A stretch of 64,000 nt of DNA, taken from Eledone cirrhosa. Its lineage: Eukaryota. Under the pieces are notes generated by a model. It was not told the origin of the DNA. It did not search any database and saw nothing but the letters and a program-made list of their open reading frames with translations. The stretch spans positions 252,464,001 through 252,528,000 of the forward strand of contig OZ024743.1 in NCBI GenBank assembly GCA_964016885.1, written 5' to 3'. Positions 1-64,000 of the stretch are shown piece after piece. Position 1 is the stretch's first letter, and each line of letters opens with the position of its first letter. The position numbers and the translations under genes were made by a program.

Positions 1-1185
1 AGAATGTCTTGCTAATGTGACTTCATGTACCACAGGACGTTAAGATTTGAAGGTGGTAGTAGTAGTAGTAGTAGTGGAGGTGGTAGTAGTGGTGGTGGTG
101 GTAGTGATGGTGTTGGTGGTGATGGTGGTGTTGGTGGTGATGTTGATGGTAGCAGTAAGTGAGTGGTTTAAAACTGTGACAATGTAAGGCAAGCATTCAT
201 CTGACATAAAGGTATTACTTCAAGTGAAGAAAAAGTCATCCAATTATAAAGAGGTGATAACTAATTAGTGAATTCATCTGTCTTCCCCTGCCCTTACCTG
301 TTTTCAGCACCTAAGGAAGAATGTTCAAAATATTCTAGTTCAAAGAGAAGAGACATCTTTTTTAGTGCAATCACAATTATTAATGAATACAAAAGTAAAA
401 AATCTAGTGTATTTTTAAAAAGTACAAAACAGAACTATGACTGCATCAATTTAAAAATTAAAGCTTTTATCCTAATACTATAGTATTACAATTTATCCAT
501 TAGTAGATATACTATAAACATTCGAATTATCAAACCAGCACTACAACTGCATCATATTAAAAATTAAATTCATTACTCCAATATTGTATAATGGTCTGTT
601 CACTAATATAGATACTATAAACATTTGAATTTTAAAATCTGTTTGAAATATTTTCTCCTAAATCATTACAGGATTTAAGGGATATGATATTAAAACTTAT
701 ATATTATGGAAAAATATTTGCTACAGAAAAGAGAAAAAAGAAGGACAAATAAAGAAAGGTTAAAGAAATAAAAAAAAAGTAGGAAAGGTATAAAAGAAAA
801 GGATAGGAGTTGATTGTCAGATCAAAAACGAAGGAAGCATTATTTCCATTGATCTTCCTATTGCTGAAACTATCTGCCAGTTGTAACCCTGAAAGGAGGT
901 GGTCAGATTTAAACTCTGAATGTACAGAACCAAATCAAATACTGCAAAGCATACTATCTGATTCTTCAGCAATTTTGCCAATCCACCACCCACACTGGAT
1001 TAGTACTTTATTTAGCAACCCTGAAAGGATAAAAGACAAAGATAACCTTGGTGAGATTTGAACAGAGAGCACTGTCAGCTGGAACAAATACAGAGGTAGT
1101 CAATATAATGTCTTAACCACTGCCAATTCTTCATCTAAAGATATTGAAAGAAAACTAATAGAAGAGGAAGAGAAAGATATATATA

Positions 1186-1246
<61 letters not shown>

Positions 1247-1291
1247 ATGAAAGAGCAAAGAGAAGAGGAAGAGAGAACTAATACTATACAG

Positions 1292-1765
1292 CAGGGTTTC
1301 CCAACATTTTTTTCAGCCACCACCCAAAGGCACAAACTTTCAGCACAAACATGTTTGTCAAAAGCCAGTTTCGTCCAAAATTCTGAGCACCATTCTTTAT
1401 ATATTTGCACACAAATACACACATTCAGCTTTTTGCTTTTATTCATTGTTCTTTTTTTTGTTTTTCTTTTAGTCGTCTGTCACCATTCATCTGTTTTTTG
1501 TTTTTGCTTTGGGAGTTTCACTTTAGCAACACCAGTTACACATGCTGCCAGGAATTCGCTCGGTGTGACCAGAGTGGAATAAGTGTTTGTTAAATTTTTG
1601 AAAATTCAAAAAAAAGGATATATTTGAAAGAAAAAAAATGGATAAATGCCCACCGCCCACCTGAATATATTAACTGTTCCCCAAATGAAATAAAAAATCC
1701 CAGTGCCCCCTTTCAATACAACAGAGCCCACAAGAGGGCACTAGCGCGCACGTTGGGAAAGACTG
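1292..1765. mobile_element. Non-autonomous hAT (Charlie-like) DNA transposon / MITE
   Basis: Imperfect TIRs CAGGGTTTCCCAAC (1292) and GTTGGGAAAGACTG (ends 1765); perfect 8-bp TSD CTATACAG at 1284-1291 and 1766-1773, the hAT-typical length. Confidence 0.85.
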
Positions 1766-2209
1766 CTATACAGGATCAAGATGGATGATGTGATTGAGTC
1801 AAACAAAGCTGAGTGAGTCTGACCAGATGACACTAATCACATCCCAAGTTCAAATCCCACTAAAGTTAAAAACAACAAAACACACCCTGATTTTGTATAA
1901 CACTATATGCTTTAACCGAAAGGATATAATTTGTTTTGTTTTATTTTTACACTTTTTAGTCAGGTAAGTAGACTAAGTTGAGCACCTGGCTAAAATGCTC
2001 ATAAGGCAGTGCTAAATAAAGGGTGAAGGATAGAGTCTACCACAAAAAATAGGCCGCAATAAAATTTGAACTCAGAACAGAAAGAGACAGAACAAATAGC
2101 AAAAGTTATCTCGTCTAATGCTCTAAGAAGTTCACCAACACACTGCAAAATGGAACATCAAGAAGATGAAGCCACACACACACGCCGACATTCGTAAGGT
2201 TATGACCTC

Positions 2210-2249
2210 AGGTGCTGATGACATTTTAATGTAAAATGCAGCTTCACTT
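2210..2249 (+). ncRNA. Decayed minimal hammerhead ribozyme motif (probable PLE 3' remnant)
   Basis: AGGTG-CTGATGA-CATT tt AATG-t-AAAA...-CACTT: stem I and stem II pair, but G12 is missing (AAAA instead of GAAA). Confidence 0.35.
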
Positions 2250-2526
2250 ATAAGGAAATGGTGGAAATAGAAAAATATCTTGAAGAGTTCTTTATTCTCG
2301 AAATACATACACATACTTAGTAGTGGGTGGATGCGGGAAACATAATGTTATATGCAGATTGGGCAACTAAAGCTTGCAGAACCCATCCTCCTTCAGGTTT
2401 GAACACTGACAATTTTTTCCAGAGAAGAAGAGAGTGAGAAAGCAATGTAGAATATAAATGTGTATATATGCATTCACACATTCATATTCATATATATTTT
2501 GTGTATGTGTGTGTGTATTGTCTACT

Positions 2527-2594
<68 letters not shown>

Positions 2595-2625
2595 GAGAGA
2601 GAGTGAGAGAGAGAGAGAGAGAGAG

Positions 2626-2668
<43 letters not shown>

Positions 2669-2721
2669 AGTAGACAATAAACAACATCCCGTCCTGCCTA
2701 AGCAGTATACACATATATATA

Positions 2722-2753
<32 letters not shown>

Positions 2754-3689
2754 TATACACACACATATATATAGATGCATATATACATACATTTTTACTC
2801 ACCATCTTTTTATGGTGAACCAGTCACTGAAACAACTACAATAATCCCTAGAAATTATATGAAATAGTCATAAAAAAGAAATAATATATATTTTTGTGGT
2901 ATTTTCATGTAGCTAGAAGTACAAGTGCGATGAGAGCAATAATCATATGGCGAAATATAGATGAAGGCAAACCAAACAAGACAAGGAAGGGAAGAGAGGT
3001 GGAATGAATATATTGGTACAATTTAACAGTATGATATAAATTGTACCCATTTTTTGGTAGACCACTCATAGAGTCTCAACAAGTATTGGATAATGAAAAA
3101 AAGCAAAGTAGAAAAAAAAAGAGGAAAATTTTATACATTTCCGATCATATTTTTTGTACATATAAAATAAGTTCTATAAGTGAAAAAAAAAAAATGAACC
3201 AAAGCCATGTTTGGTATTATGTGTAAGTTTGAGTGGTCTCATGATAAAGATAAAAGTCCTTTACTGAAGAGGAGAGAGAAAAAATGTATTTTGATTTCAT
3301 TTTATTCTTGTTTTACTGGTTTTTGGTAATTTTTTAAAGCCCCATACTCATTTTATCAACCTCAATTTACTCGAACTGCTAAGTTATGTGACATAAACAA
3401 AGACATGTACACGCACACACATTATAATAATTGTTTCTGATGTAGACACAAGGCCAGCATATTTTTTTTTTGGGGGGGGAGGTCGATTGAATCGACCCCA
3501 GACTATTGCTGGTGTTTATTTTCTCGACCCTGTAGGGCAAAGCTAACCTTGGCAGGAATAATAACTGATGGATGTCAAAGAGGAAATAGTTGAGACATTT
3601 TCATTTGAAATTTTGTTGTTATAACTGTCTTCACCTAAAATGATACTCTTGTCCCCGATCCACTCTATCTCACTTTATATATATATATA

Positions 3690-4275
3690 CATAAACGTTA
3701 GAATATGTGTAATAAGGCCAAGACAATGCAGATATGGACATAGAAAAAGAATGCAATAGTGAGAGATATTGGTGAGAATTAGTCTTTCACCTTGAATTTA
3801 TTTAAATGTCCTTAATTTTCGAGATAATATCTCTTCTTCGGAGGGAAGTAAAAGTCTCAGACCAGCGTCTAAATTTCCAATGAAGCCATGCTGACCGGAA
3901 ATAGTATAGAGTTCTAACTTTAATATCAAAGAATTAAAATTAGGTGGGTAAAGAGTAGTCTCCCTTTAAGAGGGGTTTGTTTATGTTTTTGTTGTGTTAT
4001 GTAAATTTTATATGCGTGCCTGTATATGTGTGTGGGAGAAAGCATGAAGGTGTAGGTATGTGTGTGTGTGTGAGTGTGGGAAGATAGGTCTAATCGTAAA
4101 AGTGGGGGGTAGGTGTTATCTGGTGTTAGAACTGGTTTTGTGTGTGTATGTGTGAGAGAGAATAAGTGGGGGTGTGTGTGGGGTGTGTAAAGTGGGGCTA
4201 GAGGCCCTATCAGGTTATAAATTGGGTGTTATAACCTCCTCCTATATATTGGGTGTTATAACCTCCTCCTATATA
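3690..4275 (-). mobile_element. Penelope-like/retrozyme-like 3' remnant between (TA)n tracts
   Basis: Contains a minimal HHR followed by AATAAA on the minus strand; homologous to 38020-38210; flanked by TA microsatellites. Confidence 0.55.
3810..3844 (-). ncRNA. Minimal type I hammerhead motif with CCGAAGA (U4C) core
   Basis: Minus strand CCT-CCGAAGA-A-GAGAT att ATCTC-GAAA-ATT-A-AGG: 3-bp stem I, 5-bp stem II, palindromic AATT stem III; identical copy at 38142-38176. Confidence 0.6.
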
Positions 4276-4493
4276 TATATATATTTTGAAGTTGGTAGTT
4301 TACCACTGGACAGAACTTTTCATTCTGTGTAGTTAACCATGATATGTAATAGTATGAAAAGCGCTCAACGTGGTGCAACTCAATCATCATTGGTGTAAGA
4401 TTTTGTTGATGGTGTGTGGATGGAGTTAAACATTGTTGAATAAAACAACAGGAGGCCGGAAAGTTGAAATTCCTTTACAGTTTTTTTCTTTAG

Positions 4494-4545
4494 ACGCTAT
4501 ATATATTTCGATGACCAGTAAGATTCCAGTGACATCACCAGGTGC
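4494..4545 (-). ncRNA. Decayed hammerhead motif
   Basis: Minus strand gcac-CTGGTGA-tg...catc-GAAA-TATATAT-A-gcgt; core mutated (A6G) and stem I mismatched. Confidence 0.3.
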
Positions 4546-4895
4546 ATTGCAAAACAGTTATAAAGGAAACATGGTAAATACATGTTGTGTACACGGAGAC
4601 ATAAATAAAAATAAAAATACTTGATTAGGGAGCAGCCTACGTACATTTCTTTAGACTTGCTTCCCCATGTTTATATATATCAAATGTAAGTGTACAATCC
4701 AATCAAGAAGAGATTAAAGATTAGTCGCCAGTAGTGAAAAGGATAGTGTGCTCAATACGTATAAAATGCAAGACAAGCGTTCAGTGAAAGCAAGCAAGAG
4801 AAATATAAGCCATGCACAAAGTATATAGGCAGAACATGAATATAAAACTTATAGGGGAAGAATAGACAACCAAATTCTTGAACAAATATTTATTC

Positions 4896-5010
4896 GTTTA
4901 CAATTGTTTCAAAGGACAAATCACAACTCGATCCATAAAAACAAAACCTATCAACCGATAGGCATAGGTGATATTAAAATCCAACTATAATCGGACAGCA
5001 TCTTTAGAAC
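4896..5010 (-). ncRNA. Decayed long-stem-II hammerhead at the 3' end of the Naiad-type PLE
   Basis: Minus strand GTT-CTAAAGA (G5A)-long imperfect hairpin-GAAA-CAATTGT-A-AAC then GAATAAA; palindromic stem III ACAATTGT. Confidence 0.55.
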
Positions 5011-5899
5011 ACAAAAAGAATATAAACAGAAATTTCAAAAATATATCTCACTGATGGAGGAAACTAGAAACAAATATGAAACGCGTACCATACTATTTAA
5101 CAATAGAAGGATTAAATTGGAAGGATGAAACATTATTATTTGAAGAAACGTGTTAAGCACATAAATTTTGGTGGATTGACATAATCAGAAGTAAGCAAGT
5201 ATAAATGGAGACTATTCATTTCTACAAATAAATTAAAATGAAAAAGGAGTACATAGAATTAGAAATTATAGTTGATATAATTAGGTTACAATTAAAGAAA
5301 GATGCAAGGTGTTAGTAGAAATAAATCATTAATATACGACATAACGTGCAAAATCACTTAAACTAGTTAATATGACACAATCGTTTAAGTACAAATTAAT
5401 TAAGGAAAAGAACATATTTTTTCCCAATGCATTAACAAAAATATTTTTAAAATATAAAAAAATAAAATAAGTGGTTGGATAAGGATAGAAGAAAAAATGC
5501 TTATTAATCATATAGGTATACCAGGGTATAACACGTCAGTCAATTAAACATGTGTTTATCTAGTGTGTGTGTTAAGTTTAGTCAGGGTTCATAATAAATA
5601 GTATTAAAGGGAAGTATGTGATGTTAAAATAGCTACAACCTACAGTAACTTAAAAAGAATGTAAATCTAAAGAGAAGGGATAGGAGAGATTAACAAGAAA
5701 AAAAATCCCCATTAATCTATGAAAAATTGTTTAGAGTATTTGAATGAGGTGTAATAGACAAATATACAAGGTGGGGATAATAATTATTTTAGTTAGAGTG
5801 TGAACAGAATAAACATCAATATAAAATAAGTTAGGAGGGTAGGTAGAATAGGTAAAAAATGTAAAATGGTTGCTAAGTCAACTATTAGAATCTAGGAGG

Positions 5900-6300
5900 G
5901 ACCAAAATCTCTGTTAAAGAATGAGTAGGCCAATCGATGATGGCAATTAATTACAATTTCATTGCGATCATTAATTGGGCTAGGCTTGGACATAGATCGC
6001 AATGCCCTTTGTGACCACTGTATAGGGAGGATTTAGCTAAGATATCCCAGACTAAAGAGTATTCGGTATAAGACACCACCAGCTCATTAATATATCTTGA
6101 TAAAGACGTGGTATCTTTTAATATTCTATTCTTAAAGGAATTGATATGGGAATTAAATCGAGTCTTAAATATGTTAGCAGTAGTTCCAATGTACGTTTTT
6201 GTGTCACTTTGGGTGTGAACAGTGCATCTAGATACTACGTTCTTAGTAAGATATCGACCGTCAAGAGGGCAGTTATTACGATTTCTACAATTACAGTTTA
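5900..6300 (-). pseudogene. PLE GIY-YIG endonuclease remnant
   Basis: Manual translation NCNCRNRNNCPLDGRYLTKNVVSRCTV...TYIGTTANIFKTRFNSHINSF...TSLSRYI...WDILAKSSLYSGHKGHCDLC; not present in the ORF track. Confidence 0.88.
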
Positions 6301-7679
6301 ACTGGAGGCAGTGGAGTTAGTAGGTAAGGGGTTAGAAATAGTAAGAGAATTACTTGAAGGAGAGGTGAGAGGGGAGTTAATAGAAGACATACCTAAGTTC
6401 CTTAATAGAAGACATACCTATTAGTATCCAAAGGTTCAAATAGTAGAGGTAGATTAAAACTAAGGGAAGCACGATGCTTATTTAATTTTTTATTGTTACT
6501 AAAAGCGATATGGTCTGCAAGGTTAGAGGTAGTTGAGAAATAAATTTTAATATCATTTTGGGTAAATAATGTATAGTATTTATCATTACGTGGGCAATTG
6601 CTGCGAACGATGGAGAAGAACCTTTTAGGGAGGTTAGACGCCATGCTACGGGAGAACAGAGCATTATGCCAGGAAATATTTCTAGATATTTTACGTTGAC
6701 GAGTACTTCCGGTGCACAGAGGGTTTACAGGTGTATATAGAATATATTTTAAGCTATTATTTGTACTAATGTGTGAATTTTTACTATTGTAGGAAACCAG
6801 TTGGATATCTACTACATTTAATTTTGAACTCATTGCTAGGAGTGGGTAGCAAGCCATTGTTACAAGAAGTCCTGTTCTTTCTATTTCTGTTTTATATCTA
6901 TTATTATTAGAAAGACTAATCTGTGCTGTTACATTATTATTAAGTAAACTCTGGGTAGATAGAACAGTAGGGAGGTAATAAATCTTATCATTATAGCCTG
7001 ATCTGGAAAGACCCTCATTGTAGTACTAAGCTATTTCGTTCTTATGGATCGAATTGTGATTTGACCCTTGAAACAATTGTAAACGAATAAATATTTTTTC
7101 AAGAATTTCGTTGTTTATTCTTCCACTATAATTTAAATTTATATATATATATATATATAAGGGTTTAGATCGATATCCAGTGATTTAAATCTTGTTTACA
7201 ATTTTCTCAACAAATTCATTTGCAGCACACATATAAGATTAATTGTAAGACAACATTTACAGCCAGAAGCCTAATCTACGAGAACAGAGCAATTAACGTA
7301 TCGTAAGATCAACACATGAAAACGTTAAAGTACTCATAATTTAATCTATTGAAACAGCCAGTATCCTCCTAGTTTAGCACATGAAAATCATTCGGAATAC
7401 AAAAATCTATGTCTAAGCTGGTACAGAAGTTTCGAATTATGAGGCGTTTCCATAATCTTAATCTGCCTTGATAAGTTGATATGTGAACATATGAGAAAAT
7501 ATATTGAAGTTGAATTATCCCGATTTCTACATTGGATTAGTGATTCTTATCGCTTATGGTACCTACTACAGTTGATCACGACAGGAAAAACTAGGAAAAG
7601 TAATTTGATGACACGTTCTTCGATTCCATGCTACAAAAATTCACCAATCTAACTAACAGAAACTGGTTACTACTATAAC

Positions 7680-7823
<144 letters not shown>

Positions 7824-8358
7824 ATATACACACATATATATATATATGTATATATAATTTCTATTTGTGTTATTCTCTGAGGAATTTCCTAACATTTAAA
7901 CAAGGCAATCAAATTTTTTGATGTCAAAAGACAAAAATATTGATGAAGAGAACAGATAAAAATGTACATTCAATGCATACACTCCAGATTGCACACACCA
8001 ATACACACTATATACTTACATACATACATACATCAATGCTCAATAATCAATTATTTTACTTATACACACAAAGACAACTATAAAATTCTAATCGTTACAC
8101 AAGCAGGTTTAACACTATGATTAAAGGTTGTAATTGAATCACAAAAGTGTGTGTTTTATGTCAACAAATAAAACATCTTTAATTAAAAATTATGAGATAG
8201 ATCTTTACAAAATAATCAAATAAATACTATTTAACACCTGAAACATAAAAAAAAATCTTGTTATTTTCAATTTATTGAAGTTTTTAATTCAATAATTTGT
8301 TTTTATCTTTTGCTACTGACAATAAATAATGTAGGAAGCAAAACATAAGAAGAGAACG

Positions 8359-8449
<91 letters not shown>
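8359..8449 (+). repeat. (AAT)n tract, left flank/target of the Dong-like LINE
   Basis: About 30 perfect AAT units immediately 5' of the LINE coding sequence. Confidence 0.98.
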
Positions 8450-8453
<4 letters not shown>

Positions 8454-11010
8454 ACTAGGAGGAAAAAGCTAAATATTATCATAGAGGAACTGAAGCAAAG
8501 CATTGTAGCAAAGAGTGCAAAAATCAGGCGATACGAGAACAGGGTCAGCCAGTATAGACAGAACCGCATGTTCGACAACAACCAGAAGATGTTGTTTGGA
8601 CAGCTTGAAAGGAAAGAAAGAGGCAACGACTTGATCCCTGAGGCGGAACAAACTAAAACATTCTGGAGAGGAATATGGGAGCAGGATGTTAAACATAATG
8701 ACCAAGCAGTGTGGATTGAGACAGTACAGAAGGAGATTAGTGAACAGGCACACCAACAAACTGATTTGAGTATCACAGTTGAAACTCTTAAGGGGCAGGC
8801 CAAAAAACTAACCAACTGGAAATCACCAGGCCCAGATGGTGTGCAGGGGTATTGGATTAAAAATATAACATCCCTCCACCCGAAACTGACAACCATGTTC
8901 AATGACTGCTTGATGTCAGGTGAGGTACCAGAGTGGTTGACAAAAGGTACCACAGTTCTGATAATGAAAGACCGAATCAAGGGTAATGATGTTACCAACT
9001 ATAGACCTATCACATGTCTGTCCGTAATGTGGAAACTGTTGACAAGCATTATGTCTGAGGAAATCTACCATCACCTCCACACAAAAAACTTGTTACCGGA
9101 CGAACAGAAAGGATGCCGAAAGAAGTCACGTGGTACAAAGGACCAGTTACTTATTGATAAGATGGTAATGAGGAATTGCAAGAGGAGACACACTGGTCTT
9201 ACCATGGGATGGATAGACTACAAAAAGGCATTTGACATGGTGCCTCATTCTTGGATCACCAAAAGCCTGGAGATCTTCAAGGTGGCAGATAACATCAGAC
9301 AGTTGTTGGGCAAAAGTATGAAGTCCTGGGAAACAGAGTTAACATCAACTGGAGAATCCTTGGGAAGCGTGAAGATCAAGAGAAGTATCTTCCAGGGAGA
9401 TAGTCTGTCCCCTCTGTTGTTTGTCCTTGCCCAGATGCCCCTGACCAGTGTACTGCGTGAGAGCAGGATACAGGTTGGGAAAGGGAGGGCTTACCATCAA
9501 TCACCTCCTCTTCATGGACGATCTTAAGCTCTAAGAGTGAGAAGGAGTTGGATGTGCTTGTTGACACTGTCCGTATTTTCACCAATGATATATGTATGCA
9601 ATTTGATAGTAGTAAGTGTGGAGTCATTGTGATGCAGAGGGGTAAATTGAGCAGAAGCCACGGAATTCAGGTACCAACAGGTGAGATGATAAAGGAAATT
9701 GACTCTGAAGAAGGATACAAGTATTTGGGCGTTCTGGAGGCTGATGACATCAAGAACAAAAAAATGAAGGAATTGATAAGAACTGAATACATTGGGAGAG
9801 TAATGAGCGTATTAAAGTCACATCTGAACAGTAGGAATGCCATAAGTGCAGTAAATTCCCGAGCTGTGGCTATTATTAGGTACAGTGCGGGAATTCTGAG
9901 ATGGAATGTTGCTGAACAGAAAGAAATGGATAGGAAGACTAGGAAGCTATTGACTACCTACAACATGTTCCACAAGAGGAGTGATGTCGATAGACTCTAC
10001 TTAAGGAGATCTGAGGGTGGAAGAGATCTTATCAGCATAGAGGACTGTGTTCAGATGGAGAAAAACAACCTACACAAATACGTGACTGATAGTAAGGAGC
10101 CAATGCTCAGAACTGTACTGAAGGAGGGGACAATAGGCCAGGGGATGTCCAAGGAGGAAATAACATCAAGGAGAAAGAGCAGCCTTCAGGAAAAATCCCT
10201 TCATAGTACCTTCTTTGAGAAAACTGAATTCAGAGATCCACAGACATGGAACTGGTTGAAAAGCGGAGACCTTAAAAAGGCTACAGAAGGAATGTTAATG
10301 GCTGCGCAGGAGCAGGCCCTCAAAACGAAGTGGTTGAAACACCATATTTACAAGGAGGAGGCTAGCCCACTGTGCAGGATCTGTGGAGAGAGAGAGGAGA
10401 CTGTGGCTCACATTGTATAGCCCAGACTCACTATAAGGGCTGGAGACATGATGTGATGGGCAGGGTGATCCACTGGCACCTATGGAAAGTAAACAATTTA
10501 CCACATTCTGAGAAGTGGTATGAGCATAAGTCAGAGGCGGTGATAGAAAACGATCAGGTGAAGGTGCTGTGGGATTTTAGGATACAGACGGACAAGAAAC
10601 TGGAATACAATAGACCTAACCTGGTGGTTGTGGACAAAGAAAAAAGATCGTGCCTGATTGTGGATGTGGCCTGCCCATTCGACACGAGAGTGCAAGTGAA
10701 GGAGAGGGATAAAATTAACCGATACCAGGACTTAAAGTGGGAGGTAAAAAGGATTTGGAACTGCCATGAAGTCAAAGTGATCCCGATTGTCATTGGCGCA
10801 CTGGGGACTATCTCAAAAAGTTTCCAGGGATGGTTAAAGAAAATTGGCCCCTTCACGCTTTTTGGAATGCTTCAAAAGGCATGCTTTCTGGGAACAGCAA
10901 GAACCCTCCGATATGTCCTGAATATCTGAGGCTGCAGGTGGTGGCTTGATATTCATTTCAACAAACTTTCCAGTTAACTAACATCAATGACTGAGACTCA
11001 AAGAGTAATA
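8450..11010 (+). mobile_element. 5'-truncated R4/Dong-like non-LTR retrotransposon (RT + CCHC + restriction-like endonuclease)
   Basis: RT motifs KSPGPDGVQGYWIK, YRPITCL, EQKGC, WIDYKKAFDMVPH, IFQGDSLSPLLF, HLLFMDDLKL, YKYLGV; CRICGEREETVAHI finger; RLE RP(N)LVVVDK...IVDVACP...K..RYQDL; frameshifts near 9465, 9535, 10420; flanked both sides by (AAT)n as is known for Dong. Confidence 0.93.
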
Positions 11011-11020
11011 ACAACAATAA

Positions 11021-11049
<29 letters not shown>

Positions 11050-11051
<2 letters not shown>

Positions 11052-11146
11052 AATTGTTTCTATTTTTAGGCACAAGGCAAGCAATTACTCAGTACATTAC
11101 TGGTACTTTATTTTATTGACCCCGTAAGGATGAAAGGCAAAGTTAA
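11050..11146 (-). mobile_element. tRNA-derived SINE, 3' fragment
   Basis: Reverse complement of family core CTTTGCCTTTCATCCTTACGGGGTC..AAAATAAAGTACCAG..CCTTGTGCC..AGAAACAATTATT; its tail merges with the LINE (AAT)n tail. Confidence 0.8.
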
Positions 11147-11277
11147 TAATAATAATAACAAGAATGCGCTGTTTGTGGGACATAGTATTTAAATATCTAT
11201 CTGAAACATACAATAAAATGTAGCCAGAAATTCACAACATATATACACAAACATTATACATATGTATATATGTATGT

Positions 11278-11640
11278 CATCATCATCACCATCACCATTT
11301 AATGTCCATTTTTCCATATTAGCATGGGTTAGACGAGTTGTACCGTTGTGAGATATGCCAGGTCAGGTGACCATGTCTTGCTTATACGGAACTGATTTGG
11401 GCTTGGCTTCTATAGCTGGATGCCCTTCCTAATGCCAACCACATTTACAGCAGGTAGTGGGTCATGACACTTACACAACAACATTACAGAGTGGGCAGTA
11501 TGCTTTTTATCATGACACCTACGCGACGACTCCAAAGTGTGGGCTGGGTGGTTTTTGTTGTGATAGCTACACAACCACTTTACAGTGTGGGCTGGGCCCT
11601 TTTTGTCATGTCACCATCACAACCACTTTACAGTGGAGCA
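11278..11640 (-). mobile_element. RTE 3'-UTR/SINE-like fragment with internal ~42-bp tandem repeats and (GAT)n tail
   Basis: Matches 3' UTR of the RTE at 22140-22541; repeated ACAACCACTTTACAGTGTGGGCTGGG units. Confidence 0.7.
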
Positions 11641-11924
11641 CTCTCTTAATAATGAGCAGAGTCAGAAACCATGATCATCAAGAGTTACCCACCCTTGCCT
11701 CTGCTAGAATCCACTAGATGGCTCTAAATGATCAGTTTCTATAATTCATTGCTTAATGCTTTCATTATATTGCTATCTATACATAATACACATACTTATA
11801 TGTATACAGTTATGTTAGAGCAAACACCTTAATTCTCTCTCTGTATATATATGTGTATGTATATATATCCATATATATATGTGTGTATGCGTGTGTGTAT
11901 GTGTTGGTATATCTCAAGCAACAT

Positions 11925-12460
11925 ATTTGTATGTATAGCAAGTTGTGTAAGATATACTGTCAACCTTAGAATAGCAGAGGAGTATTTTATTAGAAAGCCG
12001 GTGCTAACCCTAAACTGTCTGAGTGATTTGGACACATCAAAACACCTATACACATATAGAGAAAGGTAATGGATTTGCCAAGCCAGGAATAATATAGAAC
12101 AATATAGTCTGATGAAGGATTTATAATCTAAATGCTTTCACTGTCAAATGAACAATACTGACCCATCAACTCGGTTTGTAGACTGTATCCATGTGACTGT
12201 TCACAGTAACTATACAAACACTAATCTTAATTCTAACTCTAACTGTAATTTTAATTCTAGCATTAACTTTCGCGCACATATTTTTTTATACTTCTACCTA
12301 TACATAAATGAACAATACAGCACAAGACATTATTTTCTAAACACTTTTTATCTTTTTATTGGATTTTATTATATTCTAGCTTCTCCATCTCAGCTCTCTA
12401 TAACTTACTCTTCTTACCTTGCCCTGAACTGCACACATTAGAACAAACTACAAAACACAC
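11925..12460 (+). mobile_element. PLE 3' fragment: GIY-YIG C-terminus plus decayed minimal hammerhead (12104-12144)
   Basis: LRIAEEYFIRKPVLTLN resembles the PLE endonuclease end (R..E..I...P.LN); downstream ATAGT-CTGATGA-A-GGATT tat AATCT-AAA..TTC-ACTGT with G12 lost. Confidence 0.55.
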
Positions 12461-13296
12461 GATACTTATATATCACCATAATCATCATCACCATGTAATG
12501 TTTGTTTTTCAATGCTTGTGTGGGTTAGGCACATCGTCCACATTATGAGGCAAAACTGGCCAGTTGATCATGCTAGTTGGTACTTTTTTCAAATGGAACT
12601 GTGTTTTGGCTGAGATTTCTTACATCTGGATGCACTTCCTAAAACCAACAATGTTTACAGTGTGGTACTGGGTGGTCTCATTATGAGGAAGGTCTGGTCA
12701 GTTGAGTTTTTATGCTGGGTGCCCTTATAAAGCCTCAAACAGGTTTACTGTATAGAACCGGAGGAGGGGGCTATTATGAAGTAAGTCTAACCAGTTTACC
12801 ACATCATGTCTTACTCATAATGAAACCCTATGTTAGCTGGGATTTACAGTTGGATGTCCTTTTCTAACACCAACCACATTTACAGTATGGAACTGGGCAT
12901 TACCATCATGTTTTTTATGGTTGCTGGAATGAGTTGTCAGCTTAGGTCTTCTGTCATCTGTTGTAGCACCAGCAGTCTTGGTCTTGGGTCATCTATCTTC
13001 AGAGGTTCAACTGTGCCAGGTCAGTCTTTATCATTTCATCCTACGTTTTCCTAGGTTTTCTTCTTCCAGGTAGCCAACAATTTCAAGCACCTTGCTCCTT
13101 TTTATACATGTGCATCACATGTCCATACCTTTGCAGTCTTCTCTCCATCATACAGCGATGTGATCCCTCTAATGCCCAATTTCATTCTCAGTTCATTTAC
13201 ACTTCACCATTCATACACACTACTATTACACATCCATCGAAGCACACATACTCCCTTTCTTTCCAACTTTCCAATCTATGTAATATATATATATAT

Positions 13297-14083
13297 TTCG
13301 TTTCTGAATTTGTTTAGCAAGATTCTTTATCTGAAAACGTGTGTTGAAACCAATATTGTTATACTTTGGAAGGGTCATGTTGCCAATAAGAAAGACATGC
13401 ACCAGTTGCTTTCACTTCAATTTATTATAAATTAAATTTATAAATTTCCAGTTGGTTGGTTCCACAACCAGACGATTGTTCATATATTGTCAAAGTTCTT
13501 TCGTCACACATTCTGTGACCTCTTCAGTGACTGGGGATTCTTTTCTTTGTTTATGTGCCTCTCCTTTGTTCTGTCCTACACCATCTTGTTTTTGTGTGTG
13601 TTGTGTGCTTAGTTTGCGCATGTGTTACATCCGGGTGTCTGTGTGTGTTTATATTTGTTTATATATTTGTTTATTACATGTTACTGGTTGGTTGTTTGTT
13701 CTATGTGTGTGTGTGTTTTCATTTTGTCCTTAATTGTAAGTTGTGATGTTGTTATTCCATTCATGCTTTCTATTTAATTTTGGTTGGCGTTCATTTATGT
13801 TTATTGCCTCTGTGATTTGTCTAAACATTGCGTCTTTTCTGTGTGTAGATTCTATTTTTATTTCTATGTTCTTTAATTTACCCTTATGTTCTATTTTAGC
13901 ATGTTGGTGGAGTACAGATGATTCTTTACTATCTTGAAGCTCTCGCCAGTGTTCATTTATCAGTTCTCCTATACTTCGAGCTGTCTCACCTATGTACACT
14001 ATATTGTCATCTCTACATTGTCCTTCAGTACATCTTATGCTATATACTACATTTCTAGTTTTACAGTTAATATCCCAAAGTAT

Positions 14084-14090
<7 letters not shown>
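13297..14090 (-). mobile_element. 5'-truncated Penelope-like element (GIY-YIG + 3' repeat) with short inverted 5' arm
   Basis: INCKTRNVVYSIRC...VYIGETARSIGELINEH...SVLHQHAKIEH...RQITEAININERQPKLNRKHEW; short inverted copy (14074-14090) of 13355-13369; (TA)n on both sides; HHR in the 3' region. Confidence 0.9.
13489..13531 (-). ncRNA. Minimal type I hammerhead ribozyme
   Basis: Minus strand GTCA-CTGAAGA-G-GTCACA gaatg TGTGAC-GAAA-GAACT-T-TGAC: 4-bp stem I, 6-bp stem II, short stem III. Confidence 0.8.
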
Positions 14091-14145
<55 letters not shown>

Positions 14146-14989
14146 CAGAACTAAATGAAACAACAACATACATACTTGTTATGAGTGTCAACTTTACGAT
14201 TCTAGATTCTAAGATAAATATGTATATCATCATCCACTTTGTTGGTAACAGATAGCTAATGTTGTCATGTAGGGGGTAATAGTGATGGAAGATTAAGAAT
14301 TAAGACAGTGTTTTTCATTAGTGTATATAAAATGTTTATGTTTATCTAAAAACCTGCCATAATTCTATATATGTTCGAACACCAGCTTAGGAATGAGAAA
14401 GTTAGCCATAATACTAAATCTTTCCAAATTCTTGATTATTTTCAGGGACTTTCATTAGAAATATGATAATGAAAGGGTTAGAGTGTTTATATTTTTCTAA
14501 AAACCTCCTATTGTAATTCTCTGGAAGAACTTTTGTTAAGTTATGCTCCAAACATCATCTTCTTAAGGAGAAAATTAAATTACTTAATCTCTGCAAATTC
14601 TTGATTATCTTCAAAATTATTTGAGTATTATAGGCATTATAATAGGAAATAGGACAAGAAAAGGGTTAAATGGCTAATGTTTATGTTTTCTAAACTAAAT
14701 ACATATACTTCACATTTTAATTTTTTGTTGTGCGAGCGTCAAGGACCCCTGGTGAGAATGGGATGGACCACTACATATAAATAGTAGCGGTCTGATTAAG
14801 TGGAAATGTTGGTATTGTTTTCACAGCTCGTGTGTCAAAGTTGGAGTTCAAGTTCACAGTTCGAGTTAGTGTGTTGGATTGTTGGTTCTTAAAAGATTGT
14901 TGTTCTGTTATGTGTGGTTATTGCCAATTGTTTCGATTATATTGTTATAACACTGTTGCAGTGTATTCGTTTATCCATAAGGACAAAAC

Positions 14990-15215
14990 ATTTCTAATTG
15001 AGAAGCTACAACTCTGAATTGAGAGATCAGCTCCAATTTTATGGGCAAAATCAACTGGCAGCAGACCCAGAGGTAGAACCTGAGCAAGTTGGTTGGATAA
15101 TATCCATGAGCACAGCTGATCTTGCTGAGAGATCCAGCCCAATCAATTGGAGATGGTTGCTTCTGACAGGACCCGCTGGAAAAGCGTTTGAGGATTCTAC
15201 CACTACAACCATCTC
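14990..15215 (+). mobile_element. RTE-clade LINE 3' fragment
   Basis: Frameshifted GKI..RPRGR..SWLDNI..DRTRWK-like C-terminal motifs. Confidence 0.5.
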
Positions 15216-16306
15216 AGAGGTATGTGGTTGAAGAAAAAGAAAATGTTTAATTGATTGACGATGTCATTGGAAGAGCTGTGTGTAAAGTGTTTTAAATAAA
15301 CATACACAACTTATACAAAAATATCAAAGATTATTAAAATTGGTGTTTGTATTGCTAGTTTATATATTTATATCATCTTTGATATAATCTAATTTTGTGA
15401 TTTAATTTTGTATATTTATGTGTATGTATACACACATATATACAAGCATACATATACACATGAATGTATAGTTACACATGCACAAACATACATTTACATA
15501 TGTAAGAATATAGAAAAACAATATAGATAAAGATATGCTTAGGATTTAAAGAATATTAAACATTTTATCTCTAACTTGTGAATAACTAAGCTTTAGTTGT
15601 ATAAAGAAGGTTGGTTTGTTTTGATTTTTTATTTATTTGCTGCATTTGAAGACTTATAAAAGTACTGGCTGGAAATTATAGTTCTAAGCATATGTTTGAA
15701 ATGCACATAAAAGTCTTTGATAGCAGACTTAAATATCTCTAATTTGAGAGAGATTACTGCCTTGATTTATAAAAGACATTACACATAAATCATATTAGGA
15801 GAGGTTTGACGAAAGAATTGAAGGATATTTCTTCAAAACTTTTAACATTTTCTAAAAGAAAAAAAAAAAAGATATTACTTGACTGACTTTCTCTTTCTAC
15901 CTCCTTCCCTCTGTTTCTTTATCTTCCTCTCTCACCCCTTCTCTCATTCTGTCTGTATCACTCTCTGTCTCTCTCCTTGCTGTCTCTCATTCTCTGTCTC
16001 TATCCCTTCCTCCCACTCTCACTCATATATTATATAGTACACAGATATTACACAAAAATAAAAAAATAAAAAATATAAACAAATATGAAGCATTTCGTTT
16101 TTACTTTTCAACATTTCGAAACCTAAACTTATATAATGAATGATATTTAATGTATATACAATATACATTAATATATACAGTATATATATATATACCTGGA
16201 GTTGTGACCGATAGATAGTATTAGCAATTGGAAAGACCAATGGAAACATTGTTTCCTTGGTCCGATTTGACGAAAGTCGATCGACTGTTGATTTATATAT
16301 ATATAT

Positions 16307-16500
16307 ATGAATGTATGTATAGTATATTTGGTAATATACCGTATGTTTAGTTACAAACATTTAGAAGACCATTCGCTATTAGTTTTAAAGTAGTGACAAT
16401 GTCACTTACTTATTTTCAGTGAAAACATATGGTATATTGCCAAATATACTATACTTACATTCATGTATACATCGCTATTTCAGAGCACCAATACAAATAC
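16307..16500. mobile_element. Small fold-back element with decayed hammerhead-like interior
   Basis: Inverted arms 16307-16348 / 16423-16464; interior hairpin AAGTAGTGAC aat GTCACTTACTT followed by GAAAACATATGGTA. Confidence 0.55.
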
Positions 16501-16566
16501 CATATATATGTATAAGAAGTATAAGAATAACAATAAGAAAGATGCTGTGATTCCATAAAGCGTTTA

Positions 16567-16657
16567 TTCATTATAATTATTTCAATGTTTCCCTTATGCA
16601 ATCCAAGATGTAATATATACATTTGTTGCTGGTATGGGAACGATTTCTTCAGATGAA
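16567..16657 (-). ncRNA. Type I hammerhead, long stem II
   Basis: Minus strand TTCAT-CTGAAGA-AATcGTTCCC...GGGAAACATT-GAAA-TAATTAT-A-ATGAA; palindromic stem III ATAATTAT. Confidence 0.75.
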
Positions 16658-16737
16658 ATATTTGTTTATGTGATATGCTTACTGGGCATGTAAGAAGAAC
16701 ATATTTTTTGCCTGCGGCATATCACATGAACGAATAT

Positions 16738-16828
16738 TTTATCTGAAGAAATCGTTCCCATACCAGCAACAAATATAAATACTCCATCACGGATTACATA
16801 AGAGAAACATTGAAATAATTATAATGAA
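16738..16828 (+). ncRNA. Type I hammerhead, long stem II (inverted partner)
   Basis: TTTAT-CTGAAGA (16743)-...-GAAA (16812)-TAATTAT-A (16823)-ATGAA, overlapping AATAAA. Confidence 0.7.
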
Positions 16829-17149
16829 TAAAAACTTCATGTAATCACAGCATCTTTCTGAATGTTATTCTTATACTGAATCTCCATCGTAACTACACAC
16901 TACGAAAATAGAGAGTTTCCTCCTGCTTACTCCTGTTATTTACCAAAACAACTTTTACTGAACATATATATATATATCATTACAATGATCATCATCCAGC
17001 CATAAAAAGCTTGCCAAACAAAGAGTCGGGAAGACCTTCAGTTATGTCAAAGACATGACAATCTCTCATCAGCACTCAGTAGAAGATGAGACTGTAAATA
17101 ATTGAGATGACAGATTCCTGGCTTGTCTTGGCCATCTGAAGTCCCACAT

Positions 17150-17690
17150 TAGTATTGATTTGGTGAAGCCCTGTAGCAATGGGAAAGGAGAGAAAATGGC
17201 AGGTGTAAGATGATACTGGATGCCACAGTCCCAATCCTGCATGCCGGCAGTTAAGGGTTTGGTCTACTGACAACATCATTTGGCACACACTGTATGACCT
17301 AGCACACTTCTGTAGAGACAGCACTGCTTGCTCCACATAGTGAGGAGTCTAGAAGAGGTGGCTTAAACACAGCCCATCTCCTATACCCCTAGATGGCAAA
17401 CCATGGTCATTAGGAATCTCGTCATGTAGTTGAACAACCTCAAGGAAGAAAAGGTATGCGCCCACCTGAAAGAGAGTGAAAGGACTGAAAATCACATGCT
17501 GGAACATCAGAACCATTCTAGACACAGTCAACAGCACAGCAGTCATCCAGTATGTCGATCTGCTCTAATTACACATGAGCTAACAAGACTGAATATTGAT
17601 ATTTCTGTTTTAGCGAAGTCTTCTTTCTAGGGGAAGACAGCCTACAAGAGCATGGTACTTCTGGTCAGGCAAACAAGCAGCAGAGGTATG
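17150..17690 (+). mobile_element. RTE-clade LINE 5' fragment (5' UTR + AP endonuclease N-terminus)
   Basis: Frameshifted LKITCWNIRTILD...RSALITHELTRLNIDISVL...GEDSLQEHG..FWSGK. Confidence 0.75.
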
Positions 17691-17845
17691 CATGAGCAAC
17701 TGCTAGGTTTCTACAAAAACATCCCGCCCAGGTTTGTGCCTCAGAGGGGAACTTTCTAGGTGCAAAATAAATATGTGATGTTTATTGTATATACAGTATA
17801 TGATATTTACTTTACATAAAATATATGGTTTTTAATGTATATATA

Positions 17846-19870
17846 TCATCATCATCATCATCATTTTACGTCCACTTTTCCCTGCTTGAAAGGGTGGGAC
17901 AAGTCTTATTCAGCACAGCATCTCTCCACTTGTCACAGTCCTTCGTCATCTCCACCGTGAGCTTCAGTGATCTGAGGTCTGTTCTCACCACCTCCGCCCA
18001 TGTTTTTCGTGATCTGCCTCTACCACGTCTTCCTTCAACTGACATTTGACTGGCACTTCTCCCATCGTTCATCCTCCATGCGCATCACATGTCCATACAG
18101 CTGCAGTCTCCCCTTTTGCATACTACATTCTATCCCTCTCAGACACAGTTTCTACCTCAACACATTCATGCTGGGTTTTTCACACACATTGACATTGCGC
18201 ATCCAACAGAGCATGCTTGCCTCATTTCTCTCCAGCCGTCGCATATCCTCTGCAGTTGCTGCCCAAGTCTCACTACCATGCAGCATCGCACTCCTCACAC
18301 AGACATCATATTACCGGCCTTTCATATGCAGGGAGAAACCCTTCTTCATCAGCAGAGGAAGCAGCTCCCTAAACTTCTTCCAACCCGTCCTTATTCTAGA
18401 TACTATGGCCTCGGAACAGTTTGACTGCTATCCCACTACAACTCTTGTGTACCCAGGATCTGCATTGTGTGCATTTTATAGAATTTATGCTAGTTCCTTT
18501 TCTACATATCGAACATGGCCATTTCCCTGGTGGAATCAGAGTTTTTTCCTCTCTTCTACTTATCAACAATTTTGTCCTAGCTTTATTCACTCTCAGTCCT
18601 CTTGATTCCAACTGCTGTTTCCATAGCCAGTATTTATTCTCTAGCTCCTCTACTGATTCTGCTATAAGAACCAGATCATCAGCATAGAGAAGTTCCCATG
18701 GGCAGCCAGTCTTAAACTCCTCTGTTATGGCTTGGAGGACTATAATGTACAAGAGCGGGCTGAGGACCGAACCTTGATGTACTCCTACTTGTATCTGGAA
18801 TTCCTTACTAAACTCCATTCCTACCCTGACTTTACTGACAGCACCTCTGTTCAAAGTTTGCACTGTCCTCACAAGCCATTCCTCAACACCTAGTTTCCTC
18901 AGGGGCCACCTGATGACAGGTCGGGCTACCCTATCAAAGACCTTCTCTAAGTCAACAAAAGCTAAGTATAGTGGCTTATTCTTCTCTAAGAACCTCTCTT
19001 GTAATTGTCTCACCAAGAAGAGGTCATCTGTTGTACTTTTCCCAAGCACAAAACCAAACTGCATCTCATCTAGTTTGACCCTTTCTCTAATTAGTTGTGC
19101 TAATATCCTTTCTGCCACTTTCATAACCTGATCCATCAGTTTTATACCCCTATCCTATAATTGCTCCTCTCCAGAGCATTCCCTTTACATTTGTAGCAAT
19201 TTATGAGAATACTGCTGCACCAGTCTTTGGGTATGAGACCACCATATATAGCCTGATTGATGATGAGTGCAACCAGTTTAGTGACTACGTCCCATGATGC
19301 CTTCAGCATCTCAGCAACTATCCCTGGCGGTCCAGCAGCCTTACTATTTTTCATTTCCTTAATTGCCTCTTGGACCCTATATTCGTCAATCTCAATAGCT
19401 GGTCCCTCTGTCGGATCTACTACGGGTAATTTCTCTCTCTCCCATTCGTTCTCCACATTCATCAGTCTCTCATAATGACATTTCCAGGCCCCCTTTTTCT
19501 GATCATTCATGACACTAAGTACGCTGCCATCATTCCGGACACATTTATCTCAAACAACACCCTGATTTGCATTGACACACTGCCTTGTAATGTGGAACAC
19601 CGCACGCCTCTGATCTTCCTGTTGCAGAACATTTGCAAACCTTCTACTCTCAGCCTTCCTGTGTGCTAAGTACACCTGACATCTATCTTCTCTCTTAGCG
19701 TCTGTATATCCTTCTCTACTCCCACCATTTTTTCAAGCCTTCCATGCTAGTCTTTTGTCTCTAATGGCAATATCTACTGTGCTGTTCCACCACCAGGTCA
19801 CTCACTGTCTGGTTGGAGCTCTGCTCAAGCCACAAGTTTCATCAGTAGCCTGCAATAAGTTGTCACGTAA
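17846..19870 (-). mobile_element. RTE-clade LINE, 5'-truncated, internally deleted, (GAT)n tail
   Basis: KAAGPPGI, NYR, QFGF, AFVDLEKVFDRV, GVHQGSVLSPLL, LLYADDLVL, start of PHD finger, GRRGRGRSRKTW..VRTDL; deletion near 18420. Confidence 0.92.
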
Positions 19871-20194
19871 GATAGTATATGATATGTAATGTAAATACAA
19901 TTTATTGTGTTTAACATATATACAGTATATGATGTTTAATATATATACAGTATATAGTGTTTAGCATATATAGATAATGTATATAATAGGCAAAGTTGAT
20001 CTTGGCAGGATTTGATCTTAGAGTACAGAAAGCAGAACTGACTTCTGCAAATCATTATCTCTGATGCTCTTATAACTCTGCCACGTACTGCCCTTTTTAG
20101 CTTATATAACACTGATAAAAGAAAGAGAATAAGTTATGTATTCTATCTTATCCCATGACACCATGCTAAAGGTCTTAACAGTAACTATAACTAC

Positions 20195-20500
20195 AAAAGT
20201 ATTAACAACAACTACAACAACAACAATATCAGCAGCAACAGCTACATGAGCAACAACTGCACCTACAACAACCACAATATCAGCAACAACAGTGACAACA
20301 TCAGCAAGATCTACAACAACACTATCAACAACTACAATAACATGAGAAACAATAACAGCATTAGCAACTACAGTAATAGCTACTAGTAATACAAATGTAA
20401 AAACTACAACAACAACATGAGCAACATCAAGATCAAAAACTACAACAACAACAACTACTAGAACAACAAAAACAACTAGTACAACTCCAACAACAACAAT
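20195..20500. repeat. Cryptic (CAA/CTA/CAG)n low-complexity tract
   Basis: Degenerate trinucleotide repeat with stop codons; no splice context recognised. Confidence 0.85.
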
Positions 20501-20720
20501 GGCTAGAATTAGAAGGACATCAAAGGCAATATCAGTGCTAATCTCCTTTCTAAAATGTCTGTTTATGTATGGTTCTATGACGCTAAATTGCTGTGGTTTC
20601 CATGAACAAGTTGAAAACAGTTATCAATTATGATTAACTTAAATAGGTTATATGAACTTAACATATATCAGCAAGATTTCTAGATCAATAACTCACTCAC
20701 TCACACACTCACTGATTGTC

Positions 20721-20793
<73 letters not shown>

Positions 20794-20924
20794 GGGAGGG
20801 GTCAGTGGGTGTGCATGGGAGAAGTCAACAAGGAATTACAGCATGGGGAAACAATACAGTACAATAATGATATAGATTAGTTTAAAGCTTGATATAGTTG
20901 GAAAAGAGTTTGAATATATTTTGT

Positions 20925-21045
20925 TTTTGTATTTGTTTCTGCAAGATTCTTGATGTGAAATCATGTGTGGAAACAAATATTGTTATACTTTGAGAGGGTC
21001 ATAGTACCAATAAAAACACATGCATTATTGTATTTGTTTTTTATT
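20925..21045 (-). mobile_element. 3'-terminal fragment of the PLE family also at 13297-13410 and 32900-33006
   Basis: Shared plus-strand motif TGAAATC.TGTGT.GAAAC.AATATTGTTATACTTTG.GAGGGTCAT. Confidence 0.6.
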
Positions 21046-21102
21046 GGTAGCATGACTCTAAAAAGTATACACACGCATATATATTTGCATATATATATTT
21101 AT

Positions 21103-21153
21103 ACCTTTGAGAAGGCTTGCTACAAATAAGTTCGAAACACGAGTTGTCATGGT
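21103..21153 (+). ncRNA. Type I hammerhead with UUGAGAA (U3-A8) core
   Basis: ACCT-TTGAGAA-GGCTTG ctacaaa TAAGTTC-GAAA-CA cgagt TGT-C-ATGGT; GUC site 21146-21148; downstream ~50 nt homologous to the tail of the 30.6-kb element. Confidence 0.65.
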
Positions 21154-21277
21154 CAGGTTTATAACTTCCTTTATACCCGCTCTGCTCCTTCTCATGCATA
21201 GAGTACTATCCTGAATTAAAATTTTGCCACTGTATAGTTTCAACATAATTAAATTTATATATATATATATATAAAAT

Positions 21278-22541
21278 TTACTTGTCTAAGACTAAAGTTC
21301 TAATATGTAGGAAGGAGAATAGGGCACTGGTCCCATCTGGGAAATGGCCATGCTCAGTGTGTAGGAAAGGAGTAGGCAGAAACTCCATTGTATGTCCCAA
21401 ATGCAAAGTATGGGTACATAAAAGATGTAGTGGGATCACAGGTAAGCTAACTAAGAATATAGATTTTATATGTGGCCGGTGCTCTGGTGCAATAAGTAGC
21501 AGCAGATGCCCACAGAATACTAGCTTATTCCATTGCCCAGATGGTTCTATAGAAATAGTGGACACCTTACGTTACCTGCGTGACAAAATCAGCAGAGGTG
21601 GAGGGTGCTCTGAAAGTACAGTAGCTAGAGTCCGACCGGGATGGAAAAAGTTCAGAGAGTTTATACCACTATTGGCCGCTAAAGGTTTCTCTCTAAAAAT
21701 GAAAGGCAGGCTGTATGATTCCTGCATACGAACAGCGATGTTACATGGCAGTAAGACATGGGCCTGGTGTGCAGAGGATCTACACAGACTGGAGAGGAAC
21801 GAAGCTTGCATGCACCGTTGGATGTGTAATAGTAATATACGCAAACGGCAAAGCATAAATGAGCTAAGTGCGAAATTAGGAATAAGTGGGATCAGATGCT
21901 GTTTACTCGAGAAGACTACGTTGGTATGGTCATGTGATGCGCATGAAAGACGACAGCTGTATAAAAAAGTGCAGGGCGATCAAAATAGACGGTAGCTACG
22001 GAGTAGGCAGACATAGAAAAACTTGGGACGACTTGATAAATTCCAACCTCACACACTTACACATCTCCAAGACAATGTCACTGGACCGAGATCTTTGGCG
22101 CTACACAGTAATACAGAAGATCCGCCTTGCCTAAGTACAAAGCAAAACCTACAGTCAGTAGGCACCTCTTAACCAAAACACATCCCCGTCCCACTACCCC
22201 TACCCTCACGCTATCTATACCACCCCTTTCGATGTAAAGTTATATTGGTACCACAACATCCAGTCCTAAATAAATGAGATCGCGTAGGTGTCACGACAAA
22301 AAAACACGCAGTCCATGCTGTAATGTGGCCGTGTAGGTAACACGGTAAAAACCTCCCAGTCCACATTATAAACGTGGTTGGTGTTAGGAAGGGCATCCAG
22401 CCATAGAAAACCCACCAGACAGTCCTATATGAGCAAGACAACCAATCTTGCCTCAAGTGGGACAATTCCCGTCCAGACCCATGCTAACGTGGAAGATGGA
22501 CGTTAAACGATGGGGATGATGATGATGATGATGATGATGAT
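21278..22541 (+). mobile_element. RTE-clade LINE 3' part with complete PHD-type finger, 3' UTR and (GAT)n tail
   Basis: KTKVL...CSVC..CPKC..HKRC..CGRC...IVDTLRYL...ARVRPGWKKFRE...RRLRWYGHVMRM...GRHRKTW. Confidence 0.9.
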
Positions 22542-22603
22542 ATACATACACACACATACATGTATATGTGTATGTGTGTATATATATATATATTTTTTTT
22601 TCA

Positions 22604-22668
22604 CTTTAGTCCAGAAATAACCGTAGAAACAGCTTGAGCTCTGCCGTCGGGGTCATACTTTCTCCTAT
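22604..22668 (+). mobile_element. Short fragment of the U3-A8 hammerhead element (3' half of ribozyme only)
   Basis: TTTAGTCCAGAAATAACCGTAGAAACAGCTTGAGCTCTGCCGTCGGGGTC aligns with 32481-32530; sits between TA tracts. Confidence 0.75.
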
Positions 22669-22812
22669 ATTTTTTTATATATATATATATTTTTATATAT
22701 ATATATATATATATATGAAAAACATGGGGAGAAGAATACTGCATGGTTGCGCATGGATTAATGCGATGAAATACCAATGATCGTTGGCAAATCACTGATG
22801 AGGGACTAATTT

Positions 22813-22849
<37 letters not shown>

Positions 22850-22899
22850 ACCCATGCTAGCGTGGAAGAACGGACGTAAAACAGTGATGATGATGATGA

Positions 22900-22936
<37 letters not shown>

Positions 22937-22944
22937 TTTATGTC

Positions 22945-23262
22945 AGGTTGCTTTTCAGTGCTACTGGTAACATGTAACCCACTACAACCTATGCATGTTA
23001 GAGTTATCAGCAACTTGACGGGCAACCTCACCAAGCTTGCTTGGCAAGGAGGGTGGTTTTGGACACCCTGTGGGATGAAAAACCAAACCCACCAAAGGGT
23101 CGAGTAACTCAGAAGAGTCAACAGCCATCCAATAAAGATTTTATTTCTTTATTTATTTATTTATTTTCATTTTCATTTTATTCTTTTGTGGAGCGAGAGT
23201 CCCTAGCCTTCATAATGACATCTCTCTAGGAGAAGGTCACTCTGGGATAAAACCTGTGACTT
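22945..23262 (+). mobile_element. Probable RTE-type 5' UTR remnant
   Basis: CTAGGAGAAGGTCACTCTGGGATAAAACC motif; related sequence in reverse orientation at 37720-37800. Confidence 0.4.
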
Positions 23263-24596
23263 AATTTTGTATTCAATAATGTAGGTCAGTTCCTTTTTTG
23301 AGGTAAATGCATTTGATGTTCAGAGATTGGGATTGGGCCCAGTGCAAAGCCTTTCCACACTTAAAAAAGCTTGAAACACAGGCATCGTTTGATATGAGAC
23401 ATTTTTTGCGATGCATGGCATTACTAATCATAGGAAAGTCACTAGCTAGATTAAGGAACTACATCAGTGATGCTCATGCTTAAGTATCAAGCAATGGCAT
23501 TACTTGAAATGAGTTGCAGCCATGATATTTGTATATATATATATCATCATCATCATCATCATCATCACCGTTTTACGTCCGTTCTTCCCCGCTAGCATGG
23601 GTTAGACGAGTATATATATATATATATACTGCAGTTTCAGATGACAAAGTAAAATTGCTTACTATGCTGGTGATCTACAAATAAAATCACCCAGTACACA
23701 TTGTAAAGTGGTGGATGTTTGGAAGGGCATACAGCTTGCTGAACAAGAGGTTGTACAAACCTTTCAGTTTGTGTCAAAAGATGCAACTTCTCCCCTGCAC
23801 TCGATATGACCATATGTAAGCAGGATGCAACCCCTTGGTCTGATTGTGAGGTCAATAGCTCCGCTTCAGCACTGTCTTGGTCTAAGTAGACCCATCCAAA
23901 CCTTTCTAGCAGGGAAAGTGGAAGTTGATGATTATAATGATGTTTTATTTTACTAAATTTAAATATCATTATACCTCCATGACATTGTGTAAATGAAGCT
24001 CTGAAAATTTGGGTTTTAGTCCTTAAAGTTTATTGACATATTTATGGTATAATTGGATTGAGATAAATTATTTCAATCTGTATTTCATGATATATATATA
24101 TACATATATAAATAAATTTACAAAATTTCTATTCAAAACATCACAATCCAGTAGAGTGGGAATAACATTTATGATCATATGTACCACGTATCAGTCTTGG
24201 ATCACTAATATTTGATTATTTTAATCAAATTAAATCTCACATCCAACTACTTAAATGATAATATTTATCTATATTGGAATACCCCAATATCACTATATAT
24301 ATATATATAAGGAAAAGAAATCGAAAATGCAACTGGAGTCTTTTTAAGAATATTTATTTGTTTCCTTTACCGGTTTCACAGTTCTTATGCTTTTCAAAAG
24401 TAGATGGAGGGTTTGTGGTTTTTCTTGCATCAGATGAGAGTTTTCTCATGTATGTAATACTGTTGACACTTCGAAAAATATCTAGACTCCTGAGGATATG
24501 TAGAGTGATGAATAAATAACTTGTATGTAACATATGTAGAATAAAGATATGTTTTAAGTATAACTTAGTTCCCTTGTTTTTATTGATCTCTCTCTT

Positions 24597-24727
<131 letters not shown>

Positions 24728-25695
24728 CTATATACAATGGAATTGTGGATCATGAGCTTAATTTGTTTCTGAAGGCTATTTGTAAACTGAAACTATTTTT
24801 CCTGTACAAAATGTTGAGAAGGAAATACATTGAGCGTGAGACTGTGTGTGAAAGACAGATATATATCAGCATAGTTACTAACTACAAAGCAAGTGATGTC
24901 TTCCTGCTGATACTCCAAGCTCTTTACATACCAAGATCTTGGAGAGGTAATGAGAGTTGTCTTCAATTACATATCTTATATATCATATAAGTATGCACAG
25001 TAGTTCCACTTGATATAAGAAGGTTTTGATAGGTTATGTTACAAATACAATCTTAATAATGAAATACTTAATAATGTTAATAAATCCCTCAAAATCTTCA
25101 TTATTTCATTAAAATTGAATCAGTGTTAAACCTGATTCAATGGTTGAAGGTTTTATCATTGATCTCTCACACATGTAACTATGTGTTAATTTTGAGTTTT
25201 TATTATTACTCCAATGATGCATATTGATCACTGCAAAACATGTATAATACATCACTAATATTACAATTCTTATTGCTCGTAAAATGTCAGATAATATCGT
25301 ATTGTAGTATTTGTCCTGGCTCTTTACATTCTGAGTTCAAATCCTGCCTATGTTAGCATTGTCTTTCATCCTTCTGTGGTCAATAAATAAACTACCGATC
25401 ACATACTGAGGTTGATTTAATCAGCTTTGTCCTTCCCCCAAAGTTTGCTGGCCTTGAGCTTAATTTAGAAATCAGTATTACTTTTCTTATTCTAAAGATA
25501 GGCTGTGAAGGTTTAAAACAATACACATAGAGATTTAGGAACGTTAAGGCTTGAAACAAAACCTAAATACCTAAAAAGGAAATAAGTAGGCCTTTGATAA
25601 AGGAGATGGAACCTGAGCACTGTTGTTTCTTAATATAACATCCCTAAAGAAAAGCTGTTCTCTATTGATACACACACACACACACATATATATAA

Positions 25696-25812
25696 AACAA
25701 TGTAATGGGTTCAATTGTTTGTAGTATGTTAATTAATTAACATTTTCTCATTAAATGTTTGGATTTTCTGTTTGAATAATTTAATTAGTTGTATAAATTG
25801 TTTATATATATG

Positions 25813-25870
<58 letters not shown>

Positions 25871-25997
25871 CACACACACACATATATATAAACAATTTAT
25901 GCAACTAATTAAATTATTCAAACAGAAAATCCAAACATTTAATGAGAAAATGTTAATTAATTAACCTACTACAAACAATTGAACCCATTACATTGTT
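25696..25997. repeat. Near-perfect palindrome centred on a (TA)n tract
   Basis: ~108-bp unique arms with 2 mismatches flanking TG/TA/CA microsatellite. Confidence 0.95.
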
Positions 25998-27394
25998 GTA
26001 GCAGCTGATGTTTGACATTAAAGGCTAATAATTTAAAATCAAAAGAAGTAAAGGTATGTTTGTTACTTTTTTCTCAGAGATTTCGCTATCAATATCTATC
26101 CTTCGTACATCTAGAATCACAGGGGGTTGAGGTGACACTGACTGAAGATATCAAGGTCACCACACAAAACACGACACAATATCTACAACAATGGCAATAT
26201 CTCCAACGATGACATGGAGTGGTGGTATCAGGAAGAGGAATTTGAACTCAAGAAGTCACCATGTCAGATCAGATTCTGACACATTAACAATTTTGGCAAT
26301 CCATTTATCCCTAAACTGGTACGTTTTCATTGACCCCCAAAAAGATGAAAGGTAAATTTGACTTTTGCAGGATTTGAACTTAAAGTACAATGAAAAATAC
26401 TGCACTCAAATGAATTTACCAATTCACCTACGTAAAATATAAAATTAACCTGAAAACTGAAGACTCTAACATGGAAAAGTTGCTGTAAGAACAATAACTA
26501 TGATTACAGTGAATGTGATGACAATGATGAATGATGATGATGATGATGACAATGATGGTGAAGATCATGATAATGAAGTAAATACAATGATGGTGATGAT
26601 AACAATGATGATTATGGTGATGATGATGATGACAGTGATGATGACCATGATGGTGAAGATGATGATAATGAAGTAAATACAATGATGGTGATAATGATGA
26701 TTATGGTGATGATGCGATGTTCATACTGATGATGACAATGATGATGATATGCTTACTATTCATCTGTCATACCATATCTATTCACTAAAATATTTATGTG
26801 TGAGAAATTTTACTTTTAATTTTTCTTATCATGTTTCATATAAAACCAAGTCTGACTTTTGATTAAATTTTTATTATATCATAGCTGTTCTTGCATTAAC
26901 ATGGTCTATATTCTAATGAATATCATGCTAAGATATGCTTCTTCATTTCCATATTGGAACCAATCAGACAGATGTGCTGTACAGTATCGCAGTCTGAGGT
27001 GGAATCTTACACTCCAACTTGTATATGCTACCTAAGCAAGTTAATCTGACCTTTATCACAGAAAAAGGTTCTTTTTTATATATAGACATAGCTGTGTGGT
27101 TAACAACTTTGCTTTCACAACCACGTGGATTTGATTTGACTGCATGGACATTGGGTAGGTATTTTTAACTATAACCTTGGGCTAACCAATACCGTAGAAA
27201 TGAAATTTAACAAGCAGAAATTGCATAGGAGCCAGTTATGTATCTAGCTTATTATATATCAATAAGTGACAGTTATTACTGCTAGAACAATATGTCGGTA
27301 CCCAAGATTTTTTGCTAGCAGAGAAAATAATCGTTATATCAGCAGAATGAATGCATGTTTGAAAGCCATTTACCCTAATAAAATAGGGGTTAAC

Positions 27395-28012
27395 TTGTTA
27401 ACATGGTATAACATGTCAGTTGGACTCATACATTACGATGTTTTGAAGAAAGTGATAACTGGACATTATTGTAGCTGCGCATGTGCAGTTTTATAGAGGA
27501 AGTGGGTTACAGAATATTTTGACTGTTGGTGAGATAAAGGGGGAGTTGTATTATACACATGAAAGTATTGTGTGGTAATCTTTTCATGGTAGCAGAGCAT
27601 TGTTATTAAAAAAAATATGGCACATGGATAAAAAACCCTCCAGTTTTGACAAGTGAAAGCATATAAGAAGGCTGCAAAAACACATTGGAGATATGGCGAT
27701 ATATGAAGGATGTTACAGATGAGAAACAGGTACTTGCTGTAACTTTGAGTTCTTTATCAGGACAGGCTAAAGCTAAAGCACTTGAGAAGCCCATTGAAAG
27801 ATTAAATCAGAAAGGTGGACTAACAATTTTGAATAAAGCATTGGATAAACTGTACTTTCTGTGAGTTTGACATGTTTGTTCAAAACAGAGGAAATGACTA
27901 CAGCTGAGTTTATTATCGAGTATGAGAGATGTTATGAACAATGTAAGACATAAAATGGTGTTACCAGATGTAGTATTATCATTCAGGCGGCTTTATAGCT
28001 CAGGTTTATCAC
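27395..28012 (+). mobile_element. Ty1/Copia GalEa-like LTR retrotransposon 5' remnant (LTR end, PBS, gag pseudogene)
   Basis: LTR-terminal CA (27585-86) followed by PBS TGGTAGCAGAGC (27587-27598, tRNA-iMet complementary); disrupted gag KNPPVL...LEIWRY..EKQVLAVTLS.LSGQAKAKALE...GLTIL..LDKLY...EFIIEYER...LPDVVLSF. LTR start approximate. Confidence 0.75.
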
Positions 28013-28618
28013 AAAATTCCTTTGGTGTTGCCCTCACATCAGAGCTGGTAGAACAAAGTAGGATCCACTTTTGATACTTTAGCTCCTAGATCAAACACGA
28101 CTGCCTTGACACCTTGACACCTATGTAGAGATGCATCACTTAGTCTATACACACACTTTTGAAAGTGCCATAATTTCCCTTTCACTCCAGCTTCTTTTGG
28201 AGGTATTTTATATATAGATATCTGCTCATTCTTTCACAGTGTAAGAAAGTAGTCTTAACATCCATGAATTGGGTTTCCAGTGTTTCTGAGGGAACAATGT
28301 TAAATACGAGTTGTAGTGCTCCTGAGCACTTTATACAATAATTTCATTATTATTATAGGTTCAAAGATTCTCTGGTACATGAAGGAGAATCTTTCTGAAC
28401 ATCTTCAAGTTTTGCAGGCCCCATAACAGTTTCCAAACTTCAATACGCTGTTTTTCAAAGCAATGTTTTACAGCCAGATGTCCTTCCTGGTGCCAACACT
28501 TTTAGTTATCTCTTAAGACATGCAGGAACACTGTGCGGCAATTCTAAACCAGATACACACAGTTTATTTAATCTATCCCCTTTGTAATTAATGCATATTT
28601 TCATTGCCAGCAAGGGTA

Positions 28619-28659
<41 letters not shown>

Positions 28660-28999
28660 CATCATCATCATCATCATCGTTTAATGTCCATCTTCCACGC
28701 TAGCATGGGTTAGACGGTTTTGTTCCATTTGATGCAGGAATGATCGAGAGACCATGTCTTGCTCGCACGGAAGCGTCTCTGGCAGGTTGTTTTACAGCTG
28801 GATGACCTTCCTAACACCAACCACATTTACAGTGTGGACTGGGAGCCTTTTCACCGTGTCTCCTACACGGCCACCTTACAGTGTGGACTGTTGTGTCATT
28901 GACATATATATATATGTATATATATACACATACATACATGTCGACCTCCAGAGATCGACTGATGAGAATGGACTGTCCTGTGTTTGTTTTTGCTTCTTC

Positions 29000-29400
29000 A
29001 CCCACCTTTTTCTGAATTAATTCTATAAGATCTTAGCCATGCAAGACATTTTTTCAAATGGGATTTCTGGAAGTTATCCATAATCCTCAGCTCAAATGTT
29101 TTCCTGAAAAGACTGTTCGGTTCGACTTCGTCAGCTCCCAGACCCTCTCCGAGTATGTCATCGCACTTGCCCACCATTAATCCTCTATAGAACTCGAGAG
29201 TGGAAGTTACACTGGCCGCATTTCCTGCCTGGTAGAGGGCAGTGAGCGTCTGGAAACATTCCAGATGCCAGGCACCCAGTCTCAGTCCCTTCTTGACCCA
29301 GGACTGCAGCTCAGGCAAAGAGACAAGCTACAGAAAGGCCTGCCTCACAAACAGCGACCACATCTGTTTACTACTTAGTTAGAATATCTGGAGATGCCAT
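29000..29400 (-). mobile_element. Fragment of the Tx1-like LINE family
   Basis: LQSWVKKGLRLGAWHLECFQTLTALYQAGNAASVTSTLEFYRGL matches the 54749-55471 ORF. Confidence 0.9.
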
Positions 29401-30012
29401 ACCCAGTCCGGTAAGAGTTATGAGTCTGTCATCTCTATACAAGCCCTTCTGAGAGCAGGAAACTTTTCTATTAGTTTCTGGAGTATATACGAGCCTATCA
29501 GGTCTGTAGCCCTGCTGAGTTGGTTGCTCCCATACTCACATCAAAGCATGATGGGACCCTTTTTATCCAGGTGGAGTTTTCAACAAAAAAAAAAAAATAA
29601 ATAAAAAACAAACAGGACTATCTTCATGGCATGCAGAATTATGTCAATTACCTGATCAACTTCCACAATATGAGTTGATGGCTATTTTCATTAGTTTCCA
29701 CACACACACTTGACTTAAGAGCTCAAATAACATTCCTCAATGACTATGGGTGCCTCTCTAAGAAATCAACACCAATTATTAAAATATGTGTGATAACGAA
29801 ATGCCATATCATCATCATCATCATCATCACCTTCATTGTTTTTACATCCAGTGATCCATGCTTGCATGGGTTGGATGGGTCCTTTTCAGCATAGCATCTC
29901 TCCACTCACCATATTCCTTCATCATCTCCTCTGAGTTTGTATATATTTATATAAATTTACAGCAGAGTGTGGGATGGGAGGAGGTACTTTGTGACAGTAC
30001 AATAGCAACAGT

Positions 30013-30243
30013 GAGACAGCATGGTCTTATCTGATGGGTAGAGACAGCATTGGTCTTATGTGAAAGGTAGAGACAGCTTTGGTCTTATCTGATGGGTAGA
30101 GACAGCATTGGTCTTATGTGAAGGGTAGAGACAGCATTGGTCTTATGTGAAGGGTAGAGACAGCTTTGGTCTTATCTGATGGGTAGAGACAGCATTGGTC
30201 TTATGTGAAGGGTAGAGACAGCATTGGTCTTATGTGAAGGGTA
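30013..30243. repeat. 29-bp minisatellite, 8 units
   Basis: Unit GAGACAGCATTGGTCTTATGTGAAGGGTA with variant ..TATCTGATGGGTA; order A-B-A-B-B-A-B-B. Confidence 0.97.
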
Positions 30244-30470
30244 GCCAGTTTGTAACTCATTATTAGGGAAAGTTTCGGGGTCGATAAAATAAAGTACCAG
30301 TAATGCACTGAGCAATTGCTGGCCTTGTGCCAAAAATAAAAAAATTATTAGGGAAAGACATTAAATTACACTTGTCCTTTTCCTTGGCAGTGGAATAAAT
30401 AATGAGAGAGAGAGATGAAGATAAAGTGAAAGATTAAGGCAACTATAAGAAAGGTGAAAAGAAAGATGAT

Positions 30471-30536
<66 letters not shown>

Positions 30537-30548
30537 TATATATATGTG

Positions 30549-30621
<73 letters not shown>

Positions 30622-30712
30622 CGAAGGAAATGTGGTAAGGAACCAGGTGGACCATAACGCACCAAAGTACTCAATACTTGAGGTAGTAGAGTGGGTAATA
30701 GGAACCAGTAAG

Positions 30713-30806
30713 ACCCCGACAGCTGAGCTCAAGCCGTTTCGACGGCTAATTCTGGACTAAATGAAAATTTATCCTGGTATTTAAATAGCCGATCTTCTCA
30801 AGGGGT
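30713..30806 (-). ncRNA. Type I hammerhead with U3-A8 core (left arm)
   Basis: Exact reverse complement of 32436-32529. Confidence 0.8.
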
Positions 30807-32435
30807 AATTCCATATATGGTCAAAGTGATTGTCAAAAATCAGTAGTAATTCTGTGGTTGCAAATTAGTAGGGGAGATGGTGGCTAAACCTGCCAGTAGG
30901 AGAAAGAGGGGAGGGGGTGGAGTAGACCCAATCAAGCGTTGGTAGTGCCAGCTACAGCTGGGCATGAGGTCAAAGAAGATACAGGGGAGGGGGAGGGGGA
31001 GGAAGTCGGAACGGTAGGTAGAACAATGGGGGGTAGAAATAGGAAAGAAAAAAAAAAAAAAATACTGAGAGTGAAGAAAGGCAAATAAGTGTAAAGAAAA
31101 GTAAAGTAAATTAAATTCTACGACCTAGGTGTCAGGCTATTGTTAGGCGAGAATAAAATAAAGAAAGAAAGAAAGAAGTAAAAAAATAAATAAATGAATA
31201 AATAAGGAAATAAGTAAGAGAACTAGTTACTGCATGGAAATAAGTAAGAGAACTGGTTACTGCATGTAAACATAGATTGCGTAGGACTTACCTCGCCCTC
31301 AAACCCCATAATGACCCGGGGGGGTAGACTAGGGCTATAACACCCCAGTTGCCGATTTTGCAATAGGTAACCCCTGCTTGCCAAGGAAGACGTAAGATCT
31401 TCTTTGTATTCTTTTATCGCTTCCTTTATTTCCTTCCCCCCTCTCCCCTTTGTCCTTCTACCCCAGCTCTTCTCCTTTGTCGGCGTCTTTTCTCGCCCAC
31501 CCGAGGCTGCCCTTTGGCCCCATGTAGCCTTAGTACCCCCACCCCCCCTCCCATAGTCTTTGATAGATTTGGCGGACTCCGCCCTTTATAGCAGCTGGCT
31601 TAGACCCCGGATACTTTCCCCCTTTTTCCGACCGCTCCCACTATTCTCTGTGCCCTCTATATTTCTTAGTGGCACATGCCTTATTTTTTCGTTTCAGTAT
31701 TTCTTGCTTCGCTCTTCTTCTGGGCGGGGTGGATTCTGAATTTATTTCTCCGTATTCTACCTTTATTTCGTACGAACTTTCATGTAGCTTGTTTTAGATC
31801 TTTTAGAGTTAGCATTAGTATATATTTTTCTCGGGACTCAGAATTATTATCTCGTACAAGTTCACTTTGCTGCACTGGGTCGTTGCTGGCCCGGGATGGA
31901 AACCTTTATTGTTTATTTCGTGGTAGTCTCTTTAGTATTTTGGCCCCTTTTGTTGACCCGTCACCGTATCATTTACGTACTTATACCTCTTAAAAGGGTC
32001 CTTGCCTTATCCGTCCCACCTAGTTCTCTTACTTATTTCCTTATTTATTCATTTATTTATTTTTTTACTTCTTTCTTTCTTTCTTTATTTTATTCTCGCC
32101 TAACAATAGCCTGACACCTAGGTCGTAGAATTTAATTTACTTTACTTTTCTTTACACTTATTTGCCTTTCTTCACTCTCAGTATTTTTTTTTTTTTCTTT
32201 CCGATTTCTACCCCCCATTGTTCTACCTACCGTTCCGACTTCCCCCCCCCCCCTCCCCTGTATCTTCTTTGACCTCATGCCCAGCTGTAGCTGGCACTAC
32301 CAACGCTTGATTGGGTCTACTCCACCCCCTCCCCTCTTTCTCCTACTGGCAGGTTTAGCCACCATCTCCCCTACTAATTTGCAACCACAGAATTACTACT
32401 GATTTTTGACAATCACTTTGACCATATATGGAATT

Positions 32436-32529
32436 ACCCCTTGAGAAGATCGGCTATTTAAATACCAGGATAAATTTTCATTTAGTCCAGAATTAGCCGT
32501 CGAAACGGCTTGAGCTCAGCTGTCGGGGT
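32436..32529 (+). ncRNA. Type I hammerhead with U3-A8 core (right arm)
   Basis: ACCCC-TTGAGAA-GAtCGGCTA...TAGCCGTC-GAAA-CGGC ttgagctca GCTGT-C-GGGGT; all three stems pair; GUC site 32522-32524. Confidence 0.82.
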
Positions 32530-32537
32530 CTTACTGG

Positions 32538-32573
<36 letters not shown>

Positions 32574-32580
<7 letters not shown>

Positions 32581-33004
32581 ATATTTGGGGAGGGTCATAT
32601 TTGCGTAATATTGCCAGAATTAATAACAGAACACACTCACTGTTTGGTTGGTTTTCGCTTCTCGCTGTCTTTTATATCTGCGATCTAACTTACTCTAACT
32701 GACGATGTTGCAGATGTGCAACGAAAGATTTATGTAAATTATGTAAACTATATATATATGTGTTTGTGTCTATATTGTATCTGTATTATTTTTGACCGCC
32801 GGTCAGTCAATGGCAACATTGAGGACCGAGTAAGTTAGATCGCAGATATAAAAGACAGCGAGAAGCGAAAACCAACCAAACAGTGAGTGTGTTCTGTTAT
32901 TACTTCTGGCAATATTACGCAAATATGACCCTCCCCAAATATAACAATATCTGTTTTGACACACGATTTCATATAAAAAACCTCGCTAAACTAATTCATC
33001 GCCG

Positions 33005-33006
<2 letters not shown>
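32574..33006 (+). mobile_element. Extremely 5'-truncated PLE with inverted arm and truncated minimal hammerhead (32699-32732)
   Basis: Arms 32574-32695 / 32828-32949, right extension to 33006; CTGACGA-T-GTTGCA gatg TGCAAC-GAAA-GATTT-A; 3' end homologous to 13297-13410. Confidence 0.82.
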
Positions 33007-33061
<55 letters not shown>

Positions 33062-33065
<4 letters not shown>

Positions 33066-34160
33066 GGAAAAATTTGAACAGGAACAAAACAGAGAGGCAG
33101 TACAACGAATGTTTATTAATTTCACGCTCTGGAGAGTGGGGTGGTGGTGGGGAACGACGTTTCGGGCATAAGCCCTTCCTCAGGTGAGAAGTGTGTGGGA
33201 ACAGAGTTCAAAGGGTGTGTAGGGGAGTGGTGGAGAGACATATAGCGAAAGGAAACGGTGCGAATGAAATTAAAAATAAAAATAAAAATAAAGCAAGATC
33301 AAAATACAAGGAATGAAATAAAATTAAATATAAAAGCATGATCAAAGTAAACTGAAATTAAAAAGGGGTAAAACAGGTGGTGGAAGGGTGTGGGGTGTGT
33401 AGGGGTGGTGGCGGGTGGAGTGGGGAGAGGGAGACGGGTGTCCGAGCGGGGAGGGCTGAAGGTGGTGTGTGTGTGTAGGTGTACGTGTGTGTGTGTGTGT
33501 GTGTGTATGTGAAAGTAAGGGTTGGGGGAAGAACGGGGTTGCATGTTCAGGAAGAGGTGTGTGTGTGGGGGGGTGTGTGTGTAGGTCAGTGTGTCTGTAC
33601 GTGTGTGGATAGAGGGGTGGGGGGAGAGGAATCAGGAGGCTGAGGGTGTAAATATGTGGTGGAAAGCACGTGTGTGTGGGGTTTAAGCGTGTTGTGGGTG
33701 TAGGTGGCGTGTGGGAGAAAAAATTTTTTGGGGGTGTGTGTGTGGGTGAGTTATATAGGTGATTCCGTAAGAGGATGGTTGAAATGTTGGTAAATTCCTA
33801 TGATGTTTAGTAGATTCCGTGGTGGTCAAGTTCCACATACGAGTATTCCATGAAGAGATGGTCGGAAGAGGAGAGATGTGTGGTGCGCGCGCAACAGGAA
33901 GTGGTCAAGCGGTGGGAGTGCTGTGTGTCTGTTTGTGCTGGGAGGTGGTCAGAGGGCATAGCAGCAGTCGGTGGAATGGTAAAGGGGCGAGGATGGGTAG
34001 GTGTGAAAGTTGGAGTGAGGAGGGTGTGTGTGTGTGTATTAGTAGAGGTGTTAGTGGGATGAGTGAGTGTGGAGCGAGGGTGTGGGTGGAGCGAGGAGAG
34101 AAGGGTGTGTGTAGTTCTATGGTGGGAGTGTGGTGTACTGGTGTGTGTGTAGTGTGTGTA
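33062..34160 (-). mobile_element. GT-rich PLE/retrozyme-like remnant with minimal hammerhead (33154-33185)
   Basis: Minus strand AC-CTGAGGA-A-GGGC ttat GCCC-GAAA-CGT-C-GT then AATAAA; stem I only 2 bp; between TA tracts. Confidence 0.6.
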
Positions 34161-34161
34161 G

Positions 34162-34202
<41 letters not shown>

Positions 34203-34204
<2 letters not shown>

Positions 34205-35094
34205 GGGTGCGGGTGATATGTGTTCGCAAGATTACCGTCTAGGAAAAAATAACACAGTAGTATTTTATTTTTTAAGATTTATTTATCAAATTGGGTCAGT
34301 TTGTCTTCATGACTTGTTCTTTCGATCTCACTCGATAAACCCGCCATTGGCTTTGATGACGGCTTCAAGACGGATGCGGAACCGGCTTCAGGCCTTCGTC
34401 ACTGTACCCCGACTTAGGCCCCTAAATGCACTTGTGATCCTGGCCTTCAGATCGTCTTTCGTATTGTAGCTAGATCTATTGGTGTCTCGTTCCACTGCGC
34501 CCCACACAAAGAAGTCAAGGGGGTTGCAGTCAGGCGAGCTGGGAGGCCAGATGTCAGGTGAAGTGTGCTCGACGAAGTTCTCTGACAGCTAGGCTTGGGT
34601 CTTTCAGCTGGTATGGCAGGGCACTGAGTCTTGCTGCCACGCGTACGGCCTACCTGCAGCTACCTGGTCGATCCAGGGCTTTACTACCTCGCTCAGAATG
34701 CGGATGTAGCCATCGGTGTTCAGCTTGAGGCCCTCAGGGAAGAAGTGAGGTGTCATGACGTCACCTTGACTGCTGACAACACCTAAGACCAATGTTGTCA
34801 TTGGAAACTTTGTCTGCATAACTCTGGACATGTCTTTGGATGAGACAGCGAGCCACCTGTTGTTCTGGGAGTTGATCTTCTGCTTTTATTTGTCCTCCGG
34901 CACGGATTCCAAGAAGAACTTCGTGTCTCTTCCACAAATTTGGAGATTCAAAATTATTCATATTCAATTATTCTGAAAATAAATAATGGAAATATAGTCA
35001 CTGTTTTTATGAAGACAAGATTGACAACGGAAGCAAAAAAAATTTGCATAAAATTAACAGTTGAAAATTGCGAACAAATATCGTCCGCACCCTG
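34203..35094 (-). mobile_element. Tc1/mariner DD37D (maT-type) transposon, internally deleted
   Basis: TIRs (T/C)AGGGTGCGG..GATAT.TGTTCGCAA at both ends with TA flanks; transposase QQD-x37-D (WPPSSPDCNPLD), ending RLEAVIKANGGFIE; in-frame stops. Confidence 0.92.
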
Positions 35095-35249
35095 TACTCA
35101 CACACACACACACACATGCACACGCAGACACATCTATATATATATAGAGAGAGAGATATCAGGATTATGCCAGCTTTAAACTAGTAAGAAAATTATTCAG
35201 CAGAGTAGTCGATACTTGAGATAGTACAGTGTAAATATAGCAGAGAATC

Positions 35250-35690
35250 AGAGCTTCACGGCTTTTCAGCACAGCATCTCTCCACTTATTGCATTCCTTC
35301 GTCATCAATTCTCTGATTCTGAACGATTTGTGATCAACTCTCACTATCTCTGCCCAGGTATTCCTTTGTCTACCTCTACTGTGACTTTCTGCTACAGGGA
35401 TTTCCTGGCACATCTTCACCCAGCAATCATTATCCATGTGCAACACATGTTTGTACCATCACAGTCCTGCACACCACATTGGATACCTCTTAATCCCAGC
35501 TTCTCCCATAGTTCATTCAAGCTCTGCCTTTCTCTCACATTTTCATTGTACATCCAATGAAATACTGTTGCTTCTATTCTCTCCAGCCTATGCATGTCCT
35601 CTCCAGTCACTGCTCATGTTTCACTGCCATGCAGCATTGCACTTCTTACACAGACATCATACAGCCACACTTTTGTATGTAGGGAGAAAC
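35250..35690 (-). mobile_element. RTE-clade LINE 3' fragment
   Basis: EDMHRLERIEA..., GRQRNTWAEIVRVD..., homologous to 17880-18350. Confidence 0.85.
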
Positions 35691-35707
35691 CGTTTGTTGT
35701 CATAGTT

Positions 35708-35955
35708 TAGCTAAAGTGACACTAACTAATTTGTGAAAGTTAAATATGTTCTCACAGCTCAGCTAAAGTGTCACTAAAAGACTGCTGAGGACCAGAAGTG
35801 TCTTTTCCCTGTTCGAATAAAGTAACTCTGATTAAAAAAAACAGCTGAGGTCCAGATGTGTGATTTGACTGCTTGGCTAAGTGACACTGAATATCTGACT
35901 GCTCAAGGTTAGAAGCATGTTTTCGCTGCTCAGCTAACGTGACACTAACTAACAG
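35708..35955. repeat. Degenerate tandem repeat (GCTCAGCTAAAGTGACACTAA-type units)
   Basis: Motif recurs at about 35709, 35757, 35870, 35928, with alternating GCTGAGG(A/T)CCAGA units. Confidence 0.6.
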
Positions 35956-36151
35956 TCTATGTATATATTCATATATATGATGGACTCTTCCGTTGATTTC
36001 GATGTATGAGGAACCGAACAACCTATTTAGTTCATTCTGTTTGGATGTTTGTTGGGTACAGCATTTTAGATGCGCCAAAAAATTGTAAGCAAGTCCACAG
36101 ATTGCATACAGGTGATGTTTACTCAATAATGTTGCTGGTAGGTTTAATAAT

Positions 36152-36373
36152 TGTTTCTACTTTTGGCACAAGGCCAGCAATTACCCAGTACAATACTGGT
36201 ACTTTATTTTATCGACCCCGTAAGGATGAAAGGCAAAGTTAACCTCGGCGGGATTTGAACTCAGAATAGCAAGGGCCGTAACTCCATGCGTCAAAGCATG
36301 GCATCCGACCCTCTACCGATACTGCCAATCTACCGATACTGCCAATCTACCGATACTGCCAATCTACCGCCCT
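36152..36373 (-). mobile_element. Full-length tRNA-derived SINE with 17-bp TSD and triplicated A-box segment
   Basis: TSD CTGGTAGGTTTAATAAT at 36135-36151 and 36374-36390; B-box-like GAGTTCAAATCC; CTACCGATACTGCCAAT x3. Confidence 0.92.
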
Positions 36374-37201
36374 CTGGTAGGTTTAATAATGCCTTTCAAC
36401 TCCCTCTTTCTTCTTGTAGCCTATGGATACAACTGGACTCAACGTTCATAATCTCATTATGACACATAGGCTACATGCTCAAATGTCTCATATTGGTTGC
36501 TGAAAGATTAATCTTCAGTTTGTCTTTGTACCTGAACCATGACTGTCCAACATTTTCATACCCACCATCAAGATGGTTGTGCATGAGACCTTTTTGTATT
36601 CATTTGTCACTCATTCGGATGATATGACCAGCTGAGCCCAGCATAGTTGTGATTTCATAAGAAAAGGCTCAATTAACACAGTACATTCTGTAAAGTTGTA
36701 GTGCTGGTGCCATGTTACAATGCACTCAGTATTCACTGTAATGTGAAAGTGCTGTCACCATGATAAAATGTGCAATAAAGTACACAAAGGGAATGAAGAT
36801 ATATAGATCATGTATAAAATGGAACATACAAGCAAAATATGACCCCTCTAATCTTTCTGGTCATGGACCAGAAAACCCATCCAACCCATGCCAGCATGGA
36901 AAGCAGGACCAAGTCATTGCTACTGTTGATGATATATAAACAAAAACAATACAAAACAAAGACTGTACTAAAATGAAAACACTTGTAATCTATTAGGATT
37001 ATCTACCAGCAACATAGAAAAGATTATCTCTTGCAGAAGAAACAGAACCTACATATGAAACACATTTGTCAGCATACAAACCAGAGGATTCTTAAGCCTG
37101 GCTAAAAAGATTAATAGAACAACAGAATAGCAATGAGATGAGAATAATCCTGGCCTTAATACTGTGTCGTCATCACCATCTTCATCGTTTTATTTATTTA
37201 C

Positions 37202-37233
<32 letters not shown>

Positions 37234-37876
37234 ACCAACATCATCACAATCGTCTGCAACTTATTGTTACAATTATGTTTCCTGTGTACATTGACTATGT
37301 TAAGTAAATAATTGAGGCTTCAGATATTTAAAAGGGTTTGTTGACAACTGGCTTGGTGGAGCAGTTCTCTGATATATGTATATATATGGTGGCGGCTGCC
37401 AACTCGTTTTCGAGTACGGCCATTACTTTATATCCATGTAGGAGAACCCGTACCGATGCGCTGAACGAGTGTGACTTTTTAGTTCAGCCAGCGACTTGAA
37501 AACTCTGGTTCAAACACTACACTTGTGACAATTATTGATACATAGTGCTGGGCCCATGGTACCATGTGACGACAAGTGCAGAGATCTCCAGATATAAAGC
37601 AATGCCTGTGCTGTGAAGCTTTTATAGTGAGCAAAGGCACTGCACAAAGCCAGTCCCACTCTCTTAACCAAGATGATATTTACCAAAAAGAAGAACAAGT
37701 CAACATCATTGGATACCATCAGGGTTGCAGGTGTTATATCAGAGTTTTCCTTCTCCTAGAATTCTGCCTTGACAAAGGCTAAGGGGTCATCTCTCCCGGT
37801 GATTTTGGATGATATATATATCATCATCATCTTTATCATCATCATCATTTTATGTCTGCTTTTCCCTGCTTGCAAG

Positions 37877-37911
<35 letters not shown>

Positions 37912-38141
37912 TGTGTGTGTGTGTGTGTGTGTATGTGTGTATGTGTGTATATGTATGTATATATATATATATATATATGGAGAAAGTTATAGTTCACTTG
38001 AAGCATTGTGTAATGAGGTATAAACATTTGTATATGTATAATAAAGCCAAAATAATGCAGGTATGGACATAGAATAAAACAAATCCAAATGCAAAAGAAA
38101 TTGTTGACAATTAGTCTTTTACCTTAGATTTATTTAAATGT

Positions 38142-38176
38142 CCTTAATTTTCGAGATAATATCTCTTCTTCGGAGG
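38142..38176 (-). ncRNA. Minimal hammerhead motif with CCGAAGA core (second copy)
   Basis: Identical to 3810-3844 while the flanks have diverged. Confidence 0.6.
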
Positions 38177-38321
38177 GAAGTAAAGCGGTTAAACCAGTGT
38201 TCTAAATGGCTTGCCAAGTCATTTGTATTTTTTTTATTCTATGTCCATACCTGCATTGTTTTGGCTTTATTATACATATACAAATGTTTATATATATATA
38301 TATATATGTATGTATATATAT

Positions 38322-38322
<1 letters not shown>

Positions 38323-38358
<36 letters not shown>

Positions 38359-38752
38359 CCGTTTTACGTCCGTTCTTCCACGTTAGCATGGGTTAGACGG
38401 GTTGTCCTGTTGTGGGCAGTGTCTGGTCGGCTGACCTTGTCTTGCTCATACAGGAACTGATTCTGGCTTGATTTCTACAGCTGGGTGCCCTTCCTAACAC
38501 CAACCTCATTTACAGTGAGTGCTGGGTGCTTTTTTTCCGTGGCACCTCCACAACCACTTTGCAGTGGGAGGGTGTGGGGGCATATTGTCTATATGCTCCA
38601 GCTTCGGCTTGTACCCGTGGGAAGTCGGGTACTCTGTATTACTGCGTGACACCAGAGGTCACGGTCGTGTGTCATTGCCTTTGAGAGGTATAATTGGGTA
38701 AGGTCGGCTTTTATCACCTCGTCCCAGGTCTTCTTGGGTCTCCCCACTCCAC
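38323..38752 (-). mobile_element. RTE 3' end with (GAT)n tail
   Basis: [22 protein letters not shown] plus 3' UTR shared with 22140-22541; similar copies at 45640-46165 and 56640-57350. Confidence 0.85.
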
Positions 38753-39119
38753 ATATATATATATATATATACATATATATAAATACATATACATACATAT
38801 ATATATACATATATATAAATACATATACATACATATATATATACATATATATAAATACATATACATACATATATATATACATATATATAAATACATATAC
38901 ATACATATATATATATATACATACTTACACACACACGTGCACACACACACACACATATATATCTATAGAGAGAGAGAGAGAGGTAGAGAGGGGCAGGGGG
39001 TAAATGATAAATATGGAAGGTTAGAATATTGAAACTATGAAATGTAATACAGGCAATGATTTTTCTATATATATGTGATAATGTTATCAGGTAAAATATA
39101 ATGCATCTTGCAATACAAC

Positions 39120-39465
39120 ATATGTACATGAGTGTAGGAACATGACTTTATTGTGACAATTAGTTTAGGAACATGTATATTGTAACACATTAGTGTAGGA
39201 ACATGTTTGTATTGTATCACATTAGTGTAGGAACATATGTATTTTAACACACTTCTGTAGGTACATATGTGTATTGTATCACACTTGTGTAGAAACATGT
39301 ATATTTTAACACACTTCTGTAGGTACATGTGTGTATGTGACACACTTGTGTAGGTACATATGAGTAAAATAACACACTTGTGTAGGAACATGTGTTTATT
39401 CTAACACACATGTGTAGAAACACCTGTGTATAATAACACACTTGTGTAGAACACACTTCTGTAGC
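39120..39465. repeat. ~30-bp degenerate minisatellite (CACACTTGTGTAGGAACATGTGTATT..)
   Basis: About 10 imperfect tandem units visible. Confidence 0.9.
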
Positions 39466-40241
39466 AGAAGGAACAAAAGTCTAACATAAACTTAAGTTAA
39501 AATGAGATGTTAATTTTATTGCCGTTGTTATTTTCTTTAACATTATTATAAACGTAGACGCCAACAGTACGGTACGAAAATATAACACAATATCTTTTCA
39601 TTGGTGCAGTTGTTGTCTTTGATGCTGATACAAACATAGAAAAGAGCATTGAAGTATTCCCACTAGCTATCCTCTTGTTAGTTGTCTATAGTATCATTAC
39701 AAACATAGAGAAGTTGATTCAGAGAAAATGTGTTGTATTTGTTCTGGCTTTTTATGTTCTGAGTTCAAATCCGACCAAAGTCAAACTTTTCCTTTTCCTC
39801 TTCAAAGGTTGATAAAATAAAGTACAACTCAAGTAATAGGGTCCATTTTAATGAAATGTTCTGAGTTCAAAGCTGTGGTAGTTAAAATTTGCCTTCGCCA
39901 TTCACCCTTCCATGGTTCATAAAATAAAGTACTACTAGGGTCAATTTCATTGAAATGTTGGTCATGTGCTTAAATTACTATTATTTTAATTGAATACAAT
40001 ATAAAAGGCAAGCAATCATCTCATTTTTGTTTTACTATCTTATTTTATTACTGTTTGCACTCATTAATCCAAGGCCATGCTTGGACATTTTCTTGAAGTG
40101 ATTTAGTCACATTGAAACCCAGTATTTAAATTGCCAATTCGGGTACTCATTTTATCAAATATTCTTTGTTGAAGCACTAAATTATATACAGAACATAAAT
40201 ATAAGCACTGAGTCACACACACACACATATACACTCACATA

Positions 40242-40331
<90 letters not shown>

Positions 40332-40540
40332 CTCTTTTACTCTTTTACCTGTTTCAGCCATCCGGCTGAACATCCGGCTGAAGCCATGCTGGGGCACCGC
40401 ATATGTATATATATATATATATATATAGATACACATATGTAGGAGGTAGGTTTAATTGTAGCAAAATAAAGCAATGCAAATATGTTGATTTAACACTTCA
40501 CTGCTCGCAAGTGTTTTTTAAGCTTCATATCCTGTCTCCC

Positions 40541-40611
40541 TATTTTATCTGATGAGAACGCAAATATCATCCCATGATGATATTTGGTTTTGAAATGCAC
40601 ATAATAAAATA
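40541..40611 (+). ncRNA. Type I hammerhead ribozyme, near intact
   Basis: TATTTTAT-CTGATGA-GAACg CAAATATCATC ccat GATGATATTTG GTTTT-GAAA-TGCACAT-A-ATAAAATA: 8-bp stem I, long stem II, AUA site at 40601-40603. Confidence 0.85.
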
Positions 40612-40694
40612 CTTGGAACTCTTTTAACCATCTTTTGATCTTATATTATATATATACATATATATATATGTACACACATATGTACACAATTCTC

Positions 40695-40970
40695 AGACCG
40701 GGTGATGTGTTGTTTCCTTTAGCAAGACACTTTATTTCACATTGCTCCAGTTTCCTCAGCTGTAGAAATGAGATGATAGGGACTGGGGTCCCTATCATTC
40801 CACACTGTAAAGTGGACGTGGAGGTGCCACGAAAAAAAGCACCCAGCACTCACTGTAAATGAGGTTGGTGTTAGGAAGGGAATCCAGCTGTAGAAATCAA
40901 GCCAGAATCAGTTCCCGTCCCACCCTTGCAAGCAGGGAAAAAGCGGACGTAAAATGAAATGATGATGATG
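40695..40970 (+). mobile_element. SINE with conserved core-like segment and RTE-derived 3' tail
   Basis: TGTTTCCTTTAGCAAGACACTTTATTTCACATTGCTCCAG..CAGCTGTAGAAATGAG followed by RTE 3' UTR sequence and (GAT)n. Confidence 0.55.
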
Positions 40971-42707
40971 ACACACACACAGATATATATATATATATAT
41001 ATATATATTAGCCGTAGCACTAACGAGTGTGGTTCATTATATCTATGTATATGAAGGTATATATGATATTTTGAAGTATAATAAACATACAGAAATCTGG
41101 GTATGAATATTTAAAAATATTATCATGTCACAGTTATCTCAACCACTGTATGAGAATGCCAAACAAACACGTGTTTCTAGATTTCTGTCCATCATTGGTG
41201 AAATTCATATAAGAATAAGCTTATAATCTATATACTTGTTTGCATATGAAACATCGGATGGATATGCTCATTTGCATATAAAACATATATATATGATATA
41301 CTTCTACAGAGTTTTAGTCTACCAGATTTCACTCACACATCATTGGTAAACTTGAAACTATAGTAAAACACACTTTCCCAATATGCCAGACAGAGGGACT
41401 GAACCCCAAAACATATGATTGAAAAATGAACTCTTTAATCCAATGAACATTCCTGCACATCCATGTTTTTGTTATGTCTAATACAAATTTAGAGAATTCT
41501 AAATATCAAAATTTAGCTATCTGTGCTATTTTTATTGCTACATTGACATCTTTGATTGGAAACTGTTCTAGAATGTTAACATTGTTACCAAAGGAAAAAC
41601 ACAAAAGTGTATATCTCATTTTCTTTTTGCTATTTTGCCTCATGCTTTCCAGACATAACAAAAATAAATGTCAAAACAAATTTTAGAAACTAAGCTTTGT
41701 ATAATCTTGACAAAATGTTGACTTTCTCTAATTCTATTCCATCATATATCTAATGAATGACAATGGCTATGATTTTCAATTAATTACGAATTTGGCGGTA
41801 TTTACCAGTATAATTAAGTTTCACATTATTAAGCTGGTACTTGGAACAGAACTAAAGAAAATTATCATGGAAGGTGTTTAGATGAATATAAACACTTTAT
41901 CATTTTCAATACCATGTCTTTTATGAAAGACATTGCCTATAATTTCAAAATAATTTAGAAAGATTTGGTAGTATAACTAACTTTCTTATTATTAAACTGG
42001 TGTTTGGAACATGACTTAACAAAGGTTCGTACATAAAATTGTGATGAAAGTTAGATAAATATAAACATTTTAAAGCAAATAAATGTGAAACCCTTAGAAT
42101 CTGCATTTCCAAGCAAATTAGAATCAAAAGGGTTAAAATAATGATAAGTATGTCATAAACTAAAAGGTTGTTTAGGACACTATAATCATTATGAAGTTCC
42201 TTTCCTCTACTGAACATCATCAAATTTGAGCTTTTGCACCGTAATGTACCAAAACAACTATGAATTCTAACAAAACAATTACTGCCTCCTCAAGAGGGAA
42301 GACACAGTACACAGCACAATAAACAGTAGAAAAAAATTGTATTTTATTTTTGTTTATCTTCCTTTATTTATAAATAACTGCAATTTAAGCAAAGAAATTG
42401 GAAAATACTTTAAAAAGGAAAATATTTTCTACTCAACTAGATATATTTGAGAAAGAGGTTTGTTTTTGGTGTTGAAAAACAAATGAATTTTAACATAATT
42501 TGCAGTTGTTTAAAAACAAACAAAAACAAGACCAAAACATACAGACATATATAATATAATTTGGAAGAAAAAGGAAAGAATATTTGCATGTAATTTTATT
42601 ATAGAGAAATATTCCTGCAATTATGGTACCATTTTCTTTGAAAATTTCATTGATATCTTCAGACATTTGGAAAACAACAATATATACATATATATACATA
42701 CATATAT

Positions 42708-42742
<35 letters not shown>

Positions 42743-43235
42743 CAGCAAACTAAAAAGAAAGAAATGAATATTCAAATAATTTCACCATCTAATAATATAT
42801 TAGTTTTGCAGTGTAAATTTTATTGTCATTTGGAAATAACAATTATCTGTTTGTTTGTTCTATAATAGTTATCCTTTACACAATTCCTACACTAAATTTG
42901 TATATTCAGAATAAAATTAATTTTATTCAGACACATACCTCCTCTGCTTGTTCTGCACCCTTCACTACAATACCCTCCTTTCCTTCCAGTCACAGAAAAG
43001 CAGACACATAGAAAAACACAATACATGTATATACTGATATACTGTTATTTTATACATTTCTGTTCTTTCCTCATGTGTGTGTATATATATATATATATAT
43101 GGGGGGTATACATATATAGATAGAGACATATACAAGCATATGCATACATACACTTATTCGTTCTACACCTTTATTTTGTAATAAATACACACATACACAA
43201 TACATACATACATAGATATATACATACATATATAC

Positions 43236-43323
<88 letters not shown>

Positions 43324-44172
43324 CTATGGAAAAACGGACGTTAAATAATGATGATGATGACAATGTCTATATATATATATATATATATTTACATATGTAA
43401 CTATATAATATTCCCCTTCCCCTTCTCTATTTCCTCAAGCTATCCATTTTCTTATATTTCTCAAAATAGTCTTTATGCTAATTTTACATTCTTAGAGTCA
43501 ACCAAGCGTGAACATTTTAACATTTTAATTTCTTTTTAATATGTGCTTTTGTCTTTTTTTTTTTTACTCAAAACACTTTTTTTTTGTGTCTTGATAATAT
43601 TTTAAATTGATCCTCCATTTTACAGCCATAATTATAAAGCAAATAATGAAGAAAAAATAATAATGTGATTTACTTGAAAAATGAATTATTCAGAAGAATT
43701 ACATTTTCCAATTTAAAACAAAATTAAATCAGAAAAATAAATAAATAAATTTAAAGAAACTAGAACAAATGTTACAACAACAAGAACAGTGGTAGCAACA
43801 ACAAAAGTAATAGCAGCAATAACAGAAAATGCGATAACAATAATAAAACAAACAACATCAATAAAAGAACATGATAATGATGATGATGAAGATGATGGTG
43901 GTGGTGGTGGTGGTGGTGGTGGTGGTGATAAAAGCAACAACAACAGTGAGTATATGATAACTTTAAACTTGACATATAGTTCTAAGAAAATATACAAAAA
44001 AAAAGATAATGAACTGGTGAGATGTTCTTTTAGAAAATTGTTTCAGTAAAATGTCATTATATATACTTTAGGAATATTAATATTTTATACAACAATATGG
44101 AAAAAAAGATTAGATTGTCCAAAACATAATAGAAATGGAATTTCAGAAAGAAGTGTATTGCTTCGAATTAAT

Positions 44173-44505
44173 TTAACCCGTTTGGTGTCAACCCACCTCA
44201 AAACTAACTCTGGTTCTATAACCACGTTTAAATCAAACTTTTTCATTATAATTTCATATATAAGAACTAAGTTACTATCTTAATCATGAAATAATGATTT
44301 TAGTAAAATGTTCAACGTTCTTCATTAATCAACTGTAATAGAATGTAATTCATTAGAAATACAGTCATGAAAGGTTTAACCTTTTTGATACCAAAGCTAG
44401 CTATGTATCTTCAACACGAGTTTACAAAAATACTGTATGTTAACTTACTATCTTAGTCATGAGATAGTAATTTTAGTAAATCACTCAAAATTCTTCATTA
44501 GAAAG
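44173..44505. mobile_element. Tandem copies of an old TTAA-flanked (piggyBac-like) MITE
   Basis: TTAACCC...AAGGTTTAA ends; related copies at 14320-14670, 41760-42136, 60970-61400. Confidence 0.45.
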
Positions 44506-46164
44506 TTTTAAATGTGTTTTGCTTTTTAAGATACAGGAGCAAAGATTCCCAAGGTGGATTGAGCAAGAATTCCCAAGGATCTGATAAAAAAGACATTTCT
44601 GAGGGTTCCACAAGATAAGGTTGTCCGCTAAAATATTTAATAAGCATTACATTTTATAAGAATAAATTCTCTCCCTAAAAAGCAAATTTTGTTTTATCTA
44701 ATATCTTATTAACTTTTTACATTATGTATCACATGAAACTGTATTAGCAAAACATTTGTGAAACATACAACACAGCACTGTGACTGTTCACATTAAAAAT
44801 TAAATTTTCCAAAGATCAGTCAACTAGTAGAGATTCCTTAGACATTTAAATTAACAAATCATATAAAACTGAAAGTCTTTATTCAATACTGAAAATGTTC
44901 ACAACAATCTGTCCACTAGTGAAGATACTACAAACATTTGAATCAATAAATTTCTTTTTAGGTATTTCATGCTAAATTATTACAGGATGTTATTAGTTAA
45001 AATCACTGTGATGGGGTTTTCTATAAAATATAGGTATAGGTTCCAAAACTTTTTGAAAAATTCTATGCAACAGATGAGAATGGAGATATTTTGGATAATT
45101 ATTCTTAAATTATTTCTATTATTTCAGTCATTGGATTGTGGTTATACTGGGGCACTTGCCTTCTGTGTTAATGTTTTAATTCTTTGATTGGTTTCAGTCA
45201 ATGGACTGTGAACATGCTGGGGCATATATTTTAAACCAAACGGATTTCTATCATAAAACCGAAGGCAGTTGGAAGTGGTTTGGTATCAAAGAAGTTCAAA
45301 TCAATAAATGCAGTGGACATATGTTTAGCATTAAAATATATCTTCTCCTTCTTATGTGTCAACTTTTCATGTTTAGTGTCACTATTGTATGGGTCTTTAT
45401 TTAATTTGATATTATTTTTGGACCATGATAACCTGTCCAAACCATGTCAACATGGACAAACAGTTGCAAAATGATGATGATAAGGGTGATGATGATGAGG
45501 AGGAAAATTGCGGTGGTGATGGTGATGGTGCTGGTGATATGTGACACAGTGAAAACATATCAAAGTCATTTAGGTGGGATATTATATTAGATAAAAAACT
45601 GGAAAAGAAAATACAAACAAATATATGTATTATTATCCTCATCATCATCATCATCGTTTAACGTCTATCTTTCACTCTAGCATGGGTTAGAGGGGTTTGT
45701 CCCACTTGAGGCAATTTGGGTTGTGTGACTGTGTCTCGCTCATATAGGAGTGTTTCTGGCTGGATGTTCTTCCTAACGTCAACCACATTTACAGTGTGTG
45801 CTGGATGTTTTCTACCGTGTCTCCTTCACAACCACTTTACAGGGTGGACTGGGTGCTTTTTGTCATGCCACCTATATGACTACTTTAGTGCAGGCTGGGT
45901 GTTCTATGGTACCAACATAACTTTACAGAGAAAGGGTGGTGTGGGCAGAAGTGGGAGGATGGTGTACAGGGTGTATATTAGATTAAGAAGTGCCTACTGA
46001 CTGTAGGTTTAAGTTTGTATGCAAGGGAAGGCAGGTATTACTGCATAGTGCTAAAGATCTCGATCCTGTGACATTGTCTTAGAGAGGTGAAAATGTGCAA
46101 GGTCAACTTTTATCACCTCGTCCCAGGTTTTTCTGGGTCTAACTATTCTGTAGCTTCCATCAAT

Positions 46165-46224
<60 letters not shown>

Positions 46225-46614
46225 GGTAGAAAATATCAACTATCAAATAAATAAATATATAAATAAAGATAAATAAAAAATAAAAAGAACACACAGGTAA
46301 TTTTTTTTTTTTTTTATATTTAGAAATTTTATGTGAAGAAATAAATATAGCATGGGTGTTAATTCTTCAATTTTGTGTGATTTGTCATCAGTTTAGTGCA
46401 AGAGAGAGAGACAGAGGGAGGGAATAAGAAAGGGGGATGGAGAACGGGAGAGAGGTGGGGAAAGAAAAGATCTCATTATTAAACAGAAACTTATTATTGC
46501 TTTTAACAAGTAATAAATGTCTGCTGCAAGTTAACGGTTTCTGGGTGTTTTCATTATTATTATTACTATGGCCCTCGTGGCCAATAATGAAATAATAATA
46601 ATAATTATTATTAT

Positions 46615-48135
46615 TATTGGCAGAATAATTAAAATGTCAGACAAAATGCTTCAGGTATTTGTTCCAGCTCTTTACATTCTGAGTTCACATTCCACTGAAG
46701 TCAACATTACTCTTCATCCTTCTAAAATTGATTAAATAAACTACTTGTCAAATACTGCTTTTTCCCTAAATTTGCTGGCCTTGTGCCTAAAGTAGAAATC
46801 ATTATTTTAGGTAGAGTAAAGGGCAGTGGATTGGCAGTATCAGTAGAGCATCAAACAACATGCTTGGCTGCATAGGGTTATGGCCCTTTATGTTCTGAGT
46901 TCAAATCCTGCCAAGGTAAGCTTTGCCTTTCATCCTTATGGGATCAATAAAATAAAGTACCAGTCACGCACTAGGGTTGATTTAATGGACTTTACACTTC
47001 CCCCAAATTACTGGCCTTGTGCCTAAATCAGAAACCATTATTTTAGATAGAGAATCAGACAAGATTTGTTTTGGTATTTACAATTTTCTATGTTCTGAGG
47101 TCAAATCATACTAAGGTCAAACTTGCCTTTCATCCACCAGGGTTCAATAAAATAAAATACTAGTCAAATACTGGGGTTGATATAATCGACATTTCTCTCT
47201 CCCACCAAGGATATGTGCCTAAATTAGAATTCATTAATATTATTTTTATTACAATTATTTTCATTGTCATTTGTTGCTTTTGCATTTATTCATCTGTGTT
47301 GTTTGTTTATAAGACATATAAAATATATTACAATGCTTTCTATTATAATTTACATATGCATTTAAAACTAAAACAACATATGTTTGTGTATGATGATTTA
47401 TTTCATTTGCTATTTTTTTCTTTTTCTCTTTTAATGAGACTTAACTACCGATGCCATATCTAGAATCTAGTTGATATGTTAAAGAAATTCATAGCTTGTC
47501 TGCTTTTATATCCTGTTATTATCATCATCATCATCATCATCATCATCCTCTCAATCATTATTGGAGGATTGGCAGTATTGGTAGTGAGGCGGACGCCATG
47601 CTTTGAAGCATAGAATATGTCCCTTTATGATCTGAGTTCAAATTCCGCCGAGGTTAACTTTGCCTTTCATCTTTACGGGGTCGATAAAATAAAGTACCAG
47701 TAATGTACTGGGTAATTGCTGGCCTTGTGCCAAAAGTAGAAACAATTATTGATATTATTATGTTATTTATCTGTTTATGCTTAATTTTATTTATTTCTTA
47801 TATTGCATCTGAAAATAAAAAGAATTGACAATGATGATGATGGTAGTGGTAGTTGTGAGAATGATGATGATTCTGGTGCAGGTGTTGGTGCTGTTGTTGC
47901 TAATGATAATGATGGTGGTGGCAATGATGAGGATAATGATGATAACAATAATAATTGTTTCTATTTTGGGCACAAGGACAGCAATTAATTCAGTACATTA
48001 CTGGTACTTTATTTTATCGACCACGTAAGGTAAAGTTTACCTTGACGAGATTTGAACTCAAAACTTAAAGGGCCGTAACTCCATGCAATACAGCATGGCG
48101 TTCAACCCTCTACTGATACTGCCAATTCAACGCCC
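46615..48135. mobile_element. Cluster of five tRNA-derived SINE copies (four +, one -)
   Basis: Approx. 46618-46803 (+), 46821-47040 (+), 47060-47232 (+), 47563-47750 (+), 47950-48135 (-); core resembles the Meta/MESC-type SINE domain (from memory, needs alignment). Confidence 0.85.
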
Positions 48136-49501
48136 AATAATAATATTGGTTAAAACAAGCAATTTTTATTCTCTGACCAAAAACATTTGGTTTCGTTTGT
48201 CTCCTGTAATTCCAAGATCTAATTGAATTATCCGCAACTTTAAAGTATCACATTTTCTAAATATTTCATGTTTACATAATCTACTTGTTAATAACTCTTT
48301 TTGAAAGAAACAACAAACCCCCAAATGTTACCAGGTAACTAACTTTTTCATTGTCTTCAACTTACTGTCCATTTTGCATTGTTTAGCCTTAAGTAAATAT
48401 ATCACATTCCACATTATAATTCTTTTTCGTTTTTTATTGACATAAGTGTCATTGTTTTTATAATAACATTGACTGTAAAATCATTTTTTAAAACCAGTTT
48501 GATATAAATCCAGATAAGCTACTCCTGGTTCAATGATAAAAACTGTATATTTTAAAGTGCTTATATTTACAAACATTCTATCATTTATCAAGTTATGCTC
48601 CAATATTAGCACAACACATTTTTTCTAGCTGAGAGGATGGGAGGAATGTTAAATAAATTGTCTTGCTCAAGAGCACATCAGGTCACTCAGTCTGTGAATC
48701 AAACTCCCAACTTTATGACTGTGAGACCCTAACCTTTAAATAACGCACCTTCTGATTCAAATAACCACACACACACACACACACACATTGATACATTGAA
48801 AATATGTTATTCCAATTCAGATTTTAATCAATTTATCCTCTAGTAGTTAAAAGAAAACATACATCTAACCTATCAATGCCAAAATGTTTTGGTAATTTTA
48901 CAAAATACCAAACTATAAAAAAAACTGAAAATAAAAATAAAAATCATTTTCCAAATTCACTTAAAATTTACCAACAAATATTACAATTCAAGTTTTACAT
49001 ACTTTTGGTAACTGACTTGAATTTCCATTAATTTTTGGTGAAATATTTTCAATTAAAACAAAAAAATAAAGAACAATAACAAAAAGCAAAGTTTTTAGCA
49101 AGAAAAAATACCCCCCACCCAACAAAAAAATTCAATTTATTTAATACAAACTTATTCTTATGCTTTTTTGGTGATATATTGATAATTAGTTCATTTATTT
49201 ATTTATCATTAACATTTTTTAAAAATTTATGTCTACTTAAATAAATATGACTAGTTTTTAGAAAATAATAAACAACATTAGCAATAATAATAATAATAAT
49301 TCTGGCAATAATGATAAGAAAGTACATTTGGAGAAATTGACATTCAAATTACATTAAAAATTCAATATGTAATTGAAGAGAGATATAAATATATTTTTTT
49401 TAGAGCAATATTGTAAATACTAAATAGATTTTAACACTTTCGTAAGCATGTTTCTAATGAAAGATACTGCCTATGATTTGTTTGCAAGTATGGAAAAGTA
49501 G

Positions 49502-49580
<79 letters not shown>

Positions 49581-49652
49581 TAGTAGAGGAGCGATTGAAT
49601 TGCGTTCAAAGGTGGTATGCCAAGAAAGCATTCTTGGGGAGCAGAGCATAAA

Positions 49653-49835
49653 TAATAATTGTTTCTACTTTTGGCATAAGGCCAGTAATTATCCCAGTAC
49701 ACTACTGGTACTTTATTTTATGGACCCCATAAGGATGAAAGGCAAAGTTAACCTTGGTGTGATTTGAATTAGAATATAAAGGGATGTAACTATGCTGTAA
49801 AGCATGGCATCCGATCCTCTACCGATACTGTCAAA
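49653..49835 (-). mobile_element. tRNA-derived SINE
   Basis: Reverse complement of family consensus. Confidence 0.88.
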
Positions 49836-49861
49836 ATAATAATAAAGAGGAACCACTAATT

Positions 49862-49953
49862 ACATATTACATATGTTTCACTGCCAATCAGCTCGAGGAA
49901 CAATCGAATAATGTCCATTCATGAATCTGGAATCGGAAGCTCCTCAGATATGT
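49862..49953 (-). ncRNA. Type I hammerhead, long stem II (left arm)
   Basis: Reverse complement of 50000-50091; differences confined to distal stem II. Confidence 0.85.
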
Positions 49954-49999
49954 GTTTTCACATGTAGACGCACATCCAAATGTGTCCACATGAGAGAAA

Positions 50000-50091
50000 A
50001 CATATCTGAGGAGCTTCCGATTCCAGATTCAGGAAAGAACATTATTCAATCGTTCCTCGAGCTGATTGGCAGTGAAACATATGTAATATGT
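50000..50091 (+). ncRNA. Type I hammerhead, long stem II (right arm)
   Basis: ACATAT-CTGAGGA-GCTtCCGAT...ATTGGcAGT-GAAA-CATATGT-A-ATATGT: 6-bp stem I, palindromic stem III ACATATGT, GUA site ending 50085. Confidence 0.88.
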
Positions 50092-50157
50092 AATTAAATA
50101 AGTATATGATGCAATACTGATTCTTCGTCATTATTATTATTATTATTATTATTATAA

Positions 50158-50350
50158 GGGCAGTGGATTGGCCGTATCGGTAGAGGGTTGGACGCCATGC
50201 TTTGTAGCATAGAGATACGCCCCTTTACGGCCTGGGTTCAAATCCCACCAAGGTTAACTTTGCCTTCCATCCTTACGGGGTCGATAAAATAAAGCACCAG
50301 TAATACACTGGGATAATTGCTGGCCTAGTGCCAAAAGTAGAAACAATTAT
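50158..50350 (+). mobile_element. Full-length tRNA-derived SINE with (ATT)n tail
   Basis: A-box-like TGGCCGTATCGG, B-box GGTTCAAATCC, family core. Confidence 0.9.
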
Positions 50351-50597
50351 TATTATTATTATTATTTTTATTTGTCTAAGCGTATTTGCTCGCTCGCAGT
50401 AAGTCGCTTTATTTGCCTGTTAAAATTATTTTTTGTTAAATATTTCTTGTTGTGTAAGGGATATAAGCCCTTAGACTTTGCCCCGTGTAGGGGAAAGTAT
50501 AATATTTGGGCCTTTTGGCCCAAATATTTGACCTTTTTTTACATGTTAAAAAATTTACGAAAAAAAAAAACATGGCTGAGCCACCCCCACCAGCGAT

Positions 50598-52557
50598 ATG
50601 TCGCTGTCGTGCGACAACGACGTAGAAGTTGAGAGGAGCGCTACAGCGAAATTAACACACATTGATAACACAAACACCACCACAAACAATGTAAACAATG
50701 ATACCAATGAGAACTCTAATTTTGAAAAAAATTACAGTAACAGCGACAACGAAAATACAGATAACAAAAAAGAAAATAACAAATACAACAACAATATCAA
50801 CACCACTAACATGAAAACAAATAGCGACAACAGCAACAATACCAACTGCACCGAGAACAACGGTGGCAACAAAGACAACAATGATAACAGCGACAGTGCT
50901 AACAACAACACCAACAAGAACAACGACAACAACACCCCCAACGAAAACAAGAAGAACACTGTCGCTGTGGCAGCAGCAAAAAAAGAGGCCTTGCTTCAAC
51001 ATGGACCTCTCAAACAAAGATGAAAAGTTGGCCCAGGCATGGAAGCTCATCAAGCAAGAGCAAACTTGGGCCAACTTAACTGTCCCGGTAGAAGCTATTG
51101 AGGCAGTGGAGCGCAGAACGGTGCATTATAGATGCATCTCGGCACAAACCAAAAGGGCAGCTTTAATCCCACAAGAAGATGTCGAAGTCGCGCTGAGGTG
51201 CATCAGAGAAGACACCCAGTACATAGAGAGGGGCAGACAGTACGGCACCATTTCGGTGTTGTTCAAGTCAGAAGCCCTCGCTATGAAACACGCTATGACT
51301 CCTTGCAAAACCAGCAAGGTCATAATGTACCCCTCCCACATGGGAAAAAGAACAGCCCGTCTCCGCATTTTCCCAGAATCCCACCAGGACTTGACATGTG
51401 GTGGCTTCTGGGATGTGTGATTGTGGAGGGGACGGATACAGTCCCTATAGAAGTGACCAGAACGGCCAGAGAGGACTGGTCCGGGGTTGACCTGGAGATC
51501 CTTCTCGAGATCAGGCCCGAGAATGTGAAGACAATCCCGGACCACATCCGCCTTCACAATGGGACTGTCATTCACATTATGACCGAAGGCAAAAGGCCAC
51601 AGTGTTTTGTTTGTCGGGATAAAACCCATTTGCGAGCCTTCTGCCCTCAACTTCTGAAAGAGGCAAGGGGTAGAAAGGCTCCACTGCTGCCGACGCCGGG
51701 GCGAGGGCCACAACCAACCCCAGCACCGGCAAAACCACCAACAACAACACCAATAGAAAGACCACCACCAACATTGACCACCCAGGGGGGAAACGAGGAA
51801 AGCTGTCAAATTCCCCCCCCCCCCCCAAATACACACACCAATAAAACCATAAACATACATACAGACACACTTACAGACACAGACCCCTCATCTACCAGTA
51901 GTGAAAATGAGGGAAATCCCAAATCCCCCAAAATACAGAAAAGGAAACACAAAAAGAAAAAAAAAACTCAACAATGCACAAAAGCACCAACAATAAAAAA
52001 CGCAGACACCACCCACGCAAACATCTCTCCAATAAGACCACCATCAAGACCACCATCACCATCACCAGAATCCCCCAAACGCAAACAACTGAAACAGACG
52101 CAAGAACAAATATACACACAAACATCTGAAACCACAGACACCGCACTCACAACAAACACAGATACAACCGAAACAACACCACCAAAACCATCACCACCAC
52201 AGCCATGCACACAAATACAATCACACCAACAAAACATACAAAACTTCGTGCTCGTCAGGAGGGCCAACAAGGAACTGATGGCCCTCGTAGCACGAAGTGA
52301 AAATATACAAAAAGAGGGGGAATTCTTAAATCGAGCACATTTCCCGTGCCGGAAGATTTGGTTCTGGTGCGAATGTCGCTCGACATATTCAAAGAAATAC
52401 AAGACAGCTTTCCTCGGGACGTGGGAACCCCGAACGTAAAATGCACTTCAAGACTTTTAAAGGGGTTCCCAAAAGAAACCACACTAACTATGGAGGTCGA
52501 ACAACCCGACCTTCATAGAGCCCGGAAGGTAAGTAAACCCTCCTCACTCTCTGTTTA
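50598..52557 (+). pseudogene. Tx1 ORF1 (gag-like, CCHC knuckle, Asn- and Pro/Thr-rich low-complexity segments), frameshifted
   Basis: Pieced from ORFs 50598, 50863, 51132 and 52346. Confidence 0.8.
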
Positions 52558-52567
52558 ACCTGCCAAC

Positions 52568-55500
52568 ATGGCCGTAATAAGTGTACGATGTTTAAAAGTT
52601 CGAGGCCTGGGATCGTCCTGGAAGCAGGGTCACCTGCTCAACGACCTCAGGTCTATAGAAATGGATGTTATTGCAGTCAGTGAGACCAGGATTTCCGACA
52701 CGCGTGCACTAGCCCCCATTTTCGACGACGATCAGATATTTGCATCTGTTAGCCGGCCGGGAATGGGAGGCGAGGTGGCAGTGCTGTTTAAGAAAGGCCT
52801 GGATCTCGAGGTAAGGTCGATCTTCCGGGACCCGGACGGGAGGTTGGTGGTCCTGGAAGTTAACAATAATGAAGGTGGTGCCTTTAGACTGGTGGCCGTC
52901 TATGCTCCTACTGGGGCAGGACGGCCGGACTTCTTTAGACGCCTGGAAGCCTTTCTGGGTACGTCTCGCCCTTTACTGTTAGCGGGGGACTGGAATGTCA
53001 TCTTAGACGCATGCTGAGACTGTGTGGGAGTATCCGATAGGAGCGGGGTGTGCAAAAGCCTCAAGAACCTGATCAGCCAGTTCCTACTGTCTGACAGGTA
53101 CCGACTAGATTTCCCTAATGCGCCAGTGTGGACCTGGGCTAACCGCATAGCGTCATCTAGATCGTATATAGATAGGATATTCATTAGGAAAATAGACAGA
53201 AATAGTGTAAGCTGTCCACGTTTTGAAAAGGTCGCCTATTCAGATCACAAGTTTGTGATCTGTATGGTCGACCTAGATAAGACGCGTAGGTTAGGACCTG
53301 GTTACTGGAAGCTAAACATGTCATTTCCGGCACGTAAGGCTTACAGGGACTACGTCAACAATTTTGTTAAGAAAAGGTTGACAGGGCGAGTCGTCAACAA
53401 TAGATGGTGGGGGGCTCTCAAAAGAGAGATTAGAGTAATGTCGATAGAGTTCAGCAAAGAAGTAGCATTAGAGAAAAATAGAAAGGAGGGGGAGTTGGTA
53501 AATAAGTTAGACGAGGCTATTGGTAGTGGCATTGCAACTGATGTGCTAGCGGCGAGAATGGCATTAGACCATTTCTTCAATGCGAAACACGAAGCTTGCA
53601 TTGTAAGAGCTAAGGCGCGTTCTCTGAGAAACGAGGGAACCAAAGCTGTTCGATGGGCCCGAGTGGCAGGGGCGCAGAGTGGTAATAAAACCACAATTCG
53701 GTCTTTGACGGACCGAGACGGGCACGAGCTGAACGATTCCAAGAGGATGCGTGAGGCCTTTCGCCAACATTTTGCTCGGTTGTTCGGGGGAAGTGGCGGG
53801 TCAGAGATGGTGGCGGACTTCAGTCCCTACCTCGATGGCTTGCCGCAACTCTCGACGGCTGACGGTGGGTGCTGCGAAAGGCCAATTACTTCAGCCGAGA
53901 ATCAGGATGCCGTTGTCGGCTGCATGATGCGCAAGTCACCTGGTTTGGATGGTCTGTCCTACGAGCTTTACGTAAATATGCCAGACTTGTACTCCAATCT
54001 CCTCGAAGCCCTCTACTGCCGCAAAATGGGAGAATTCCCAGTTCTGTGAGCCGGGGCGTAGTGACGCTGATAAGGAAAGACGAGAACAAGAGTTTAAGAT
54101 TTTGGCCAGGGTGTTAGCGAAGAGGTTGGCGCTTGTCGTCGGGGATTTGGTTGGAGAGGCGCAAACTTGCGCAATACCAAGGAGGTCCATACACGACAAC
54201 CTCCACCTAATGCGATACATCATAGAGAGGGTAGGGTATAAACCTGGCTTCGGTGGGGCTCTGATCAATTTAGATCAATCGAAATCATTCGATAGGGCCT
54301 ACCATCGGTACCTGGAGGCTGTCCTCAAGGCGGCTGGCTTCGGCCCCGTCTTCAGAAGCTGGATCGCTGCAATGCACAGCGGCACCTGCTCGATGGTCAA
54401 AATTAATGGCCAACTTTCGGAATCGTTTTAGGTCTCCCGATCGGTCCGTCAAGGGTGCCCTCTCTCCTCCCTTCTGTACGTATTGACTCTCGAGCCTTTA
54501 CTGCGGAAGCTGGAGCTGTTGCAGGGCATCCCGCTCTAACGGGCTCTGTCGGCTTATGCGGACGACATCACCGTGATGGTGTCGGACACCTCAGAAATAG
54601 AGGGGGTCGGCAACTTATTGGAGGAATATGAAAGGTTGACAGGAGCAAAACTTAACCCGAAAAAGTCAGTGGGCTTGCAACTCGGCACCTGGAGAGGCAA
54701 GTCCATACCATCCAACAGCGTCGTTAGGCGCTGGACGGACCGGTAAAGTTGCTAGGGGTTTGGTTCGGGCCAGACCTCCAGGTGGATAAGAATTGGGACG
54801 AGGTGACAGGCAGGGTAGTCAGTCTCACCCAGAAATGGGCTGGGATGAAGCTATCACTGAAAGGTCGGGCGGAGGTGGCGAAAGCGTACATTGCGTCCGT
54901 CATCTACTACCGTCTGACTGTCGTCCCTTGCCCCTGTTCACGCCTCGCCATCTTGGAGCAGCTCCTCTTCAAATTCTTGCGGAGGGGTCAGGTTCTGCTG
55001 GTGAGGCGGTCCATCTGCTGCCAGCACCCTCTACGTGGAGGGCTGGGCATGCCATGGCTAATGATGCGAAGGCACGCGCTGAGGCTGCGGCATCTCCAGA
55101 TATTCTGCCTAAACGGTGAACAGGTGTGGTCGCCGTTTGTCAGGCGGGCCTTTCCACAGTTCGTTTCTTTGACTGAGCTGCAGTCCTGTGTCAAGAAGAG
55201 ACCGAGACTGGGTGACTGGCATCTGGAATGTTGCCAGGCACTCACTGCCCTCTACCAGGCGGGCAATGCGATCAGTGGAACTTCCACTCTCGAGTTCTAT
55301 AGAGGATTAGTGGTGGCCAAGTGCGACGACGCACTCGGAGAGGCTCTGGGAGTCAACGAAGTCGAACTAACCAGTCTGTACCAGAGGACTTTCGAGCCGG
55401 GGACGATGGATAATTTCCAAGGAATCCCTCGCTTTGCAGTGCTACTAGGGGGCACTGCCGGTTCGAGATAAACTCTACAGGCACGGAAGTGCTGTCAGAC

Positions 55501-55928
55501 GCACCCGCCCCAGATGCGCGCAGAGCGACGAAACTGTTCTGCATGCACTTGCCCAGTGTCCGTGCATTACTGACTTGTGGAGTTATGTTGAACAGCTGTT
55601 GTCGCGTGTAGAACGAATCCGGCTATCGGCCGAGTCCATAGTGAAGATCGACCCGCCACCTTCTTTTGGCCAGGAAGGGCAGGCAATTTTCCTCTGTCTT
55701 GTGGCAGTAGCGAAAGAGGTTGTATGGTGGACGAGGTTGAAAGGACTGAAGACAGACACTTTTCTCTTCGGCCAATCCCTCATCAACTTTTTCAAGTTTC
55801 ACTTGGAAAGGAAGGTGAGGGTGGAGAGAGAAGTGCTGCCCCCCCCCCCCAGTACATTTGCTGAAAGGTGGGTGAATGTGGCGAGAATGGCCCGTGTGAG
55901 TGGGCCTACTCTGGTCATGCGGCTGTAG
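52568..55928 (+). pseudogene. Tx1 ORF2 (AP endonuclease + reverse transcriptase + zinc finger), disrupted
   Basis: Pieced from ORFs 52568, 53024, 54102, 54749, 55575; stops, frameshifts and a deletion near 54090. Confidence 0.9.
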
Positions 55929-56380
55929 GTAGGTAAATTTGAAGAGAGGGGTGCCCTTCCAGGGTGCTCTCGAAGCGTCGGGTCGTTCAGGACTGGTGGG
56001 GTACCTGAGCGAACCCTAGATGGTCATCGCCCCTATTGGGGAATTTTTTCTTGTTGTAATTTTATTGTTACTTTATTGTTACTTTGTTATTGTTACTTTG
56101 TTTTTGTTATTCATATTGTTTACTCGCTTTTTCTGTAAAACCCCAATGTCCCAGTCTTTTGTATTGTCCCCTATATGTCGGCCCTTGTGGCCAATAAATG
56201 AAATCATTATTATTATTATTATTTATTTTTATTTTCTTTCATTATTGTTTCTGAGATATATGCCGAATGTCTTCCTGACACCTAGGGCAAATAAATTCAC
56301 AGTCTTCATTGGTAAGCCAGTTAATACAGCACATTGATTATAATTAAAAAAAAAAAAAAAATTATTATTATAATAATATA

Positions 56381-56620
56381 GGGCAGTGGATTGACAGTAT
56401 CGGTAGAGAATTGGACACAATGCTTTGCAGCATAGAGTTATGGTCCTTTATGGTCTGAGTTCAAATCCCGGCGAGGTTAACTTTGCCTTTCGTCCTTACA
56501 GGGTGATAAAATAAAGTACCAGTAATGCACTGGGTTGATCTAATTAACCCCCCCCCCCCCCCCCCCAAAAAAAAAAAAAAATTGCTGGCCTTGTGCCTAA
56601 ATCAGAAACCATTATTATTA
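56381..56620 (+). mobile_element. tRNA-derived SINE with internal C-run/A-run expansion
   Basis: Family consensus interrupted by poly-C then poly-A at 56548-56581. Confidence 0.88.
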
Positions 56621-57936
56621 TTATAATATATATATATCATCATCATCATTATTGTTTAATGTCTATTTTCTATGTTAACATGGGTTAAACTGGTTCTCCC
56701 AATTGAGGTGAGTTGGGTTCGCTGAATGTGTCTTGTTCATGCAGAACTGTTTCTGGCCTGGTTTCTATGGCTGGATGCACTTCCTTCCTGATGCCAACCA
56801 CATTTACAGTGTGTACTGGCTGCATTTTGCCATGAAATCTACATGACCACTTTACAATGTGGGCTGGGTGCTTTTAGTCCTAACACCTACATGACAACAT
56901 TGTAGTGAGGACTAGTTGCTTTTTGTCTTGATACCAACATGATCATTTTACACTGGGGAATGGGGCAGGTGTGTAAAGGCATGGGAGAAGGGTGGTGTGA
57001 TAAAATGTGAGTAGGGTGTAATGGTGTGGGAAGTGTATGGTGGGGGAAAGAGGATGTAGGTTAAGAGGTACACACTAAATGTATACTTCAATCCATTCAT
57101 ATGGGAAGGGGGTTCTTCTGTATCACTGCATAATGGCAAATATATCAATCCTGTGCCATTGACTTTGAGAGGTGGAATTGTGCAAGGTCAGCTTTTATCA
57201 CCTCATCCCAGGCCTTTTCAGGTCTTCCTCCTGCATAGCTCTCATCAACTTTGATCACCCTGCAGCTTTTAATACAGTTGTCATCCTTCATATGTATCAC
57301 ATGGCCATATCAATCTTTTCTCTTGCACACTACACCAGATCTCTCTCATGCCCAATATAGTCTGTAGTGGCATGACCAGAGAAATCACAAAACAGGGATT
57401 TGCTCTATGCATAGAAGAGAGGAGAATAGATATAAAGGAAGGTATAAACCTGACTGCAATGTCTACTGCTATTGGCTTGTATGTGGCAAGCCTTCTCAAG
57501 GATATACTCTTCCTTTATATGTATACATATATATATATTGTGTATAATGTAATATAAATGCATGTTGCTTACTTAAGCCAGTGCAAGCAATTTCAAACAC
57601 CTGGACCATATAATTGTATGTAACCCTCATTCCAGCTGTCTCTTATAAAAACAGAGATTTATATCAAGATAGAATTTGTTATTTGCATTCATCTATATAT
57701 CTTTGCCTTGTATTGGATGCATACAGGAAATGCCACAAATACACACCGATGCACATGTATATGAGTGTCTAGAGGAGGGGTGTTATTTCTCTTTCAACTA
57801 ATTTTAACACTTACTGTAAACTTTTCCCATGAAAGAAGTAGAATATTTACATTCACAGGGATTAGACTATATTGAGAGTTGATACACTTAATAACTCACT
57901 AATTCATTGTACCCACACACCTACACACACACACTC

Positions 57937-57967
<31 letters not shown>

Positions 57968-58551
57968 CATATATTTATACATATACATATATATATATAT
58001 ATATATATGCATATACCAATCCTGGCAGGGAAAGCGGTTATTAAACAATGATGATGATGTTGATACATTCACACACATACACAGAAACACACCAGTGCAT
58101 GCAAGCACATGCCCCCCCCCACACACACACCCACACACATGCACATATATATATATATATATACACAAACAAACACAAATAAATGTACACATACCCTTAT
58201 AAATAGGAAGAGAAAATAGTTTGAGATCAACTTTCAATAATGAATACAACATTCCTCAGACCATGTCCTCCTTATTGAAACCAGAGCTGAAATTGAACCA
58301 GGGATATCACCCCCACCCCTCCATGTCATACACACAAACTTCATTGCTCTGCACCCTCCAAATATATTAGGGACATTTAAATAGGTTTCATTTACCCCTG
58401 GATTATATGGAAGAGAGTGTATTACTTTACACTGAGATGTTACTGTTGATACACTGGCAGTTTGTATATATTGAACAGTTTTCTCTTATAGTGTAAACTG
58501 TTATTGGTGTATTTTATTTTAGACTATTGTTGTTATGTTGTTATGTGTGTG

Positions 58552-58616
<65 letters not shown>

Positions 58617-58692
58617 TACATAAGCATATATACATAAGCATGTATACATATATACATAAGCATGTATATATATGTATATATATTTATTTATA

Positions 58693-58769
<77 letters not shown>

Positions 58770-59636
58770 CATTATTTACAGGGAACGGCGAGAGTCTATG
58801 GCTCCGTTAATGTATTGTGATATGTAAATACATATATATATATATATATATATACACACTCATATAAGAGATTAAGCTACATTCTCAAAGAGTAGTTTGT
58901 GTAAATTCTATATGAGCTGATCGTTATGTTGGTTTCTCCCAACAAAATATTTACAGATTTACGGAATTAGAGAGAATGAGAGAATGAAAGAATGACTGAA
59001 TGACAGAATGACACAGAACAATGAGGAAAACTAAAGAGAAATCCTTTTAACCAAGAGTTTCATAGCTTTAAAGTCTTAAGCATGACAAACACTGCAAACA
59101 TCACATTCTCCAAACATAACAAAGTGGAACAGGAAATACACACACTGAACCTTTAAATAACACGATCGAAGAGATGAAGGCTCCATCGTTTTATCACTCA
59201 CTATTTGCAGAAATCCATTCTCTCTGCAAAGAATTATTCAATTGAATGATTGAGGGATCTTTGGAAAGCAAAATGTACCTTTATGACGGATTCAGGATTG
59301 ATAACGGATAGAAGAAAGAATGTGTAGTAAAAAATGAAAACAAAGAAAAAAAACAGAAAAGAAAAGAAACAAAATAATAAATAGATATAAAAAAGTAAAA
59401 AAAAGATAATAATAATAATATGGAAGCCCAAAATGAAAATATGGTTATTGTTCTCCAATCCTTCCCCCCATACATCCATTATAGTAAATATTTCAATAAA
59501 CATGCAGTTATAACACAATAAAGATGCTGTCTCCACTATCCCTCACATTGCCCACACTATCACTGCCCACCTGCTTGTCATGACAATCATCATTGAATGG
59601 GAGCAATCTCTATTACACCACCACCGCCACCACCAT

Positions 59637-59696
<60 letters not shown>

Positions 59697-59820
59697 CACT
59701 AGTACTATAACCATTATTATATTTCTGATTGTGTATGTGTGAGTATATGTATCAGTGTTTGCATGGATATATATATGTATAATGATGATGGTATATATAT
59801 ATATGTATATATGTAAATAA

Positions 59821-59858
<38 letters not shown>

Positions 59859-61689
59859 ATATGTATATATGTATATATGTATACACACACACACCCACGC
59901 AAATATATATGTATAATAAATGCCTCTGAAAATGTGAACATGTCAAAATTTCTGTTATTTACTTGGAAGTATGGTTGATATTTGATTGATGGTGGTTTCT
60001 ATAATAATAATACCAAAACAATATAATTTAATAATAATAATAATAACTAAATAATAATTCTTTTTCTGATGAAGTCAGAGAAGAGCTGTTTGTTTATAAT
60101 ACTTTAATATGCAATATTTCACCAATACATTATATACATATATTTATATTTTATGTATATATTATATTTGTATATATTATATATTTATAATATAAATAAT
60201 ATGTAATATAATATACAATGATGTGTGTGTGATATAATATAACCAATAGTTATGAGGCAAGTATGCTATAAATTCTGTCATGCAATTGTGCTACAGTTAC
60301 GAATTGTACAAAACAACATTCTAGCCCTAATAATTCTCATATGAGATCCCTTTCAACACACACAAACTCATAATATGTATGTGCATACACATAAATAGCT
60401 GCAGCATGCAAATACATGCCTAATTTCACAACCCAGTATTACATTATATATATATATATACATACACACTTACGGTAAACATTGATGGAATTCAATTCAA
60501 GAACTGATGGAGAACATTTATATATATAAATATATAATTCTTGGTAACAAAAAAAACTAGTAATAAAATAAAAGGATTTTAGCTGTAATTGTAGGATATA
60601 TGATATAATAAATTTATATAAGAGAGGTAAAATGATGCTGCAAAATATCTGGAATTTTTCCAGATATTACCAACTTGGTTAAACTTGATGTTATGGCACT
60701 TAATAGCATACATAATGTAATGAGTCAAAAATATTTTAATTATGCATTTATTGCATATACTTGTGTAAAGGTCGACCCCCATAATAAGTCAATCCGTTAT
60801 ATCCTAACATTCTGCCAATCCACAACGCTAGACAAGTACTTAAATTTATCGACATTAAATGGATGAAAGGCAAAGTTGTCCACAGTGATATTTGAACTCA
60901 GAGCAAAGAGATCAGGTCAAATATCACAAAGCTTTTTCTCTTCTGTACTAATGATTCTGAAAATTTGACATTAACACTTTTTATAAGAAATTGCCTGAAA
61001 CCACCTCTGGCTCTACAATACAAGACTATTTGTTTTGAATTGTTTATCTTTATCTAAAACCCTTCATCATTCTATGTAAAGACATCTTTTAATTTATCTT
61101 TCAAAAACCAGCTAAATAGCAAAAAACTTAGATATATTACAAAATCTCTTCAAATGCTTGATTATTTTCAAAACAATTTGTAGATCATAGACAATGTTTT
61201 TTATTAGCAATATGGTAATGAAATCTTAGCATGGTTATATTTATCTAAAAACTTTATATATGAATGATAATTTAATATAAAATGTTTGGTTTAGTTCTAA
61301 ACATCAGCATAGTAATGAAATTATTAGATTACTAAATCACTTTAGATGCTTGATTATTCTCAAAATGATTGGTAAATCATAAGCAGTGTTTTTCATTAGA
61401 AATGTGTGTGCATGTATGTGTCTATTTATATGTGTTTCTGTCTGTCTCTATGTACCAGGTATCTTGGAAGTATGATGGGCTGGAGTAAGAGAGGCCATGT
61501 AGTGAGTGCCAAGCATAAAAAGGTGTCATTAAAATAAAGTACCAGTAATGCACTGGGTAATTGCTGGCCTTGTGATAAAGTAGAAACAATTATGATTTAC
61601 TAAGTCATGGCAGTGCCTCAGCATGGCTACAGTCTTACCTTAATCCAGTAAATATATGTGTTTTTGAGTGTATGTCTATATATATATAT

Positions 61690-61766
<77 letters not shown>

Positions 61767-61855
61767 TATATGCATGTGTGTGTGTGAGATAATAGAAATA
61801 TTGAAATAAGCAGGGAAGGAAAATAATAAGATAACCTCAAGTGTGTGTGTATATA

Positions 61856-61957
<102 letters not shown>

Positions 61958-62121
61958 GTATAGTAGTATAGATGACTATAGTGGGTTACTTCACTATTAT
62001 TTTTGGTTAGGTGAAAGAAGCTCTATGCGCAGTTTACTCTTTGGTTCATCAAAAGTTTAAAACAGATAAATAAGTCATCAACAGTTTAAGTTCTTGTTGG
62101 TGAGGACAATTCAATATATAT

Positions 62122-62320
62122 AAGGGCGGTCGATTGGCAGTATCGGTACAGGTTCGGATGCCATGCTTTGCAGCATTGAGTTACGGCCCTTTATTGTCTG
62201 AGTTCAAATTCCGCCGAGGTTAACTTTGTGTTTCACCCATACGGGTTCGATAAAATAAAGTACCATTAATGTACTGAGATAATTGCTGGCCTTGTGCCAA
62301 AAGTAGAAACAATTATTATT
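62122..62320 (+). mobile_element. Full-length tRNA-derived SINE with TSD
   Basis: ATTCAATATAT repeated at 62109-62119 and 62318-62328. Confidence 0.9.
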
Positions 62321-62610
62321 CAATATATCAAAAGATCAATGTTATCAACTTATATTCATTCTTTAATTTCTACCTCTGCTTCAATACTGCTACAATGGTA
62401 TATATCAATTATCAATTATTAACACCATACATTATACCTATAAATGTATATCTTCAGGAAAATGTGAGAAAGAACAAAATTTACCAAGTTCAAATGGTAT
62501 CAAGAATAGACTTTATGACAAAATACTGAATGCAGAACAAGCAATTAAATAAAAAAAAAACATATTTTGTACATGGAGAATTTTGACAGTGTAAAATTAT
62601 AGATTGAAGT

Positions 62611-63462
62611 ATGATCTTTGGTATACCTAATGACTGGTGTAACAGTACAATCATAAATTGCTACAAGGACAAATGTGATGCTCTAGAAAGGAGCAACTAT
62701 AGAATAATAAAACTAATGGACCAAGTTATGGAAGTGATGGAAAGAGTTATAGCAAAACTAATTAAAGAAAGAGTCAAATTAGACGAGATACAGTTTGGTT
62801 TTATGCCTGGGAAAACTACTATTCATGTCCTCTTTTTAGTGAGACATCTACAAGAGAAGTTCTTAGCCAAAAGCAAGCCACTATACCTAGCTTTCATGGA
62901 TCTAGAAAAGGCTTTTGACAGAGTACTTTGATCTATTATCTGGTGGTTCTTAAGGAAATTAGTTGTAGAGGAATGACTTGTGACATCAGTGCAAGCCATG
63001 TACAGAGGAACTGTCAGCAAAGTGAGAGTAGAAAGTCAGTTTAGTGAGGAATTCAAGGTGCATGTAATTCATCAGGGTTCGTTTTTAAACCACTGCTGTT
63101 AGTCATAGTTCTCCAGGTCATAACAGAGGAGTTTAAACTGGCTGCCTTAAGGAACTTCTTTATGTGGATGATCTGGTCCTTATTGCTAAATCTGTAAAAC
63201 AACTAGAAATAAGTTCTGACTATGGAAACAGAATTCGGAATCAAAATGGCTGAGAGTAAACTTAGCCAAAACTAAAATGCTAGGAAGTAAGAAAAAAGAT
63301 ATGACTAATTCCTTCAGGGAAGTTTCCCTTCTCAATATGTAGAAAAGGAGTAGGTATAAACTCTATACGAATTACTCAATGCCAATCTCGGGTACACAAG
63401 TGGTGTAATGGGATAACATGTAGACTAATAGGAATGGAAAACATTGTATATAAGAGATGCTG
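62611..63462 (+). mobile_element. RTE-clade LINE RT fragment
   Basis: NYRIIKLMDQVM..QFGF..AFMDLEKAFDRV..YVDDLVL; homologous to 18430-19240. Confidence 0.9.
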
Positions 63463-63824
63463 GGCCACTTCCCTGAAGGAATCAGGGTTATATCTTCTTT
63501 CCTTCTTATCAGCATTTTAGTTTAGGTTACGTTTACTCTCAGCCCAATAGATTCAAAATTATGTCTTGTTTTAATGGTTCTATCTACTATATACATTCAT
63601 ATATTCATATGTACACACATGCACATTTGTAATCTAGTACATATGTGTAGGTGTGTATTGATTCATCAATGAATTGATCATTTCCTGCCTGGTTTAACAA
63701 TAGAACTGTGAAGATAATTTAACTCCCAGCTTGCATGATTTTCTTTCCTGACATAGCATGAACATATATATGTGTGTACAAATGCATGAATTTGTGTGTG
63801 TGTATGTGCATATATATACCTATA

Positions 63825-63855
<31 letters not shown>

Positions 63856-64000
63856 GTGTGTATGTATATATATATTTTTTTTTTCTTCCTAATAATCGTC
63901 TTTTTCTCCCTGTTTTCATATATTTATATATATATATATATAGTTATTATTTCAAGAGTAACTTACTCACTATTTTGAAAATTTGGACTGTGAACAACAA

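Follow-up and report, generated by a model that had tools for sequence, protein, structure and literature searches.

We consider it very probable that a hairpin with two hammerhead motifs in the genome of Eledone cirrhosa consists of two 5′-truncated pLTRs of a Hydra-clade PLE arranged head to head, left as a likely dead by-product of a single insertion. The hairpin lies in a stretch of 64,000 nucleotides that was analysed as a whole (the window), and a preliminary description had proposed two possible origins for it. One of these, an extremely truncated fold-back PLE insertion, is supported by the varied junctions of related copies, by a quartet test on their arms and by long copies that carry a PLE ORF. 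The other, a self-contained MITE-like or viroid-like element, finds no support in our data, given that the junctions differ and that the quartet test gave 0 unit sites for the pair of loci that share the junction of this hairpin.

The rod-like hairpin itself is real, as had been claimed. Its arms are complementary at 106 of 116 positions (91%), leaving 10 differences in 116, and none of 100 shuffled sequences was as stable as its predicted fold (-177.9 kcal/mol, z -27.7). Several boundaries of the element are better placed elsewhere, and the corrected ones are collected in Table 1. For instance, the loop, described as having about 4 nt, has 8 nt in the homologous register, and 4 nt would require a 2-nt slip. 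Likewise, the 33-nt stretch taken for an unpaired extension is normal family sequence, which is unpaired because the left arm has lost the matching segment of about 30 nt. The segment is present on both arms in 29 of 34 fold-back loci, and, despite its loss, the left arm retains the family end, GTTCC followed by an ATT run. The element is also longer than the 240 nt first assigned to it, as the left arm resumes past a SINE-like repeat in a tail of about 80 nt and ends at (TA)n. No target-site duplication is discernible at the insertion, whose ends sit in (TA)n and in (ATT)n/SINE.

Table 1. Features of the hairpin locus, in positions of the window
Feature	Positions	Strand	Remarks
(TA)n microsatellite at the long (tailed) end	49506-49578		Likely insertion target; other copies' tailed arms also finish in (TA)n
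pLTR tail of the left arm (~80 nt), about +62 to +141 from the hammerhead cut	49580-49659	-	Match to natural copy L085, positions +53 to +150
SINE-like repeat inside the left arm's ATT run	49660-49834	-	Many copies in the window; same interruption at L042
Left-arm family end (GTTCC + ATT run) after internal deletion of ~30 nt	49835-49856	-	Comparison with other copies
Left arm: 5′-truncated pLTR; type I hammerhead motif 49862-49953, predicted cut after 49868	49857-49972	-	
8-nt loop of family sequence; the left arm extends further 5′ than the right arm	49973-49980	-	Junction identical at G000:C18:28110875
Right arm: 5′-truncated pLTR; type I hammerhead motif 50000-50091 (core 50006-50012, GAAA 50074-50077), predicted cut after 50085	49981-50096	+	
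Family sequence +12 to +44, unpaired only through left-arm loss	50097-50129	+	
(ATT)n run, short end of the insertion	50130-50155	+	23 of 29 copies stop at +46 to +61
Second SINE-like repeat, after the ATT run	50158-50345	+	84% identical to the left one, a family-level value

The two repeats next to the ATT runs are presumably SINEs, and ARAGORN found no tRNA in the SINE-like repeat. We considered this flanking pair as a possible outer inverted repeat of the element and rejected it, since their identity is at family level and the left SINE separates the arm from its own tail. As a separate observation, the SINE-like repeat has entered the ATT run of the pLTR repeatedly, on both sides of the hairpin and at many other loci, which suggests a shared ATT target.

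Each arm contains one hammerhead, and the motif scan bears out the composition given in the preliminary description. The two type I motifs have opposite polarity, with CUGAGGA at 50006 (+) and 49947 (-), and each comprises a 6-bp stem I, a 61-nt stem II region, GAAA, a palindromic stem III and a GUA triplet. Both possess the sequence features that define the type (CUGANGA, GAAA, NUH and stems I-III), and cleavage is only predicted. Rfam reported no hammerhead match and only generic miRNA-hairpin scores far under the gathering cut-offs, and the hammerhead fold of a single arm lies 2.3 kcal/mol above an alternative register. It had been stated, too, that the differences between the arms avoid the core and stems I and III. 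This is true of all 10, but the weight of the observation is reduced by the 0.038 hypergeometric chance of finding no difference in the 31 core and stem I/III positions, and by the resemblance of three of the differences to CpG decay. Elsewhere in the window, a third and single type I hammerhead motif (40541-40610, with CUGAUGA at 40549 and an 8-bp stem I) belongs to another repeat, and a similar sequence occurs in the flank of locus L079.

Across the family, the ribozyme core decays like the flanking DNA, which fits neutral decay. When 125 arms were compared in non-CpG, low-variation columns, the mismatch rates were 3.9% in the core, 3.7% in stem I and 4.5% in the 3′ flank, while the CpG columns of these arms had 17% mismatches. 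For 16 arms obtained with an upstream query, the corresponding values were 4.2% in the core (6.3% unfiltered) versus 5.0% in the 3′ flank. The core motif is intact in 78 of the 117 arms that cover it (38/61 hairpin arms and 40/56 other arms), and 12 of 27 hairpins have kept it intact on both arms.

Both arms represent the 3′ end (pLTR) of a repeat that is dispersed in the genome, with over 2,000 candidate copies. Our searches covered the species' own 3.0-Gb genome, and their figures are candidate counts, not copy numbers. The one-arm query found 2237 candidates, of which the best 40 were scored, and an inverted partner matching that query was present in 3 of 29 other best copies. The counts were 1448 with a query of 77 nt around the cut, 108 with 231 nt upstream and 11 with a stretch further up; most copies are short stumps, and a few long ones reach an ORF. 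Walking upstream from the arm, we found a T-rich UTR and then coding sequence, so that longer copies of the family carry an RT and C-terminal GIY-YIG ORF that is absent at the window hairpin. For example, locus L110 (G000:C2:354896000-354903000, minus strand) contains, in order, a short inverted arm, a direct copy of the tail, the ORF, the T-rich UTR, an arm that is 86% identical to that of the window, and the tail again. The tail region of its pLTR matches itself at both ends (92% over 103 nt) and so occurs both ahead of the ORF, whose ATG lies about 42 nt after the direct copy of the tail module, and at the 3′ end. The RT, linker and GIY-YIG frames of L110 are broken by stops and frameshifts, and they are colinear with the intact 861-aa ORF of locus L141, with 44-61% identity over the RT, thumb, linker and endonuclease. 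None of 16 ORF-bearing loci combines an intact ORF with the exact pLTR of the window, and seven of them have arms about 70% identical to it.

In domain searches with these ORFs, Pfam named no RT: five of six ORF fragments gave weak unrelated matches only, the sixth gave none, and three whole ORFs returned nothing. The GIY-YIG piece matched PF01541 with an E value of 0.002, below the cut-off, and a PDB sequence search gave nothing meaningful. The PLE ORFs contain the YRDD motif, and GIY-YIG is found in their Atlas neighbours, some clusters of which also have RVT_1; the homologues listed (n = 50) are almost all unnamed. The window itself holds other retrotransposon remains, such as decayed PLE ORF fragments at 5960-7151 (-) that match the L141 protein (E about 1e-10), and open frames at 8349-10929, 51132-55928 and 21249-21995 that resemble LINE-type retrotransposons, as judged from their translations.

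The motifs of the ORF point to the Hydra clade of endonuclease-bearing PLEs, an assignment made from these motifs and from a published supplementary alignment compared by eye, rather than from a tree. According to the available sections of Craig et al. (2021, PMC8557442), the clade is defined by RW[RK], DKT, CxCx5C and CxxC/CxH, without CCHH. We found the CxCx5C linker in L110, L113 and L141-143, an RW[RK]-like motif in L129, L141 and L142 (decayed in L110), DKT in L129 and L141-143, and CxxC and CxH in L141 and L143, while CCHH is absent. The likeness to the clade, which in those sections includes Hydra-1_Obim of Octopus bimaculoides, extends to the C-terminal GIY-YIG, the placement of CxxC/CxH around a conserved E and N, a canonical hammerhead near the 3′ end and the target, (TA)n being a published target of Hydra PLEs (PMC8557442). 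In the window and in most copies inspected, by eye and uncounted, the tailed ends run into (TA)n. The Hydra alignment in the available supplement agrees with the window family motif by motif, again by eye. The hammerheads differ: the one listed for Hydra-1_Obim is built from different stems, and its stem II is short, compared with the 61-nt region of the window family, and the hammerhead motifs of the window do not appear in the available supplementary material of that paper. The label "Neptune-like", which we also considered, was dropped in view of the published clade definitions. We also noted open frames of 847-893 aa in Hydra-type PLEs at three loci (L141:1514-4096, L142:2906-5584 and L143:1537-4077), and an RT query yielded 19,596 candidates, so the Hydra-type clade is abundant in this genome. 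Few Hydra families have been reported outside cnidarians, as far as the same source indicates (PMC8557442).

Of the 40 best-scored places for a whole-hairpin query, which selects for size, 4 are single arms and 36, that of the window among them, are fold-backs that measure 217-251 nt; we analysed 34 hairpins, leaving out two tandem duplicates of a third. A tail, meaning sequence past +69, is found on exactly one arm in 32 of the 34, on both arms in 0 and on neither in 2. Among the 32, three are marginal (+69 to +76), and two, including that of the window, are split by a SINE. If the arms were independent, hand arithmetic would predict about 7 double-tailed loci. The hairpins thus have the form expected of PLEs, that is, an inverted 5′-truncated copy with a tail at one end only. 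Two alternative 3′ ends are seen in family copies in general, which stop either in the ATT run (Table 1) or, in 6 of 29, at about +141, where (TA)n follows.

The 5′ ends are similarly clustered. In 29 copies, with ends defined by BLAST, 19 begin at -78 to -116 from the cut, 4 at -39 to -49 and 6 beyond -116; two of them reach further by eye, and 10 of the 29 loci were already in the one-arm set. Our preferred cause for this pile-up just upstream of the ribozyme is a transcript start, and a live alternative is microhomology between a TA/TG/CA-like stretch and the microsatellite targets. As a side observation, a sister subfamily (L052-L059 and L061-L067) has a different sequence upstream of about -106 and junctions at the same distance from the ribozyme, in a set selected by the query.

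Two routes from a single insertion to such a hairpin can be proposed, and the data do not separate them. We lean slightly towards the joining of two cDNAs. The endonuclease would nick both strands of an AT-rich microsatellite, and the two 3′ ends would prime cDNA synthesis at two internal sites, the ATT run and the end of the tail, on the same element RNA or on sibling RNAs from one source. Both cDNAs would extend to some 80-115 nt upstream of the hammerhead cut and halt there, perhaps where the RNA begins, after which their far ends might be joined by microhomology or filler, and the opposite-polarity hammerheads would be mere passengers. Afterwards, the copy would have decayed neutrally, its left arm would have lost about 30 nt, and a SINE would have entered at each of the two ATT runs. 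We base two-site priming on the behaviour of a Poseidon PLE, which in vitro cleaves both strands at ATT and extends each of them, its tail being set by two internal RT start sites, according to the available text of Frangieh et al. (2024, PMC11167929).

The second route, which is credible but which we favour less, is self-priming, in which a short microhomology close to the 3′ end of a single cDNA lets it fold back and copy itself, before it is joined at the ATT run to the other end of the target. It would account for the loop of the window, a piece of plain family sequence that about 3 paired letters close and that is seen again at the C18 locus, and it has been proposed for junction palindromes in the part of Arkhipova et al. 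(2013, PMC3846280) available to us. Rare alleles common to both arms of a locus (mean 0.72 per locus versus 0.08 between loci) are explained equally well by self-priming and by the joining of two cDNAs. Against self-priming, inspection by eye shows the loop on the tailed arm at some loci and on the short arm at others, several junctions contain filler, and a Poseidon PLE extends both target strands in vitro. Going beyond the joining of two cDNAs at this locus, we tentatively suggest that stumps of this kind record how Hydra-clade elements insert, a proposal that we hold to be doubtful as a whole. RT would start at two fixed sites about 80-90 nt apart, one per nicked strand, and run off where the transcript begins, about 100-115 nt upstream of the cut, and the smallest two-armed product would therefore be a rod with two complete opposite ribozymes. 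Stumps of ribozyme size may, in addition, be re-transcribed and re-mobilised in trans as a hammerhead-bearing SINE-like class.

An important question is whether the hairpins were made independently or whether the hairpin is a non-autonomous (MITE- or SINE-like) unit amplified whole via PLE proteins, which we find very unlikely. Amplification would agree with the predominance of fold-backs of similar size among the best 40 places, with the clustering of 5′ ends at -78 to -116 and with the existence of one locus that has the same junction, but the query itself selected for that size. The preliminary description had contrasted a loop junction shared by many copies, as in an amplified unit, with variable junctions, as in independent truncations, and the genome search answers in favour of the latter. 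The 34 hairpins differ in their junctions, with loops, fillers and overlaps of varied length, and that of the window recurs only at the C18 locus in a junction-pattern search that allowed 1 mismatch in 32 letters, a lower bound in which diverged copies are undercounted. Even this pair appears to have been built independently. In a quartet test, amplification of a unit predicts that tailed arms group across loci, and the comparison of the window with C18 gave 7 within-locus sites, 0 unit sites and 1 crossed site. Over the 496 pairs of the 32 one-tailed hairpins, 448 grouped within loci, 7 as units and 9 crosswise, with 32 ties. Similarly, the identity between the arms of a locus exceeds the median identity to other arms in 29 of 31 loci, and it exceeds that to the best other arm in only 6. 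Within-locus grouping could also result if amplified hairpins had undergone gene conversion between their arms. The many copies with one junction and a single hairpin ancestor that would mark a MITE-like element were not found among these loci. Separately, L038, L039 and L046 (G000:C7:57.255-57.257 Mb) are three hairpin copies with one junction in a local tandem/inverted array, which resembles local duplication.

The size range of fold-backs also argues against an amplified unit. When all sizes are included, inverted partners measure about 20-260 nt and main arms up to 2.5 kb (L111); these lengths form a continuum, and the two-ribozyme rod is therefore one slice of it. Of 29 copies retrieved with a 3′ query, 6 have an inverted partner visible to BLAST, and in 1 both arms cover the ribozyme. 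The absence of a visible partner from most single-arm copies counts against our explanation. A motif scan for very short inverted partners found at least 7 in 48, a lower bound, as it missed partners known from BLAST. The description had expected simple truncation debris to have a different inversion point in every copy and to extend into a coding PLE: inversion points do differ, one pair excepted, and longer copies do reach a coding PLE, but not every copy does.

Given that the rod carries two intact motifs of opposite polarity, it could be imagined as a viroid-like RNA whose two hammerheads would process the strands of either polarity as the RNA replicates, a likeness in architecture that we give next to no credence as an explanation. 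With one hammerhead per strand and no tandem repeat at the locus, there is a single cut site per strand and therefore no unit-length monomer could be released. In addition, the antisense arm would be transcribed first, and the rod (-170.3 kcal/mol) far outweighs the fold with hammerhead stems enforced (-48.6 kcal/mol), so that co-transcriptional cleavage at 50085 is predicted to be blocked. The rod is, in contrast to viroid-like RNAs, a plain inverted duplication predicted to sequester its ribozyme, and the cores are not conserved among copies; in the C18 copy, the core of one arm is broken. A related comparison can be made with animal non-LTR retrozymes, which are likewise short, non-coding and PLE-related, with a type I hammerhead, but which are direct tandems according to the available part of a recent preprint (bioRxiv 10.64898/2026.07.22.740005); the window locus has a single inverted pair and no direct tandem units, and therefore no cleavage to monomers would occur. 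We hold it to be just as improbable that fold-back reads produced the mirror image as an artefact of assembly. No short-read contig among those listed spans the junction, but the two arms are told apart by a deletion and by differences at 10 of 116 sites, and 33 other such loci exist. Exact matches to 49878-49951 and 50002-50077 are also found among the short-read contigs of X1, a run that may come from the source sample itself.

Both inverted pLTRs and nearby opposite-strand hammerheads have already been published, and what we describe is a new family whose clade and arrangement are both known already. Inverted 5′-truncated PLE copies with a one-sided tail of 30-40 bp and microsatellite targets appear in the accessible sections of PMC8557442, and inverted copies also in those of PMC3846280. 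The hairpin of the window shares with the inverted pLTRs of Arkhipova et al., Craig et al. (Fig. 2) and Frangieh et al., as far as these sources were available, the head-to-head orientation, the palindromic junction, the extension of one arm and an AT-rich or ATT target. It differs in that both of its arms are stumps without an ORF between them and in its tail of about 80 nt versus 30-40 bp. Cervera and de la Pena (2014, PMC4209133), in the portion accessible to us, reported dual minimal hammerheads on opposite strands, 100-700 bp apart, in Schistosoma mansoni. These resemble our pair in their proximity and orientation, in the type I fold with a small palindromic stem III and in a genome full of truncated PLEs; for the window hairpin, on the other hand, the origin has been traced to a named clade, and its junctions, tail and independent origin have been tested. 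Our literature search, which covered sources outside subscription papers and Repbase, found no description of the PLE family of the window or of a tail of about 80 nt. The details that are new, both of them minor, are the length of the tail, about double the published 30-40 bp, and the pile-up of 5′ ends just upstream of the ribozyme.

The window contains a second head-to-head hammerhead pair, from an unrelated family, at 16545-16860, with CUGAAGA cores at 16652 (-) and 16743 (+) and a 62-nt stem II region. Among its 865 candidates in the genome, several are fold-backs whose junctions differ from one another, and the phenomenon is therefore not specific to one family.

The hairpin is not a new kind of element, then, but ordinary transposon debris of a kind that was likely produced afresh at each insertion. 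That retrotransposon debris can repeatedly take the form of a genomic "ambisense double-hammerhead rod" calls for caution when DNA is searched for viroid-like elements. In the case of the Hydra clade, which has been little studied, the rule of one long and one short end, together with the pile-up of 5′ ends, provides predicted RT starts and a predicted transcript start.
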